A stretch of 64,000 nt of DNA, taken from Escherichia coli. Lineage in GTDB: Bacteria; Pseudomonadota; Gammaproteobacteria; Enterobacterales; Enterobacteriaceae. The stretch is taken from the NCBI RefSeq assembly GCF_003334355.1, contig NZ_QOWP01000001.1; one strand, written 5' to 3'. Positions 1-64,000 of this stretch are shown piece by piece (positions within the stretch are counted from its first letter, which is position 1; the number at the start of each line of letters is the position of its first letter). The notes beneath the pieces are model-generated. The model was not told where the DNA came from and made no database searches. It saw only the letters and a list, made by a program, of their open reading frames with translations. The translations under genes were made by a program, and so were the position numbers.

Positions 1-1
1 T

Positions 2-193
2 CCCTACAACGTGGATACGCGGTCGAAAGTCACTGTGACTCAGCGGCCAGTTTTCTTGATTGTGTGCCACCGCACAGGCAATTTCACAAGCATGACAGCC
101 TATACATTCCGCAGCTTCAGCAGCGATAAACTTATTCATTTGCATCCCTTTCATTTAATGAGTTATGTCTTCTCAAATTTCGCGATGCAATAA
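2..193 (+). CDS. 3' end of an upstream ORF truncated by the window edge (ygfT-like oxidoreductase gene expected here by K-12 synteny)
   Basis: Reading frame is open from the window start to the stop at 191-193; sits upstream of ygfU on the same strand. Identity not recognisable from the 63 C-terminal residues. Confidence 0.3.
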   Translation, partial: PYNVDTRSKVTVTQRPVFLIVCHRTGNFTSMTAYTFRSFSSDKLIHLHPFHLMSYVFSNFAMQ

Positions 194-574
194 ACGGGCA
201 TATATTAGGTAGCATGACCGTTTTAATTATAATTTTGCGACTGAGTTCAAATTATTGCCCCTCAAACTATGCCGCTTTCATTATTTCAACATTGCCGATC
301 AAAAGAGCGCTATCCAGATAAAAACGATTAAATGCGAGAGTGCGACATGCCAGAATGATTAATGAAATATCAATATGAGAAAATTACAGATAATTCCATT
401 GTCAGGTTCTCTTGTCATTTTCGTGGTTTAAGCACGATTATGTGATTGCCTCCGCAATTCCTGTCTCTAACTTCCCTTCCTCGCAAAAACTGGCACTCCA
501 CGAGCATGTGTTTAGACAGTTTCATTAACGTAAACGGTTGCTTTTTACTCTGGCGGGCGAAAGGAGAAACACTG

Positions 575-2023
575 ATGAGCGCCATAGATTCCCAACTTCC
601 CTCATCTTCTGGGCAAGACCGCCCAACTGATGAGGTTGACCGCATATTATCACCAGGAAAGCTGATCATACTCGGTCTGCAACACGTCCTTGTCATGTAC
701 GCAGGTGCAGTCGCTGTTCCTCTTATGATTGGTGACCGACTGGGCCTCTCAAAAGAAGCTATTGCGATGCTCATTAGCTCGGATCTCTTTTGCTGCGGGA
801 TCGTCACATTATTGCAATGTATCGGTATCGGCCGCTTTATGGGGATCCGCCTGCCGGTGATTATGTCGGTGACCTTTGCTGCTGTAACACCAATGATAGC
901 CATTGGGATGAACCCGGATATCGGCCTGCTGGGGATATTTGGTGCCACTATTGCCGCGGGTTTTATCACCACATTATTAGCGCCACTTATCGGTCGCTTG
1001 ATGCCTTTATTCCCGCCACTGGTTACCGGTGTGGTTATTACTTCTATTGGGCTTAGCATCATTCAGGTGGGTATTGACTGGGCCGCCGGAGGTAAAGGGA
1101 ATCCGCAATATGGTAATCCCGTTTATTTAGGTATCTCCTTTGCCGTCTTAATTTTTATCTTGCTCATTACTCGCTATGCGAAAGGATTTATGTCCAACGT
1201 CGCCGTATTACTGGGGATTGTATTTGGCTTTTTACTTTCGTGGATGATGAATGAAGTCAATTTATCCGGGCTACATGATGCCTCGTGGTTTGCGATTGTC
1301 ACCCCGATGTCGTTTGGTATGCCGATTTTCGATCCCGTTTCCATTCTGACCATGACTGCCGTGTTAATCATCGTGTTTATCGAGTCGATGGGGATGTTCC
1401 TGGCACTGGGTGAAATAGTCGGTCGTAAACTCTCTTCACACGATATTATTCGCGGGCTGCGTGTCGATGGCGTAGGGACAATGATAGGCGGAACGTTTAA
1501 CAGCTTCCCCCACACGTCATTTTCACAAAACGTTGGCCTGGTTAGCGTGACGCGTGTTCATAGCCGCTGGGTGTGTATTTCTTCGGGAATTATATTAATC
1601 CTGTTTGGCATGGTGCCAAAAATGGCGGTGCTGGTCGCCTCCATTCCGCAATTTGTGCTGGGCGGCGCTGGGCTGGTGATGTTCGGCATGGTACTGGCGA
1701 CAGGGATTCGAATTCTGTCGCGCTGTAACTACACCACCAACCGTTACAACCTCTATATTGTGGCGATCAGTCTCGGCGTTGGCATGACTCCGACGCTCTC
1801 TCACGATTTCTTTTCTAAGTTACCGGCCGTACTGCAACCGCTGCTACATAGCGGCATTATGCTCGCAACCCTTAGCGCCGTTGTGCTGAACGTCTTCTTT
1901 AATGGCTATCAGCATCATGCTGACCTGGTGAAGGAATCCGTCTCTGATAAAGATTTAAAAGTCAGGACAGTACGTATGTGGCTTCTGATGCGCAAGCTGA
2001 AGAAAAATGAGCATGGAGAATAA
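575..2023 (+). CDS. uacT: Nucleobase:cation symporter-2 family permease (uric acid/xanthine transporter UacT/YgfU)
   Basis: ORF 446..2023 is a polytopic membrane protein of the NCS2 family; trimmed to the ATG at 575 preceded by AAAGGAGAAA, giving 482 aa. Confidence 0.85.
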   Translation: MSAIDSQLPSSSGQDRPTDEVDRILSPGKLIILGLQHVLVMYAGAVAVPLMIGDRLGLSKEAIAMLISSDLFCCGIVTLLQCIGIGRFMGIRLPVIMSVTFAAVTPMIAIGMNPDIGLLGIFGATIAAGFITTLLAPLIGRLMPLFPPLVTGVVITSIGLSIIQVGIDWAAGGKGNPQYGNPVYLGISFAVLIFILLITRYAKGFMSNVAVLLGIVFGFLLSWMMNEVNLSGLHDASWFAIVTPMSFGMPIFDPVSILTMTAVLIIVFIESMGMFLALGEIVGRKLSSHDIIRGLRVDGVGTMIGGTFNSFPHTSFSQNVGLVSVTRVHSRWVCISSGIILILFGMVPKMAVLVASIPQFVLGGAGLVMFGMVLATGIRILSRCNYTTNRYNLYIVAISLGVGMTPTLSHDFFSKLPAVLQPLLHSGIMLATLSAVVLNVFFNGYQHHADLVKESVSDKDLKVRTVRMWLLMRKLKKNEHGE

Positions 2024-2272
2024 TATGAATCTTTTAATGCGCGCTATATTCAGTCTGTTGTTGCTTTTTACTCTCTCTATTCCTGTCATTTCTGACTGTG
2101 TTGCAATGGCCATTGAAAGTCGCTTCAAATATATGATGCTACTTTTTTAAATGGTTTTTACCTGTCGGCATCCGCTCAAAACGGGCGGTTGTCGATAAAC
2201 GCTCACTTGGTTAATCATTTCACTCTTCAATTATCTATAATGATGAGTGATCAGAATTACATGTGAGAAATT

Positions 2273-2821
2273 ATGCAAACGGAACACGTCATTTTATTGA
2301 ATGCACAGGGAGTTCCCACGGGTACGCTGGAAAAGTATGCCGCACACACGGCAGACACCCTCTTACATCTCGCGTTCTCCAGTTGGCTGTTTAATGCCAA
2401 AGGACAATTATTAGTTACCCGCCGCGCACTGAGCAAAAAAGCATGGCCTGGCGTGTGGACTAACTCGGTTTGTGGGCACCCACAACTGGGAGAAAGCAAC
2501 GAAGACGCAGTGATCCGCCGTTGCCGTTATGAGCTTGGCGTGGAAATTACGCCTCCTGAATCTATCTATCCTGACTTTCGCTACCGCGCCACCGATCCGA
2601 GTGGCATTGTGGAAAATGAAGTGTGTCCGGTATTTGCCGCACGCACGACCAGTGCGTTACAGATCAATGATGATGAAGTGATGGATTATCAATGGTGTGA
2701 TTTAGCAGATGTATTACACGGTATTGATGCCACGCCGTGGGCGTTCAGTCCGTGGATGGTGATGCAGGCAGCCAATAGTGAAGCAAGAAAATTGTTGTCT
2801 GCTTTCGCGCAGCACAATTAA
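2273..2821 (+). CDS. idi: Isopentenyl-diphosphate delta-isomerase (type 1, Nudix fold)
   Basis: 182-aa ORF beginning [17 protein letters not shown], with conserved Cys/Glu-containing isomerase motifs; length matches Idi. Confidence 0.93.
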
Positions 2822-2823
2822 AA

Positions 2824-2845
2824 AACCCCGACATTTGCCGGGGTT
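2824..2845. terminator. Bidirectional hairpin between convergent idi and lysS (T-run on the minus strand, so lysS terminator)
   Basis: aaCCCCGacatttgCGGGGtt inverted repeat; the minus-strand reading is followed by TTTTTT. Confidence 0.6.
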
Positions 2846-2863
2846 ATGAGCATAACGTAATGC

Positions 2864-4381
2864 TTATTTCACCGGACGCATCGCCGGGAACAGAATAACG
2901 TCGCGGATGGTATGGCTGTTGGTGAACAGCATTACCATACGGTCGATACCAATCCCCAGACCTGCTGTCGGCGGTAAGCCATGTTCCAGTGCGGTGACGT
3001 AATCTTCATCGTAGAACATCGCTTCGTCGTCACCTGCATCTTTCGCGGCAACCTGATCCAGGAAGCGCTGCGCCTGATCTTCCGCGTCATTCAGCTCGCT
3101 AAAGCCGTTACCGATTTCACGACCACCAATGAAGAACTCAAAGCGGTCTGTGATTTCCGGGTTAACGTCGTTACGACGCGCCAGCGGAGAAACTTCTGCC
3201 GGATATTCAGTAATGAAGGTCGGCTGAATCAGATGTGCTTCTGCCACTTCTTCGAAGATCTCGGTAACGATACGGCCCAGACCCCAGCTCTTCTCAACGT
3301 GGATGCCGATAGATTCAGCAATCGCTTTTGCAGAGTCGAAGTTGTCCAGATCCGCCATGTCGGTTTCCGGGCGATATTTCTTGATCGCTTCACGCATGGT
3401 CAGTTTTTCGAACGGTTTACCGAAGTCCAGCGTCACGTCGCCGTAGGTCACTTCCGTCTTACCGAGAATATCCTGTGCCAGAGTACGGAACAGCGATTCG
3501 GTCAGCTCGATCAGATCTTTGTAATCTGCGTAAGCCATATAGAGTTCCATCATGGTGAACTCTGGGTTATGACGTACGGAAATACCTTCGTTACGGAAGT
3601 TACGGTTGATTTCGAATACACGCTCGAAGCCACCGACCACCAGACGCTTGAGGTACAGTTCCGGCGCGATACGCAGGTACATGTCAAGATCCAGCGCGTT
3701 ATGATGGGTGATAAACGGACGCGCAGCCGCACCGCCTGGGATCACCTGCATCATCGGCGTTTCAACTTCCATAAAGCCGCGATTTACCATGAACTGGCGA
3801 ATGCCAGAGAGGATCTGCGAACGCACTTTAAAGGTGTTGCGGGATTCATCGTTAGAGATGAGATCCAGATAACGCTGACGATAGCGCGCTTCCTGATCCT
3901 GCAAGCCGTGGAATTTGTCCGGCAGCGGACGCAGTGCTTTGGTCAGCAGACGCAGCTCGGTGCAGTGGATAGACAGTTCGCCGGTTTTGGTTTTGAACAG
4001 TTTACCTTTCGCGCCGAGGATGTCGCCGAGATCCCATTTTTTGAACTGCTCGTTGTAAACGCCTTCCGGAAGATCGTCACGGGCAACGTACAGCTGAATA
4101 CGACCGCCAACGTCCTGCAGGGTAACAAAAGAGGCTTTACCCATAATACGGCGGGTCATCATGCGGCCAGCAACGGCGACTTCGATGTTCAGCGCTTCCA
4201 GTTCTTCGTTCTCTTTACCGTCGAATTCTGCGTGCAATTGGTCAGAGGTATGATCGCGACGGAAATCGTTCGGGAAGGCAATTCCCTGCTCACGCAGGTT
4301 CGCCAGCTTCTCACGACGCGTTTTCAGTTCATTGTTAAGATCGACTACCGCGTCAGCGCCCTGTGCGTGTTGTTCAGACAT
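2864..4381 (-). CDS. lysS: Lysyl-tRNA synthetase (class II, constitutive)
   Basis: 505-aa [29 protein letters not shown]...; class II aaRS motifs; immediately downstream of prfB. Confidence 0.95.
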
Positions 4382-4390
4382 GTTGGTTCC

Positions 4391-5489
4391 TCATAACCCT
4401 GCTTTCAAACTTGCTTCGATAAATTGATCCAGGCTGCCGTCCAGCACGGCCTGCGTGTTGCGGGTTTCTACCCCGGTGCGCAGATCTTTAATGCGGGAGT
4501 CATCAAGGACATAAGAACGAATCTGGCTGCCCCAGCCGATGTCAGATTTGTTATCTTCCATCGCCTGTTTCTCAGCATTTTTCTTCTGCATCTCCAGTTC
4601 ATAAAGCTTCGCTTTCATCTGCTTCATGGCCTGGTCTTTGTTCTTGTGCTGGGAACGGTCGTTCTGGCACTGGGTCACGATCCCGGTCGGGATGTGGGTA
4701 ATACGCACCGCAGATTCGGTACGGTTAACGTGCTGACCGCCCGCGCCGGACGCGCGATAAACGTCAATGCGCAAATCCGCCGGGTTGATTTCGATATCAA
4801 TATCATCATCAACTTCCGGGTAAACAAACGCAGAGCTGAACGACGTATGGCGACGACCGCCGGAGTCAAACGGGCTCTTACGCACCAGGCGGTGAACGCC
4901 AGTTTCTGTACGCAGCCAGCCGTAAGCGTAATCGCCGGAGATTTTGATCGTCACGGATTTAATACCCGCCACTTCACCTTCCGACTCTTCGATGATTTCA
5001 GTTTTGAAACCACGCGATTCTGCCCAGCGCAGATACATACGCTCAAGCATGCTCGCCCAGTCCTGTGCTTCCGTACCGCCAGACCCCGCCTGAATATCGA
5101 GGTAGCAGTCGGCGCTGTCATATTCGCCAGAGAACATACGGCGGAACTCAAGCTGCGCCAGTTTTTCTTCCAGGGCGTCGAGTTCAGCAACGGCTTCGTT
5201 AAAGGTTTCTTCGTCGTCAGCTTCTACAGCCAGTTCCAGCAGACCAGAAACATCTTCCAGCCCCTGTTTCATTTGGTCGAGGGTGTCGACAACGGCTTCG
5301 AGGGAGGAACGCTCTTTACCCAGCGCCTGTGCGCGTTCGGGTTCGTTCCAGACATCCGGCTGTTCCAGCTCGGCGTTTACTTCTTCCAGACGCTCTTTCT
5401 TGGCGTCGTAGTCAAAGATACCCCCTAAGAACGTCGGAGCGTTCCGTGAGGTCCTGAATGCGATTATTTACCGGATTAATTTCAAACAT
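4391..5489 (-). CDS. prfB: Peptide chain release factor 2, made by programmed +1 frameshift (codons 1-25 at 5489..5415, U5414 skipped, remainder 5413..4391)
   Basis: Minus strand reads ATG TTT GAA ATT AAT CCG ... AGG GGG TAT CTT TGA C; the 0-frame ends at the in-frame UGA after 25 codons, and the +1 frame continues into ORF 4391..5272 with the GGQ motif ([19 protein letters not shown]). Total 365 aa. Confidence 0.95.
5411..5427 (-). promoter_or_regulatory. prfB programmed +1 frameshift site (internal SD-like AGGGGG, then CUU UGA C)
   Basis: Plus-strand gtcaaagataccccctaag is the reverse complement of TAGGGGGTATCTTTGAC; the classic RF2 autoregulatory site. Confidence 0.95.
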
Positions 5490-5579
5490 GGTCTGATTTC
5501 TTTTATTGAGCTAGTCAAAATGCGGTGATAAGAGCGGGATTGTACCCAATCCACGCTCTTTTTTATAGAGAAGATGACG

Positions 5580-7313
5580 CTAAATTGGCCAGATACTGTC
5601 GATGATAATTTGCAGGCTGCGGTTGCCGCGAAACTCGTTGATATCGAGCTTATAAGTCAGTTGCACTTCGCGCACGCCGTTATCCGGCCAGAGGGCGGTA
5701 TCGACATTAAAAGCAATACCATCCAGCAGTGGACCGCCGCCGACCGGTTCGACCATCACCTTCAAATGACGTTCGCCCACCAGCCGCTGTTGCAGCAGAC
5801 GGAAATGACCGTCAAACAGCGGCTCCGGGAACATCTGCCCCCACGGGCCAGCATCGCGCAGCAGCTGCGCCACTTCCATGGTCATTTCGGCCGGGCTTAA
5901 CGGACCGTCTGATACCACTTCGCCTTGCAATAGCGAAGGGTCCAGCCACTCAGTAACCAGTTCGCCAAACCGTTGTTGAAAGAGTTTGAATTTATCCTCT
6001 TCCAGCGACAAACCCGCCGCCATCGCATGACCGCCAAACTTCAGCATCATGCCAGGGTAGAGTGTGTCTAATCGCTCCAGCGCATCACGCATATGCAGCC
6101 CCTGAATGGAGCGACCGGAACCTTTCAGCGTACCGTCACCTGCTGGCGCAAACGCGATAACCGGACGGTGAAAACGCTCTTTGATGCGCGAAGCCAGAAT
6201 ACCGACAACGCCCTGATGCCATTCGGGGTGATACATTGCCAGCCCGCCGGGTAGCGTGTCACGGCTGCGCTCCAGTTTCTCGCACAGGGTCAGGGCTTCA
6301 ATTTGCATTCCTTGTTCGATCTCTTTTCGCGTCTGGTTTAGCGCATCGAGTTCATTTGCCAGCACGCGCGCTTCGCCGATGTTGTCGCACAACAACAGCG
6401 CCACACCGACGGACATATCGTCCAGTCGTCCGGCAGCATTGAGACGTGGCCCCAGCGCAAAACCTAAATCGCTGGCGGCGAGTTTTTGTGCATCACGGTT
6501 TGCCACTTCAAGCAGCGCTTTAATCCCCGGACGGCACTTTCCGGCTCGGATGCGACTCATCCCCTGCCAGGTCAGAATGCGATTATTAGCGTCCAGCGGC
6601 ACGACGTCCGCCACTGTCCCCAGCGCGACCAGATCCAGCAGTTCTGCCAGGTTAGGAATTGCGATGTTACGCTCATCAAACCAGCCCTGATCGCGCAAAA
6701 AGGTGCGCAGCGCCAGCATCAGATAAAACGCCACACCCACGCCTGCCAGTGATTTCGACGGGAAATTACAGTCGCGCAAGTTAGGGTTAATGATCGCTTC
6801 CGCTGCGGGTAATGTGTCGCCCGGCAAATGGTGATCGGTAACAATAACCGGGATGCCCAACGAGCGAGCGTGCTCAACTCCCGCATGGGAGGAAATACCG
6901 TTATCCACCGTGACAATTAACTGCGCGCCACGGGCATGGGCCTGATCGACCACTTCCGGGCTTAAGCCGTAACCGTCTTCGAAACGGTTTGGTACCAGGT
7001 AGTCGATATTGCTGCAACCAAGCGAGCGCATCGCCAGCACGCTTAGAGCCGTGCTGGTGGCACCGTCGGCGTCGAAATCACCGACCACAATAATCCGCGT
7101 TCCTTCGCGAAAAGCGTTGTAAAGGATCTCAACGGCCTTTTCGACGCCGCTCAGTTGCTGCCAGGGCAGCATACCTTTAACACTGCGTTCCAGTTCTTGC
7201 GCACTGCGTACTCCCCGGCTGGCGTATAAACGGCGCAGCAAGGGAGGCAATTCCGCGGGCAAGTCTGCCGTTTCATCGACTTCACGGCGACGAAGTTGTA
7301 TCTGTTGTTTCAC
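5580..7313 (-). CDS. recJ: Single-stranded-DNA-specific 5'-3' exonuclease RecJ
   Basis: 577-aa ORF, MKQQIQLRRREVDETADLPAELPPLLRRLYASRGV...; DHH/DHHA1 motifs; last gene of the xerD-dsbC-recJ cluster. Confidence 0.95.
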   Translation of the reverse strand: MKQQIQLRRREVDETADLPAELPPLLRRLYASRGVRSAQELERSVKGMLPWQQLSGVEKAVEILYNAFREGTRIIVVGDFDADGATSTALSVLAMRSLGCSNIDYLVPNRFEDGYGLSPEVVDQAHARGAQLIVTVDNGISSHAGVEHARSLGIPVIVTDHHLPGDTLPAAEAIINPNLRDCNFPSKSLAGVGVAFYLMLALRTFLRDQGWFDERNIAIPNLAELLDLVALGTVADVVPLDANNRILTWQGMSRIRAGKCRPGIKALLEVANRDAQKLAASDLGFALGPRLNAAGRLDDMSVGVALLLCDNIGEARVLANELDALNQTRKEIEQGMQIEALTLCEKLERSRDTLPGGLAMYHPEWHQGVVGILASRIKERFHRPVIAFAPAGDGTLKGSGRSIQGLHMRDALERLDTLYPGMMLKFGGHAMAAGLSLEEDKFKLFQQRFGELVTEWLDPSLLQGEVVSDGPLSPAEMTMEVAQLLRDAGPWGQMFPEPLFDGHFRLLQQRLVGERHLKVMVEPVGGGPLLDGIAFNVDTALWPDNGVREVQLTYKLDINEFRGNRSLQIIIDSIWPI

Positions 7314-7318
7314 GCGAA

Positions 7319-8029
7319 TTATTTACCGCTGGTCATTTTTTGGTGTTCGTCGAGGAATTCTTTCATCTCTTTCGGCGGCTGGTAACCCGGAACAAGTGTG
7401 CCATTGCTCAGCACAACTGCCGGAGTACCGCTAACGCCAAGCTGGACGCCAAGTGCGTAATGGTCGGCAATATCCACGTCGCAGCTGGCTGGTGCGACGC
7501 TTTTACCTGCCATCACATCATCAAACGCTTTGTTTTTATCTTTCGCACACCAGATAGCTTTCATTTCTTTCTCTGCATCGCTGTCCAGCCCCTGGCGCGG
7601 GAAAGCAAGATAACGCACGGTGATCCCCAGTGCGTTGTAGTCTGCCATTTGCTCATGCAGTTTGTGGCAGTAACCACAGGTAATATCAGTAAACACGGTG
7701 ATGACGTGTTTTTCCTGCGGCGCTTTATAAACGATCATCTCTTTTTCAAGCGCATTCAACTGCTTTAGCAACATCTTATTGGTGACATTGACCGGAGCCG
7801 TGCCGCTAACGTCATACATTGGCCCCTGAATGATATGTTTACCATCATCGGTGATGTACAACACACCGCTGTTAGTCAGAACTGTCTTCATGCCAGCTAC
7901 GGGCGCGGGCTGAATATCGCTGCTTTTGATGCCCATTTTGGCTAACGTTTGTTGAATTGCCGCGTCATCAGCCTGAGCAAAGCCTGAAAACGCCGCTAAC
8001 AAAGTAAACAACATAAAACCTTTCTTCAT
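7319..8029 (-). CDS. dsbC: Periplasmic thiol:disulfide interchange protein DsbC
   Basis: 236 aa with signal peptide MKKGFMLFTLLAAFSGFAQA and CGYC active site (TDITCGYCHKL). Confidence 0.95.
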   Translation of the reverse strand: MKKGFMLFTLLAAFSGFAQADDAAIQQTLAKMGIKSSDIQPAPVAGMKTVLTNSGVLYITDDGKHIIQGPMYDVSGTAPVNVTNKMLLKQLNALEKEMIVYKAPQEKHVITVFTDITCGYCHKLHEQMADYNALGITVRYLAFPRQGLDSDAEKEMKAIWCAKDKNKAFDDVMAGKSVAPASCDVDIADHYALGVQLGVSGTPAVVLSNGTLVPGYQPPKEMKEFLDEHQKMTSGK

Positions 8030-8053
8030 AAATCTTCCCGTTCTTTTCAGACA

Positions 8054-8950
8054 TCACGCCCGCGGGTGATGCTGTTGATGAAGTTGCCGCAGACGCTCGG
8101 TAGCGACATGCGTATAAATTTGCGTGGTGGAGAGATCGCTGTGGCCCAGTAGCATCTGCACCACGCGTAAATCCGCACCATGATTTAATAAGTGAGTGGC
8201 AAAAGCGTGACGCAACACATGCGGTGACAGCTTTTCGCTGTCGATACCCGCCAGCACGGCATAATGTTTAATGCGGTGCCAGAAGGTCTGTCGCGTCATC
8301 TGCTGCGCACGCTGGCTGGGAAACAACACGTCAATTGACACACCATTCAGTAGCCACGGACGCCCATGTTCCAGATAGGTTTCCAGCCAGTAAACCGCCT
8401 CTTCACCTAACGGCACCAGGCGCTCTTTGTTGCCTTTACCAATGACCCGCACTACTCCCTGACGCAGGCTGATATCACTCATTGTCAGCCCGACCAGTTC
8501 AGAGACACGCAGCCCGGTAGCATACAACACTTCAAGCATGGCTTTATCGCGTAGCTCCAGTGGCTGATCAATTAATGGTGCCTGTAATAAACGTTCAACC
8601 TGCGCTTCGCTTAAATCTTTTGGCAAACGCTGGGGCAATTTCGGTGAAGCGAGATGCGCACTGGGATCGTCTTCACGAAACTTTTCGCGATAAAGATACT
8701 GGAACAATCGGCGCACTGCACTCAGCAAACGCGCTGAGCTGGTGGCTTTATACCCGCCCTCCAGCCGTTCTGCCAGTAATGCCTGCAAATCGTCACTTTG
8801 CGCCGTCGCCAGCGTCAACCCGCGGTGATGCAACCACTCCACCATCATTGACAGATCGCGACGGTAAGCGTTCAACGTATTTTCAGCCAGATTTTTTTCC
8901 AGCCACAGAGCATCAAGAAACTGCTCGATGCGTGCCAGATCCTGTTTCAC
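8054..8950 (-). CDS. xerD: Tyrosine site-specific recombinase XerD (chromosome dimer resolution)
   Basis: 298 aa; tyrosine-recombinase C-terminal motifs visible (LRHAFATHLLNHGADLRVVQMLLGHSDLSTTQIYTH); core operon context, not a phage integrase. Confidence 0.95.
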   Translation of the reverse strand: MKQDLARIEQFLDALWLEKNLAENTLNAYRRDLSMMVEWLHHRGLTLATAQSDDLQALLAERLEGGYKATSSARLLSAVRRLFQYLYREKFREDDPSAHLASPKLPQRLPKDLSEAQVERLLQAPLIDQPLELRDKAMLEVLYATGLRVSELVGLTMSDISLRQGVVRVIGKGNKERLVPLGEEAVYWLETYLEHGRPWLLNGVSIDVLFPSQRAQQMTRQTFWHRIKHYAVLAGIDSEKLSPHVLRHAFATHLLNHGADLRVVQMLLGHSDLSTTQIYTHVATERLRQLHQQHHPRA

Positions 8951-9061
8951 TTGCGCCCCTTATGGTCACTCATTTGATCCATTATGCCTTATTGTGCCGT
9001 GACTAAAGCGATTCTGATACACTAGCCGCAAAAGCCACAGCAGAATCGAGAAGCTTACGTT

Positions 9062-9583
9062 ATGAATATGGGTCTTTTTTACGGTTCCAGCACCTGTTAC
9101 ACCGAAATGGCGGCAGAAAAAATCCGCGATATTATCGGCCCAGAACTGGTGACCTTACATAACCTCAAGGACGACTCCCCGAAATTAATGGAGCAGTACG
9201 ATGTGCTCATTCTGGGTATCCCGACCTGGGATTTTGGCGAAATCCAGGAAGACTGGGAAGCCGTCTGGGATCAGCTCGACGACCTGAACCTCGAAGGTAA
9301 AATTGTTGCGCTGTATGGGCTTGGCGATCAACTCGGGTACGGTGAATGGTTCCTCGATGCGCTAGGGATGCTGCATGACAAACTTTCTACCAAAGGCGTG
9401 AAGTTCGTCGGCTACTGGCCAACGGAAGGATATGAATTTACCAGCCCGAAACCGGTGATTGCTGACGGGCAACTGTTCGTGGGTCTGGCGCTGGATGAAA
9501 CTAACCAGTATGACCTTAGCGACGAGCGTATTCAGAGCTGGTGCGAGCAAATCCTCAACGAAATGGCAGAGCATTACGCCTGA
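9062..9583 (+). CDS. fldB: Flavodoxin 2
   Basis: 173-aa ORF with a long-chain flavodoxin fold signature; divergent from xerD. Confidence 0.93.
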
Positions 9584-9622
9584 TCTCACTGACGGCTTAG
9601 CGCATATGCTTTGCCGTCATCT

Positions 9623-10289
<667 letters not shown>

Positions 10290-10519
10290 TCACGAAAATC
10301 CAGTACCCCGCTATTGTAACGTGTTTTTCGACTTCTTTTACGGGAATATCAGTAAACACAATCGCGATCGCGAAATTAATTCACAACAATTCAAGGGCTT
10401 CATTTTTTTGGAAGTCGCCTCGCAGAAGGCACAGATCGCGTAGTGAAAGCACTTGCATTGCCTCATAGCTCTTTTACCATTAGTCATTAATACGCCGTTA
10501 AGCAACTCAGGACTCTATT

Positions 10520-11500
10520 ATGGCTTTTACACCTTTTCCGCCCCGTCAGCCTACGGCTTCTGCCCGTTTGCCACTGACACTGATGACGCTTGATGACTGG
10601 GCGCTTGCCACCATTACTGGCGCGGACAGCGAAAAATATATGCAGGGTCAGGTGACAGCAGACGTTAGCCAAATGACAGAAGATCAGCACCTGCTGGCCG
10701 CCCATTGCGACGCCAAAGGTAAAATGTGGAGCAATTTACGTCTGTTCCGCGACGGCGATGGCTTTGCGTGGATTGAACGGCGCAGCGTGTGTGAACCGCA
10801 GCTGACTGAACTGAAAAAATATGCGGTATTCTCTAAAGTGACCATCGCGCCAGACGACGAGCGTGTGCTGCTTGGTGTTGCCGGTTTTCAGGCGCGCGCC
10901 GCGCTGGCAAACCTCTTTAGTGTATTACCTTCGAAGGAAAAGCAGGTTATCAGAGAAGATGCGACTACCCTGCTATGGTTTGAACATCCGGCAGAACGTT
11001 TCCTGATCGTAACCGATGAAGCTACTGCCAATATGCTGACCGATAAACTGCGCGGTGAAGCGGAACTGAACAATAGCCAACAGTGGCTGGCATTAAACAT
11101 TGAAGCTGGTTTCCCGGTGATTGATGCCGCCAACAGCGGGCAGTTTATCCCACAGGCGACCAACCTCCAGGCGCTGGGCGGTATCAGCTTTAAGAAAGGC
11201 TGCTATACCGGACAAGAGATGGTGGCGCGAGCAAAATTCCGTGGTGCCAACAAACGCGCGCTCTGGTTGCTGACAGGTAGTGCCAGCCGACTGCCGGAAG
11301 CTGGTGAAGACTTAGAGCTGAAAATGGGCGAGAACTGGCGTCGCACCGGTACGGTGCTGGCTGCGGTAAAACTGGAAGATGGCCAGGTCGTGGTACAAGT
11401 CGTCATGAATAACGATATGGAACCGGACAGCATCTTCCGCGTACGCGACGATGCGAATACATTGCATATCGAGCCGCTGCCGTATTCGCTCGAAGAGTAA
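10520..11500 (+). CDS. ygfZ: Folate-binding Fe-S cluster repair/tRNA-modification protein YgfZ
   Basis: 326-aa GcvT-like fold protein containing the conserved KGCYTGQE motif. Confidence 0.93.
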
Positions 11501-11509
11501 ATCTCTTTA

Positions 11510-11690
11510 TCGCATCAGGCATTTATCGCCTGATGCGACGCTGACTCGTCTTATCATGCCTGGGATTTGATACCTTTATCACAACAGGGGCGAGGCCCGT
11601 AAGTCGGATAAGGCGTTCACGCCGCATCCGGCGGTTGCGCTCCGATGCCTGATGCGACGCTGACGCGTCTTATCATGCCTACAAAGGCAC
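11510..11690. repeat. REP/BIME cluster (several repetitive extragenic palindromes)
   Basis: Repeated gcctgatgcgacgctg(a/g)c(t/g)cgtcttatcatgcct and ggataaggcgttcacgccgcatccggc units in alternating orientation. Confidence 0.85.
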
Positions 11691-11695
11691 ACCCA

Positions 11696-12358
<663 letters not shown>

Positions 12359-12518
12359 TTACTCCGGAGAAACGTACACGCACATGTATACCTCTCCAGC
12401 GTAACTGAGAATAGTTCCAGTGAACACCTATTAGCTAAAATAAATTCTGATTTGAGACTAATCTCCTAAAAATCATGAAATTAAATGCGAAATTTCAACT
12501 AACAGGCGTGAGTTAAAT

Positions 12519-36380: not shown

Positions 36381-36546
36381 CCCCCTCCCCCGCATCCTTG
36401 TCCGCTTAACCGTTTCAGTCAGCCTATCCTTGATGAAACCGCGAGCAAAGATAGGTGATTACGTCATGGTTTTACAGAAAATTACAGAAAAAGGAGGCAA
36501 TATCGGGTAAAGGCATTAGCCCGACGAATACGTCGGGCTACAAATA

Positions 36547-37287
36547 TTATTGTGCTGCAGGTGTTTTAGCGGGTTGTTGATCCACAGGTTCTAACTGGAA
36601 GACCACATCGACCTGATCATCAAACTGAATAGCGGCCTGCTCGTAAGTTTCCTGGGCGGACACCGGCGCGGCATCGGCTTTCATCATCCGCACCATTGGG
36701 CTGGGCTGATAGTTGGAAACATGGTAGCGCACGCTATATACCGGCCCCAGTTTACGATGAAAGCCGTTCGCCAGTTCCTGCGCCTGATGAATCGCGTTAT
36801 CAATCGCTGCCTTACGCGCTTTGTCTTTATAGGCATCCGGCTGCGCCACGCCCAGCGACACAGAACGAATTTCGTTAAGACCCGCCTTCAGCGCGCCATC
36901 CAGCAAGGAATTCAGTTTGTCTAACTGACGGAGCGTGACTTCCACCGTTCTCACAGCGCGGTAGCCTTTAAGGATACTTTTACCATCCTGATAATCATAA
37001 TCTGGCTGGGTGCGTAAGTTCGCTGAGCTGATATCTTTTTTCGCGATCTGATTGAGTTCAAGGAAGGAAATGTATTGTGCGACGCGCTCATCTGCCTGTT
37101 TCTTGGCAGTAGCGGCATCCTTCGCGGCCACGTTAACTTCAATCGCAAGAGTGGCAATGTCTGGCACCGCATCCACGCTTGCCGTACCGGAGGTGACAAT
37201 ATGCGGTCCATCCGGCAATTCGTTAGCCTGCGCTGCCATCCCGCTAATACCCATTAATGCCGCCAGGGCGATAACTTTGAACTTCAC
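36547..37287 (-). CDS. yggE: Periplasmic DUF541/SIMPL-family protein YggE (oxidative-stress associated)
   Basis: 246 aa with signal peptide MKFKVIALAALMGISGMAAQA. Confidence 0.88.
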   Translation of the reverse strand: MKFKVIALAALMGISGMAAQANELPDGPHIVTSGTASVDAVPDIATLAIEVNVAAKDAATAKKQADERVAQYISFLELNQIAKKDISSANLRTQPDYDYQDGKSILKGYRAVRTVEVTLRQLDKLNSLLDGALKAGLNEIRSVSLGVAQPDAYKDKARKAAIDNAIHQAQELANGFHRKLGPVYSVRYHVSNYQPSPMVRMMKADAAPVSAQETYEQAAIQFDDQVDVVFQLEPVDQQPAKTPAAQ

Positions 37288-37379
37288 GTTAGTCTCTCCG
37301 TGTTAATTGACTTGCCCAAAATTCAGGACCTCTGGAGGCAAGCTTAGCGCCTCTGTTTTATTTTTCCATCAGATAGCGC

Positions 37380-38015
37380 CTAACTGAACAAGGCTTGTGC
37401 ATGAGCAATACCGTCTCTCGCCAGCTGCAAGGCAATAAACCACATAACACATCCCACAACCAGATTGATAATGCGCTGTGCTTTTGCCGTGCGCAGACGC
37501 GGTGCCAGCCAGGCTGCGAGAAGAGCCAGACCAAAGAACCACAGGAAAGAGGCGCTAATTGTCCCGAGTGCAAACCAGCGTTTTGGTTCCACATCAAGTT
37601 GCCCGCCAAGGCTGCCCAGTACAACAAAAGTATCCAGGTAAACATGCGGATTCAGCCAGGTCACTGCCAACATGGTGGCGATAATTTTCCATCTGCCTTG
37701 CTTCATGACTTCGGCGCTGGCTAACTCAATATTACTGCTCATTGCTGTTTTAAAAGCGCCAAAACCATACCACAGCAAGAAGGCTACGCCGCCCCAGGTG
37801 ACCAGCGCCAGCAACCACGGCGACTGCATCAATAACGCGCTGCCACCAAAAATCCCGGCGCAAATCAGGACCAAATCGCTGATAGCACAAAGTAAGGCAA
37901 TCATAATGTGGTACTGACGACGTATGCCCTGATTCATCACAAAAGCATTTTGTGGACCGAGCGGTAGGATCATAGCCGCCCCAAGTGCAAGACCTTGAAA
38001 GTAATAAGAAAACAC
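37380..38015 (-). CDS. argO: Arginine exporter ArgO (LysE family)
   Basis: 211-aa six-[39 protein letters not shown]... Confidence 0.92.
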
Positions 38016-38153
38016 GTTGGATATTCCGAATTAAGTATCTGATGCAGAGACTATATCGCGGGATTGTTATTAGCGGAAATTGATAATATTAATTGGCAAT
38101 CAGAAAAACTAATAAGAGAGAGGCCAGAGAGTATTATCTGGCCTCAGCGTTGA

Positions 38154-39014
<861 letters not shown>

Positions 39015-39204
39015 TCAATATTCCTTTTCAACTGACTCAAAATGGAGAAATACACTCCGCCGCCTTATGACGGGCAGTCTGACAAGGGTAAACAATAAAG
39101 CATAATTTTGCCAAATAGATCACAGATTTCTCATCTGAATCACCTTGCTTTTGGCGAAAAAATCCCCGCAGAGCGGGGCTCAGACAGATATCAATGTGCG
39201 CTTT

Positions 39205-39310
39205 GTCATGCCGGATGCGGCGTGAACGCCTTATCCGGCCTACAAAAACCTGCAAATTCAATATATTGCAGGATACGTGTAGGCCTGATAAGCGTAGCGC
39301 ATCAGGCAAT
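39205..39310. repeat. REP pair (BIME) in the mscS-fbaA intergenic region
   Basis: tgccggatgcggcgtgaacgccttatccggcctac and gtaggcctgataagcgtagcgcatcaggc in inverted orientation. Confidence 0.85.
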
Positions 39311-39321
39311 TTTGCTTTTGG

Positions 39322-39348
39322 CGAAAAAAAGACCCGCAGAGCGGGCCT
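39322..39348 (-). terminator. Rho-independent terminator downstream of fbaA
   Basis: Minus strand reads GGCCCGCtctgCGGGTCttttttt. Confidence 0.7.
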
Positions 39349-39371
39349 TGAGATAAGCAGAAAGGAATATC

Positions 39372-40451
39372 TTACAGAACGTCGATCGCGTTCAGTTCCT
39401 GGAATGCTTTCTCCAGACGAGCGATCATCGAAGTCTGACCGGCACGCAGCCATACGCGCGGATCGTAGTATTTCTTGTTCGGCTGATCTTCGCCTTTCGG
39501 GTTACCCAGCTGACCCTGCAGATAAGCTTCGTTCGCTTTGTAGTAGTTCAGAACGCCTTCCCAGGTTGCCCATTGGGTATCGGTATCGATGTTCATTTTT
39601 ACTACGCCGTAGCTTACGGAGTCTTTGATTTCCTGAGCAGTAGAACCGGAACCACCGTGGAATACGAAGTTCAGGCTGTTGTGCGGCAGGTTGTGTTTCT
39701 TGGAAACATATTCCTGAGAATCACGCAGGATGGTCGGAGTCAGAACCACGTTACCCGGCTTGTAAACACCGTGTACGTTACCGAAGGACGCTGCGATGGT
39801 GAAACGCGGGCTGATTTTGCTCAGTTCGGTGTATGCGTAATCAACGTCTTCCGGCTGGGTGTACAGTGCAGAAGCGTCCATGTGGCTGTTGTCCACGCCG
39901 TCTTCTTCACCACCGGTGCAACCCAGTTCGATTTCCAGAGTCATGCCGATTTTGGACATGCGCTCCAGGTATTTAGAGCAGATTTCGATGTTCTCTTGCA
40001 GAGATTCTTCAGACAGGTCGATCATGTGAGAAGAGAACAGCGGCTTACCGGTAGCTGCGAAGTGTTTTTCACCCGCGTCCAACAGACCGTCGATCCACGG
40101 CAGCAGTTTCTTCGCGCAGTGGTCAGTGTGCAGGATAACCGGAACACCATAATGTTCAGCCATCTGGTGAACGTGATGCGCACCAGAGATCGCGCCCAGG
40201 ATAGCAGCACCCTGCGGAACGTCAGATTTCACGCCTTTACCAGCGATAAAGGAAGCACCACCGTTGGAGAACTGAACGATAACCGGCGCTTTAACTTTAG
40301 CAGCGGTTTCCAGTACGGCGTTGATGGAGTCAGTACCGACGCAGTTTACTGCTGGCAGTGCGAAGTTGTTTTCTTTTGCTACCTGGAAAACTTTCTGTAC
40401 GTCATCACCAGTGATTACGCCAGGTTTTACGAAATCAAAAATCTTAGACAT
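39372..40451 (-). CDS. fbaA: Fructose-bisphosphate aldolase class II
   Basis: 359 aa from MSKIFDFVKPGVITGDDVQKVF; the ORF track is extended 28 codons upstream. Confidence 0.96.
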   Translation of the reverse strand: MSKIFDFVKPGVITGDDVQKVFQVAKENNFALPAVNCVGTDSINAVLETAAKVKAPVIVQFSNGGASFIAGKGVKSDVPQGAAILGAISGAHHVHQMAEHYGVPVILHTDHCAKKLLPWIDGLLDAGEKHFAATGKPLFSSHMIDLSEESLQENIEICSKYLERMSKIGMTLEIELGCTGGEEDGVDNSHMDASALYTQPEDVDYAYTELSKISPRFTIAASFGNVHGVYKPGNVVLTPTILRDSQEYVSKKHNLPHNSLNFVFHGGSGSTAQEIKDSVSYGVVKMNIDTDTQWATWEGVLNYYKANEAYLQGQLGNPKGEDQPNKKYYDPRVWLRAGQTSMIARLEKAFQELNAIDVL

Positions 40452-40665
40452 GTCTCTTGTCCTGTATCGTCGGGCCTTATACTCGTCATACTTCAAGTTG
40501 CATGTGCTGCGTCTGCGTTCGCTCACCCCAGTCACTTACTTATGTAAGCTCCTGGGGATTCACTCTCTTGTCGCCTTCCTGCAACTCGAATTATTTAGAG
40601 TATGAAAAATTGCGTGCTCTAAAAGCGCGCTGAAACAAGGGCAGGTTTCCCTGCCCTGTGATTTT

Positions 40666-41829
40666 TTACTTCTTAGCGCGCTCTTCGAGCATCGCTACTG
40701 CAGGCAGTACTTTACCTTCCACGAATTCGAGGAATGCGCCGCCGCCAGTGGAGATGTAGGAGATTTTGTCAGCAATGCCGAACAGGTCGATTGCTGCCAG
40801 AGTGTCGCCGCCGCCAGCGATGGAGAACGCTTCGCTGTCTGCGATAGCGTTAGCCACGATTTCAGTACCTTTGCGGAAGTTCGGGAATTCGAACACGCCA
40901 ACCGGACCGTTCCACAGAATGGTTTTCGCATTCTTCAGGATTTCAGCCAGTTCCTGAGCGGAAGCATCACCGATATCCAGGATCTGCTCGTCAGCTTTCA
41001 CATCGTTAACAGATTTCAGGGTAGCCGGTGCAGTTTCAGAGAACTCGGTTGCTACGCGAACATCAGACGGAACCGGGATGTTGCAGGTGGTCAGCAGACG
41101 TTTAGCTTCGTCAACCAGGTCAGCTTCGTACAGGGATTTACCCACATCGTGGCCTTGTGCCGCGATAAAGGTGTTAGCGATACCACCACCAACAATCAGC
41201 TGGTCAGCGATTTTAGACAGGGAGTCCAGAACGGTCAGTTTGGTAGATACTTTAGAACCACCAACGATAGCCACCATCGGGCGAGCAGGTTCTTTCAGTG
41301 CTTTACCCAGCGCGTCCAGTTCAGCTGCCAGCAGCGGGCCTGCGCACGCAACGTCAGCGAATTTACCGATACCGTGAGTAGAAGCCTGCGCGCGGTGAGC
41401 AGTACCGAATGCGTCCATTACGAACACGTCACACAGTGCAGCGTATTTTTTGGACAGGGTTTCGTCGTCTTTCTTCTCGCCTTTGTTGAAGCGAACGTTT
41501 TCCAGAACAACCAGTTCACCTTCAGCAACGTCAACGCCGTCGAGGTAATCTTTAACCAGACGAACCGGGTTAGACAGTTTGTCTTTCAGGTAGTTAACAA
41601 CCGGCAGCAGAGAGAATTCTTCGTTGTACTCGCCTTCGGTAGGACGACCCAGGTGGGAAGTTACCATCACTTTTGCGCCTTGTTTCAGGGCCAGTTCGAT
41701 GGTCGGCAGAGAAGCTCGGATACGCGCGTCGCTGGTTACTTTCCCGTCTTTTACTGGTACGTTCAGATCCGCACGGATAAATACACGTTTCCCAGCAAGA
41801 TCCAGATCGGTCATCTTAATTACAGACAT
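40666..41829 (-). CDS. pgk: Phosphoglycerate kinase
   Basis: 387 aa from [26 protein letters not shown]. Confidence 0.96.
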
Positions 41830-41878
41830 GGTGAATCCTCTCGTTGATTCTAAAAGTTTTGCAGACGCTGCTTGCGTC

Positions 41879-42898
41879 TTACCTGAAAGCAACAGTAGCC
41901 ATAGCTAACGTCGTGTCGAGCATTCGGTTAGCAAAGCCCCATTCGTTATCGCACCAGACCAACGTTTTGATCAGGTGTGCGCCACTGACCCGGGTTTGGG
42001 TGCCATCGACAATGGCACTGTGCGGATCGTGGTTAAAATCTACAGAGACCAACGGCAATTCCGTATAGTCAACTATACCATGAAATGCACCTTGTGCTGC
42101 TTTTTGCAGCAACAGGTTGACTTCATTGGCTTTTACAGGTTTCTTCACCGTCACGCTTAAATCGATTGCCGTCACATTTATGGTTGGCACACGTACCGCA
42201 ATCGCTTCAAAGCGATCGTTAAATTGCGGAAAAAATCGTGTGATACCGGCGGCCAGTTTAGTATCGACCGGAATGATCGACTGGCTGGCTGCCCGGGTGC
42301 GACGCAGGTCAGGATGGTATGCATCAATAACCTGTTGATCGTGCATGGCGGAGTGAATTGTGGTCACAGTGCCGGACTCAATACCGTACGCATCATCTAA
42401 CAATTTGATGACGGGAATTATGCAATTCGTGGTACAGGAAGCGTTAGAAACGATGCGGTGTTCCGCACGAAGTTGATCCTGATTGACGCCGTAAACAACG
42501 GTCGCGTCGAGATCGTTACTGCCAGGATGTGAAAAGAGCACTTTTTTGGCCCCGGCGGCAATATGCGCTTCGCCATGCTCGCGGGAGCCATATACGCCGG
42601 TGCAGTCGAGGACTACATCAACGCCAAGTTCACGCCAGGGGAGCGATTGCAGTGAACGTTCATGCAATACGCGGATGGCGTCATCACCAACAAAAAGTTG
42701 ATCGCGTTCCTGTCGTACTTCCCATGCAAAACGGCCATGGCTGGTGTCATATTTCAACAAATGCGCCATGCCCGCAGCATCCGCCAGTTCGTTGATTGCC
42801 ACCACGGTAATTTCCGCCCGGCGTCCGGATTCATACAAAGCACGAACCACATTACGCCCGATGCGACCGAAGCCATTTATCGCTACGCGTACGGTCAT
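41879..42898 (-). CDS. epd: D-erythrose-4-phosphate dehydrogenase (GapB)
   Basis: 339 aa from [23 protein letters not shown]; GAPDH fold with active-site Cys (SNASCTTNC). Confidence 0.95.
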
Positions 42899-43182
42899 AG
42901 ATCTCCTGCAAGGTTTTCCCTGAGCAAATTTGCCAGACAGAGTAATCCAGCAAATCGTCCGGGGAAACCTTACCTGTCGCAAACTGCGACTGATTGGTTA
43001 ATTGTCGAACATTTAATCGACTGAAACGCTTCAGCTAGGATAAGCGAAACGTGGAATAAAAGGAATGTTTGTCCAGCCGAAGAAGACATTTATCTGACTC
43101 ACATCACACTTTTATCCCCTTTTGTGGGAAGCTTTATTCCAGGCTGGCGTAATAATAACCCTACAATAACTGGAATAAATTG

Positions 43183-43896
43183 TCAGCTTGTGAAGTGATA
43201 CCGGCCTTCTTCAGTCATCTCTACTATCAGATTGGCCTGACGGCTATTCATCAGCACACGCTCGACATTGGGGCCATCGGTGCGGGCATAAAATGCTTCG
43301 GCTACTTGCCGCGTTAATCCTCCCGCAATTTTACGACTAATCAAGCGCTCCCGCAGAATTTGAGCAGGTGCATGAATAAAAATAGAAAAATCGCAGAAAG
43401 ATGCCAACTCCAGCCACTTTTCATCATCCAGTAACAACCAGTTTCCTTCGACGATGACGAGTGGTGCGGTAACGTGCAACGCATCTTCAACAGGATCATG
43501 CTTTTGTCGATCGTACTGCGGCCACGTACAATCCCCTTCCACGACCTGGCGCAGATTTTCCGTCAGTTTCGCAACGTCAAATGTCTCTGGTGCGCCTTTG
43601 AAGGGGCGCAATTGATGCGCATCCAGCCAGCTATTGTAATGGTGAAAACCATCCATCGGGAGCGTCTGAATAGCGGGCAGTTCCGGGTCTTGTTGCGCGA
43701 GATATTCCCAGAAGGTGGTTAGGGTTGATTTACCCGTCCCCGGCGGAGCGCAAAGAAAAACCACCGTACGCCGCTGCGGATTTACCGTCTGTAAGGCCGC
43801 CAACATGTGCAGCAACGGTTTATGTACATTTTCAATCTCTTCGTTCTGGTACTGTGCCTGTATCTTCAGCCCATTCACCGTTAATTCAATTTTCAC
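43183..43896 (-). CDS. yggC: P-loop nucleoside/pantothenate-kinase-like protein YggC
   Basis: 237 aa; Walker A GTGKST visible (APPGTGKSTLTTFWEY); overlaps yggD by 4 nt. Confidence 0.85.
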   Translation of the reverse strand: MKIELTVNGLKIQAQYQNEEIENVHKPLLHMLAALQTVNPQRRTVVFLCAPPGTGKSTLTTFWEYLAQQDPELPAIQTLPMDGFHHYNSWLDAHQLRPFKGAPETFDVAKLTENLRQVVEGDCTWPQYDRQKHDPVEDALHVTAPLVIVEGNWLLLDDEKWLELASFCDFSIFIHAPAQILRERLISRKIAGGLTRQVAEAFYARTDGPNVERVLMNSRQANLIVEMTEEGRYHFTS

Positions 43897-44402
43897 GGCG
43901 TTAATTCCTTTAAGGTGGTCGTTACTGCCAGCGTCAGCGCCGTTTTGACCATTCCGCTAAAACGCGCCTCTGACCAGACGGCGAAATCGGCGAACTTCAT
44001 CGCTTTCAACGCGTCATAGAGCGTCGCATTGCAGGTTATGCTATTGACGTTGCTGATAAAATCCCAGGTCATGTCATCGGCAAATCCGGGCGTTTCATCC
44101 TGTTCGTTCAGGTAATGCCAGAACTGGGAAAAATGCGTGATATCGGCGTACAACCATTTATCCATTTTCCCCAACGCATAAATCAAACGCAGTGCAACAT
44201 CAATATCGTCAAGCGGGCCGCTTTGGGCGAGTAACGGCTTCACTGCATATTCCACGATCTCTTCATCGTTATCGACAAACAGCGACGGCAGAAACTGGCG
44301 TATCCCCTGGAGCAAAATGGTATGCGCAGTTTTCATAAATGAAAATAAATTGTCCTGTGCATCCAGTTGCTCAAGCACATCATCTTCTGTCAGCGTCGCC
44401 AT
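43893..44402 (-). CDS. yggD: MtlR-like (mannitol-operon-repressor family) regulator YggD
   Basis: 169-aa ORF, MATLTEDDVLEQLDAQDNLFSFMKTAHTILLQG... Confidence 0.85.
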   Translation of the reverse strand: MATLTEDDVLEQLDAQDNLFSFMKTAHTILLQGIRQFLPSLFVDNDEEIVEYAVKPLLAQSGPLDDIDVALRLIYALGKMDKWLYADITHFSQFWHYLNEQDETPGFADDMTWDFISNVNSITCNATLYDALKAMKFADFAVWSEARFSGMVKTALTLAVTTTLKELTP

Positions 44403-44423
44403 TGGTCTTCCGATAGATCACCA

Positions 44424-45389
44424 TCAATGCAGGGAGTCTATTATATTACACGTTTGGTCCGCGCCGCCGATCAGTAATGTCTGCGTCCGCACCCCATTCG
44501 CCGTCTGTTGGATACCGTTCACCAGCTCACCGCCCGTCACGCCCGTAGCGCTAAAGAGGATATCGTTCCCCCTCACCAGTTCATCAAGCGAGTACACACG
44601 GTTAACGTCAACGCCCATTGCCTTGCAACGCTTGCGCTCCTGCTCTGCAATCTGCCGATTTTCCGTGTAATCCCCTTTAGCCTGGCAAAAGTCAATCAGC
44701 TCGGCCTGCATATCCCCGCCTAATGCTTTAACGGCACAGGCAGAAATCACGCCTTCTGGCGCACCGCCGATGGTGTACATCACATCGTAAGGATTATCCT
44801 GCCAGCAGGTCAGCACGCTGGCGGCGACATCGCCATCCGGCAGGGCAAAAACCTTCACGCCCAGCTGTGTTGCTTCCTCAATCGCGGCACTCAGGCGCGG
44901 TTTATCCAGCGTAACCATGCGCAGCTTATCCAGCGGTTTGCCTAACGCTTTCGCCACGTTGCGCAGGTTGTCCGTCAGAGGCAAAGACAGATCAATCGCG
45001 CCCGCCGCCAGCCGATTAACAACCAGCTTTTTCATATACATATCGGGCGCATGTAACAGGCTATCTCGAGGGGCGAAAGCCATGACCGCCAGCGCATTGC
45101 TCTGCCCCATCGCCACCATCCGCGTGCCTTCAATGGGATCAACCGCGATATCGACTTCTGGCCCATCGCCTTTGCCCACCTCTTCGCCAATCCACAGCAT
45201 CGGCGCATGGTCAATTTCTCCTTCGCCGATAACCACTCGTCCACGAAAAGCGACGTCGTTTAATGCCTGGCGCATCGCGGTGACCGCCAGGCCATCAATT
45301 TTATTTTTGTCGCCACATCCGGTTTGCGGCCAGGCAGCCAACGCTGCCTGTTCCGTAACGCGAAATAATGGCCACGCCAGGGACATCAT
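44424..45389 (-). CDS. yggF: Class II (GlpX-type) fructose-1,6-bisphosphatase paralogue YggF
   Basis: 321-aa GlpX-family ORF; overlaps yggP by 4 nt. Confidence 0.88.
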   Translation of the reverse strand: MMSLAWPLFRVTEQAALAAWPQTGCGDKNKIDGLAVTAMRQALNDVAFRGRVVIGEGEIDHAPMLWIGEEVGKGDGPEVDIAVDPIEGTRMVAMGQSNALAVMAFAPRDSLLHAPDMYMKKLVVNRLAAGAIDLSLPLTDNLRNVAKALGKPLDKLRMVTLDKPRLSAAIEEATQLGVKVFALPDGDVAASVLTCWQDNPYDVMYTIGGAPEGVISACAVKALGGDMQAELIDFCQAKGDYTENRQIAEQERKRCKAMGVDVNRVYSLDELVRGNDILFSATGVTGGELVNGIQQTANGVRTQTLLIGGADQTCNIIDSLH

Positions 45390-46663
45390 TGCGCGGCCTC
45401 CCCGATATCAACGCCAAATTGTGCCAGCAGATATTTCTCGGCCTGTTCATTCCAGATGCCGTGCGTTTCCTCAACCAGCCGCGCCAACTCTTTAAACAGC
45501 GGATCGGTTTTGCCTTTTTCGGCAAAATCGGCAATGGCAGTGAGCGGCATGGTCACGCCGTTATAAATGAGTTTTTTACCGCCAGGGATATCCGGCAGAT
45601 TGAGCACGGTTTCTGGCACCGCATCCAGGCCACCGATATGGGTCACCATAAACGACGGCTGTAACTGCCCAGTGGCGCTAAGGGCAATCGCCTCTTTCAT
45701 GTCGTCCGTTGAACCGCCAGATGTACCGACGACGTGCGTGCTGTTGTAATGGACGTTGTAGAAATTAAACGACACTTTGAAGTTTTTATCCGTCGGCCCG
45801 GCAAAGAAGTTCAGACAGCCATCTTCCGCCAGTAATTCATCAGCCATCTCAACGACAGCAGGCACCGCCGCATAAACAAAAATGTCATCGAACCCGGCAT
45901 CTCCTGTCAGCGCCCGCAGCATCTGGACAGGATCGCTCATCCCTTTGGTATTCACATACACCAGCTCAATGCCTTTACTGGCCGCCAGTTCCACCGGCAG
46001 CAGCTTCTGTACCTGCGCCAGACGTTTGTCGTCGATATCGACCACCACCACCCGCGACGGTTGTATGCCGCCGTTAATGGCGTAATCGATAGCGCCAATG
46101 CCCATCGGACCTGCACACGCCAGCAGTGCAATATTGCCGCCAGGTTTGACGCCCATGCGATGCTCATAAACATATTGCGTGGTGTGATAATTGGCATGAT
46201 AAGCACCAATAATGCAGCACATAGGCTCTGCCAGCGACGCCGCAGCAAAATAAGAGCCGTGATACGGTAATACGCAGCCCAAATTAATGGCGATTTCGGG
46301 AATAATCATATAAGTGGCATTGCCGCCAAAATATTCGTAGCTGTAGCCCGCTGAATATCCGCTTGGTAACCCCATCGCCGGTTGCAATACAAAACGCTGG
46401 CCTTTTTTATATTTGCCAGTGAGATTTTTACCCACTTCGACAATAACCCCGGCACATTCATGCCCGGTAATGACCGGATGATTTTCTAAATCGTCGGGTA
46501 CGCGTTTATGTTCACTACCGAGTAACGCCGCTTTCCAGGTCGATAAACAGACGCTGTCAGAAATTACACTCACCAGTAATTCATTATCGGTAATTTCTGG
46601 CAGTTCAAATACGCGCAGACGGACATCCCGCTTGCCATAAATAGCAGCAACTTTGGTTTTCAT
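45386..46663 (-). CDS. yggP: Zn-dependent medium-chain dehydrogenase (polyol dehydrogenase-like) YggP
   Basis: 425 aa; MDR zinc-ADH-like signature (…PVITGHECAGVIVEVG…). Confidence 0.85.
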   Translation of the reverse strand: MKTKVAAIYGKRDVRLRVFELPEITDNELLVSVISDSVCLSTWKAALLGSEHKRVPDDLENHPVITGHECAGVIVEVGKNLTGKYKKGQRFVLQPAMGLPSGYSAGYSYEYFGGNATYMIIPEIAINLGCVLPYHGSYFAAASLAEPMCCIIGAYHANYHTTQYVYEHRMGVKPGGNIALLACAGPMGIGAIDYAINGGIQPSRVVVVDIDDKRLAQVQKLLPVELAASKGIELVYVNTKGMSDPVQMLRALTGDAGFDDIFVYAAVPAVVEMADELLAEDGCLNFFAGPTDKNFKVSFNFYNVHYNSTHVVGTSGGSTDDMKEAIALSATGQLQPSFMVTHIGGLDAVPETVLNLPDIPGGKKLIYNGVTMPLTAIADFAEKGKTDPLFKELARLVEETHGIWNEQAEKYLLAQFGVDIGEAAQ

Positions 46664-46677
46664 TTTTACCTCTGTAA

Positions 46678-48066
46678 TCAGTGTTTATGTTCGGCGGTTA
46701 ATTGATTAAATAAAGTGTCGAGTTTTGGATCGCCAATATAGTTATTAATCAATATCAGTGGTTTATCCGTCACACGTTTCACGCGCCCTTCCAGACTGGC
46801 ATGAGTAACGACGATATCCGCATCCGCAGGCACGTTTTCTATGGCGTAATGTTTTACTTCAATTGCCAGCCCCGCTTTTTCCAGGCGTTTACGGAAGGTG
46901 GTCGCGCCCATCGCACTGGAGCCCATCCCCGCATCGCAAACAAAGGCGATACGCTTAACCCTGCTTAACGAGAATGCACCCTCTTGTTTCATCGCCTTAA
47001 CCGCATTGGCTGACTGAGCAAACTCATCTTCGCTCTCCGTTTCCACCGTTTTTTCCATCTTCAGTATCAGCGAAGTAATAGCAAAGGACACCAGGGTACC
47101 TACCGTAACACCGGCAATTGTCGCCAGGAACGAGCCTTTCGGCGTCAGTGCCAGGTAAGCAAAGATAGACCCCGGACTTGGGCCAGCCACCAGACCACCG
47201 TCCAGTAAGTTAAACATCCAGGTGCCAGACATACCGCCCGCAATCATGGCAATAATGGTCAGCGGCTTCATCAGCACATACGGGAAATACAGTTCGTGGA
47301 TCCCACCGAGGAAGTGAATAATCATCGCCCCGGGCGCAGAACGTTTACTCATCCCTTTACCAAACAAGGTAAACGCCAGCAGCAGCCCCAGGCCCGGACC
47401 TGGGTTAGAGGCCACCATAAAGAAGATGGATTTACCGTTAACCGAAGCCTGTTGCATTCCCAGCGGATAATAGACGCCCTGATCGATCGCATTATTGAGG
47501 AAAAGCACTTTCGCCGGTTCATTGATGACTGACAACAATGGCAGATAACCCGCATGTACCAGCGCCTCAATACACTCTTTGACGAAAGTATTGGCAATTA
47601 ACACCGCCGGGCCGATCACTTCAAAACCCAGCAGACAAAGGAGCATCCCCGCGATACCTAATGAGAAGTTATTGATAACCATCTCAAAACCAGCAGGTAT
47701 GCGTTTTTCCAGTGCCTTATCAACATATTTTATGACCAGCCCACCGAGCGGCCCCATAATCATTGAGCCAAGGAACATCGGGATCTCTGCGCCGACGATC
47801 ACACCAATAGTACCTATTCCGCCCATGACCGCGCCGCGTTTACCGCCGACCAGATGACCACCGGTAGAACCAATCATCACGGGCAATAAATAGGTAATCA
47901 TCGGGCCGACAATTTTGGCGAAATGTTCGTTAGGCAGCCAACCGGTGGGAATAAATAACGCAGTAATAAAACCCCAGGCAATAAAAGCACCAATATTGGG
48001 GATGACCATTGCAGTCAAAAAGCCCCCAAAAGCCTGGACCTTTGCACGAGCAGACTTGTTTTCCAT
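46678..48066 (-). CDS. cmtA: PTS mannitol-family EIICB component (cryptic)
   Basis: 462-aa polytopic EIIC with a C-terminal EIIB domain (…FVCDAGMGSSAMGA…). Confidence 0.9.
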   Translation of the reverse strand: MENKSARAKVQAFGGFLTAMVIPNIGAFIAWGFITALFIPTGWLPNEHFAKIVGPMITYLLPVMIGSTGGHLVGGKRGAVMGGIGTIGVIVGAEIPMFLGSMIMGPLGGLVIKYVDKALEKRIPAGFEMVINNFSLGIAGMLLCLLGFEVIGPAVLIANTFVKECIEALVHAGYLPLLSVINEPAKVLFLNNAIDQGVYYPLGMQQASVNGKSIFFMVASNPGPGLGLLLAFTLFGKGMSKRSAPGAMIIHFLGGIHELYFPYVLMKPLTIIAMIAGGMSGTWMFNLLDGGLVAGPSPGSIFAYLALTPKGSFLATIAGVTVGTLVSFAITSLILKMEKTVETESEDEFAQSANAVKAMKQEGAFSLSRVKRIAFVCDAGMGSSAMGATTFRKRLEKAGLAIEVKHYAIENVPADADIVVTHASLEGRVKRVTDKPLILINNYIGDPKLDTLFNQLTAEHKH

Positions 48067-48093
48067 AATATTATCCTGTAGAGGAGAGAGTAA

Positions 48094-48537
48094 TTATCCG
48101 CGGCTGATAATGTCCGCTAATTGTTTTTCTGATGATGCTGTTAAGAGTTGTTCGAGTATTTCTTCTTCGCACAGTAATTCACTTAACGTCTGAATAGCGC
48201 CAATGTGCGAATCGGCATCGGCAGCAGAGAGTCCGATGAGTAATTTAATTGGTTCGTCATTCCCCGGAAAATAAACACCTTGTTCAAGTAATGTCAAAGA
48301 CATCCCGGTTTTAAGCGCCCCACATTCCGGTCGCGCATGAGGCATTGCCACGCCTGGTGCGAGAATATAATAAGGGCCATTGTTAATGGTGGAATCTTTA
48401 ATTGCCTGAATGTAATTCTCGCTGATATAGTTTTTATCCAGCAATGATACCATCGAGAAATCGATAGCTTCCTGCCAATCTTTTGCTGAATGTATAACTG
48501 AGATTGATGATTCTGGAAAATAATCACTAAGCCGCAT
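48094..48537 (-). CDS. cmtB: PTS mannitol-family EIIA component (cryptic)
   Basis: 147-aa EIIA(Mtl)-like ORF with a phosphorylatable His region (GVAMPHARPE). Confidence 0.9.
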   Translation of the reverse strand: MRLSDYFPESSISVIHSAKDWQEAIDFSMVSLLDKNYISENYIQAIKDSTINNGPYYILAPGVAMPHARPECGALKTGMSLTLLEQGVYFPGNDEPIKLLIGLSAADADSHIGAIQTLSELLCEEEILEQLLTASSEKQLADIISRG

Positions 48538-48808
48538 AAATTATCCTTATTTTATTTTTAGGGTACCGTCCGGCGGTAAAAATAAAATACTCGTGCGGTT
48601 TAATGAAAGCAATTGAGCAGGGAAACCGGTGTTTTGAAAACAGTTAATTATTAATTTCTTATATAACATTGAGTTATAGTTATAACAACAAATGTCAATA
48701 CGCATATCGTGATGCATATTACATAATTGATATTTATTGCATATAAATATTTGTGATCTACAACACGCTTTATCTATTGCTTGTCCGCAAACGGACATAT
48801 CAAGGTAA

Positions 48809-48839
48809 TAAAAAAGGTCGCCGAAGCGACCTTTTTACC
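48809..48839 (-). terminator. Rho-independent terminator downstream of tktA
   Basis: Minus strand reads aaaGGTCGCttcgGCGACCtttttt. Confidence 0.75.
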
Positions 48840-48850
48840 CGAAATGCTAA

Positions 48851-50842
48851 TTACAGCAGTTCTTTTGCTTTCGCAACAACGTTATCAACAGTGAAGCCGA
48901 ACTCTTCAAACAGCAGCTCTGCCGGAGCAGATTCACCGAAGGTGGTCATACCGACGATAGCACCGTTCAGGCCAACATACTTGTACCAGTAGTCAGCAAT
49001 ACCCGCTTCTACAGCAACGCGTGCAGTAACCGCTTTCGGCAGTACGGATTCACGGTAAGCAGCATCCTGCTTGTCAAATGCGTCGGTAGACGGCATGGAC
49101 ACCACGCGCGCTTTCACGCCTTCGGCAGTCAGTTTTTCGTAGGCAGCAACAGCCAGTTCAACTTCTGAACCGGTAGCGATGAAAATCAGTTCCGGCTGAC
49201 CGGCGCAGTCTTTCAGCACATAACCACCGCGCGCGATGTTTGCCAGTTGCTCTTCAGTTCGTTCCTGCTGCGCCAGGTTCTGACGGGAGAGGATAAGCGC
49301 AGTCGGGCCGTCCTGACGCTCAACGCCGTATTTCCACGCGACCGCGGATTCAACCTGGTCACACGGACGCCATGTAGACATGTTCGGGGTCACGCGCAGA
49401 GAAGCGACCTGCTCAACCGGCTGGTGAGTCGGGCCATCTTCGCCCAGACCGATGGAGTCGTGGGTGTAAACCATCACCTGACGCTGTTTCATCAGCGCAG
49501 CCATACGTACGGCGTTACGTGCGTATTCCACGAACATCAGGAAGGTGGAGGTGTACGGCAGGAAACCACCGTGCAGGGAGATACCGTTAGCAATCGCGGT
49601 CATACCGAACTCGCGAACACCGTAGTGGATGTAGTTACCTGCAGCATCTTCGTTGATTGCTTTAGAACCAGACCACAGGGTCAGGTTAGACGGTGCCAGG
49701 TCAGCAGAGCCGCCGAGGAATTCAGGCAACAGCGGGCCGAACGCTTCGATAGCATTCTGCGACGCTTTACGGCTGGCGATTTTCGCCGGATTAGCCTGCA
49801 GTTTAGCGATAAACTCTTTCGCTTTGGCGTCGAAGTCAGACGGCATTTCGCCTTTCATACGGCGGGTAAATTCAGCCGCTTCCTGCGGATAAGCTTTCGC
49901 GTAAGCCGCAAACTTCTCATTCCATGCAGATTCTTTCGCCTGGCCTGCTTCTTTCGCATCCCACTGAGCATAGATTTCAGACGGGATTTCGAACGGCGCG
50001 TATTTCCAGCCCAGCTGTTCGCGGGTCAGGGCAATTTCAGCGTCGCCCAGCGGCGCACCGTGGGAGTCGTGGGTACCGGCTTTGTTCGGGGAACCGAAAC
50101 CGATGATGGTTTTGCACATCAGCAGGGACGGTTTGTCAGTCACTGCGCGCGCTTCTTCTACTGCGCGTTTGATGGATGCCGCGTCATGACCGTCGATGTC
50201 GCGAATAACGTGCCAGCCGTAAGCTTCGAAACGCATTGCGGTGTCGTCAGTGAACCAGCCTTCAACGTGACCATCGATTGAGATACCGTTGTCATCGTAG
50301 AACGCAATCAGTTTACCCAGCTTCAGCGTACCCGCCAGAGAGCAAACTTCGTGGGAGATGCCTTCCATCATGCAGCCGTCGCCCATGAAGGCGTAGGTGT
50401 AGTGGTCGACAATGTCGTGACCTGGACGGTTAAACTGCGCCGCCAGCGTTTTTTCTGCAATCGCCATACCGACTGCGTTGGCAATACCCTGACCCAGCGG
50501 ACCGGTGGTGGTTTCCACACCAGCGGTATAACCTACTTCCGGGTGGCCCGGAGTTTTAGAGTGCAGCTGACGGAAGTTTTTCAGTTCTTCCATCGGCAGA
50601 TCGTAACCGGTGAGGTGCAGCAGGCTGTAGATCAGCATGGAGCCGTGGCCGTTGGACAGCACGAAGCGGTCACGGTCAGCCCAGGACGGATTCTGCGGGT
50701 TGTGTTTCAGGAAATCACGCCACAGGACTTCGGCAATGTCAGCCATACCCATAGGGGCACCCGGGTGACCGGATTTGGCTTTCTGTACTGCGTCCATGCT
50801 CAGCGCACGAATAGCATTGGCAAGCTCTTTACGTGAGGACAT
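48851..50842 (-). CDS. tktA: Transketolase 1
   Basis: 663 aa from [41 protein letters not shown] (ThDP-binding). Confidence 0.96.
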
Positions 50843-51119
50843 TTTGACTCCAGATCGGATGATGAAGGGCACGCCCTTAACGACTTGACGACAGCGCGTT
50901 TTGGGCTACGCCGGAAAATTTGCCAACAATTTACCGCAAGCCGCGCGTCATGTACATGGAACATCCTTTTGCCGCTTCAGAAATCTCTGGATCATGCTCG
51001 CATGTTGCACAATCTACTCGCCCGTCCGCTGCGCTTTTCCTTATACTGAGACTGAGCGTCGATTCACCTGCAAACGGCGCATTTTTAGAATAATCCTGAC
51101 CTTGTGCGGAAGAGAAAAC

Positions 51120-51878
51120 ATGAAAATTCGCGCCTTATTGGTAGCAATGAGCGTGGCAACGGTACTGACCGGTTGCCAGAATATGGACTCCAACGGACTG
51201 CTCTCATCAGGAGCGGAAGCTTTTCAGGCTTACAGTTTGAGTGATGCGCAGGTGAAAGCCCTGAGCGATCAGGCATGTCAGGAGATGGACAGCAAGGCGA
51301 CGATTGCGCCAGCCAATAGCGAATACGCTAAACGTCTGACAACTATTGCCAATGCGCTAGGCAACAATATCAACGGTCAGCCGGTAAATTACAAAGTGTA
51401 TATGGCGAAGGATGTGAACGCCTTTGCAATGGCTAACGGCTGTATCCGTGTCTATAGCGGGCTGATGGATATGATGACGGATAACGAAGTCGAAGCGGTG
51501 ATCGGTCACGAAATGGGGCACGTGGCGTTAGGCCATGTGAAAAAAGGAATGCAGGTGGCACTTGGTACAAATGCCGTGCGAGTAGCTGCGGCCTCTGCGG
51601 GCGGGATTGTCGGAAGTTTATCTCAATCACAACTTGGTAATCTGGGCGAGAAATTAGTCAATTCGCAATTCTCCCAGCGCCAGGAAGCAGAAGCCGATGA
51701 TTATTCTTACGATCTTCTGCGCCAACGCGGCATCAGCCCGGCAGGTCTTGCCACCAGCTTTGAAAAACTGGCAAAACTGGAAGAAGGTCGCCAAAGCTCA
51801 ATGTTTGACGACCATCCTGCATCCGCCGAACGCGCCCAGCATATTCGCGATCGCATGAGCGCGGATGGGATTAAGTAA
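51120..51878 (+). CDS. loiP: Outer-membrane M48 metalloprotease lipoprotein LoiP (YggG)
   Basis: 252 aa from MKIRALLVAMSVATVLTGCQN (lipobox LTGC) with zinc motif HEMGH; the ORF track is extended 73 codons upstream. Confidence 0.92.
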   Translation: MKIRALLVAMSVATVLTGCQNMDSNGLLSSGAEAFQAYSLSDAQVKALSDQACQEMDSKATIAPANSEYAKRLTTIANALGNNINGQPVNYKVYMAKDVNAFAMANGCIRVYSGLMDMMTDNEVEAVIGHEMGHVALGHVKKGMQVALGTNAVRVAAASAGGIVGSLSQSQLGNLGEKLVNSQFSQRQEAEADDYSYDLLRQRGISPAGLATSFEKLAKLEEGRQSSMFDDHPASAERAQHIRDRMSADGIK

Positions 51879-51884
51879 AGCCTG

Positions 51885-52078
<194 letters not shown>

Positions 52079-52083
52079 GGTGC

Positions 52084-53004
52084 TTACTCGCCCTTTTTCG
52101 CCGCCTGAATATACAGCATTTCCAGCGCCAGCGTTGCCGCTGCCAGAGCAGTGATTTCCGACTGATCGTATGCCGGAGCCACTTCCACTACGTCCATCCC
52201 AACAATGTTGAGATCTTTCAGGCCGCGTACCAGTTTAATAGCGCGATCGGAGGTCAGGCCGCCAATCACTGGCGTACCGGTGCCTGGTGCAAAAGCAGGA
52301 TCCAGGCAGTCGATATCAAAAGTCAGGTAAACCGGCATATCACCCACAATCTGTTTCACTTGGGCGATAACGTCATCCACGCTGCGATCGTTCACCTGGC
52401 AGGCGTCCAGCACGGTAAAGCCGTTGTCTTTATCAAACTCGGTACGAATACCAATCTGCACGGAATGATTCGGGTCGATCAGACCTTCTTTCGGCGCGGT
52501 ATAGAACATAGTGCCGTGGTCAAATTCACAACCGTTCGCATAGGTATCGGTGTGGGCGTCAAAGTGTACCAGCGCCATTTTGCCGAAATGCTTCGCATGA
52601 GCACGCAGCAGCGGCAGCGTAACAAAGTGGTCACCACCGAAAGAGAGCATACGCTTACCGGCAGCCAGCAGCTTCTCGGCGTGCGCCTGCAGCTTTTCGC
52701 TCATCTCACGGGCATCGCCAAAGGCATATACCAGATCGCCGCAGTCCACGACGTTCAGACGCTCACGCATGTCGAAATTCCACGGGAAGCGGTTGTGTTC
52801 CCAGGCCAGATTCGTCGAAACCTGACGGATCGCTGCCGGACCGTGGCGACCACCCGCACGACCAGAAGTGGCCATATCGAACGGCACGCCAGTAATCACC
52901 CAGTCTGCATCGCTGTCATACGGCTGGAAGTTCATCGGCAGGCGTAAAAAACCAAAGGCATTGGAAACCAGTGAGTTATCGTATTGATGACCTAAGGTGC
53001 TCAT
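52084..53004 (-). CDS. speB: Agmatinase (agmatine ureohydrolase)
   Basis: 306 aa, [29 protein letters not shown]...; arginase-fold metal ligands (GGDH, DAHTD). Confidence 0.95.
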
Positions 53005-53141
53005 GGATGGACTCCTATTACAAAGTCGATATAAAAAAACCCTTCCGCGTCGTTAGGCCCGACGAGGAAGGGTTGGATTTGTCACAATAAATTGTGGCGG
53101 ATTATCACCGCTAAATTAAGCGGATTCAAGTAACACAGGAC

Positions 53142-55118
53142 TTACTCATCTTCAAGATAAGTATAACCGTACAAACCTGCCTCGAACTCTTCAAGGAACT
53201 GTTGTTGCAGTTCAGCATCAAGATCGGTTTTCTTCACTTGATCGCGGAACTGGGTTAACAGCGTTTTCGGATCGAGCTGTACATATTGCAGCATGTCCGC
53301 CACGGTATCGCCTTCGTCAGACAGTTCTACTTCTACGCTACCGTCAGGGAAGACGAACACGTCAACCGCTTCGGTATCACCGAACAGGTTGTGCATGTTG
53401 CCGAGGATCTCCTGATATGCGCCGACCATAAAGAAACCGAGCATCGGCGGATTCTCTGGATCGTACTCCGGCATTGGCATTGTCGTGGCAATACCGTCAC
53501 CATCAATATAGTGGTCGATAGCACCGTCAGAGTCACAGGTAATATCCAGCAGCACAGCGCGACGTTCCGGCACTTGATCCAGCCCTTCCAGCGGCAGAAC
53601 CGGGAACAACTGGTCGATCCCCCATGCGTCCGGCATCGACTGGAACAGCGAGAAGTTGACGTACATTTTGTCCGCCATACGTTCCTGCAGCTCGTCGATA
53701 ATCGGACGATGAGCACGGTTTTGCGGATCCAGCTGCTTTTGCACTTCATGGCACATGCTCAAATAAAGCTGCTCAGCCCATGCACGTTCTTGCAGGCTAA
53801 AGGTGCCGGAAGAGTAGCCGATATGAATGTCGTGCAGATCCATCTGACTGTCGTGTAACCATTCACGCAGAGAACGGCGAGTTCCCGGTTCGTGCATCTC
53901 CTGCCAGGTTTCCCACATGCTTTGCAGCGCGCGCGGCGCATCTTCTGCAGGCGCGGTCGGCACCGTGTATTCGTTACGTTCCACGCCGATGATATTAGAC
54001 ACCAGCACGGTGTGATGCGCAGTCACCGCACGACCCGATTCGGTGATTACCGTCGGATGCGGCAGACCGTTTTCTTCACACGCATCACCAATCGCCCAGA
54101 TGATGTTGTTGGCATATTCATTGAGGCCGTAGTTTACGGAGCAGTCAGACTGCGAACGGGTGCCTTCATAGTCCACGCCCAGACCGCCGCCGACGTCGAA
54201 GCACTGAATATTGACGCCCAGCTTGTGCAGTTCCACATAGAAACGCGCCGATTCACGAACGCCTGTGGCGATATCGCGAATATTCGCCATCTGCGAACCG
54301 AGGTGGAAGTGCAGTAGTTGCAGGCTGTCGAGACGCCCGGCTTCACGCAGGGTTTCAACCAGTTGCAGTACCTGAGTCGCAGCCAGGCCGAACTTCGATT
54401 TTTCCCCGCCGGAGGACTGCCATTTACCCGAGCCCTGCGAAGCCAGACGTGCACGCACGCCCAGACGAGGAACGACATTCAGACGTTCTGCTTCATCCAG
54501 CACAATGGCGATTTCTGACATCTTCTCAATGACCAGGTAGACCTTGTGGCCCATCTTCTCGCCAATTAATGCCAGGCGGATATATTCGCGGTCTTTATAA
54601 CCGTTGCAGACGATGACGCTACGGGTCATGCCAGCATGTGCCAGCACCGCCATCAACTCTGCTTTCGAGCCTGCTTCCAGTCCCAGCGGTTCGCCCGAAT
54701 GAATCAGGGACTCAATCACGCGGCGGTGCTGGTTAACTTTGATCGGATAAACAAGGAAGTAATCGCCGTTATAGCCGTAGGATTCCCGCGCACGTTTGAA
54801 CGCGGCGTTAATGGAACGCAAACGGTGCTGCAGGATCTGTGGGAAACAGAACAGTGCAGGCAGACGCTGACCCTGTGCTTCACGAGTTTTCACTAACTGC
54901 GCGAGATCGACGCGAGCTTCCGGGACGTCCGGGTCCGGGCACACGCTGATGTGGCCCAGCTCGTTAACGTCATAGTAGTTATTGCCCCACCAGGCAATAT
55001 TGTAAGTACGCAGCATCTTGCTGGCTTCCTGGGAGCTCATTGCAACCTCCTGCATGGAGCGTAGTACACCGTGTTCGCCCGCTGACGAAGGCAAACCCAT
55101 AGACATGTCGTCAGACAT
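53142..55118 (-). CDS. speA: Biosynthetic arginine decarboxylase (PLP-dependent)
   Basis: 658 aa from [45 protein letters not shown]. Confidence 0.95.
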
Positions 55119-55126
55119 AGCGAACC

Positions 55127-55258
55127 TCAAATTATTTTATTAAGTGTAAAACAGTTAACGACTATCGCAGCCTGGAACTGCGATAACAACCCATAAGCAC
55201 ATGGATTTTCCAGCAGTGTATGCTGACGCTCCGACTGCGCAACCGGTTTCTTTTTCAT
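55127..55258 (-). CDS. yqgB: Small protein YqgB (43 aa) immediately upstream of speA
   Basis: Hand translation of the minus strand: ATG AAA AAG AAA CCG GTT GCG CAG TCG GAG CGT CAG CAT ACA CTG CTG GAA AAT CCA TGT GCT TAT GGG TTG TTA TCG CAG TTC CAG GCT GCG ATA GTC GTT AAC TGT TTT ACA CTT AAT AAA ATA ATT TGA; the stop lies 9 nt before the speA ATG. Confidence 0.7.
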
Positions 55259-55393
55259 AACATTATTAAGCACATAACCGAACGTAAGTGTGACAGTTCG
55301 GCGAAACCACGAGAAAACTCTTGTTTTTACAAGAGCGCCCTTGTTCAGTCCTCAGTAACTGTAACCAGCTCTTGAATCCTGAGAAGCGCCGAG

Positions 55394-55609
55394 ATGGGTA
55401 TAACATCGGCAGGTATGCAAAGCAGAGATGCAGAGTGCGGGGAACGAATCTTCACCAGAACGGTGAGACAGGTTAAGCAGCAGACAACGGTTCATTATTT
55501 CGTATCACCTCCACGGCCGCCTGTTAAGACGAACCCACAAGCCAAAACTCTGATTTCAACCCGGCTGGAAGTGGCAACACGAAAAAAACGTCGTGTGCTT
55601 TTTATTTAA
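55394..55609 (+). CDS. yqgC: Hypothetical small ORF (71 aa; yqgC position in K-12 annotation)
   Basis: ORF-track entry only; no recognisable domain; lies in the speA-metK regulatory intergenic region. Confidence 0.3.
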
Positions 55610-55872
55610 GCCGCGCGCCGCGTTTTATACCCCACAATGGCAGAAAATTGCAAAAGATAAATACGCAGAATGCCGGCATTGTCAGGAAAAATTTCCAGCC
55701 ACGTTTTTAACAGAATGAGACACGATTCAAAAAAAAGTGGAAATCGGGTGAAGAATTGACCTAAAATAGCCATCCAGATGTTAATCCATCCATACCGATT
55801 AACACTCAGACTGCCAGTGTTTTTAACCTGCAGAGTCGTGGTAGGATCCGCTACCACAGAAAATCCACACAA
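55606..55872 (-). CDS. yqgD: Hypothetical small ORF (yqgD position in K-12 annotation)
   Basis: ORF-track entry with a non-ATG start; no recognisable domain; overlaps the metK promoter region. Confidence 0.25.
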
Positions 55873-55912
55873 CAGTTTGAGCTAACCAAATTCTCTTTAG
55901 GTGATATTAAAT

Positions 55913-57067
55913 ATGGCAAAACACCTTTTTACGTCCGAGTCCGTCTCTGAAGGGCATCCTGACAAAATTGCTGACCAAATCTCTGATGCCGTTTTAGACG
56001 CGATCCTCGAACAGGATCCGAAAGCACGCGTTGCTTGCGAAACCTACGTAAAAACCGGCATGGTTTTAGTTGGCGGCGAAATCACCACTAGCGCCTGGGT
56101 AGACATCGAAGAGATCACCCGTAACACCGTTCGCGAAATTGGCTATGTACATTCCGACATGGGCTTTGACGCTAACTCCTGTGCGGTTCTGAGTGCTATC
56201 GGCAAACAGTCTCCTGACATCAACCAGGGCGTTGACCGTGCCGATCCGCTGGAACAGGGCGCGGGTGACCAGGGTCTGATGTTTGGCTACGCAACTAATG
56301 AAACCGACGTGCTGATGCCAGCACCTATCACCTATGCACACCGTCTGGTACAGCGTCAGGCTGAAGTGCGTAAAAACGGTACTCTGCCGTGGCTGCGCCC
56401 GGACGCGAAAAGCCAGGTGACTTTCCAGTATGACGACGGCAAAATCGTTGGTATTGATGCTGTCGTGCTTTCCACTCAGCACTCTGAAGAGATCGACCAG
56501 AAATCGCTGCAAGAAGCGGTAATGGAAGAGATCATCAAGCCGATTCTGCCCGCTGAATGGCTGACTTCTGCCACCAAATTCTTCATCAACCCGACCGGTC
56601 GTTTTGTTATCGGTGGCCCGATGGGTGACTGCGGTCTGACTGGTCGTAAAATTATCGTTGATACCTACGGCGGCATGGCACGTCACGGTGGCGGAGCATT
56701 CTCTGGTAAAGATCCATCAAAAGTGGACCGTTCCGCAGCCTACGCAGCACGTTATGTCGCGAAAAACATCGTTGCTGCTGGCCTGGCCGATCGTTGTGAA
56801 ATTCAGGTTTCCTACGCAATCGGCGTGGCTGAACCGACCTCCATCATGGTAGAAACTTTCGGTACTGAGAAAGTGCCTTCTGAACAACTGACTCTGCTGG
56901 TACGTGAGTTCTTCGACCTGCGCCCATACGGTCTGATTCAGATGCTGGATCTGCTGCACCCGATCTACAAAGAAACCGCAGCATACGGTCACTTTGGTCG
57001 TGAACATTTCCCGTGGGAAAAAACCGACAAAGCGCAGCTGCTGCGCGATGCTGCCGGTCTGAAGTAA
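55913..57067 (+). CDS. metK: S-adenosylmethionine synthetase
   Basis: 384 aa from [32 protein letters not shown]; SD taggtgatattaaat before the ATG. Confidence 0.97.
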
Positions 57068-57087
57068 TCTTTCTTCACCTGCTTTCA

Positions 57088-57118
57088 AAGGCCAGCCTCG
57101 CGCTGGCCTTTTTCTTTT
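57088..57118 (+). terminator. Rho-independent terminator downstream of metK
   Basis: aaaGGCCAGCctcgcGCTGGCCtttttctttt. Confidence 0.75.
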
Positions 57119-57502
57119 ACCTCACCGCGGTGGATAGGCATTCACGCCGCATCCGGCAAAAAGCTGCCCGCACAATAACATCATTCTTCCTCAACACGTT
57201 TTATCGCAAATTATCATCACTACTGAAACCGATTACACCAATAACACCAGCCAAATATTTGTAATATTTTCATATTATTATTCAGTTTTCACAGTTGTTA
57301 CATTTCTTTTCAGTAAAGTCTTAATTGCAGATAACAGCGTTTAATCTATGATGATATAACTCAATTATTTTCATGCACTTAAACCATAACTAAGATAAAT
57401 GTTAGTGTAAGCGATTACACTGATGTGATTTGCTTCACATCTTTTTACGTCGTACTCACCTATCTTAATTCACAATAAAAAATAACCATATTGGAGGGCA
57501 TC

Positions 57503-58897
57503 ATGCCTGACGCTAAAAAACAGGGGCGGTCAAACAAGGCAATGACGTTTTTCGTCTGCTTCCTTGCCGCTCTGGCGGGATTACTCTTTGGCCTGGATAT
57601 CGGTGTAATTGCTGGCGCACTGCCGTTTATTGCAGATGAATTCCAGATTACTTCGCACACGCAAGAATGGGTCGTAAGCTCCATGATGTTCGGTGCGGCA
57701 GTCGGTGCGGTGGGCAGCGGCTGGCTCTCCTTTAAACTCGGGCGCAAAAAGAGCCTGATGATCGGCGCAATTTTGTTTGTTGCCGGTTCGCTGTTCTCTG
57801 CGGCTGCGCCAAACGTTGAAGTACTGATTCTTTCCCGCGTTCTACTGGGGCTGGCGGTGGGTGTGGCCTCTTATACCGCACCGCTGTACCTCTCTGAAAT
57901 TGCGCCGGAAAAAATTCGTGGCAGTATGATCTCGATGTATCAGTTGATGATCACTATCGGGATCCTCGGTGCTTATCTTTCTGATACAGCCTTCAGCTAC
58001 ACCGGTGCATGGCGCTGGATGCTGGGTGTGATTATCATCCCGGCAATTTTGCTGCTGATTGGTGTCTTCTTCCTGCCAGACAGCCCACGTTGGTTTGCCG
58101 CCAAACGCCGTTTTGTTGATGCCGAACGCGTGCTGCTACGCCTGCGTGACACCAGCGCGGAAGCGAAACGCGAACTGGATGAAATCCGTGAAAGTTTGCA
58201 GGTTAAACAGAGTGGCTGGGCGCTGTTTAAAGAGAACAGCAACTTCCGCCGCGCGGTGTTCCTTGGCGTACTGTTGCAGGTAATGCAGCAATTCACCGGG
58301 ATGAACGTCATCATGTATTACGCGCCGAAAATCTTCGAACTGGCGGGTTATACCAACACTACCGAGCAAATGTGGGGGACCGTGATTGTCGGCCTGACCA
58401 ACGTACTTGCCACCTTTATCGCAATCGGCCTTGTTGACCGCTGGGGACGTAAACCAACGCTAACGCTGGGCTTCCTGGTGATGGCTGCTGGCATGGGCGT
58501 ACTCGGTACAATGATGCATATCGGTATTCACTCTCCGTCGGCGCAGTATTTCGCCATCGCCATGCTGCTGATGTTTATTGTCGGTTTTGCCATGAGTGCC
58601 GGTCCGCTGATTTGGGTACTGTGCTCCGAAATTCAGCCGCTGAAAGGCCGCGATTTTGGCATCACCTGCTCCACTGCCACCAACTGGATTGCCAACATGA
58701 TCGTTGGCGCAACGTTCCTGACCATGCTCAACACGCTGGGTAACGCCAACACCTTCTGGGTGTATGCGGCTCTGAACGTACTGTTTATCCTGCTGACATT
58801 GTGGCTGGTACCGGAAACCAAACACGTTTCGCTGGAACATATTGAACGTAATCTGATGAAAGGTCGTAAACTGCGCGAAATAGGCGCTCACGATTAA
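57503..58897 (+). CDS. galP: Galactose:H+ symporter (MFS sugar porter)
   Basis: 464 aa from [43 protein letters not shown]; the ORF track starts at an upstream TTG. Confidence 0.95.
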
Positions 58898-58973
58898 TCT
58901 CCCCAAGCTTCCTCCCATCGCGGAGGAAGCCACCTCTTGCAGTCATCTTTTCTTCGCTCTATCCTCTGCCGCT

Positions 58974-59471
58974 ATGAAAACATCCCGTCTCCCTATCGCC
59001 ATCCAACAGGCCGTTATGCGTCGCCTGCGGGAAAAACTCGCCCAGGCCAACCTGAAGCTAGGGCGTAACTACCCGGAGCCAAAACTCTCTTACACCCAGC
59101 GCGGAACCTCCGCCGGAACAGCCTGGCTGGAAAGCTATGAAATTCGCCTCAATCCCGTTTTGCTGTTGGAAAACAGTGAAGCCTTTATTGAAGAAGTGGT
59201 GCCGCACGAACTGGCACATTTGCTGGTATGGAAACATTTCGGCCGCGTAGCGCCACATGGCAAAGAGTGGAAGTGGATGATGGAAAACGTGCTGGGTGTT
59301 CCCGCCCGTCGTACGCATCAGTTCGAACTGCAATCCGTGCGTCGCAACACCTTCCCCTACCGCTGCAAGTGCCAGGAGCATCAGCTTACCGTACGCCGCC
59401 ATAATCGCGTAGTTCGTGGCGAGGCCGTCTATCGCTGTGTTCACTGCGGTGAACAGCTGGTTGCGAAATAA
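58974..59471 (+). CDS. sprT: SprT-like zinc-metalloprotease-fold protein
   Basis: 165 aa with HExxH ([12 protein letters not shown]) and a C-terminal Cys-rich zinc ribbon (CKCQEHQ…CVHCG). Confidence 0.9.
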
Positions 59472-59565
59472 CCATCTGAACTATCAGGAACTTTCCTGAT
59501 CTGGCTGATTGCATACCAAAACAACTTTCGCTACGTTGCTGGCTCGTTTTAACACGGAGTAAGTG

Positions 59566-60273
59566 ATGTACCGTTATTTGTCTATTGCTGCGGTGGTACT
59601 GAGCGCAGCATTTTCCGGCCCGGCGTTGGCCGAAGGTATCAATAGTTTTTCTCAGGCGAAAGCCGCGGCGGTAAAAGTCCACGCTGACGCGCCCGGTACG
59701 TTTTATTGCGGATGTAAAATTAACTGGCAGGGCAAAAAAGGCGTTGTTGATCTGCAATCGTGCGGCTATCAGGTGCGCAAAAATGAAAACCGCGCCAGCC
59801 GCGTAGAGTGGGAACATGTCGTTCCCGCCTGGCAGTTCGGTCACCAGCGCCAGTGCTGGCAGGACGGTGGACGTAAAAACTGCGCTAAAGATCCGGTCTA
59901 TCGCAAGATGGAAAGCGATATGCATAACCTGCAGCCGTCAGTCGGTGAGGTGAATGGCGATCGCGGCAACTTTATGTACAGCCAGTGGAATGGCGGTGAA
60001 GGCCAGTACGGTCAATGCGCCATGAAGGTCGATTTCAAAGAAAAAGCTGCCGAACCACCAGCGCGTGCACGCGGTGCCATTGCGCGCACCTACTTCTATA
60101 TGCGCGACCAATACAACCTGACACTCTCTCGCCAGCAAACGCAGCTGTTCAACGCATGGAACAAGATGTATCCGGTTACCGACTGGGAGTGCGAGCGCGA
60201 TGAACGCATCGCGAAGGTGCAGGGCAATCATAACCCGTATGTGCAACGCGCTTGCCAGGCGCGAAAGAGCTAA
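59566..60273 (+). CDS. endA: Periplasmic DNA endonuclease I
   Basis: 235 aa from [22 protein letters not shown] (signal peptide); the ORF track starts one codon upstream at GTG. Confidence 0.93.
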
Positions 60274-60352
60274 CCTACACTAGCGGGATTCTTTTTGTTA
60301 ACCCCTACCCCACGCGTACAACCGCGTGGGGAGACGACGCGGATTTTTAACT

Positions 60353-64000: not shown

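What the first reader, a model, noticed from the sequence alone, without database searches (positions are those of the whole stretch)
5411..5489. prfB programmed +1 ribosomal frameshift is intact
The first 25 codons end at an in-frame UGA within AGG GGG UAU CUU UGA C. RF2 is produced only by a +1 shift at CUU, promoted by the internal SD-like AGGGGG and by low RF2. The shifted frame continues into the 340-codon body ending at 4391. Naive ORF callers (including the supplied track) report only a truncated 293-aa ORF.
Basis: partly seen in the sequence, partly recalled or inferred. Interest (0 to 1): 0.5.

Follow-up and report, generated by a model that had tools for sequence, protein, structure and literature searches.

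The report
Textbook prfB +1 frameshift site, intact
This is the well-known self-regulating +1 ribosomal frameshift site in the E. coli release factor 2 gene (prfB), complete and correctly read by the first-stage reader, so it is real but ordinary.

Summary
On the minus strand an ATG at 5489 opens 25 sense codons. They end at an in-frame TGA (5414-5412) inside AGGGGG-TAT-CTT-TGA-C. The +1 frame from GAC (5413-5411) runs 340 codons to the stop at 4393-4391.

The joined 365-aa product aligns residue 1-365 to residue 1-365, with no gap at the 25/26 junction, with solved E. coli RF2 chains. It passes the NCBIfam prfB model (525.9 bits, cutoff 370).

The window is collinear, at 99.97-99.99% identity, with the E. 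coli PSS-12 chromosome. RefSeq annotates that prfB at exactly these ends as a two-piece CDS labelled "programmed frameshift".

The 32-nt cassette occurs once in 5,417 of 5,426 complete E. coli genomes. The 14-base motif hit 120 sites in species-representative genomes, and 108 of them are prfB frameshift sites.

AGGGGGU is the strongest anti-Shine-Dalgarno pairing site in the prfB mRNA.

The mechanism is RF2-limited termination at UGA C competing with a +1 slip of tRNA-Leu on CUU_U, stimulated by the internal SD. It is established in the literature for E. coli and was not tested here.

Verdict: confirmed, interpretation supported, already known, low interest.

The parts
4391..5489 (-). Complete prfB gene (release factor 2): 1099 nt = 75 nt in the 0 frame, 1 skipped base, 1023 nt in the +1 frame including the stop.
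5412..5489 (-). 0-frame leader: ATG, 24 further sense codons, and the in-frame UGA at codon 26. It yields a 25-aa peptide when RF2 terminates there.
   Evidence: translation [25 protein letters not shown]; listed as a 25-aa ORF.
5421..5426 (-). Internal Shine-Dalgarno-like stimulator AGGGGG. With the following U it can form 7 pairs with the 16S rRNA 3' end.
   Evidence: The duplex scan against CACCUCCUUA gives -10.7 kcal/mol here, the strongest site in the scanned prfB stretch, window 5600-4380.
5418..5420 (-). 3-nt spacer UAU (Tyr24), the E-site codon at the moment of the shift.
   Evidence: The 3-nt spacing is fixed by the search pattern in the 107 prfB sites from other species, and TAT is the commonest spacer there (45 of 107).
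5414..5417 (-). Slippery sequence CUU_U. P-site tRNA-Leu re-pairs from CUU (5417-5415) to UUU (5416-5414); base 5414 is the one effectively skipped.
   Evidence: The junction ...GYL|DYD... matches RF2 chains with no gap. The element is defined in PMC12421855.
5411..5414 (-). RF2-specific premature stop UGA (5414-5412) followed by C (5411), a poor termination context. RF2 concentration is sensed here.
   Evidence: PMC12421855.
4391..5413 (-). +1-frame body: GAC (Asp26) to Leu365, then the stop TGA at 4393-4391. It contains the SPF stop-codon recognition motif (4876-4868) and the GGQ catalytic motif (4741-4733). Residue 246 is Ala (GCG, 4753-4751).
   Evidence: translation; motif positions read; the TIGR00020 profile is matched over positions 2-353 of 353 in one stretch.

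Best explanation
This is the canonical autoregulatory +1 programmed ribosomal frameshift of E. coli prfB.

Ribosomes start at the ATG at 5489 and translate 25 codons. They then place UGA (codon 26, followed by C, a weak context) in the A site, with tRNA-Leu on CUU in the P site.

- If RF2 is plentiful, it recognises UGA and releases a 25-aa peptide.
- If RF2 is scarce, the ribosome pauses. The AGGGGG(U) three bases upstream pairs with the anti-SD of 16S rRNA. This destabilises the E-site tRNA and favours a slip of tRNA-Leu from CUU to UUU. GAC enters the A site and translation continues in the +1 frame for 340 codons, giving full-length 365-aa RF2.

RF2 therefore sets its own synthesis rate.

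Shown here: the complete cis anatomy, the identity of the product, the annotation of the identical locus, and the conservation of the site. Taken from the literature and not tested here: the slip itself, its efficiency, and its response to RF2.
For: Anatomy at the stated coordinates.

Product identity:
- The joined product aligns 1-365 to 1-365 with solved E. coli RF2, E = 8e-241, with no gap at residues 25/26.
- TIGR00020 prfB scores 525.9 bits against a cutoff of 370 and is covered over profile positions 2-353 of 353 in a single stretch. The 293-aa ORF alone covers only positions 64-353.

Annotation and genome context:
- RefSeq annotates the identical locus as a joined CDS, 'programmed frameshift'.
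- The window is collinear with the E. coli PSS-12 chromosome at 99.97-99.99% identity.

Conservation:
- prfB is present once in all 5,426 complete E. coli genomes.
- The 32-nt cassette is present in 5,417 of them.
- Of 120 occurrences of TAGGGGGNNNCTTTGAC across species-representative genomes, 107 have an RF2 homologue in the +1 frame and a start codon 22-28 codons upstream. One more (L083) is a prfB with a second frame break.

Stimulator and alternative frames:
- AGGGGGU is the strongest anti-SD pairing site in the mRNA.
- The 0 frame past UGA closes after 31 codons and encodes nothing RF2-like. The +2 frame closes after 11 codons.

Literature:
- Mechanism and element requirements: PMC12421855.
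- Ribosome profiling of the endogenous E. coli locus gives about 28% frameshifting in K-12 and about 21% with the Ala246 B-type allele: PMC5373646.
- Inactivating the SD-like stimulator drops frameshifting from about 40-90% to about 10%: PMC6815119.
Against: Nothing in the sequence contradicts it. There are four limits.

- No expression data exist for this particular strain.
- +1 cannot be told from -2 (same resulting frame, one extra residue) by sequence alone. I rely on prior protein-level work for the Leu25-Asp26 junction.
- The cross-species sample was ascertained by the motif itself. It shows the motif is diagnostic of prfB, not how many prfB genes carry it. For prevalence I rely on PMC12421855 (64% of 12,753 genomes).
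- No Rfam family matched. This is expected, because the element does not depend on a folded RNA (PMC6815119).
Confidence: 0.97

Rival explanations
1. The gene is broken. The in-frame TGA and frame change would then reflect a pseudogene or a one-base sequencing or assembly error, not a programmed event.
For: A frame break in an essential gene looks the same as an indel error to an ORF caller. Homopolymer runs such as GGGGG are error-prone: three of 5,426 E. coli assemblies carry GGGG here and so have a single-frame prfB.
Against: The identical 32-nt cassette is present in 5,417 of 5,426 independent complete E. coli genomes. The same arrangement occurs in 107-108 prfB genes of diverse genera, including Bacillus, Vibrio, Legionella, Paenibacillus and Listeria. 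RefSeq curates it as programmed. The literature reports it in 64% of 12,753 bacterial genomes.
Confidence: 0.01
2. The UGA is decoded, by readthrough or as selenocysteine, rather than bypassed, so translation continues in the 0 frame.
For: UGA followed by C is a leaky context, and UGA is the selenocysteine codon (general knowledge).
Against: The 0 frame past UGA reads [31 protein letters not shown] and stops after 31 codons with no RF2 similarity. No SECIS or other Rfam element was found in 4300-5700 even at E up to 10. Only the +1 frame encodes RF2.
Confidence: 0.005
3. Functional protein is made by independent initiation at the ATG at 5272 (Met73), giving the 293-aa ORF. The upstream 25-codon ORF would be an unrelated leader peptide.
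For: The 293-aa ORF is what mechanical ORF calling returns. On its own it still exceeds the prfB model cutoff, at 474.5 bits.
Against: It would lack profile positions 1-63. The 47 +1-frame codons between 5413 and 5272 and the 25 0-frame codons match residues 1-72 of solved RF2 exactly, which independent ORFs would not explain. No purine-rich SD precedes the ATG at 5272 (ccctcgaccaaATG).
Confidence: 0.01

Closest known systems
E. coli prfB (RF2) autoregulatory +1 programmed ribosomal frameshift (described by Craigen and Caskey in the 1980s; surveyed in PMC12421855)
   Same: Everything matches: the organism (E. coli), the position (codon 26), the exact cassette CUU AGG GGG UAU CUU UGA C, the 365-aa product, and the genomic context dsbC-recJ-prfB-lysS.
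   Different: Only allelic detail differs. RF2 here has Ala246 (B-type, canonical) rather than the Thr246 of K-12 (PMC5373646). Ribosome profiling in that paper gave somewhat lower frameshifting with the Ala246 allele (about 21% against about 28%).
dnaX -1 programmed frameshift of E. coli
   Same: It is also a chromosomal recoding site that uses an upstream internal SD-like stimulator pairing with 16S rRNA (PMC6815119).
   Different: dnaX shifts -1 on a slippery heptamer, uses a longer SD spacing plus a downstream stem-loop, and makes two functional products. The prfB site shifts +1 at a stop codon, needs no folded RNA, and is an autoregulatory on/off switch.
Eukaryotic antizyme (OAZ) +1 frameshift
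   Same: It is a +1 shift at a UGA stop codon that serves as a sensor in an autoregulatory loop (my own knowledge, not tested here).
   Different: The sensor there is polyamine level rather than the gene's own product acting as release factor. The stimulators are a downstream pseudoknot and upstream elements, not SD/anti-SD pairing.

Membership tests
prfB programmed +1 frameshift | The gene encodes class-1 release factor RF2, with SPF and GGQ motifs. | tested here: met
   TIGR00020 prfB scores 525.9 bits against a cutoff of 370, while the RF1 models fall below their cutoffs. The product aligns 1-365 with solved E. coli RF2. SPF is at residues 205-207 and GGQ at 250-252 in the translation.
prfB programmed +1 frameshift | A premature in-frame RF2-specific stop (UGA) lies near codon 26. 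| tested here: met
   TGA at 5414-5412 is codon 26 counted from the ATG at 5489.
prfB programmed +1 frameshift | A slippery CUU codon immediately precedes the stop, giving CUUU. | tested here: met
   CTT at 5417-5415 is followed by the T at 5414.
prfB programmed +1 frameshift | C follows the stop codon, giving the weak terminator UGAC. | tested here: met
   C at 5411.
prfB programmed +1 frameshift | An internal SD-like AGGGGG lies exactly 3 nt upstream of CUU (6 nt upstream of the stop) and can pair with the anti-SD. | tested here: met
   AGGGGG at 5426-5421 with the spacer TAT. The predicted duplex with CACCUCCUUA is -10.7 kcal/mol, the best in the prfB mRNA. The spacing agrees with PMC12421855.
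prfB programmed +1 frameshift | The +1 frame is open from the site to the end of a full-length RF2, and no single-frame alternative exists. | tested here: met
   There are 340 open codons in the +1 frame. Upstream, the +1 frame has a stop and no start codon. The 0 and +2 frames close within 31 and 11 codons.
prfB programmed +1 frameshift | The site is conserved in orthologues. | tested here: met
   5,417 of 5,426 E. coli genomes carry the cassette. 107-108 of 120 motif occurrences in other species are prfB sites with a start 22-28 codons upstream.
prfB programmed +1 frameshift | Ribosomes actually shift +1 here, with an efficiency inversely related to RF2 level. | not testable with these tools
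   Established for the same sequence in E. coli K-12 and in a K-12 strain carrying the B allele by ribosome profiling and reporters (PMC5373646; PMC6815119). Not measured for this strain.

The most novel reading that the evidence does not exclude
The most novel reading not excluded concerns lysS. The prfB stop codon (4393-4391) overlaps an SD-like GAGGAA only 9 nt before the lysS ATG (4381). The fraction of ribosomes that frameshift, and so reach the 3' end of prfB, might then also set the translation of the constitutive lysyl-tRNA synthetase by translational coupling. That would link LysRS supply to termination capacity. In this Ala246 background the set-point would be lower than in K-12. This is inferred from gene spacing only. 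It may already have been examined in the older operon literature, which I could not search.
Probability: 0.1. Interest if true: 0.2.

Novelty: already known. Interest (0 to 1): 0.04.

Why it matters
For a genome scan it matters only as an annotation point. Naive ORF callers split or truncate prfB into 25-aa and 293-aa ORFs, and the correct product needs a joined CDS. Biologically it is the textbook example of a release factor sensing its own abundance at a premature stop codon. Finding it intact in one more E. coli chromosome adds no new knowledge. It does serve as a positive control: the first-stage reader can recognise recoding signals from raw sequence.

Tried and rejected
- An Rfam scan of 4300-5700 at E up to 10 gave only sub-threshold chance hits and no frameshift element or SECIS. 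This is expected, since the prfB signal is linear rather than structural.
- The promoter/terminator consensus scan of 4200-5800 gave nothing beyond shuffle expectation. It found one promoter-like site inside the coding region and one hairpin in the recJ-prfB spacer, so I make no claim about the prfB promoter.
It was repeated successfully.
- I considered an unbiased protein-based scan (search for related loci) to measure what fraction of prfB genes carry the site. I did not run it because of its cost and because PMC12421855 already gives that figure (64% of 12,753 genomes).
- Pseudogene or sequencing error, UGA readthrough or selenocysteine, and internal initiation at Met73 were considered and rejected (see the rival explanations).
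- I checked the least similar E. coli hits for loss of the site. Three assemblies have GGGG in place of GGGGG. I could not tell a real mutation from a homopolymer error.

Full report
**Observation**

I read window 4300-5700 on the minus strand. An ATG lies at 5489-5487. The next 24 codons give [25 protein letters not shown], and they are followed by an in-frame TGA at 5414-5412. The local sequence is CTT AGG GGG TAT CTT TGA C:
- AGGGGG at 5426-5421
- TAT at 5420-5418
- CTT at 5417-5415
- TGA at 5414-5412
- C at 5411

Skipping the T at 5414 and reading from GAC (5413-5411) gives 340 sense codons, ending at the TGA at 4393-4391. Upstream of the shift site the +1 frame has a stop and no start codon, so no single-frame full-length gene exists.

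AGGGGGNNNCTTTGAC, searched with up to one mismatch allowed, occurs once in the 64-kb window, here and with no mismatch. Shuffles gave 0.06 matches on average.

**Identity of the product**

The joined 365-aa translation aligns residue 1-365 to residue 1-365 with solved E. coli RF2 chains (1gqe_A, E = 8e-241), with no gap at the Leu25/Asp26 junction. It differs from 1gqe_A at one residue, and from the K-12-type chain 1ml5_Z only at residue 246, which is Ala here and Thr there.

Against NCBIfam it scores 525.9 bits on TIGR00020 (prfB, cutoff 370), covering profile positions 2-353 of 353 in one stretch. The RF1 models fall below their cutoffs. The 293-aa ORF alone covers only profile positions 64-353. 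The SPF (residues 205-207; 4876-4868) and GGQ (250-252; 4741-4733) motifs are present.

**Genomic context and existing annotation**

The 1.4-kb region matches all 5,426 complete E. coli genomes, once each. It is 100% identical to E. coli PSS-12 (NZ_AP027697.1). Its ends map back to window 5489 and 4391.

The whole window is collinear with that chromosome at 99.97-99.99% identity. It carries ordinary core genes in the order xerD-dsbC-recJ-prfB-lysS-idi. This is therefore the E. coli prfB locus itself.

**Conservation of the site**

A 121-nt query spanning the start codon and the site matches all 5,426 genomes, 5,419 of them at 99% identity or more. A 32-nt query limited to the cassette (5440-5409) matches 5,417 of 5,426 genomes, once each.

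Beyond E. coli, I scanned species-representative genomes for TAGGGGGNNNCTTTGAC.
- In 107 of them the +1 frame after CTTT encodes an RF2 homologue (phmmer E from 2e-5, for hits cut off by a contig end, down to 2e-226).
- In those 107, a start codon lies 22-28 codons upstream, mostly at 24 or 25.
- One further site (L083) is a prfB with a second frame break.
- The hosts include Enterobacteriaceae, Vibrio, Legionella, Bacillus, Paenibacillus, Listeria and lactobacilli.

This sample was selected by the motif. It shows that the motif is diagnostic of prfB, not how common the motif is among prfB genes. For prevalence I rely on PMC12421855: 8,164 of 12,753 genomes (64%), with AGGGGG, CTTT, TGA and the following C hyper-conserved.

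**Mechanism**

The mechanism is established for E. coli and summarised in PMC12421855. With CUU in the P site and UGA-C in the A site, there are two outcomes:
- RF2 terminates and releases a 25-aa peptide.
- When RF2 is limiting, the SD-like sequence pairs with the anti-SD of 16S rRNA and displaces the E-site tRNA. tRNA-Leu slips +1 on CUUU, so GAC is read and full-length RF2 is made.

My own calculation agrees with the stimulator role. Scanning the prfB mRNA against CACCUCCUUA, the AGGGGGU site gives the best duplex, -10.7 kcal/mol.

The alternative frames are dead ends. The 0 frame past UGA closes after 31 codons and the +2 frame after 11. No Rfam family or SECIS is found, consistent with a signal that does not rely on folded mRNA (PMC6815119).

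Published measurements:
- Ribosome profiling at the endogenous locus gave about 28% frameshifting in K-12 and about 21% with the Ala246 B-type allele (PMC5373646).
- Inactivating the SD-like stimulator reduced frameshifting to about 10% (PMC6815119).

The slip and its response to RF2 were not tested here and are inferred for this strain from those studies.

**Rivals**

- Pseudogene or sequencing error is excluded by the conservation described above.
- Readthrough or selenocysteine cannot give RF2, because the 0 frame is closed and unrelated.
- Independent initiation at Met73 (the 293-aa ORF) does not explain why the 25 0-frame codons and the next 47 +1-frame codons match RF2 residues 1-72 exactly.
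- A -2 shift would give the same frame with one extra residue. Sequence alone cannot exclude it, and the Leu25-Asp26 junction rests on prior protein-level work (my own knowledge).

**Comparison and novelty**

Every defining feature of the prfB programmed frameshift that can be tested in silico is met (see the membership table). This is the founding example of the class, in its original species, and it is already annotated in RefSeq. Novelty: already known. Interest is low. The finding is a correct call and a useful positive control for the first-stage reader.

**Seen in passing**

- RF2 here carries Ala246, not the K-12 Thr246.
- The prfB stop overlaps an SD-like GAGGAA 9 nt before the lysS ATG, so translational coupling is possible.
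- Three E. coli assemblies carry GGGG in place of GGGGG and hence a single-frame prfB. Whether these are real mutations or homopolymer errors is unresolved.
- A hairpin sits in the recJ-prfB spacer.
- Rfam finds 6S RNA, SIB RNA, naRNA4 and ES036 elsewhere in the window.

Noticed in passing
window 4751-4753 (minus strand): RF2 residue 246 is Ala (GCG). This is the canonical or E. coli B-type allele, not the lower-activity Thr246 specific to K-12. The strain is therefore not K-12, and its RF2 should terminate better at UGA (PMC5373646).
   Followed up: partly
window 4379-4393 (minus strand): The prfB stop TGA (4393-4391) overlaps an SD-like GAGGAA, and the lysS ATG follows at 4381 after a 9-nt spacer. 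prfB and lysS look co-transcribed and possibly translationally coupled, so frameshift efficiency could influence lysS output.
   Followed up: no
L124 (NZ_CP024650.2, E. coli BH100 substr. MG2014) 1275-1279; also NZ_CP029973.1 and NZ_CP031355.1: Three of 5,426 complete E. coli assemblies have GGGG instead of GGGGG in the SD-like run. This puts prfB in a single frame, and for BH100, the only one of the three whose annotation I read, RefSeq gives an unjoined 1098-nt CDS. This is either a natural loss of RF2 autoregulation or a homopolymer assembly error.
   Followed up: partly
window about 5534-5566 (recJ-prfB intergenic region): An imperfect hairpin, AAGAGCGtGGATTGggtaCAATCCCGCTCTT, lies just after the recJ stop. 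The terminator scan flags its core (5537-5552) on the plus strand. It could be a recJ terminator or attenuator ahead of prfB. No convincing sigma-70 promoter match for prfB was found.
   Followed up: no
E. coli genome search results: One of the 5,426 prfB copies lies on a record labelled as a plasmid, while every genome has exactly one copy. This probably reflects a mislabelled replicon or chromosome fragment.
   Followed up: no
L021 13184-13200, L022 68-84, L023 68-84 (Belliella buryatensis): The 17-nt motif with identical flanks recurs near the ends of three contigs of one genome and is not in prfB. It looks like a repeated element at contig ends.
   Followed up: no
L083, motif on the minus strand (offset 2465 of the reverse-complemented 14,072-base locus): This is a Bacillales-like prfB with a canonical frameshift site. 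Its reading frame breaks a second time about 30 codons later and returns to the original frame. It is either an assembly error or a decaying gene.
   Followed up: partly
window 25190-25373 (+), 26022-26172 (+), 11602-11679 (+), 39244-39286 (+): These are the Rfam matches above the gathering score elsewhere in the window: 6S RNA (ssrS), SIB antitoxin RNA (next to an annotated Ibs toxin in PSS-12), naRNA4 and ES036. All are ordinary E. coli features.
   Followed up: no

What the first reader, a model, noticed from the sequence alone, without database searches (positions are those of the whole stretch)
39147..39348. Duplicated ~35-bp terminator-like motif bracketing a REP pair downstream of fbaA and mscS
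ttgcttttggcgaaaaaatccccgcagagcggggct (39147-39180) and ttgcttttggcgaaaaaaagacccgcagagcgggcc (39313-39347) are near-identical direct repeats 166 bp apart, and each forms a GC hairpin with a T-run on the minus strand. The proximal copy is the obvious fbaA terminator. The distal copy lies just past mscS, so both convergent-free units may use copies of the same module, with two inverted REPs between them.
Basis: seen in the sequence. Interest (0 to 1): 0.3.

Follow-up and report, generated by a model that had tools for sequence, protein, structure and literature searches.

The report
Terminator duplicated by a BIME-1 insertion
The two near-identical terminator motifs downstream of E. coli fbaA are the two halves of a target duplication made when a small mobile repeat (BIME-1) landed on the fbaA terminator; the same hairpin-doubling footprint flanks BIME-1 copies at other loci, a clue to how these elements insert.

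Summary
The repeat is real: 36 nt at 39145-39180 and 37 nt at 39312-39348, with 18 nt exact, a 1-nt indel, then 15 of 18. Both copies lie on the minus strand between fbaA and mscS. Each is a GC hairpin plus U-tract. Published Term-seq finds RNA 3' ends in both U-tracts. The motif is not a dispersed family; it occurs only at this locus.

Between the copies sits a complete BIME-1 (Z1 REP, L linker with an IHF core, Y REP, external motif). About 70% of 5,426 E. coli genomes carry this arrangement. About 30% lack exactly 167 bp and have one terminator. Some 50 other enterobacterial species have one terminator and no BIME. One Escherichia genome has three terminators and two BIME-1s.

The duplication is therefore the footprint of a BIME-1 insertion, later remodelled by recombination between the copies. 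The same pattern, hairpin-BIME-1-hairpin against a single hairpin in empty alleles, holds at metE-ysgA, mog-satP and rsmS-mscK. Across 18 BIME-1 sites it is significant (permutation p <= 5e-5). I found no description of such a hairpin-length target duplication in the literature I could reach.

The parts
39312..39348 (-). Copy B: the proximal fbaA intrinsic terminator. The hairpin is at 39329-39349 and the U-tract at 39324-39330, followed by CGCCAAAAGCAA. Term-seq 3' ends fall at 39326 and 39325.
   Evidence: for the repeat and hairpin. Term-seq 3' ends at MG1655 3070119/3070118 appear in all three conditions. The short alleles keep exactly this copy.
39145..39180 (-). Copy A: the distal duplicate terminator. 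The hairpin is at 39164-39178 and the U-tract at 39157-39162, followed by the same CGCCAAAAGCAA. A Term-seq 3' end falls at 39157.
   Evidence: An 'orphan' 3' end at MG1655 3069950 has 44,902 reads in LB OD 2.0. Where copy B has a G.U stem pair, copy A has C-G, changed on both sides.
39181..39311 (-). BIME-1 (RIP/RIB) body. It comprises the external motif 39181-39209, the Y REP 39210-39243, the L linker 39244-39278 with IHF core ATTCAATATATTG at 39256-39268, the Z1 REP 39279-39307, and AATT 39308-39311.
   Evidence: Rfam ES036 matches 39244-39286 at 47.3 bits against a gathering score of 37.6. The sequence aligns to 17 other BIME-1 copies. The external motif is itself repeated, with a median of 13 places per genome.
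39145..39311 (.). The 167-bp presence/absence unit: one terminator copy plus the BIME-1. It is absent from about 30% of E. coli genomes and tandemly doubled in Escherichia sp. E1V33.
39372..40451 (-). fbaA coding sequence. The stop codon is 22 nt upstream of the copy B hairpin.
38154..39014 (-). mscS coding sequence. Its start codon is 131 nt downstream of copy A.
39079..39124 (-). Block conserved across Enterobacteriaceae upstream of mscS (TGTGATC-N4-TTGGCA-N18-TACCCT). It is the probable mscS promoter region and lies immediately downstream of copy A.
   Evidence: Conserved in about 55 spacers from other genera. The promoter assignment is inferred.
38120..38145 (-). mscS's own terminator, unrelated in sequence to copies A and B.
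   Evidence: A Term-seq primary 3' end at MG1655 3068909 corresponds to window 38116.

Best explanation
A BIME-1 element inserted at the fbaA terminator in an ancestor within Escherichia. BIME-1 is the REP-IHF-REP repeat also called RIP or RIB. The insertion duplicated the target, leaving terminator - BIME-1 - terminator in place of a single terminator.

Both copies kept, or regained, a GC hairpin followed by a U-tract, so K-12-type strains have two intrinsic terminators in tandem. Most fbaA transcripts end at the first, copy B. Read-through RNA carries the BIME-1 and ends at the second, copy A, just upstream of the mscS promoter region.

Because the copies are 36-37-nt direct repeats, recombination between them removes the 167-bp unit precisely (one-terminator alleles), doubles it (three terminators and two BIME-1s), or makes mosaic copies.

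Shown: the anatomy, the polymorphism, the single-terminator state in outgroups, the 3' ends in vivo, and the same hairpin-BIME-1-hairpin footprint at three other loci.

Inferred: how the duplication is made. I favour integration with a stagger running from one foot of the terminator hairpin to the other, followed by fill-in. The alternative is a copy-choice event at the hairpin. Also inferred: the U-tract of the proximal copy was restored by exchange with the distal copy, or by an atypical left junction at the GCAA microhomology.
For: 1. Anatomy. Two terminator copies bracket a complete BIME-1.

2. Polymorphism. The full arrangement is present in 3,726-3,782 of 5,426 E. coli genomes. About 1,640 lack exactly 167 bp and keep one terminator with the copy B hairpin.

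3. Polarity. In about 50 other enterobacterial species (Citrobacter, Klebsiella, Enterobacter, Kluyvera, Kosakonia and others) the fbaA-mscS spacer is 158-218 nt, mostly 175-192 nt. It holds one terminator and no REP.

4. Single origin. E. coli, E. whittamii and Escherichia sp. E1V33 share identical junctions.

5. Recombination between the copies. E1V33 has three terminators and two BIME-1s. Strain PapM-32-1 has a mosaic distal copy, with an A-type 5' arm and a B-type 3' arm plus 7 T.

6. Locus-specific. The motif occurs nowhere else in the genome.

7. Function. Term-seq 3' ends fall in both U-tracts. Copy B has 160,555, 54,607 and 120,854 reads in LB 0.4, LB 2.0 and M63. Copy A has 44,902 reads in LB 2.0. 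A G.U pair in copy B is C-G in copy A, changed on both sides, which keeps the stem.

8. Generality. At metE-ysgA, mog-satP and rsmS-mscK, empty alleles have one hairpin and occupied alleles have hairpin-BIME-1-hairpin. Across 18 BIME-1 sites, left and right flanks of the same site are more alike than flanks of different sites. Four sites beat all 306 cross-site pairs, and the permutation p is <= 5e-5 with or without fbaA.
Against: The fbaA case is atypical. Its duplication is 37 nt (hairpin, U-tract and 12 nt) against 19-22 nt elsewhere. The leftmost 17 nt of the BIME-1 consensus (TGAGACTGATGACAAAC) are replaced by TCTTTTTTTCGCCAAAA. A second event, either gene conversion or a non-canonical junction, therefore has to be assumed.

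Within Escherichia the order of events is unresolved. Short alleles in B2-type strains, L006 and L007 could be ancestral empties or secondary precise deletions.

The distal hairpin is degenerate in E. whittamii.

The distal 3' end passes curation in only one of three growth conditions, and the 5' origin of that RNA is unknown. It could be a stable processing product rather than a termination product.

No insertion event has been observed directly, and no enzyme is implicated by data here.
Confidence: 0.8

Rival explanations
1. The long arrangement is the ancestral Escherichia state and arose as an ordinary tandem or slippage duplication unrelated to BIME-1 integration. On this view the BIME-1 inserted next to the terminator, and a later illegitimate duplication copied the terminator. 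All one-terminator E. coli alleles would then be secondary deletions.
For: Precise deletion, expansion and mosaics between the copies clearly occur. Short alleles exist on at least two flank haplotypes: strain YJR differs from the window by 5 SNPs per kb, B2-type strains by 15-21. The left junction is non-canonical.
Against: Three other loci show the same hairpin-BIME-1-hairpin arrangement against a single hairpin in empty alleles. The flank similarity is significant across 18 sites. Independent unrelated duplications placed exactly around BIME-1 at each locus are improbable. All non-Escherichia genera have one terminator.
Confidence: 0.1
2. The ~36-nt motif is a reusable, dispersed terminator module. 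This was the reader's idea: several transcription units, including mscS, use copies of one mobile terminator cassette, as with SPRITE-like elements.
For: Two near-identical functional terminators lie 167 nt apart.
Against: A word-11 blastn at E <= 10 finds 1-3 places per genome, all at this locus in the rows listed, in 5,425 of 5,426 genomes. mscS ends at a different terminator. Both copies are downstream of fbaA.
Confidence: 0.02
3. The duplication was made by replication template switching (copy choice) rather than by a staggered enzymatic integration. The nascent strand left the template after the terminator at GCAA, copied a BIME-1 elsewhere, and returned at the 5' foot of the refolded hairpin at ATCT. 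It then copied the terminator a second time.
For: There are microhomologies at both fbaA junctions. The target CAAAAGCAA resembles the BIME-1 CAAACGCAA, and the target TTATCTCAAGG resembles the BIME-1 end AATCTGAGG. The left end of the element is truncated at exactly that homology.
Against: At the canonical sites the element termini are constant (TGAGA...TCTGA) and complete. That argues for defined, enzyme-made ends rather than variable switch points.
Confidence: 0.3

Closest known systems
BIME-1 / RIP / RIB elements of E. coli (Y and Z1 REPs around an IHF-binding L linker)
   Same: The insert has the Z1 REP, the L linker with an IHF core, the Y REP and the external motif. It sits at the 3' end of a transcription unit. 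It is present or absent among strains, consistent with the 'excisions of a whole BIME-1' that I recall from the abstract of Bachellier et al. 1997; that paper was not available to check.
   Different: Here the element is bracketed by a 36-37-nt duplication of the host terminator, and its left external 17 nt are missing. In the literature I could read, REPs and BIMEs are said not to show MITE signatures (PMC3184786), and their dissemination mechanism is called unresolved (PMC8266576). Neither source mentions a hairpin-length target duplication.
MITEs and other small non-autonomous transposons (Correia, ERIC, RUP)
   Same: The element is about 165 nt with imperfect terminal inverted repeats (TGAGAcTGATGACAAAC ... 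GTCAACAATCTGA). It is flanked by a direct duplication of target sequence and is polymorphic between empty and filled sites.
   Different: The duplication is 19-37 nt and is defined by a structure, a whole terminator hairpin, rather than by a fixed 2-9-bp stagger. The presumed mobilising enzyme family (Y1/HUH, IS200/IS605-like TnpA_REP) classically makes no target duplication.
Tandem ('fail-safe') intrinsic terminators
   Same: Two hairpin-plus-U-tract signals lie in series on one strand after a very highly expressed gene. Both are used in vivo according to Term-seq.
   Different: The two signals are copies of one sequence, created by a mobile-element insertion. The second is dispensable in about 30% of strains.
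IS200/IS605-RAYT (REPIN) single-strand transposition
   Same: REP hairpins with a 5' GTAG are present. TnpA_REP cleaves ssDNA at C|T near a REP (PMC3333891). Both BIME-1 termini read ...AATCT, one to three nt from the junction.
   Different: That pathway predicts insertion without any target duplication. A foot-to-foot hairpin duplication requires an extra or different step.

Membership tests
Intrinsic (Rho-independent) terminator | A GC-rich stem-loop immediately followed by a U-tract on the transcribed strand | tested here: met
   Copy B has a 9-bp stem at -14.1 kcal/mol (z = -5.0) and 7 U. Copy A has a 6-bp stem at -11.6 kcal/mol (z = -2.1) followed by A and 6 U.
Intrinsic (Rho-independent) terminator | RNA 3' ends map inside the U-tract in vivo | tested here: met
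   Adams et al. 2021 Term-seq, supplementary file 1. Positions 3070119/3070118 correspond to window 39326/39325, the 5th and 6th U of copy B, in all three conditions. Position 3069950 corresponds to window 39157, the last U of copy A, in LB OD 2.0.
Intrinsic (Rho-independent) terminator | Factor-independent release of RNA polymerase in vitro | not testable with these tools
   This needs in vitro transcription. The distal 3' end could in principle be an exonuclease-trimmed product.
BIME-1 (RIP/RIB) | One Y and one Z1 REP in inverted orientation | tested here: met
   The Y REP is GCCGGATGCGGCGTGAACGCCTTATCCGGCCTAC at 39210-39243. The Z1 REP is GTAGGCCTGATAAGCGTAGCGCATCAGGC at 39279-39307. Type assignment follows the composition stated in PMC3333891 and my own memory of the consensus sequences.
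BIME-1 (RIP/RIB) | A conserved long L linker carrying an IHF site | tested here: met
   The exact L core CTGCAATATATTGAATTT is shared with 18 other BIME-1 sites. Rfam ES036 matches above its gathering score. ATTCAATATATTG fits the IHF core TCAANNNNTTR by direct reading. IHF binding itself was not tested.
BIME-1 (RIP/RIB) | External flanking motifs on both sides | tested here: inconclusive
   The right external motif is present, somewhat diverged, at 39181-39209. On the left only GCAAAATT remains. The outer 17 nt are replaced by U-tract and host sequence.
MITE-like transposable element | Target-site duplication, shown by comparing empty and filled sites | tested here: met
   Four loci give clean empty/filled pairs: fbaA-mscS, metE-ysgA, mog-satP and rsmS-mscK. 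The flank test on 18 sites gives p <= 5e-5.
MITE-like transposable element | Terminal inverted repeats | tested here: met
   The consensus termini are TGAGAcTGATGACAAAC and the reverse complement of its partner, CTCAGATTGTTGACAAAG. The match is imperfect.
MITE-like transposable element | Mobilisation in trans by a cognate transposase | not testable with these tools
   TnpA_REP cleaves and rejoins BIME ssDNA in vitro (PMC3333891). No transposition event is documented.
   There are only 1-3 places per genome, all at the fbaA-mscS spacer in the rows listed, in 5,425 genomes.

The most novel reading that the evidence does not exclude
BIME-1 elements behave as MITE-like transposons. They integrate at intrinsic-terminator hairpins and duplicate the whole hairpin from foot to foot, a target duplication defined by structure and 19-37 bp long.

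This would explain why these elements sit at the 3' ends of transcription units. It implies an integration step with a hairpin- or cruciform-guided stagger. One possible route is TnpA_REP cutting at the C|T in the ...AATCT termini. The canonical no-duplication IS200/IS605 pathway does not predict such a step.

The fbaA locus would be the best-preserved example, and a special one, because both copies are complete working terminators.
Probability: 0.6. Interest if true: 0.7.

Novelty: new variant of a known kind. Interest (0 to 1): 0.55.

Why it matters
How REP/BIME elements spread is still described as unresolved (PMC8266576), and they are said to lack transposon-like signatures (PMC3184786). 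A reproducible insertion footprint, a doubled terminator hairpin confirmed by empty and filled alleles at four loci, gives a concrete constraint on the mechanism that can be tested. It also offers a reason for the long-noted location of BIME-1/RIB elements at the 3' ends of operons.

Locally, it explains a common E. coli polymorphism: about 70% of genomes have two terminators plus an IHF-binding element between fbaA and mscS, and about 30% have one terminator. fbaA is one of the most highly expressed genes, and the element sits next to the promoter of a stress channel gene. The polymorphism may therefore affect read-through, 3'UTR isoforms (the fbaA 3' end binds ProQ, PMC7192607) and insulation of mscS.

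It also gives annotators a simple rule: paired similar hairpins around a BIME-1 are one old terminator and its copy.

Tried and rejected
1. Dispersed-motif idea. It is rejected by the sensitive blastn of copy A plus flank against 5,426 genomes.

2. Donor locus for copy A plus its 29-nt flank. None exists. The flank turned out to be the BIME-1 external motif, itself repeated.

3. Rfam. There were no terminator or sRNA families beyond ES036 (the BIME-1 L linker) and weak naRNA4 (REP) matches.

4. Empty/filled comparison at fruA-psuK, chbG-katE and gldA-yijF. These were uninformative because the alternative alleles have replaced or diverged spacers, or an extra insertion.

5. Counting three-copy alleles in E. 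coli from place totals. The numbers do not resolve this.

6. Literature. Bachellier et al. 1997 (BIME-1 excision) is not held. Supplements of two Term-seq papers are not held. One search was uninformative. No accessible paper mentions a target duplication for BIMEs.

7. RNAalifold on the mscS leader across genera gave no consensus structure, because the hairpin region does not align.

8. E. albertii, E. fergusonii and Salmonella did not appear by name among the 80 loci kept from the genome scan, so those named outgroups could not be examined.

Full report
**Where the window comes from**

The window is E. coli K-12-like. The region matches MG1655 exactly, and window coordinate + 3,030,793 gives the NC_000913.3 coordinate. 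mscS is at 38154-39014 and fbaA at 39372-40451, both on the minus strand. The 357-nt spacer between them, 39015-39371, holds the finding.

**Observation**

- The repeat finder reports an exact 18-nt direct repeat (39145-39162 and 39312-39329). It is contiguous with a 24-nt repeat of 88% identity (39157-39180 and 39325-39348), offset by one base.
- The true copies are therefore 39145-39180 (A, 36 nt) and 39312-39348 (B, 37 nt). They share 33 identical positions and one indel, 167-168 nt apart.
Chance expectation for an exact 18-mer pair in this spacer is about 1e-6.
- On the minus strand the terminator scan picks up both copies. As RNA, B folds into a 9-bp stem (-14.1 kcal/mol) followed by 7 U. 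A folds into a 6-bp stem (-11.6 kcal/mol) followed by A and 6 U.

**Position relative to the genes**

Both copies are downstream of fbaA and upstream of mscS on the same strand. Copy B starts 22 nt after the fbaA stop codon. Copy A ends 131 nt before the mscS start codon. mscS has its own unrelated terminator at 38120-38145, with a Term-seq 3' end at window 38116.

**What lies between the copies**

The 131 nt between the copies are a complete BIME-1. In transcription order these are:
- AATT;
- a Z1 REP (39307-39279);
- the L linker (39278-39244), containing the IHF-type core ATTCAATATATTG;
- a Y REP (39243-39210);
- a 29-nt stretch (39209-39181).

The linker matches Rfam ES036 above its gathering score. 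I first took the 29-nt stretch for unique sequence. It is itself a repeated motif, with a median of 13 places per E. coli genome and 21 in the K-12 derivative ER2796 listed in that search. It corresponds to the external motif of BIME-1. An alignment of 18 BIME-1 sites gives this extended consensus: TGAGAcTGATGACAAACGCAAAATTGCCTGATGCGCTACGCTTATCAGGCCTAC-N7-CTGCAATATATTGAATTTGCATG-TTTTGTAGGCCGGATAAGGCGTTCACGCCGCATCCGGCATGAACAAAGCGCACTTTGTCAACAATCTGA. Its ends are imperfect inverted repeats.

**Is the motif a dispersed module?**

No. A word-11 blastn of copy A plus flank, at E <= 10, against 5,426 complete E. coli genomes finds 1-3 places per genome, with a median of 2. All rows listed are at this spacer.

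**Polymorphism and polarity**

- The full arrangement is present in 3,726 genomes to 3,782 genomes. Examples listed include MG1655, O157:H7 and O26:H11 strains.
- About 1,640 genomes match the query only through the single terminator they retain. Examples listed include ATCC 25922 and 536, which are phylogroup B2 by my own knowledge.
- The sampled short alleles are exactly 167 bp shorter. They keep one terminator whose hairpin is the B type.
- A protein-anchored scan of one genome per species returned 80 mscS loci. In about 50 species of Citrobacter, Klebsiella, Raoultella, Enterobacter, Kluyvera, Kosakonia, Buttiauxella, Phytobacter, Pluralibacter and others, the fbaA-mscS spacer is 158-218 nt, mostly 175-192 nt. 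It holds a single terminator right after fbaA and no REP. One terminator is therefore the ancestral enterobacterial state, and the BIME-1 with the second terminator is derived within Escherichia.
- E. whittamii and Escherichia sp. E1V33 share the same two junctions as E. coli, so the insertion happened once or was spread by recombination.
- E1V33 carries terminator-BIME-terminator-BIME-terminator, an unequal-exchange product.
- E. coli PapM-32-1 has a mosaic distal copy, with an A-type 5' arm and a B-type 3' arm plus 7 T.
- Short alleles occur on at least two flank haplotypes.
- The two copies therefore act as recombination substrates that delete, expand and convert the unit.

**Function**

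Adams et al. 2021 (eLife, PMC7815308, supplementary file 1) list these minus-strand 3' ends:

| MG1655 position | Window position | Where | Class | Reads |
|---|---|---|---|---|
| 3070119 / 3070118 | 39326 / 39325 | 5th / 6th U of copy B | primary, fbaA | 160,555 (LB OD 0.4); 54,607 (LB OD 2.0); 120,854 (M63) |
| 3069950 | 39157 | last U of copy A | orphan | 44,902 (LB OD 2.0 only) |

- Both copies therefore give 3' ends in vivo. The distal one is prominent in late growth.
- Where copy B has a G.U pair in the stem, copy A has C-G, changed on both sides. This fits maintenance of the distal hairpin, by direct reading of the sequence.
- The read-through RNA from the fbaA stop to copy A is highly structured (-83 kcal/mol, z = -5.5).
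- The terminal 91 nt of the fbaA transcript, ending at copy B, is a ProQ ligand in a three-hybrid assay (PMC7192607).
- Copy A lies directly upstream of a block conserved in all genera (39079-39124, TGTGATC-N4-TTGGCA-N18-TACCCT). I take this block to be the mscS promoter region, which is an inference.
- The most likely working model is a primary terminator followed by a back-up terminator. The back-up keeps read-through from a very strongly expressed gene, plus the BIME-1, out of the mscS promoter. The insulating effect is inferred, not shown.

**Is fbaA a special case? The wider pattern**

While defining the BIME-1 boundaries I noticed that the copy downstream of mngB is also flanked by two similar hairpins. 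A metagenome scan with the L core gave 36 distinct sites, of which 19 are real BIME-1 copies.

Many of these show the arrangement [site-specific hairpin] - BIME-1 - [similar hairpin, usually with the U-tract]. They include fruA, the mog-satP spacer, metE-ysgA, chbG-katE, rsmS-mscK, gldA-yijF and mngB.

I took only the 40 nt outside the element boundaries at 18 sites and compared left and right flanks. The same-site similarity exceeds all 306 cross-site comparisons at four sites. It reaches the 99th percentile at six. A permutation test of the summed score gives p <= 5e-5, and the value is unchanged when fbaA is left out (an earlier version is).

Direct comparison of empty and filled alleles confirms a true target duplication at three further loci:

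| Locus | Empty allele | Filled allele |
|---|---|---|
| metE-ysgA | CCGGGTGGTAATACCACCCGG | CGGGTGGTAACACCACCCG-BIME-CGGGTGGCAACGCCACCCG |
| mog-satP | ATCCCCCCGAGCGGGGGGATC | ATCCCCCCAGGCGGGGGGATC-BIME-TATCCCTTCGAGCGGGGGAGCT |
| rsmS-mscK | AAAGGGCGGCATCACTGTCGCCCTTT | GGGGTCGCTAAATGTCCCC-BIME-GGGGCAACTAAATGTTGCCCC |

In these canonical cases the duplication runs from one foot of the hairpin to the other (19-22 nt). The first copy has lost the U-tract, so the BIME-1 becomes part of the 3'UTR.

**How fbaA differs from the canonical sites**

At fbaA the repeat also includes the U-tract and CGCCAAAAGCAA, 37 nt in all. The outer 17 nt of the BIME-1 left end are replaced by host sequence of the same length (TCTTTTTTTCGCCAAAA). 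The switch occurs at a shared GCAA, where the host CAAAAGCAA resembles the element's CAAACGCAA.

There are two possible routes:
- The insertion junction was atypical and guided by microhomology.
- Gene conversion from the distal copy restored a U-tract after the first hairpin.

The PapM-32-1 mosaic shows that such exchange does happen. Selection on a highly expressed gene would favour the restored U-tract. I cannot tell the two routes apart.

**Mechanism of the duplication (inferred)**

The constant, complete termini at canonical sites argue for enzyme-made ends. TnpA_REP, the REP-associated Y1 transposase, cleaves ssDNA at any C|T within hundreds of nucleotides of a functional REP and can rejoin strands (PMC3333891). 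Read outward, both BIME-1 termini are ...AATCT(S)A, one to three nt from the hairpin foot.

A duplication equal to a whole palindrome is what staggered cuts at the two feet of an extruded hairpin or cruciform, followed by fill-in, would give. The classical IS200/IS605 pathway gives no duplication.

The rival is copy choice at a refolded hairpin, whose two feet lie next to each other. This fits the microhomologies at the fbaA junctions.

I put roughly 0.35 on the staggered-integration version and 0.3 on copy choice, with the rest undecided.

**Comparison with what is known**

- BIME-1/RIP/RIB elements are known, as are their IHF site and their position at the 3' ends of transcription units. I recall that whole BIME-1s are present or absent among strains from the abstract of Bachellier et al. 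1997. That paper is not held here, so I could not check whether it noticed flanking repeats.
- In the literature I could read, no target duplication is mentioned for REPs or BIMEs.
- One review states that REPs do not display MITE signatures (PMC3184786). [quoted passage not shown]
- Di Nocera et al. 2013 describe REPs of other species inserted within small palindromes (PMC3733652). That is a related precedent but a different geometry.

**Verdict**

It is partly wrong: the position relative to mscS, and the idea of a reusable module.
- What is really there is a BIME-1 insertion footprint that doubled the fbaA terminator. The result is a common polymorphism and an active recombination substrate.
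- The footprint recurs at other BIME-1 sites. That recurrence is the part worth following up.
- I rate the locus itself as modestly interesting. The generalisation is of real interest to people working on REP/RAYT biology. Overall interest is 0.55.

Noticed in passing
window 39057-39124 (minus strand), and loci L006-L085 upstream of mscS: The mscS upstream region has a block invariant across about 55 enterobacterial species (TGTGATC-N4-TTGGCA-N18-TACCCT). In nearly every genus it is followed by a hairpin of different sequence and then a U-rich run (E. coli: CCGTCATAAGGCGGCGG AGTGTATTTCTCC). This could be a promoter plus a leader attenuator-like structure. RNAalifold found no consensus because the hairpin region does not align.
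   Followed up: partly
L008 1974-2500 (Escherichia sp. E1V33): The fbaA-mscS spacer is 527 nt and holds three terminator copies and two BIME-1 copies in tandem, with a unit of about 168-170 nt. BIME-1 is usually described as single-copy.
   Followed up: partly
L216 321-678 (E. coli PapM-32-1) and L009 2140-2500 (E. whittamii): There are variant distal copies. PapM-32-1 has a mosaic, with an A-type 5' arm and a B-type 3' arm plus 7 T. E. whittamii has a degenerate hairpin (GGCCGCCAGGATAGAGGGGA) but an intact TTTTTTCGCCAAAAGCAA. Sixteen records labelled E. coli match the query taken from the E. whittamii distal region at 99% identity or more over their best-matching stretch; whether they carry the degenerate hairpin was not checked.
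   Followed up: partly
window 40486-40605 (pgk-fbaA spacer, minus strand): There is a weak Rfam V_AS5 match (38.9 bits, gathering score 96). The sequence GTGAATCCCCAGGAGCTTACATAAGTAAGTGACTGGGGTGAGCG looks, from memory, like an ERIC/IRU repeat. Term-seq lists an 'orphan' 3' end inside it at MG1655 3071314 (window 40521). A similar element sits in the fbaA-mscS spacer of Intestinirhabdus alba (L030).
   Followed up: no
L076 (Kosakonia oryziphila), fbaA-mscS spacer: The spacer is 2,123 nt. About 1.9 kb is inserted inside the fbaA terminator hairpin, between GGTCCGCAAAAT and AAAATGTGGGCATTTTTT. It is another mobile insertion that chose the same terminator.
   Followed up: no
L103 1263-1414 (metagenome contig OLIF01000062.1): Two L-linker units lie 134 nt apart in tandem, flanked by Y-type REPs on both sides. 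This is an atypical tandem BIME built from BIME-1 linkers.
   Followed up: no
window 25190-25373, 26022-26172, 11602-11679: Rfam gathering-level matches to 6S RNA (ssrS), a Sib antitoxin RNA and naRNA4 (a REP-derived RNA). These are as expected for this part of the K-12 chromosome.
   Followed up: no
L087 (E. coli 2016C-3878, downstream of lpdA): An IS621 (IS110-family) transposase gene lies directly beside a BIME-1 external motif. This fits the known habit of IS elements to target REP/BIME sequences.
   Followed up: no

What the first reader, a model, noticed from the sequence alone, without database searches (positions are those of the whole stretch)
43183..48537. Cryptic cmtBA-yggPFDC operon: an orphan PTS catabolic cassette with unknown substrate
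Six co-directional genes with short or overlapping junctions encode a mannitol-family PTS EIIA (cmtB) and EIICB (cmtA), a Zn-dependent polyol-type dehydrogenase (yggP), a GlpX-type sugar bisphosphatase (yggF), an MtlR-like regulator (yggD) and a P-loop kinase (yggC, Walker A GTGKST). Together they look like a complete uptake-and-catabolism pathway for a phosphorylated sugar alcohol or ketose, but as far as I know no substrate has been assigned. This is the least-understood system in the window and the best candidate for new biochemistry.
Basis: partly seen in the sequence, partly recalled or inferred. Interest (0 to 1): 0.6.

Follow-up and report, generated by a model that had tools for sequence, protein, structure and literature searches.

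The report
Orphan sugar-alcohol uptake operon of E. coli
This is the known but functionally unassigned cmtBA-yggPFDC operon of E. coli, whose four-gene core (two-part sugar-alcohol transporter, SorE-like dehydrogenase, YggC kinase) is kept together in enterobacteria, vibrios and gut clostridia, which suggests a testable pathway for an unidentified sugar alcohol.

Summary
Six intact genes lie on the minus strand at exactly 43183-48537, with junctions of 27, 14, -4, 21 and -4 nt. The window is E. coli chromosome, and the block is present in all 5426 complete E. coli genomes.

The locus is already named and partly characterised:
- YggF has FBPase activity.
- The YggD structure is solved; it is now called "fumarase E".
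- The cmtB promoter depends on CRP.

I found no assigned substrate. What I add is comparative:
- CmtB + CmtA + YggP + YggC are conserved as a module in Enterobacterales, Vibrionaceae and Clostridia.
- The phosphatase is swappable: GlpX-type YggF, a YcdX-like PHP phosphatase, or none.
- The regulator is swappable: MtlR-like YggD, or PRD-type activators.
- YggP is a 45%-identical paralogue of SorE, the L-sorbose-1-phosphate reductase.
- In a sister cluster, a PfkB 1-phosphofructokinase-like gene takes YggC's place.
- All genes are under strong purifying selection.

Best model, inferred and not shown: an alditol is phosphorylated on uptake, oxidised next to the phosphate to a ketose-1-phosphate, then phosphorylated to a 1,6-bisphosphate (probably FBP). 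YggF returns part of this to the 6-phosphate.

Verdict: a real, known orphan of moderate interest.

The parts
48094..48537 (-). cmtB: free-standing PTS EIIA (mannitol/fructose type), phospho-acceptor His67
   Evidence: ORF. NF007358 equivalog, 324 bits. RefSeq name. AMPHA motif. 27% identity to the IIA domain of Rahnella MtlA. Homologue present in 80 of the 85 surveyed loci.
46678..48066 (-). cmtA: PTS EIICB, mannitol subfamily, phospho-Cys377 in the IIB domain
   Evidence: TIGR00851 480 bits against 468; NF011663 593 against 589. 52% identity to the MtlA IICB part. VCDAGMGSS motif.
45386..46663 (-). yggP: long (425 aa) Zn-dependent MDR oxidoreductase, paralogue of SorE (L-sorbose-1-phosphate reductase). 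Proposed alditol-phosphate/ketose-1-phosphate oxidoreductase.
   Evidence: Pfam ADH_N + ADH_zinc_N. 45% identity over 98% of its length to K. pneumoniae sorE, which lies in a sorCDFBAM-E operon. Shared residues C39, H68, E69, E146, GPMG, D209, GGKK. Orthologues of >=62% identity in Vibrionaceae and Clostridia.
44424..45389 (-). yggF: class II (GlpX-type) fructose-1,6-bisphosphatase paralogue. Accessory, lineage-specific member of the module.
   Evidence: TIGR00330, 588 bits. PDB GlpX 1ni9, E = 5e-111. FBPase activity reported (Brown 2009, as cited in PMC8719807). Present in 50 of 56 Enterobacterales loci, 0 of 18 Vibrionaceae and 0 of 11 Clostridia. The ATG overlaps the yggP stop by 4 nt.
43893..44402 (-). 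yggD (RefSeq fumE): MtlR-family protein, probable PTS-coupled regulator of the operon
   Evidence: Pfam MtlR, 178 bits, full length. NF007455, 335 bits. Near-identical to PDB 3c8g and related to MtlR 6kcr and 3brj. 29% identity to Rahnella MtlR. Present in 55 of 56 enterobacterial and 18 of 18 vibrio loci, and replaced by PRD regulators in clostridia.
43183..43896 (-). yggC: P-loop kinase of the PRK/uridine-kinase/PanK superfamily (FrcK-like), Walker A at 53-58, GTG start overlapping the yggD stop. Proposed ketose-1-phosphate (or hexose) kinase.
   Evidence: NF006742, 504 bits. PDB 3c8u 'fructokinase', E = 5e-21; PanK, 1e-10. Core member of the module in all three lineages. Its position is taken by a PfkB 1-PFK-like kinase in sister locus L090. 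Family members lie in sugar/polyol clusters elsewhere.
48538..48850 (-). AT-rich (32% GC) regulatory region between the tkt terminator and cmtB. Holds two CRP-like half-palindromes, at 48752-48767 and 48708-48723.
   Evidence: Sequence. CRP pattern matches with 2 mismatches each. GC content. CRP dependence of the cmtB promoter shown experimentally (PMC3105977; PMC12412646). No strong sigma-70 consensus was found by the scan.
48810..48836 (-). Intrinsic terminator of tkt (AGGTCGC-TTCG-GCGACCT followed by a T run). Upstream boundary of the operon.
   Evidence: Read directly from the sequence.

Best explanation
cmtBA-yggPFDC is a functional, CRP-activated catabolic operon for a mannitol-like sugar alcohol that has not been identified. 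Its core is four proteins.

Proposed steps (all inferred unless marked):
1. CmtB (EIIA) and CmtA (EIICB) take up the alditol and phosphorylate a terminal carbon.
2. YggP, a SorE-type Zn oxidoreductase, oxidises the carbon next to the phosphate ester and produces a ketose-1-phosphate.
3. YggC, a FrcK-like P-loop kinase, phosphorylates the other end and produces a ketose-1,6-bisphosphate. This is most simply fructose-1,6-bisphosphate, which the aldolase FbaA cleaves.
4. Because carbon then enters at the bisphosphate level, a 1-phosphatase is needed to make hexose-6-phosphate for biosynthesis. YggF fills this role in enterobacteria. I propose the same role for a YcdX-like PHP phosphatase in vibrios, for a PPi-PFK in the few clostridial loci that have one (3 of 11), and for housekeeping enzymes elsewhere.
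5. YggD is an MtlR-like regulator, probably controlled by PTS proteins and not by direct inducer binding.

Shown: gene content, family memberships, conservation, purifying selection, CRP dependence of the promoter, and FBPase activity of YggF. Inferred: the substrate, the position oxidised by YggP, the substrate of YggC, the order of steps, and the role of YggD.
For: 1. The module is conserved with three different gene orders: A-CB-P-F-D-C in Enterobacterales, A-CB-P-D-C-PHP in Vibrionaceae, and A-C-CB-P in Clostridia. YggC is within 6.5 kb on the same strand in 55/56, 17/18 and 10/11 loci.

2. YggP is 45% identical over its full length to SorE and shares the catalytic Zn ligands. SorE reduces L-sorbose-1-P to D-glucitol-6-P, so its redox centre is adjacent to the phosphate (PMC12817954).

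3. Other family members lie next to a rhamnulokinase-like ketose 1-kinase (L089), a RhaD-type ketose-1-P aldolase (L088), or an FGGY kinase plus an MtlD-like dehydrogenase (L098).

4. In L090, a 47%-identical YggP homologue sits in the order Mtl-type EIICB, EIIA, YggP-like, PfkB 1-phosphofructokinase-like, HPr, EI. This is a non-orthologous replacement of YggC by a ketose-phosphate kinase.

5. YggC-family genes elsewhere follow fructose or polyol ABC transporters. In Deinococcus one lies beside a mannitol dehydrogenase, where a fructokinase step would be expected. Its nearest PDB relative was deposited as 'fructokinase'. It was independently predicted to be a sugar/polyol kinase (PMC3223725).

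6. Three unrelated enzymes that interconvert bisphosphate and monophosphate occupy the accessory slot: GlpX-type YggF, PHP/YcdX-like, and PPi-PFK. YggF has measured FBPase activity (PMC8719807).

7. dN/dS is 0.04-0.10 for cmtA, yggP, yggF, yggD and yggC, and the block is present in every complete E. coli genome.

8. The promoter is CRP-dependent and active, and CRP-like sites are present. cmtB is induced in gut contents.

9. YggD is replaced by PRD/EIIA-containing activators in Firmicutes. That is the pattern expected of a regulator, not of a fumarase.
Against: - No growth or transport phenotype is known. An mtlA deletion, but not a cmtA deletion, abolishes a mannitol-dependent phenotype (PMC11656735).
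- A PcmtA-GFP screen of 198 Biolog compounds reported nucleosides, not a polyol, as the top inducers (PMC12412646). These plates are carbon-source panels that, from memory, include the common polyols.
- The position oxidised by YggP and the substrate of YggC are untested.
- E. coli YggC gets no significant Pfam hit.
- YggD bound no DNA in ChIP-exo and showed fumarase activity in an in-vitro screen (PMC8464067).
- In other contexts the SorE family works reductively, so the direction of the YggP reaction is uncertain.
- Most clostridial loci, and those of Rahnella and Budvicia, have no dedicated phosphatase, so that step is dispensable.
- Only one PfkB-replacement locus was found.
Confidence: 0.45

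Rival explanations
1. Ketose-reductive route, working like the sorbose operon. CmtBA imports a ketose and phosphorylates C1. YggP, like SorE, reduces the ketose-1-phosphate to an alditol-6-phosphate. A housekeeping dehydrogenase such as SrlD or MtlD then oxidises that to fructose-6-phosphate. YggC and YggF would be auxiliary, for salvage or detoxification.
For: YggP is a SorE paralogue, and SorE acts reductively. Family member L098 sits between an FGGY kinase and an MtlD-like dehydrogenase, which is the same carbonyl-shift logic. The EIIA is of the type shared by fructose-family PTS, which phosphorylate C1.
Against: CmtA passes the mannitol-specific IIC model and is 52% identical to MtlA, which points to an alditol. 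No second dehydrogenase is present in any of the 85 loci, whereas the kinase is nearly universal and this model leaves it unexplained.
Confidence: 0.15
2. Phosphatase-first phosphate relocation. The ketose-1-phosphate made by YggP is dephosphorylated by YggF, the PHP enzyme or a housekeeping phosphatase to the free ketose. YggC, acting as a FrcK-type fructokinase, then phosphorylates the ketose at C6.
For: YggC relatives sit where a fructokinase is expected, after fructose or polyol ABC transporters and beside a mannitol dehydrogenase. The nearest PDB relative was deposited as 'fructokinase'. The phosphatases vary in family, as expected for a simple monophosphatase role.
Against: It wastes the PTS phosphate. 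The phosphatase is absent from about 17 of the 85 loci. The replacement kinase in L090 is of the 1-PFK/tagatose-6-P kinase type, which acts on ketose phosphates and not on free sugars. YggF is an FBPase by assay.
Confidence: 0.15
3. Heptitol or heptulose route. The substrate is a seven-carbon polyol such as volemitol or perseitol. The bisphosphate is sedoheptulose-1,7-bisphosphate, and YggF acts as a sedoheptulose bisphosphatase that feeds sedoheptulose-7-P to the neighbouring transketolase.
For: The cluster lies directly downstream of tkt and upstream of epd-pgk-fbaA in Enterobacteriaceae. It is next to tal-tkt or tkt in 5 of 18 Vibrionaceae loci, in two different arrangements. Class II FBPases closely related by sequence are bifunctional FBP/SBPases (PDB 3roj and 5a5l). 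No common polyol was reported as an inducer.
Against: The tkt...epd neighbourhood may be only an insertion site. The Vibrio Tkt is the ordinary type, 76% identical to E. coli TktA. There is no tkt linkage in clostridia or in most vibrios. There is no biochemical evidence for heptitol transport by any Mtl-family PTS.
Confidence: 0.1
4. There is no joint pathway. The block is an evolutionary remnant of a duplicated mannitol system. Its proteins now serve unrelated roles: YggF as a spare FBPase, YggD as a fumarase, and CmtAB as a low-level or promiscuous porter that lets in aminoglycosides, for example.
For: The name is historically 'cryptic mannitol'. YggD showed fumarase activity in an in-vitro screen. 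A yggF deletion has a mild phenotype in glycerol fermentation. A cmtA deletion raises the tobramycin MIC. No substrate has been found.
Against: The same core genes are kept adjacent in three distant lineages despite rearrangement. dN/dS is as low as for tkt and epd. Translationally coupled junctions are present. YggD has no similarity to any fumarase family and is swapped for PTS-controlled regulators in Firmicutes.
Confidence: 0.08

Closest known systems
E. coli mannitol operon mtlADR
   Same: It has a mannitol-subfamily PTS permease: CmtA is 52% identical to the MtlA IICB part, with the same Cys phosphorylation motif. It has an MtlR-family protein: YggD is 29% identical to MtlR. It is activated by CRP.
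   Different: In the cmt operon the EIIA is a separate protein and only 27% identical. There is no MtlD-type mannitol-1-phosphate 5-dehydrogenase (Pfam Mannitol_dh). Instead there are a SorE-like MDR enzyme, a P-loop kinase and an FBPase. A cmtA deletion has no effect on a mannitol phenotype. In Rahnella the two systems sit side by side as separate operons.
L-sorbose operon sorCDFBAME (Klebsiella, pathogenic E. coli)
   Same: SorE is the closest characterised relative of YggP: 45% identity over the full length, with the same Zn ligands. Both operons couple a PTS to redox chemistry on a sugar phosphate whose phosphate is next to the redox centre.
   Different: The sor operon uses a mannose-family four-subunit PTS, a second dehydrogenase (SorD) and a SorC regulator, and has no kinase or phosphatase. 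The cmt module has a mannitol-family PTS, a kinase and no second dehydrogenase.
Fructose PTS operon fruBKA, and tagatose-1-phosphate kinase routes
   Same: The proposed logic is the same: the PTS leaves the phosphate on C1, a dedicated kinase makes the 1,6-bisphosphate, and an FBPase is then needed to supply hexose-6-P. In sister locus L090 a PfkB 1-PFK-like gene occupies the kinase slot.
   Different: YggC is a P-loop PRK/PanK-superfamily protein, unrelated to PfkB-family FruK. A dehydrogenase step comes before the kinase. None of this has been shown biochemically.
GlpX, class II fructose-1,6-bisphosphatase
   Same: YggF passes the GlpX equivalog model (588 bits) and has reported FBPase activity.
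   Different: YggF is encoded in the cmt operon and not with glpFK. It is restricted to Enterobacterales copies of the module and is functionally replaceable by a PHP phosphatase. Its preferred physiological substrate is untested.
FrcK of the Sinorhizobium meliloti frcBCAK fructose-transport operon, and PDB 3c8u
   Same: They belong to the same kinase family (30-40% identity) and are encoded as the last gene of a sugar-uptake operon.
   Different: They are associated with ABC transporters and not with a PTS. Their function is also uncharacterised, so the comparison gives context but not mechanism.

Membership tests
PTS Enzyme II, mannitol subfamily (Fru/Mtl family) | EIIC domain matching the mannitol-specific model | tested here: met
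   TIGR00851 480 bits against a cutoff of 468; NF011663 593 against 589. The margin is narrow, as expected for a paralogue.
PTS Enzyme II, mannitol subfamily (Fru/Mtl family) | Phosphorylatable Cys in the IIB domain and His in EIIA | tested here: met
   CmtA Cys377 in VCDAGMGSS and CmtB His67 in AMPHA. CmtB matches equivalog NF007358 with 324 bits.
PTS Enzyme II, mannitol subfamily (Fru/Mtl family) | PEP-dependent transport and phosphorylation of D-mannitol | not testable with these tools
   The literature is indirect and negative: a cmtA deletion does not affect a mannitol-dependent phenotype, whereas an mtlA deletion does (PMC11656735).
SorE, L-sorbose-1-phosphate reductase | Long MDR fold with Cys/His/Glu catalytic zinc ligands and full-length similarity to SorE | tested here: met
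   45% identity over 98% of the length to annotated sorE. C39, H68, E69, E146, GPMG and D209 are invariant across YggP and SorE.
SorE, L-sorbose-1-phosphate reductase | Encoded with the mannose-family sorbose PTS (sorFBAM) and sorD | tested here: not met
   All 85 YggP-type loci have a mannitol-family EIIA/EIICB and YggC instead. The true sorE context is shown. YggP is therefore a paralogue, not SorE.
SorE, L-sorbose-1-phosphate reductase | NAD(P)H-dependent reduction of L-sorbose-1-phosphate | not testable with these tools
   This needs an enzyme assay.
Class II fructose-1,6-bisphosphatase (GlpX) | Match to the GlpX equivalog model above its cutoff | tested here: met
   TIGR00330 588 bits against 259. 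PDB GlpX, E = 5e-111.
Class II fructose-1,6-bisphosphatase (GlpX) | FBPase activity | not tested
   Reported by Brown et al. 2009, as cited in PMC8719807 and PMC10733421.
MtlR family (mannitol operon repressor) | Full-length MtlR domain | tested here: met
   Pfam PF05068, 178 bits, residues 5-167. PDB MtlR 6kcr, E = 9e-13. The MltR subfamily model scores 87 bits, below its cutoff of 149, so YggD is a distinct subfamily.
MtlR family (mannitol operon repressor) | Regulation of the adjacent PTS operon, or DNA binding | not testable with these tools
   ChIP-exo found no binding sites for YggD (PMC8464067). Genomic context fits a regulator, because it is swapped for PRD regulators in Firmicutes.
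Fumarase (class I FumA/B, class II FumC), for YggD, which RefSeq names 'fumarase E' | Sequence similarity to a known fumarase family | tested here: not met
   The NCBIfam and Pfam scans return only MtlR-type families. The name rests on an in-vitro metabolomics screen cited in PMC8464067.
P-loop kinases of the PRK / uridine kinase / pantothenate kinase superfamily (YggC/FrcK group) | Walker A motif and a match to the family models | tested here: met
   GTGKST at 53-58. NF006742 504 bits against 402. PDB 3c8u, E = 5e-21; PanK, 1e-10. E. coli YggC has no significant Pfam hit, but its orthologues hit PF00485 PRK.
P-loop kinases of the PRK / uridine kinase / pantothenate kinase superfamily (YggC/FrcK group) | Identity of the phosphoryl acceptor | not testable with these tools
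   Only context is available: replacement by a PfkB 1-PFK-like kinase in L090, and sugar/polyol clusters elsewhere.
Single operon | Co-directional genes, short or overlapping junctions, and conserved linkage | tested here: met
   Junctions are 27, 14, -4, 21 and -4 nt. Linkage is conserved in 3 lineages. No internal terminator-plus-promoter pair stood out above chance. Co-transcription itself was not tested.

The most novel reading that the evidence does not exclude
The YggC/FrcK P-loop kinases are a previously unrecognised class of ketose-1-phosphate (or alditol-phosphate) kinases, non-homologous to PfkB-type FruK and TagK. Together with a SorE-like alditol-1-phosphate 2-dehydrogenase they would form an undescribed PTS route (alditol-1-P to ketose-1-P to ketose-1,6-bisphosphate). 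The substrate would be a natural polyol absent from standard phenotype arrays, possibly a rare hexitol or a heptitol that feeds sedoheptulose phosphates to the adjacent transketolase. The route would be shared by E. coli, marine vibrios and gut clostridia.
Probability: 0.3. Interest if true: 0.6.

Novelty: already known. Interest (0 to 1): 0.4.

Why it matters
This is one of the few sugar-transport operons in E. coli, the best-studied bacterium, that still has no substrate. It is present in every complete E. coli genome and is under selection as strong as that on neighbouring glycolytic genes. Identifying its substrate would fill a gap in the E. coli metabolic map and assign a function to the widespread YggC/FrcK kinase family. 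It could also reveal a gut or marine nutrient shared by enterobacteria, vibrios and clostridia.

The comparative results narrow the experiments. The core to test is CmtBA + YggP + YggC. YggP should be assayed on alditol phosphates and ketose-1-phosphates, and YggC on ketose-1-phosphates. The results also argue that the database name 'fumarase E' for YggD probably does not describe its physiological role.

Tried and rejected
1. Seven full-text literature searches for an assigned substrate or phenotype found none. They returned only regulatory and incidental data.

2. The best NCBIfam hit for YggP, scyllo-inosose 3-dehydrogenase IolM, was rejected: 83 bits against a cutoff of 450.

3. I first thought vibrios carried a divergent, dedicated transketolase next to the cluster, at 41-45% identity. 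This was an artefact of an out-of-frame Tkt query. With the correct frame, the Vibrio Tkt is 76% identical to TktA, which is the ordinary type.

4. A 265-aa gene after yggC in Rahnella was checked as a possible replacement phosphatase. By inspection it is a secreted thioredoxin-fold (CxxC) protein, so it was rejected.

5. The promoter and terminator scans gave no more sites than shuffled controls (7 against 8.6, and 6 against 7.0). They found no clear sigma-70 promoter upstream of cmtB and no terminator after yggC.

6. The primary GlpX/YggF paper (PMC2635049) was not held. The YggF substrate range, including sedoheptulose bisphosphate, could not be checked.

7. Cofactor and direction were not inferred from D209, because the residue is invariant in SorE as well.

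8. Structure prediction was not run. Sequence-level matches already place every protein in its fold family, and a model would not identify the substrate.

Full report
**What is there**

The window is E. coli chromosome. The 5.7-kb stretch around the finding matches all 5426 complete E. coli genomes, 5388 of them over at least 80% of its length. The RefSeq annotation of a 99.9%-identical genome lists, between tkt and epd-pgk-fbaA, the genes cmtB, cmtA, yggP, glpX (= yggF), fumE (= yggD) and yggC.

The ORF list puts these on the minus strand:

| Gene | Coordinates |
|---|---|
| cmtB | 48094-48537 |
| cmtA | 46678-48066 |
| yggP | 45386-46663 |
| yggF | 44424-45389 |
| yggD | 43893-44402 |
| yggC | 43183-43896 |

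The junctions are 27, 14, -4, 21 and -4 nt.

**Family assignments**

- **CmtB** is a mannitol-type EIIA equivalog.
- **CmtA** passes the mannitol IIC model narrowly.
- **YggF** passes the GlpX model by a wide margin.
- **YggD** is an MtlR-family protein.
- **YggC** is a PRK09270 'nucleoside/nucleotide kinase family' protein (Pfam).

The phosphorylation-site and nucleotide-binding motifs are intact: CmtB His67, CmtA Cys377 and YggC GTGKST. CmtA is 52% identical to the IICB part of an MtlA, CmtB is 27% identical to its IIA domain, and YggD is 29% identical to MtlR.

**What was already known**

- YggF has FBPase activity, and its deletion has a mild phenotype in glycerol fermentation (PMC8719807; PMC10733421).
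- The YggD structure is solved (3c8g), alongside structures of MtlR.
- YggD gave no ChIP-exo peaks and is cited as 'verified as fumarase E' from an in-vitro metabolomics screen (PMC8464067).
- The cmtB promoter binds CRP and loses activity in a crp mutant (PMC3105977). A second laboratory confirmed this. That laboratory also screened 198 Biolog compounds with a PcmtA-GFP fusion and reported nucleosides, not a polyol, as the best inducers. It further found that a cmtA deletion raises the tobramycin MIC (PMC12412646).
- An mtlA deletion, but not a cmtA deletion, abolishes a mannitol-dependent phenotype (PMC11656735).
- cmtB is 4-8 fold higher in bovine gut contents than in glucose medium (PMC6199705).
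- YggC was predicted to be a sugar/polyol kinase in 2011, with experiments 'in progress' (PMC3223725).
- An intragenic sigma-54 site was mapped in yggP (PMC4591121), and the motif is present in the window at 46127-46143.

I found no paper that assigns a substrate. The locus and its orphan status are therefore known, and its function is not.

**The module is real and under selection**

Against Salmonella, dN/dS is 0.05 for cmtA, 0.04 for yggP, 0.05 for yggF, 0.10 for yggD and 0.09 for yggC. The flanking housekeeping genes tkt and epd both give 0.04. dS is close to saturation and could not be estimated for cmtB, but the contrast with dN is clear for the other five.

I also scanned one genome per species for YggP relatives and recovered 80 loci. 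I analysed these together with five loci obtained earlier.

| Lineage | Gene order | YggC present | YggD | Phosphatase |
|---|---|---|---|---|
| Enterobacterales | cmtB-cmtA-yggP-yggF-yggD-yggC | 55/56 | 55/56 | YggF in 50/56 (absent in five Rahnella and one Budvicia) |
| Vibrionaceae | EIIA-EIICB-YggP-YggD-YggC-PHP | 17/18 | 18/18 | PHP in 17/18 |
| Clostridia (Hungatella, Blautia, Hespellia, Butyricicoccus and others) | EIIA-YggC-EIICB-YggP | 10/11 | none | none; PPi-PFK beside the cluster in 3/11 |

- The vibrio PHP protein is a close relative of the E. coli zinc phosphatase YcdX.
- In clostridia, large regulators with an HTH-PRD-PRD-EIIB-like-EIIA architecture lie nearby in place of YggD. 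The PPi-dependent phosphofructokinase is documented.

The invariant core is therefore EIIA + EIICB + YggP + YggC. The phosphatase and the regulator are lineage-specific. This pattern argues against the view that the genes are an accidental neighbourhood of moonlighting proteins. It also argues that YggD behaves as a regulator and not as a fumarase.

**What YggP is**

NCBIfam gives only sub-threshold hits. A translated search of annotated plasmid records, however, finds sorE (L-sorbose-1-phosphate reductase) of Klebsiella, Citrobacter and Serratia at 44-46% identity over 97-98% of the length. These genes lie in bona fide sorC-sorD-sorFBAM-sorE operons, and Lactiplantibacillus has the equivalent.

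An alignment shows invariant residues across YggP, SorE and other family members: the polyol-dehydrogenase-type zinc ligands (C39, H68, E69, E146), the GPMG nucleotide loop, D209 and a GGKK motif.

SorE reduces L-sorbose-1-phosphate to D-glucitol-6-phosphate (PMC12817954). The carbon it acts on is therefore adjacent to the phosphorylated carbon.

The family is small, with 221 representatives at E <= 1e-30. Its other members also lie beside ketose-1-phosphate enzymes:
- a rhamnulokinase-like kinase (L089);
- a RhaD-type aldolase/SDR fusion (L088);
- an FGGY kinase plus an MtlD-like dehydrogenase (L098).

**What YggC probably does**

The most informative locus is L090. There, a 47%-identical YggP homologue lies in the order mannitol-type EIICB, EIIA, YggP-like, PfkB-family kinase, HPr, Enzyme I, Mga/EIIA regulator. 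The best model hits for the PfkB-family kinase are the 1-phosphofructokinase/hexose-kinase families. A ketose-phosphate kinase of a different fold therefore occupies the slot that YggC holds elsewhere.

Further context points the same way:
- YggC's nearest solved relative was deposited as 'fructokinase'.
- Family members end the S. meliloti fructose ABC operon.
- In a Deinococcus polyol cluster, one lies between the ABC transporter and a mannitol dehydrogenase, the position a fructokinase usually occupies.
- In Palleronia, one lies with a PfkB kinase and a GatZ-like protein.

**Proposed mechanism**

If YggP oxidised the distal end of the alditol phosphate, as MtlD does, it would yield a ketose-6-phosphate and no kinase would be needed. 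A kinase that is always present is explained if YggP acts, like SorE, next to the phosphate. The product would then be a ketose-1-phosphate, which must be phosphorylated at the far end to enter glycolysis as a 1,6-bisphosphate. This is the logic of the fructose PTS pathway.

If carbon enters at the bisphosphate level, hexose-6-phosphate for biosynthesis has to be made by a 1-phosphatase. That follows from pathway logic alone. It explains why three unrelated enzymes that interconvert bisphosphate and monophosphate (GlpX-type YggF, the PHP enzyme and PPi-PFK) appear in the accessory position, and why the step can be left to housekeeping enzymes in some lineages.

The simplest product is fructose-1,6-bisphosphate, from a mannitol-1-P or glucitol-1-P type intermediate. 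The true substrate is unknown. Common polyols are unlikely, given the mtlA/cmtA genetics and the inducer screen.

I give this chain 0.45. The weaker statement, that this is a functional PTS-dependent polyol/ketose catabolic module, I would put near 0.8.

**Rivals**

- A reductive, sorbose-like route (0.15) fits the family but leaves the universal kinase unexplained, and no second dehydrogenase is ever present.
- A phosphatase-first route with YggC as a fructokinase (0.15) fits the ABC-transporter contexts of YggC relatives. It wastes the PTS phosphate and fails where no phosphatase is encoded.
- A heptitol/sedoheptulose route (0.10) is suggested by the position beside tkt in enterobacteria, by the tal-tkt or tkt neighbours in 5 of 18 vibrio loci, and by the bifunctional FBP/SBPases among YggF's relatives. 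The linkage is partial, and the Vibrio Tkt is of the ordinary type.
- 'No joint pathway' (0.08) is contradicted by the conservation and the selection data.

**Regulatory region**

Between the tkt terminator (48810-48836, read) and cmtB lies a 313-nt region of 32% GC. It holds two CRP-like sites, at 48752-48767 and 48708-48723, which agrees with the published CRP dependence. The consensus scans found no convincing sigma-70 promoter there and no terminator after yggC. Read-through into epd cannot be excluded.

**Verdict**

The object is an already known, annotated orphan operon. It is not a new kind of system, although the enzyme combination does not match any characterised pathway. Interest is moderate. 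A specialist would not be surprised that it exists, but the comparative anatomy makes its function directly testable.

Noticed in passing
window 45772 (yggP codon 298) and 48189 (cmtB codon 117): Over this 5.7 kb the window differs from E. coli ATCC 8739 at only three bases. Two change amino acids: YggP P298S and CmtB A117T. Pro298 is conserved in the E. coli, Escherichia, Vibrio and clostridial YggP sequences inspected, and in Klebsiella SorE, so P298S is a private and possibly impairing variant.
   Followed up: partly
window 46127-46143 (-), inside yggP: The motif CTGGCGGCAATATTGCA matches exactly. It was reported as an intragenic sigma-54 binding site (IS35) in E. coli K-12 (PMC4591121). 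Its function is unknown, and it points towards yggF.
   Followed up: partly
window 43093-43108, yggC-epd spacer: A CRP-like site with one mismatch (TCTGACTCACATCACA) lies in the 284-nt spacer upstream of epd. It probably belongs to the epd-pgk-fbaA promoter and not to the cmt operon. No terminator was seen after yggC.
   Followed up: no
L059, L061, L077, L083 (upstream) and L072 (downstream), Vibrionaceae loci: A transaldolase-transketolase pair, or transketolase alone, lies directly beside the cmt-like cluster in 5 of 18 vibrio loci, in two arrangements. This echoes the tkt adjacency in enterobacteria. In Rahnella L047, fbaA and tkt follow yggC. It could be shared ancestry, or it could be a functional hint.
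   Followed up: partly
L050-L054 (Rahnella spp.): The cmt-like cluster here lacks yggF and lies next to a canonical mtlA-mtlD-mtlR operon. Only a secreted thioredoxin-like gene separates them, so the two mannitol-family systems coexist as distinct units.
   Followed up: partly
L004, L005 (Salmonella enterica) and about 14 other enterobacterial loci in which epd lies ~6.9-7.3 kb from yggP: An ECF-type transporter module (ABC ATPases, CbiQ-like T component, S component) plus a PCC-domain gene is inserted on the opposite strand between yggC and epd. It is absent from the window.
   Followed up: no
P0014 (671 aa): One E. coli protein cluster fuses a PTS EIIC domain to the YggP dehydrogenase domains (PF02378 + PF08240 + PF00107). 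The likely cause is a mutation or annotation artefact that joins cmtA and yggP across their 14-nt gap.
   Followed up: no
L037 (record titled Chryseobacterium sp. 18061): This locus has the full enterobacterial synteny (tkt...cmtBA-yggPFDC-epd) at 87-91% protein identity to E. coli. The record is probably mislabelled or contaminated, and is not a Bacteroidota genome.
   Followed up: no
H11-H15 in the plasmid collection (e.g. NZ_CP141089.1 at 4.9 Mb, NZ_CP137739.1 at 187 kb, CP088472.1 at 33 kb): Several records in the plasmid database that carry this cluster are chromosome-sized. A 187-kb and a 33-kb 'plasmid' also carry yggP-glpX-fumE-yggC. These may be misassigned chromosomal contigs.
   Followed up: no
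window 48094-48537 (cmtB) and 48538-48850: cmtB has markedly lower GC (42%) than the rest of the operon (49-57%) and the window (52%), and the upstream spacer is 32% GC. CmtB is also the fastest-evolving member of the core (76% identity to Salmonella, against 90-91% for CmtA and YggP).
   Followed up: no

What the first reader, a model, noticed from the sequence alone, without database searches (positions are those of the whole stretch)
55127..55258. 43-aa ORF yqgB abutting the speA start codon
A short ORF ([43 protein letters not shown]) ends 9 nt before the speA ATG on the same strand. Its position suggests translational coupling or a leader-peptide role in polyamine-responsive control of speA, in addition to any function of the peptide itself.
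Basis: partly seen in the sequence, partly recalled or inferred. Interest (0 to 1): 0.35.

Follow-up and report, generated by a model that had tools for sequence, protein, structure and literature searches.

The report
yqgB: leader ORF coupled to speA
The 43-codon ORF is the known E. coli gene yqgB, and comparison across 78 related species suggests that translating it right up to the masked speA start codon matters more than the peptide it encodes.

Summary
The ORF is real. Its UGA sits inside the speA Shine-Dalgarno sequence, 8 nt (not 9) before the speA AUG. It is the annotated E. coli gene yqgB (NCBIfam NF033844).

Across 78 Enterobacteriaceae species:
- The ORF is always open. There are no in-frame stops, against 203 and 279 in the other two frames.
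- It always ends within 8 nt of the speA AUG, despite frame switches and insertions of 51-128 nt.
- pN/pS is 0.83, no better than the out-of-frame controls (0.91 and 0.75). For speA it is 0.047.

The speA AUG lies in an invariant hairpin of -21 kcal/mol that a ribosome finishing yqgB must melt. Synonymous variation in speA codons 2-23 is the lowest in the gene.

Published work reports a yqgG-yqgB-speAB transcript, Rho-dependent termination in the leader, initiation at the yqgB AUG in vitro, and lower speA/speB expression after yqgB deletion in Salmonella.

Best reading: yqgB is a cis-acting, translationally coupled leader ORF. A uORF role was already proposed in print, so this is not new. Polyamine responsiveness was not tested here.

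The parts
55127..55258 (-). yqgB ORF: 43 codons plus UGA. The AUG has no Shine-Dalgarno sequence and lies in an AU-rich, unpaired stretch.
   Evidence: sequence and translation. (RefSeq annotation). (NF033844, 91.4 bits). (no SD-like 4-mer upstream in 78/78 species; 32% GC). (unpaired probability above 0.9 around the AUG). (INRI-seq detects the start in vitro).
55125..55129 (-). yqgB stop UGA (55129..55127) overlapping the speA Shine-Dalgarno GAGG (55128..55125)
   Evidence: Read directly. UGA at -11..-9 is present in 78/78 species.
55116..55118 (-). Annotated speA start codon (the primary initiation site, giving SpeA-74)
   Evidence: annotation. (Ribo-RET peak at the primary site, Meydan et al.).
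55073..55125 (-). Predicted hairpin that sequesters the speA AUG: GUUCGCU.UG.CUGACGA paired with UCGUCAG.CR.GGCGAAC. Its 19-nt loop varies between species.
   Evidence: -21 kcal/mol on its own; 16 pairs, 12 never vary, 3 vary on one side only and stay compatible, 99.1% of cells paired; synonymous sites in the stems are invariant, while the bulge and loop sites vary.
55143..55148 (-). UACACU in yqgB codons 37-39, the 5' strand of a long-range helix that encloses the speA initiation region
   Evidence: 6 pairs, invariant in 64 sequences. In genera with insertions the motif is re-created next to speA.
55065..55070 (-). GGUGUA in speA codons 17-18, the 3' strand of that long-range helix
   Evidence: G17 and V18 show zero synonymous variation.
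55162..55186 (-). Hairpin inside yqgB: UUAUCGC / GCGAUAG, with an invariant stem and a variable 11-nt loop
55038..55051 (-). Internal speA start: SD AGGAGG (55051..55046) and the AUG of Met27 (55040..55038), giving SpeA-70
   Evidence: Sequence. Q23 and E24 synonymous sites are invariant. Already published.
55061..55061 (-). Published Rho-dependent RNA 3' end, 57 nt into speA (MG1655 coordinate 3085854), just 3' of the predicted structure
   Evidence: Adams et al. supplementary tables, Rho score 3.09, flagged 'uORF'. The coordinate mapping is mine: window + 3030793.
55119..55616 (-). The speA leader, about 498 nt, from the transcription start used by Adams et al. to the base before the speA AUG. 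It is conserved across the family.
   Evidence: cloning primer. (conservation profile). (helices with covariation). (no Rfam match). (a yqgG-yqgB-speAB transcript is considered likely).
55352..55495 (-). yqgG, a second conserved upstream ORF (47 codons) in the same leader
   Evidence: annotation. (SPA-tag validated, Weaver et al.). (conservation; pN/pS 0.62 against 0.91 and 0.97).
55317..55336 (-). Terminator-like hairpin between yqgG and yqgB
   Evidence: Covariation at the pair 360/371: UA 23, CG 12.

Best explanation
yqgB is the last module of a conserved leader of about 500 nt on the yqgG-yqgB-speAB mRNA, and it acts mainly in cis. Ribosomes start at its exposed AUG, which has no Shine-Dalgarno sequence, and translate to a UGA embedded in the speA Shine-Dalgarno sequence. 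In about a quarter of species they instead end at a UGA overlapping speA codons 2-3. The speA primary start codon is otherwise locked in a stable hairpin, itself enclosed by a helix between yqgB codons 37-39 and speA codons 17-18. A ribosome reaching the yqgB stop must unwind both helices. This frees the AUG 8 nt downstream for re-initiation or fresh initiation, which is translational coupling by unmasking. The same translation keeps Rho off the leader and early speA RNA, so that without it transcription ends prematurely. The peptide sequence itself seems to matter little. What is shown: the anatomy, its conservation, the lack of frame-specific selection, and (from the literature) co-transcription, Rho dependence and the effect of deletion. 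What is inferred: that speA translation depends on yqgB translation, and what signal, if any, is sensed.
For: 1. The ORF is open in 78/78 species and always ends within 8 nt of the speA AUG. The stop lies 8 nt upstream in 58 species and ends 8 nt past the A of the AUG in 20. It is never fused to the speA frame, although there are 11 different lengths between codon 31 and the SD.
2. Insertions of 51-128 nt in several genera leave the frame open and re-create UACACUU next to speA.
3. In-frame stops number 0, against 279 and 203 in the other frames. Column shuffling expects 7.4, and 0 of 2000 shuffles gave none.
4. pN/pS is 0.83 in frame against 0.91 and 0.75 out of frame; speA gives 0.047. The conserved 'peptide' blocks coincide with predicted helices.
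5. The speA start hairpin folds at -21 kcal/mol, while the yqgB AUG is more than 0.9 unpaired.
6. Stems are invariant and loops variable. One-sided changes keep pairing, including a non-synonymous GAA to GGA change.
7. Synonymous diversity in speA codons 2-23 is 0.22 of expectation, the lowest window in the gene.
8. From the literature: Rho-dependent termination within the speA 5' UTR and a 3' end at +57 flagged 'uORF'; a probable yqgG-yqgB-speAB transcript; the yqgB start detected by INRI-seq; and a Salmonella yqgB deletion that lowers speA/speB mRNA and arginine decarboxylase, with no complementation mentioned.
Against: No experiment separates cis from trans effects. The key hairpins never vary, so there is no covariation for them; their support is conservation, thermodynamics and the synonymous-site pattern only. 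The fold z-scores are modest (-2.0 and -2.4). Ribo-RET and INRI-seq detect initiation at the speA primary start even though retapamulin blocks elongation on yqgB, so that start can be reached without coupling. The yqgB start was not detected in vivo. A few codons (A7, H13, V21, V33, V34, N35, L39) vary only at the wobble position, which hints at some amino-acid constraint. The absence of fusions to the speA frame could reflect selection against a fusion protein rather than selection for coupling. The shuffle test ignores phylogenetic relatedness.
Confidence: 0.55

Rival explanations
1. YqgB is primarily a trans-acting small protein (an 'acid stress response protein'). Its position next to speA is ordinary operon packing.
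For: It is annotated as such and matches NF033844. Adams et al. list it among experimentally validated small proteins. Deletion phenotypes are reported in acid and colistin, and drug binding to YqgB is claimed. A few codons vary only at the wobble position.
Against: pN/pS in frame is no lower than out of frame. The C-terminal residues are variable, and insertions of 17-48 codons are tolerated. The conserved blocks coincide with RNA helices. The deletion phenotypes run through speA/speB and polyamines and were not complemented in trans in the paper I could read. Overexpression triggers an aggregation-type heat-shock response.
Confidence: 0.13
2. yqgB encodes a metabolite-sensing arrest peptide, like SpeFL, MdtU or TnaC. 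A ribosome stalled at or near its stop, in response to polyamine, agmatine or arginine, blocks or exposes the speA start and modulates Rho access.
For: Other polyamine genes use such uORFs together with Rho. The most conserved block, [10 protein letters not shown], lies 4-13 residues from the stop, and the stop lies inside the speA SD. There is a Rho-dependent 3' end just downstream.
Against: There is no frame-specific amino-acid selection. In several genera 17-48 codons separate the block from the stop. In a screen for arrest peptides, YqgB overexpression gave a heat-shock signature, not the cold-shock-like arrest signature. No ligand dependence is known.
Confidence: 0.1
3. yqgB is an inhibitory uORF. 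Ribosomes terminating on the UGA inside the SD occlude the primary speA start. This lowers SpeA-74 and shifts initiation to the internal Met27 start (SpeA-70).
For: The stop overlaps the SD. speA has a second start with its own strong SD. Both starts are detected independently of yqgB elongation.
Against: Deleting yqgB lowered speA mRNA and enzyme in Salmonella rather than raising them. The -21 kcal/mol hairpin argues that the primary start needs help, not blocking.
Confidence: 0.1
4. The ORF is incidental. Only the RNA structure of the leader is functional, and yqgB translation is irrelevant.
For: Conservation is at the nucleotide level, with no overall codon periodicity (p1/p2/p3 entropy 0.52/0.63/0.60). 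pN/pS is near the out-of-frame values. The yqgB start was not seen in vivo by Ribo-RET.
Against: There are zero in-frame stops in 78 species, across variable codons and insertions, where 7.4 are expected. The AUG is invariant and the stop is anchored. Initiation is seen in vitro and the protein was tagged.
Confidence: 0.05

Closest known systems
speFL-speF (ornithine-sensing leader ORF of the inducible ornithine decarboxylase; orf34 in Salmonella)
   Same: A short ORF in the long leader of a polyamine-biosynthesis decarboxylase gene in Enterobacteriaceae, with Rho-dependent premature termination and mRNA structure involved (for the Salmonella work; the SpeFL arrest mechanism is from my own knowledge).
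   Different: SpeFL works through a sequence-specific nascent peptide that binds ornithine and stalls the ribosome. yqgB shows no amino-acid-level selection, gave no arrest signature, and ends inside the downstream SD rather than upstream of a Rho-loading region.
mdtU-mdtJI (spermidine-responsive uORF of the spermidine exporter)
   Same: An experimentally detected small ORF upstream of a polyamine gene with a Rho-dependent 3' end just downstream. It is named in the same paper, and by the same criterion, as yqgB-speA.
   Different: mdtU regulation was demonstrated and is suggested to depend on the MdtU C-terminus. For yqgB nothing has been tested, and its C-terminus is the most variable part.
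Classical translational coupling by unmasking or termination-reinitiation (MS2 coat-replicase, trpE-trpD, atpH-atpA, secM-secA; from my own knowledge)
   Same: The upstream stop lies within a few nucleotides of the downstream start. The downstream initiation region is base-paired, and the upstream ribosome must melt it.
   Different: Those are usually pairs of genuine protein genes, or an arrest-dependent case (secM). Here the upstream cistron appears to exist only to be translated. Dependence of speA on it has not been measured.
Eukaryotic polyamine-pathway uORFs (AdoMetDC 'MAGDIS', plant ADC uORF; from my own knowledge)
   Same: A short ORF immediately upstream of a polyamine-biosynthesis gene, proposed to set its translation.
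   Different: A different translation system (scanning), with peptide-sequence-dependent, polyamine-stabilised stalling at termination. There is no evidence for either feature here.

Membership tests
YqgB small-protein family (NCBIfam NF033844 / Pfam PF11036) | Sequence match above the curated cut-off | tested here: met
   91.4 bits against a cut-off of 35. PF11036 is precomputed on all homologues.
YqgB small-protein family (NCBIfam NF033844 / Pfam PF11036) | Located immediately upstream of speA on the same strand, in Enterobacteriaceae | tested here: met
   78/78 species loci. Named profile hits come almost only from Enterobacteriaceae genera; the one exception is an assembly labelled Vagococcus.
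Translationally coupled upstream ORF (unmasking / termination-reinitiation) | Upstream stop within a few nucleotides of the downstream start, on one transcript | tested here: met
   The stop lies 8 nt before the AUG, or ends 8 nt past its A, in 78/78 species. A yqgG-yqgB-speAB transcript is inferred from published northern blots.
Translationally coupled upstream ORF (unmasking / termination-reinitiation) | Downstream initiation region sequestered in a structure that the upstream ribosome must open | tested here: inconclusive
   The predicted hairpin (-21 kcal/mol) and the enclosing helix are invariant in 64 sequences, with variable loops and frozen synonymous sites. There is no covariation, because the pairs never vary. 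No probing data.
Translationally coupled upstream ORF (unmasking / termination-reinitiation) | Downstream translation depends on upstream translation | not testable with these tools
   Needs start-codon and nonsense mutants with reporters. The only related data are the deletion effects in Salmonella.
Metabolite-sensing ribosome-arrest leader peptides (SpeFL, MdtU, TnaC, SecM) | Amino-acid-level conservation of the arrest motif | tested here: not met
   pN/pS is 0.83 in frame against 0.91 and 0.75 out of frame. Only a few codons vary at the wobble position alone.
Metabolite-sensing ribosome-arrest leader peptides (SpeFL, MdtU, TnaC, SecM) | Fixed spacing between the motif and the stall or stop site | tested here: not met
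   Insertions of 17-48 codons lie between the conserved block and the stop in several genera.
Metabolite-sensing ribosome-arrest leader peptides (SpeFL, MdtU, TnaC, SecM) | Demonstrated ribosome arrest | not testable with these tools
   A published overexpression screen grouped YqgB with aggregation/heat-shock inducers, not with arrest-like responders. Ligand-dependent arrest has not been examined.
Rho-dependent leader attenuators governed by a uORF | Rho-dependent termination within or just after the leader | not testable with these tools
   Met according to the literature only. A 5' UTR-only lacZ fusion was tested in rhoR66S; speA is not among the fusions for which the paper says the effect was eliminated, and the discussion cites reporter and northern data as supporting Rho termination of speA. 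The 3' end at +57 has a Rho score of 3.1.
Rho-dependent leader attenuators governed by a uORF | Termination depends on uORF translation | not tested
   No data found.
Any Rfam RNA family | Covariance-model match | tested here: not met
   No match up to E = 1 in 54900..55950 on either strand.

The most novel reading that the evidence does not exclude
yqgB could act as a switch between the two SpeA isoforms. Normal termination at the UGA inside the SD would feed the primary start (SpeA-74). Read-through of that UGA would carry the ribosome across and past the primary start to the next in-frame stop. Polyamines are known, from my own knowledge, to stimulate such read-through in E. coli. In 69 of 78 species that next stop is a UGA overlapping the internal Met27 start (AUGA), which would favour SpeA-70. 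Polyamine level would then set both the amount and the isoform of arginine decarboxylase through stop-codon choice on a peptide-indifferent uORF.
Probability: 0.08. Interest if true: 0.7.

Novelty: already known. Interest (0 to 1): 0.35.

Why it matters
speA catalyses the first step of the arginine route to putrescine, and how its expression is controlled after transcription starts has never been worked out. If yqgB is a cis-acting coupling ORF, several things follow. The acid and colistin phenotypes attributed to a 'YqgB protein', and its proposed use as a drug target, may really be effects on speA/speB expression. The name 'acid stress response protein' would then be misleading. The conserved, structured leader of about 500 nt, with two uORFs, would join speFL-speF and mdtU-mdtJI as a third uORF-plus-Rho control region in enterobacterial polyamine metabolism. 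The test is simple: a start-codon mutant, a nonsense mutant, trans complementation and hairpin mutants.

Tried and rejected
- Rfam scan of the region at E up to 1 found nothing.
- Simple promoter/terminator scan gave only a terminator-like hairpin between yqgG and yqgB. No published 3' end at that site turned up in my term searches of the Adams et al. supplementary tables. Covariation shows it is part of a longer stem.
- Overall codon periodicity in yqgB is absent, so I could not use it as proof of coding. I used ORF maintenance instead.
- Covariation for the hairpin at the speA start cannot be assessed, because the pairs never vary.
- I tried to reach beyond Enterobacteriaceae with a SpeA N-terminal protein search. 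It returned mostly gene fragments. Three looked-up contigs came from genomes with a broken speA. One keeps a yqgB-like ORF with an in-frame stop. One has the N-terminal extension but no recognisable yqgB. One, at 74% SpeA identity, has neither. The taxonomy of these contigs was not given.
- A conserved 2- or 6-codon mini-ORF ending in AUGA on the yqgB start looked attractive, but its AUG is missing in several species, so I dropped it.
- Hobbs et al. 2010, the source of the 'acid stress' name, is not held in the library. I could not check whether a polar effect on speA was considered there.
- The first attempts at several shared searches failed for lack of capacity and were repeated.

Full report
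**Observation.** The window is E. coli. The 1-kb stretch around the finding matches all 5426 complete E. coli genomes, 5414 of them at 99% identity or more. The annotated speA ATG is at 55118..55116 on the same strand. The gap between the stop and the ATG is 8 nt (GGTTCGCT), not 9. The UGA itself overlaps the speA Shine-Dalgarno sequence (UGAGG). RefSeq annotates, in order, speB, speA, yqgB ('acid stress response protein YqgB'), yqgG and yqgD, with metK divergent. The peptide matches NCBIfam NF033844 at 91.4 bits, against a cut-off of 35. The observation therefore stands, with two corrections: the strand and the gap length.

**What the literature already says.**
- Adams et al. 2021 cloned the speA 5' UTR from a transcription start that maps to about window 55616, giving a leader of about 498 nt.
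- They tested a 5' UTR-only lacZ fusion in the rhoR66S mutant. speA is not among the fusions for which they report that the effect was eliminated. Their discussion says the reporter and northern data support Rho termination of speA.
- They also mapped a Rho-dependent 3' end 57 nt into speA (window 55061), flagged 'uORF', and named yqgB-speA as a candidate uORF pair.
- Weaver et al. validated yqgG by tagging and found no expression of the antisense ORF yqgC.
- INRI-seq detected initiation at the yqgB AUG in vitro. In-vivo Ribo-RET did not detect it.
- Meydan et al. showed that speA has two starts: the annotated one (SpeA-74) and an internal one 26 residues downstream (SpeA-70). Later work confirmed this.
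- A 2025 screen for arrest peptides found that YqgB overexpression induces heat-shock proteins typical of aggregation, not the arrest-like response.
- A 2026 paper reports that deleting yqgB in Salmonella lowers speA and speB mRNA, arginine decarboxylase and spermidine. The words 'complement' and 'polar' do not occur in its text.
- Hobbs et al. 2010, the source of the 'acid stress' name, is not held in the library.

**Comparative anatomy.** I fetched the speA 5' region from 80 species representatives of Enterobacteriaceae; 78 of them have upstream DNA.
- A yqgB-like ORF is present in all 78.
- Its stop is the UGA inside the SD in 58 species.
- In the other 20, a shift of -1 or +2 nt in the variable 3' tail moves the frame. 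The ORF then ends ...EVRYV* at a UGA overlapping speA codons 2-3, 8 nt past the A of the AUG.
- Both UGAs are present in all 78 species, so either frame terminates on the speA initiation region.
- The third frame, which would fuse YqgB to SpeA, is never used, although the distance from codon 31 to the SD takes 11 different values. The only fusion I saw is one draft Klebsiella assembly that has an extra A in an A-run.
- Several genera carry insertions of 51-128 nt inside TTTTACAC|TT. In every case the frame stays open across the insertion, and TACACTT is re-created next to speA.
- Across all species there are no in-frame stops, against 279 and 203 in the other two frames.
- Shuffling alignment columns predicts 7.4 in-frame stops in 47 distinct sequences, and none of 2000 shuffles gave zero. 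This test ignores relatedness between species.
- A profile search found named homologues in Enterobacteriaceae genera, apart from one assembly labelled Vagococcus, which I take to be mislabelled. Their lengths, from 43 to 104 residues, match these classes.

**Peptide or act of translation?** The conserved blocks are M[KN]KKPVA[QR], VYGLLS and [10 protein letters not shown]. They are conserved at all three codon positions, and the variable codons also vary at all three. Mean entropy per codon position is 0.52, 0.63 and 0.60. Pairwise pN/pS is 0.83 in the annotated frame, against 0.91 and 0.75 in the two other frames of the same DNA; for speA it is 0.047. The frame is therefore kept open and its end anchored, but the amino-acid sequence is not detectably under selection. 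A few codons (A7, H13, V21, V33, V34, N35, L39) vary only at the wobble position, so a minor peptide constraint cannot be excluded.

**RNA structure.**
- RNAalifold on 64 distinct sequences places every conserved 'peptide' block in a helix.
- One helix inside yqgB shows real covariation: the pair 33/70 is AU in 43 sequences and GC in 15.
- The UUAUCGC/GCGAUAG hairpin has an invariant stem and a variable loop.
- UACACU (yqgB codons 37-39) pairs with GGUGUA (speA codons 17-18).
- Inside that long-range helix, GUUCGCU.UG.CUGACGA pairs with UCGUCAG.CR.GGCGAAC, burying the speA AUG.
- That hairpin alone folds at -21 kcal/mol, and -25.8 kcal/mol with the outer helix.
- By contrast, the yqgB AUG region is more than 0.9 unpaired. 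It has no SD-like 4-mer upstream in 78/78 species and is 32% GC.
- Most pairs never vary, so covariation cannot support the start hairpin.
- Its support comes instead from stems that are invariant next to variable loops. One-sided changes also keep pairing, including a non-synonymous GAA to GGA change.
- Independent support comes from synonymous sites. Diversity in speA codons 2-23 is 0.22 of the gene-wide expectation, the lowest window in the gene. The one freely varying site, A13, sits where A or G both pair with the U of the AUG.
- The published 3' end at 55061 lies just 3' of this structure. That fits exonucleolytic trimming back to a stable stem. This last point is my inference.

**Mechanism.** When the yqgB stop is in the ribosomal A site, the mRNA channel covers roughly the next 12-15 nt. 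That is the SD, the spacer and the 5' arm of the hairpin. The ribosome has already passed UACACU. Both helices must therefore be open at the moment of termination, with the speA AUG 8 nt away. This is the classical geometry of translational coupling by unmasking or re-initiation. Together with the published Rho dependence, it predicts that loss of yqgB translation lowers both SpeA-74 synthesis and full-length speAB mRNA. The Salmonella deletion data agree with this prediction. I put this reading at 0.55.

Three points count against it. The speA primary start is detected by retapamulin-based methods in which yqgB cannot be elongated. The yqgB start was not seen in vivo. No cis/trans test exists.

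**Rivals.**
- A trans-acting small protein (0.13).
- A ligand-sensing arrest peptide (0.10). This is weakened by the absence of amino-acid selection, by insertions between the motif and the stop, and by the screen result.
- An inhibitory uORF that favours the internal start (0.10). This is contradicted by the direction of the deletion effect.
- An incidental ORF (0.05). This is contradicted by the maintenance of the open frame.

**Context.** The whole leader, from about -530 to -1, is far more conserved than ordinary intergenic DNA. It contains several helices with clear covariation. It also holds a second conserved uORF, yqgG, whose C-terminal half shows some frame-specific constraint. No Rfam family matches the region.

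**Verdict.** The ORF is a known, annotated gene, and a uORF role has already been proposed in print, so the finding is not novel. The new contribution here is comparative evidence on three points: selection acts on translation reaching the speA start rather than on the peptide; the speA start is masked by an invariant structure; and the conserved 'peptide' blocks coincide with RNA helices. This makes the published 'acid stress protein / drug target' interpretation doubtful, and it sets up a simple experimental test.

Noticed in passing
window 55352..55495 (-), and L002-L081 at about -377..-236 relative to the speA ATG: yqgG, the second ORF in the speA leader, is open in nearly all 78 species (44-51 aa). 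Its C-terminal motif [17 protein letters not shown] is almost invariant. pN/pS is 0.62 in frame against 0.91 and 0.97 out of frame, and 0.48 in the C-terminal half. Unlike YqgB, its peptide may be under selection, so it is a candidate sensor peptide.
   Followed up: partly
window 55119..55616 (-): The whole speA leader of about 498 nt is conserved at the nucleotide level across Enterobacteriaceae. Several of its helices are supported by compensatory changes, for example 20 double changes at one pair before the yqgG SD and UA/CG covariation in the terminator-like hairpin at 55336..55317. No Rfam family matches it.
   Followed up: partly
window 55038..55051 (-): A perfect AGGAGG lies 5 nt upstream of the in-frame Met27 of speA, with invariant synonymous sites at Q23 and E24. 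This turned out to be the published internal start that gives SpeA-70 (Meydan et al. 2019; INRI-seq; TRAINSPOTTER).
   Followed up: yes
window 55037..55129 (-); P0158: If the yqgB UGA is read through, the next stop in that frame is a UGA overlapping the internal Met27 start (AUGA) in 69 of 78 species. One Enterobacter roggenkampii protein record (73 aa) is the product expected if the first UGA is lost and translation runs on to that second stop; I inferred this from the peptide and did not check the DNA.
   Followed up: partly
L029, L032, L036, L050, L055, L077, L078, L046, L065, L074 (inside yqgB, after codon 37): GC-rich insertions of 51-128 nt sit inside TTTTACAC|TT. A TACAC-like repeat flanks each one, which resembles the footprint of a small mobile element. 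All of them leave the yqgB frame open.
   Followed up: partly
window 55577..55596 (+): A terminator-like hairpin followed by a T-run lies on the plus strand, at the end of the old yqgC ORF (55394..55609 +). The same palindrome forms the first hairpin of the speA leader on the minus strand. Weaver et al. reported yqgC as not expressed.
   Followed up: no
window 55502 (-): Adams et al. list a second RNA 3' end (MG1655 coordinate 3086295) about 115 nt into the leader, just 5' of the yqgG AUG. Its origin, whether processing or termination, is not explained.
   Followed up: no
P0005, P0007, P0014 (E. coli / Shigella YqgB variants): Single-genome variants look like compensated frameshifts: several consecutive residues are scrambled and then the frame is restored. 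This would fit selection on the frame rather than on the peptide, but they could also be sequencing errors.
   Followed up: no
P0029 (Klebsiella pneumoniae IS43): This is annotated as one protein carrying both the YqgB and the decarboxylase Pfam domains. From the protein sequence, a +1 change in the A-run before the UGA would account for fusing yqgB to speA in frame. It is the only example seen of the otherwise avoided third frame, and it is probably an assembly error.
   Followed up: partly
window 55255..55275 (-): Short ORFs (AUG-NUA-UGA, or six codons MCLIML* in E. coli) end in an AUGA overlap with the yqgB start in most species. Their AUG is missing in several species, so conservation is incomplete.
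   Followed up: partly
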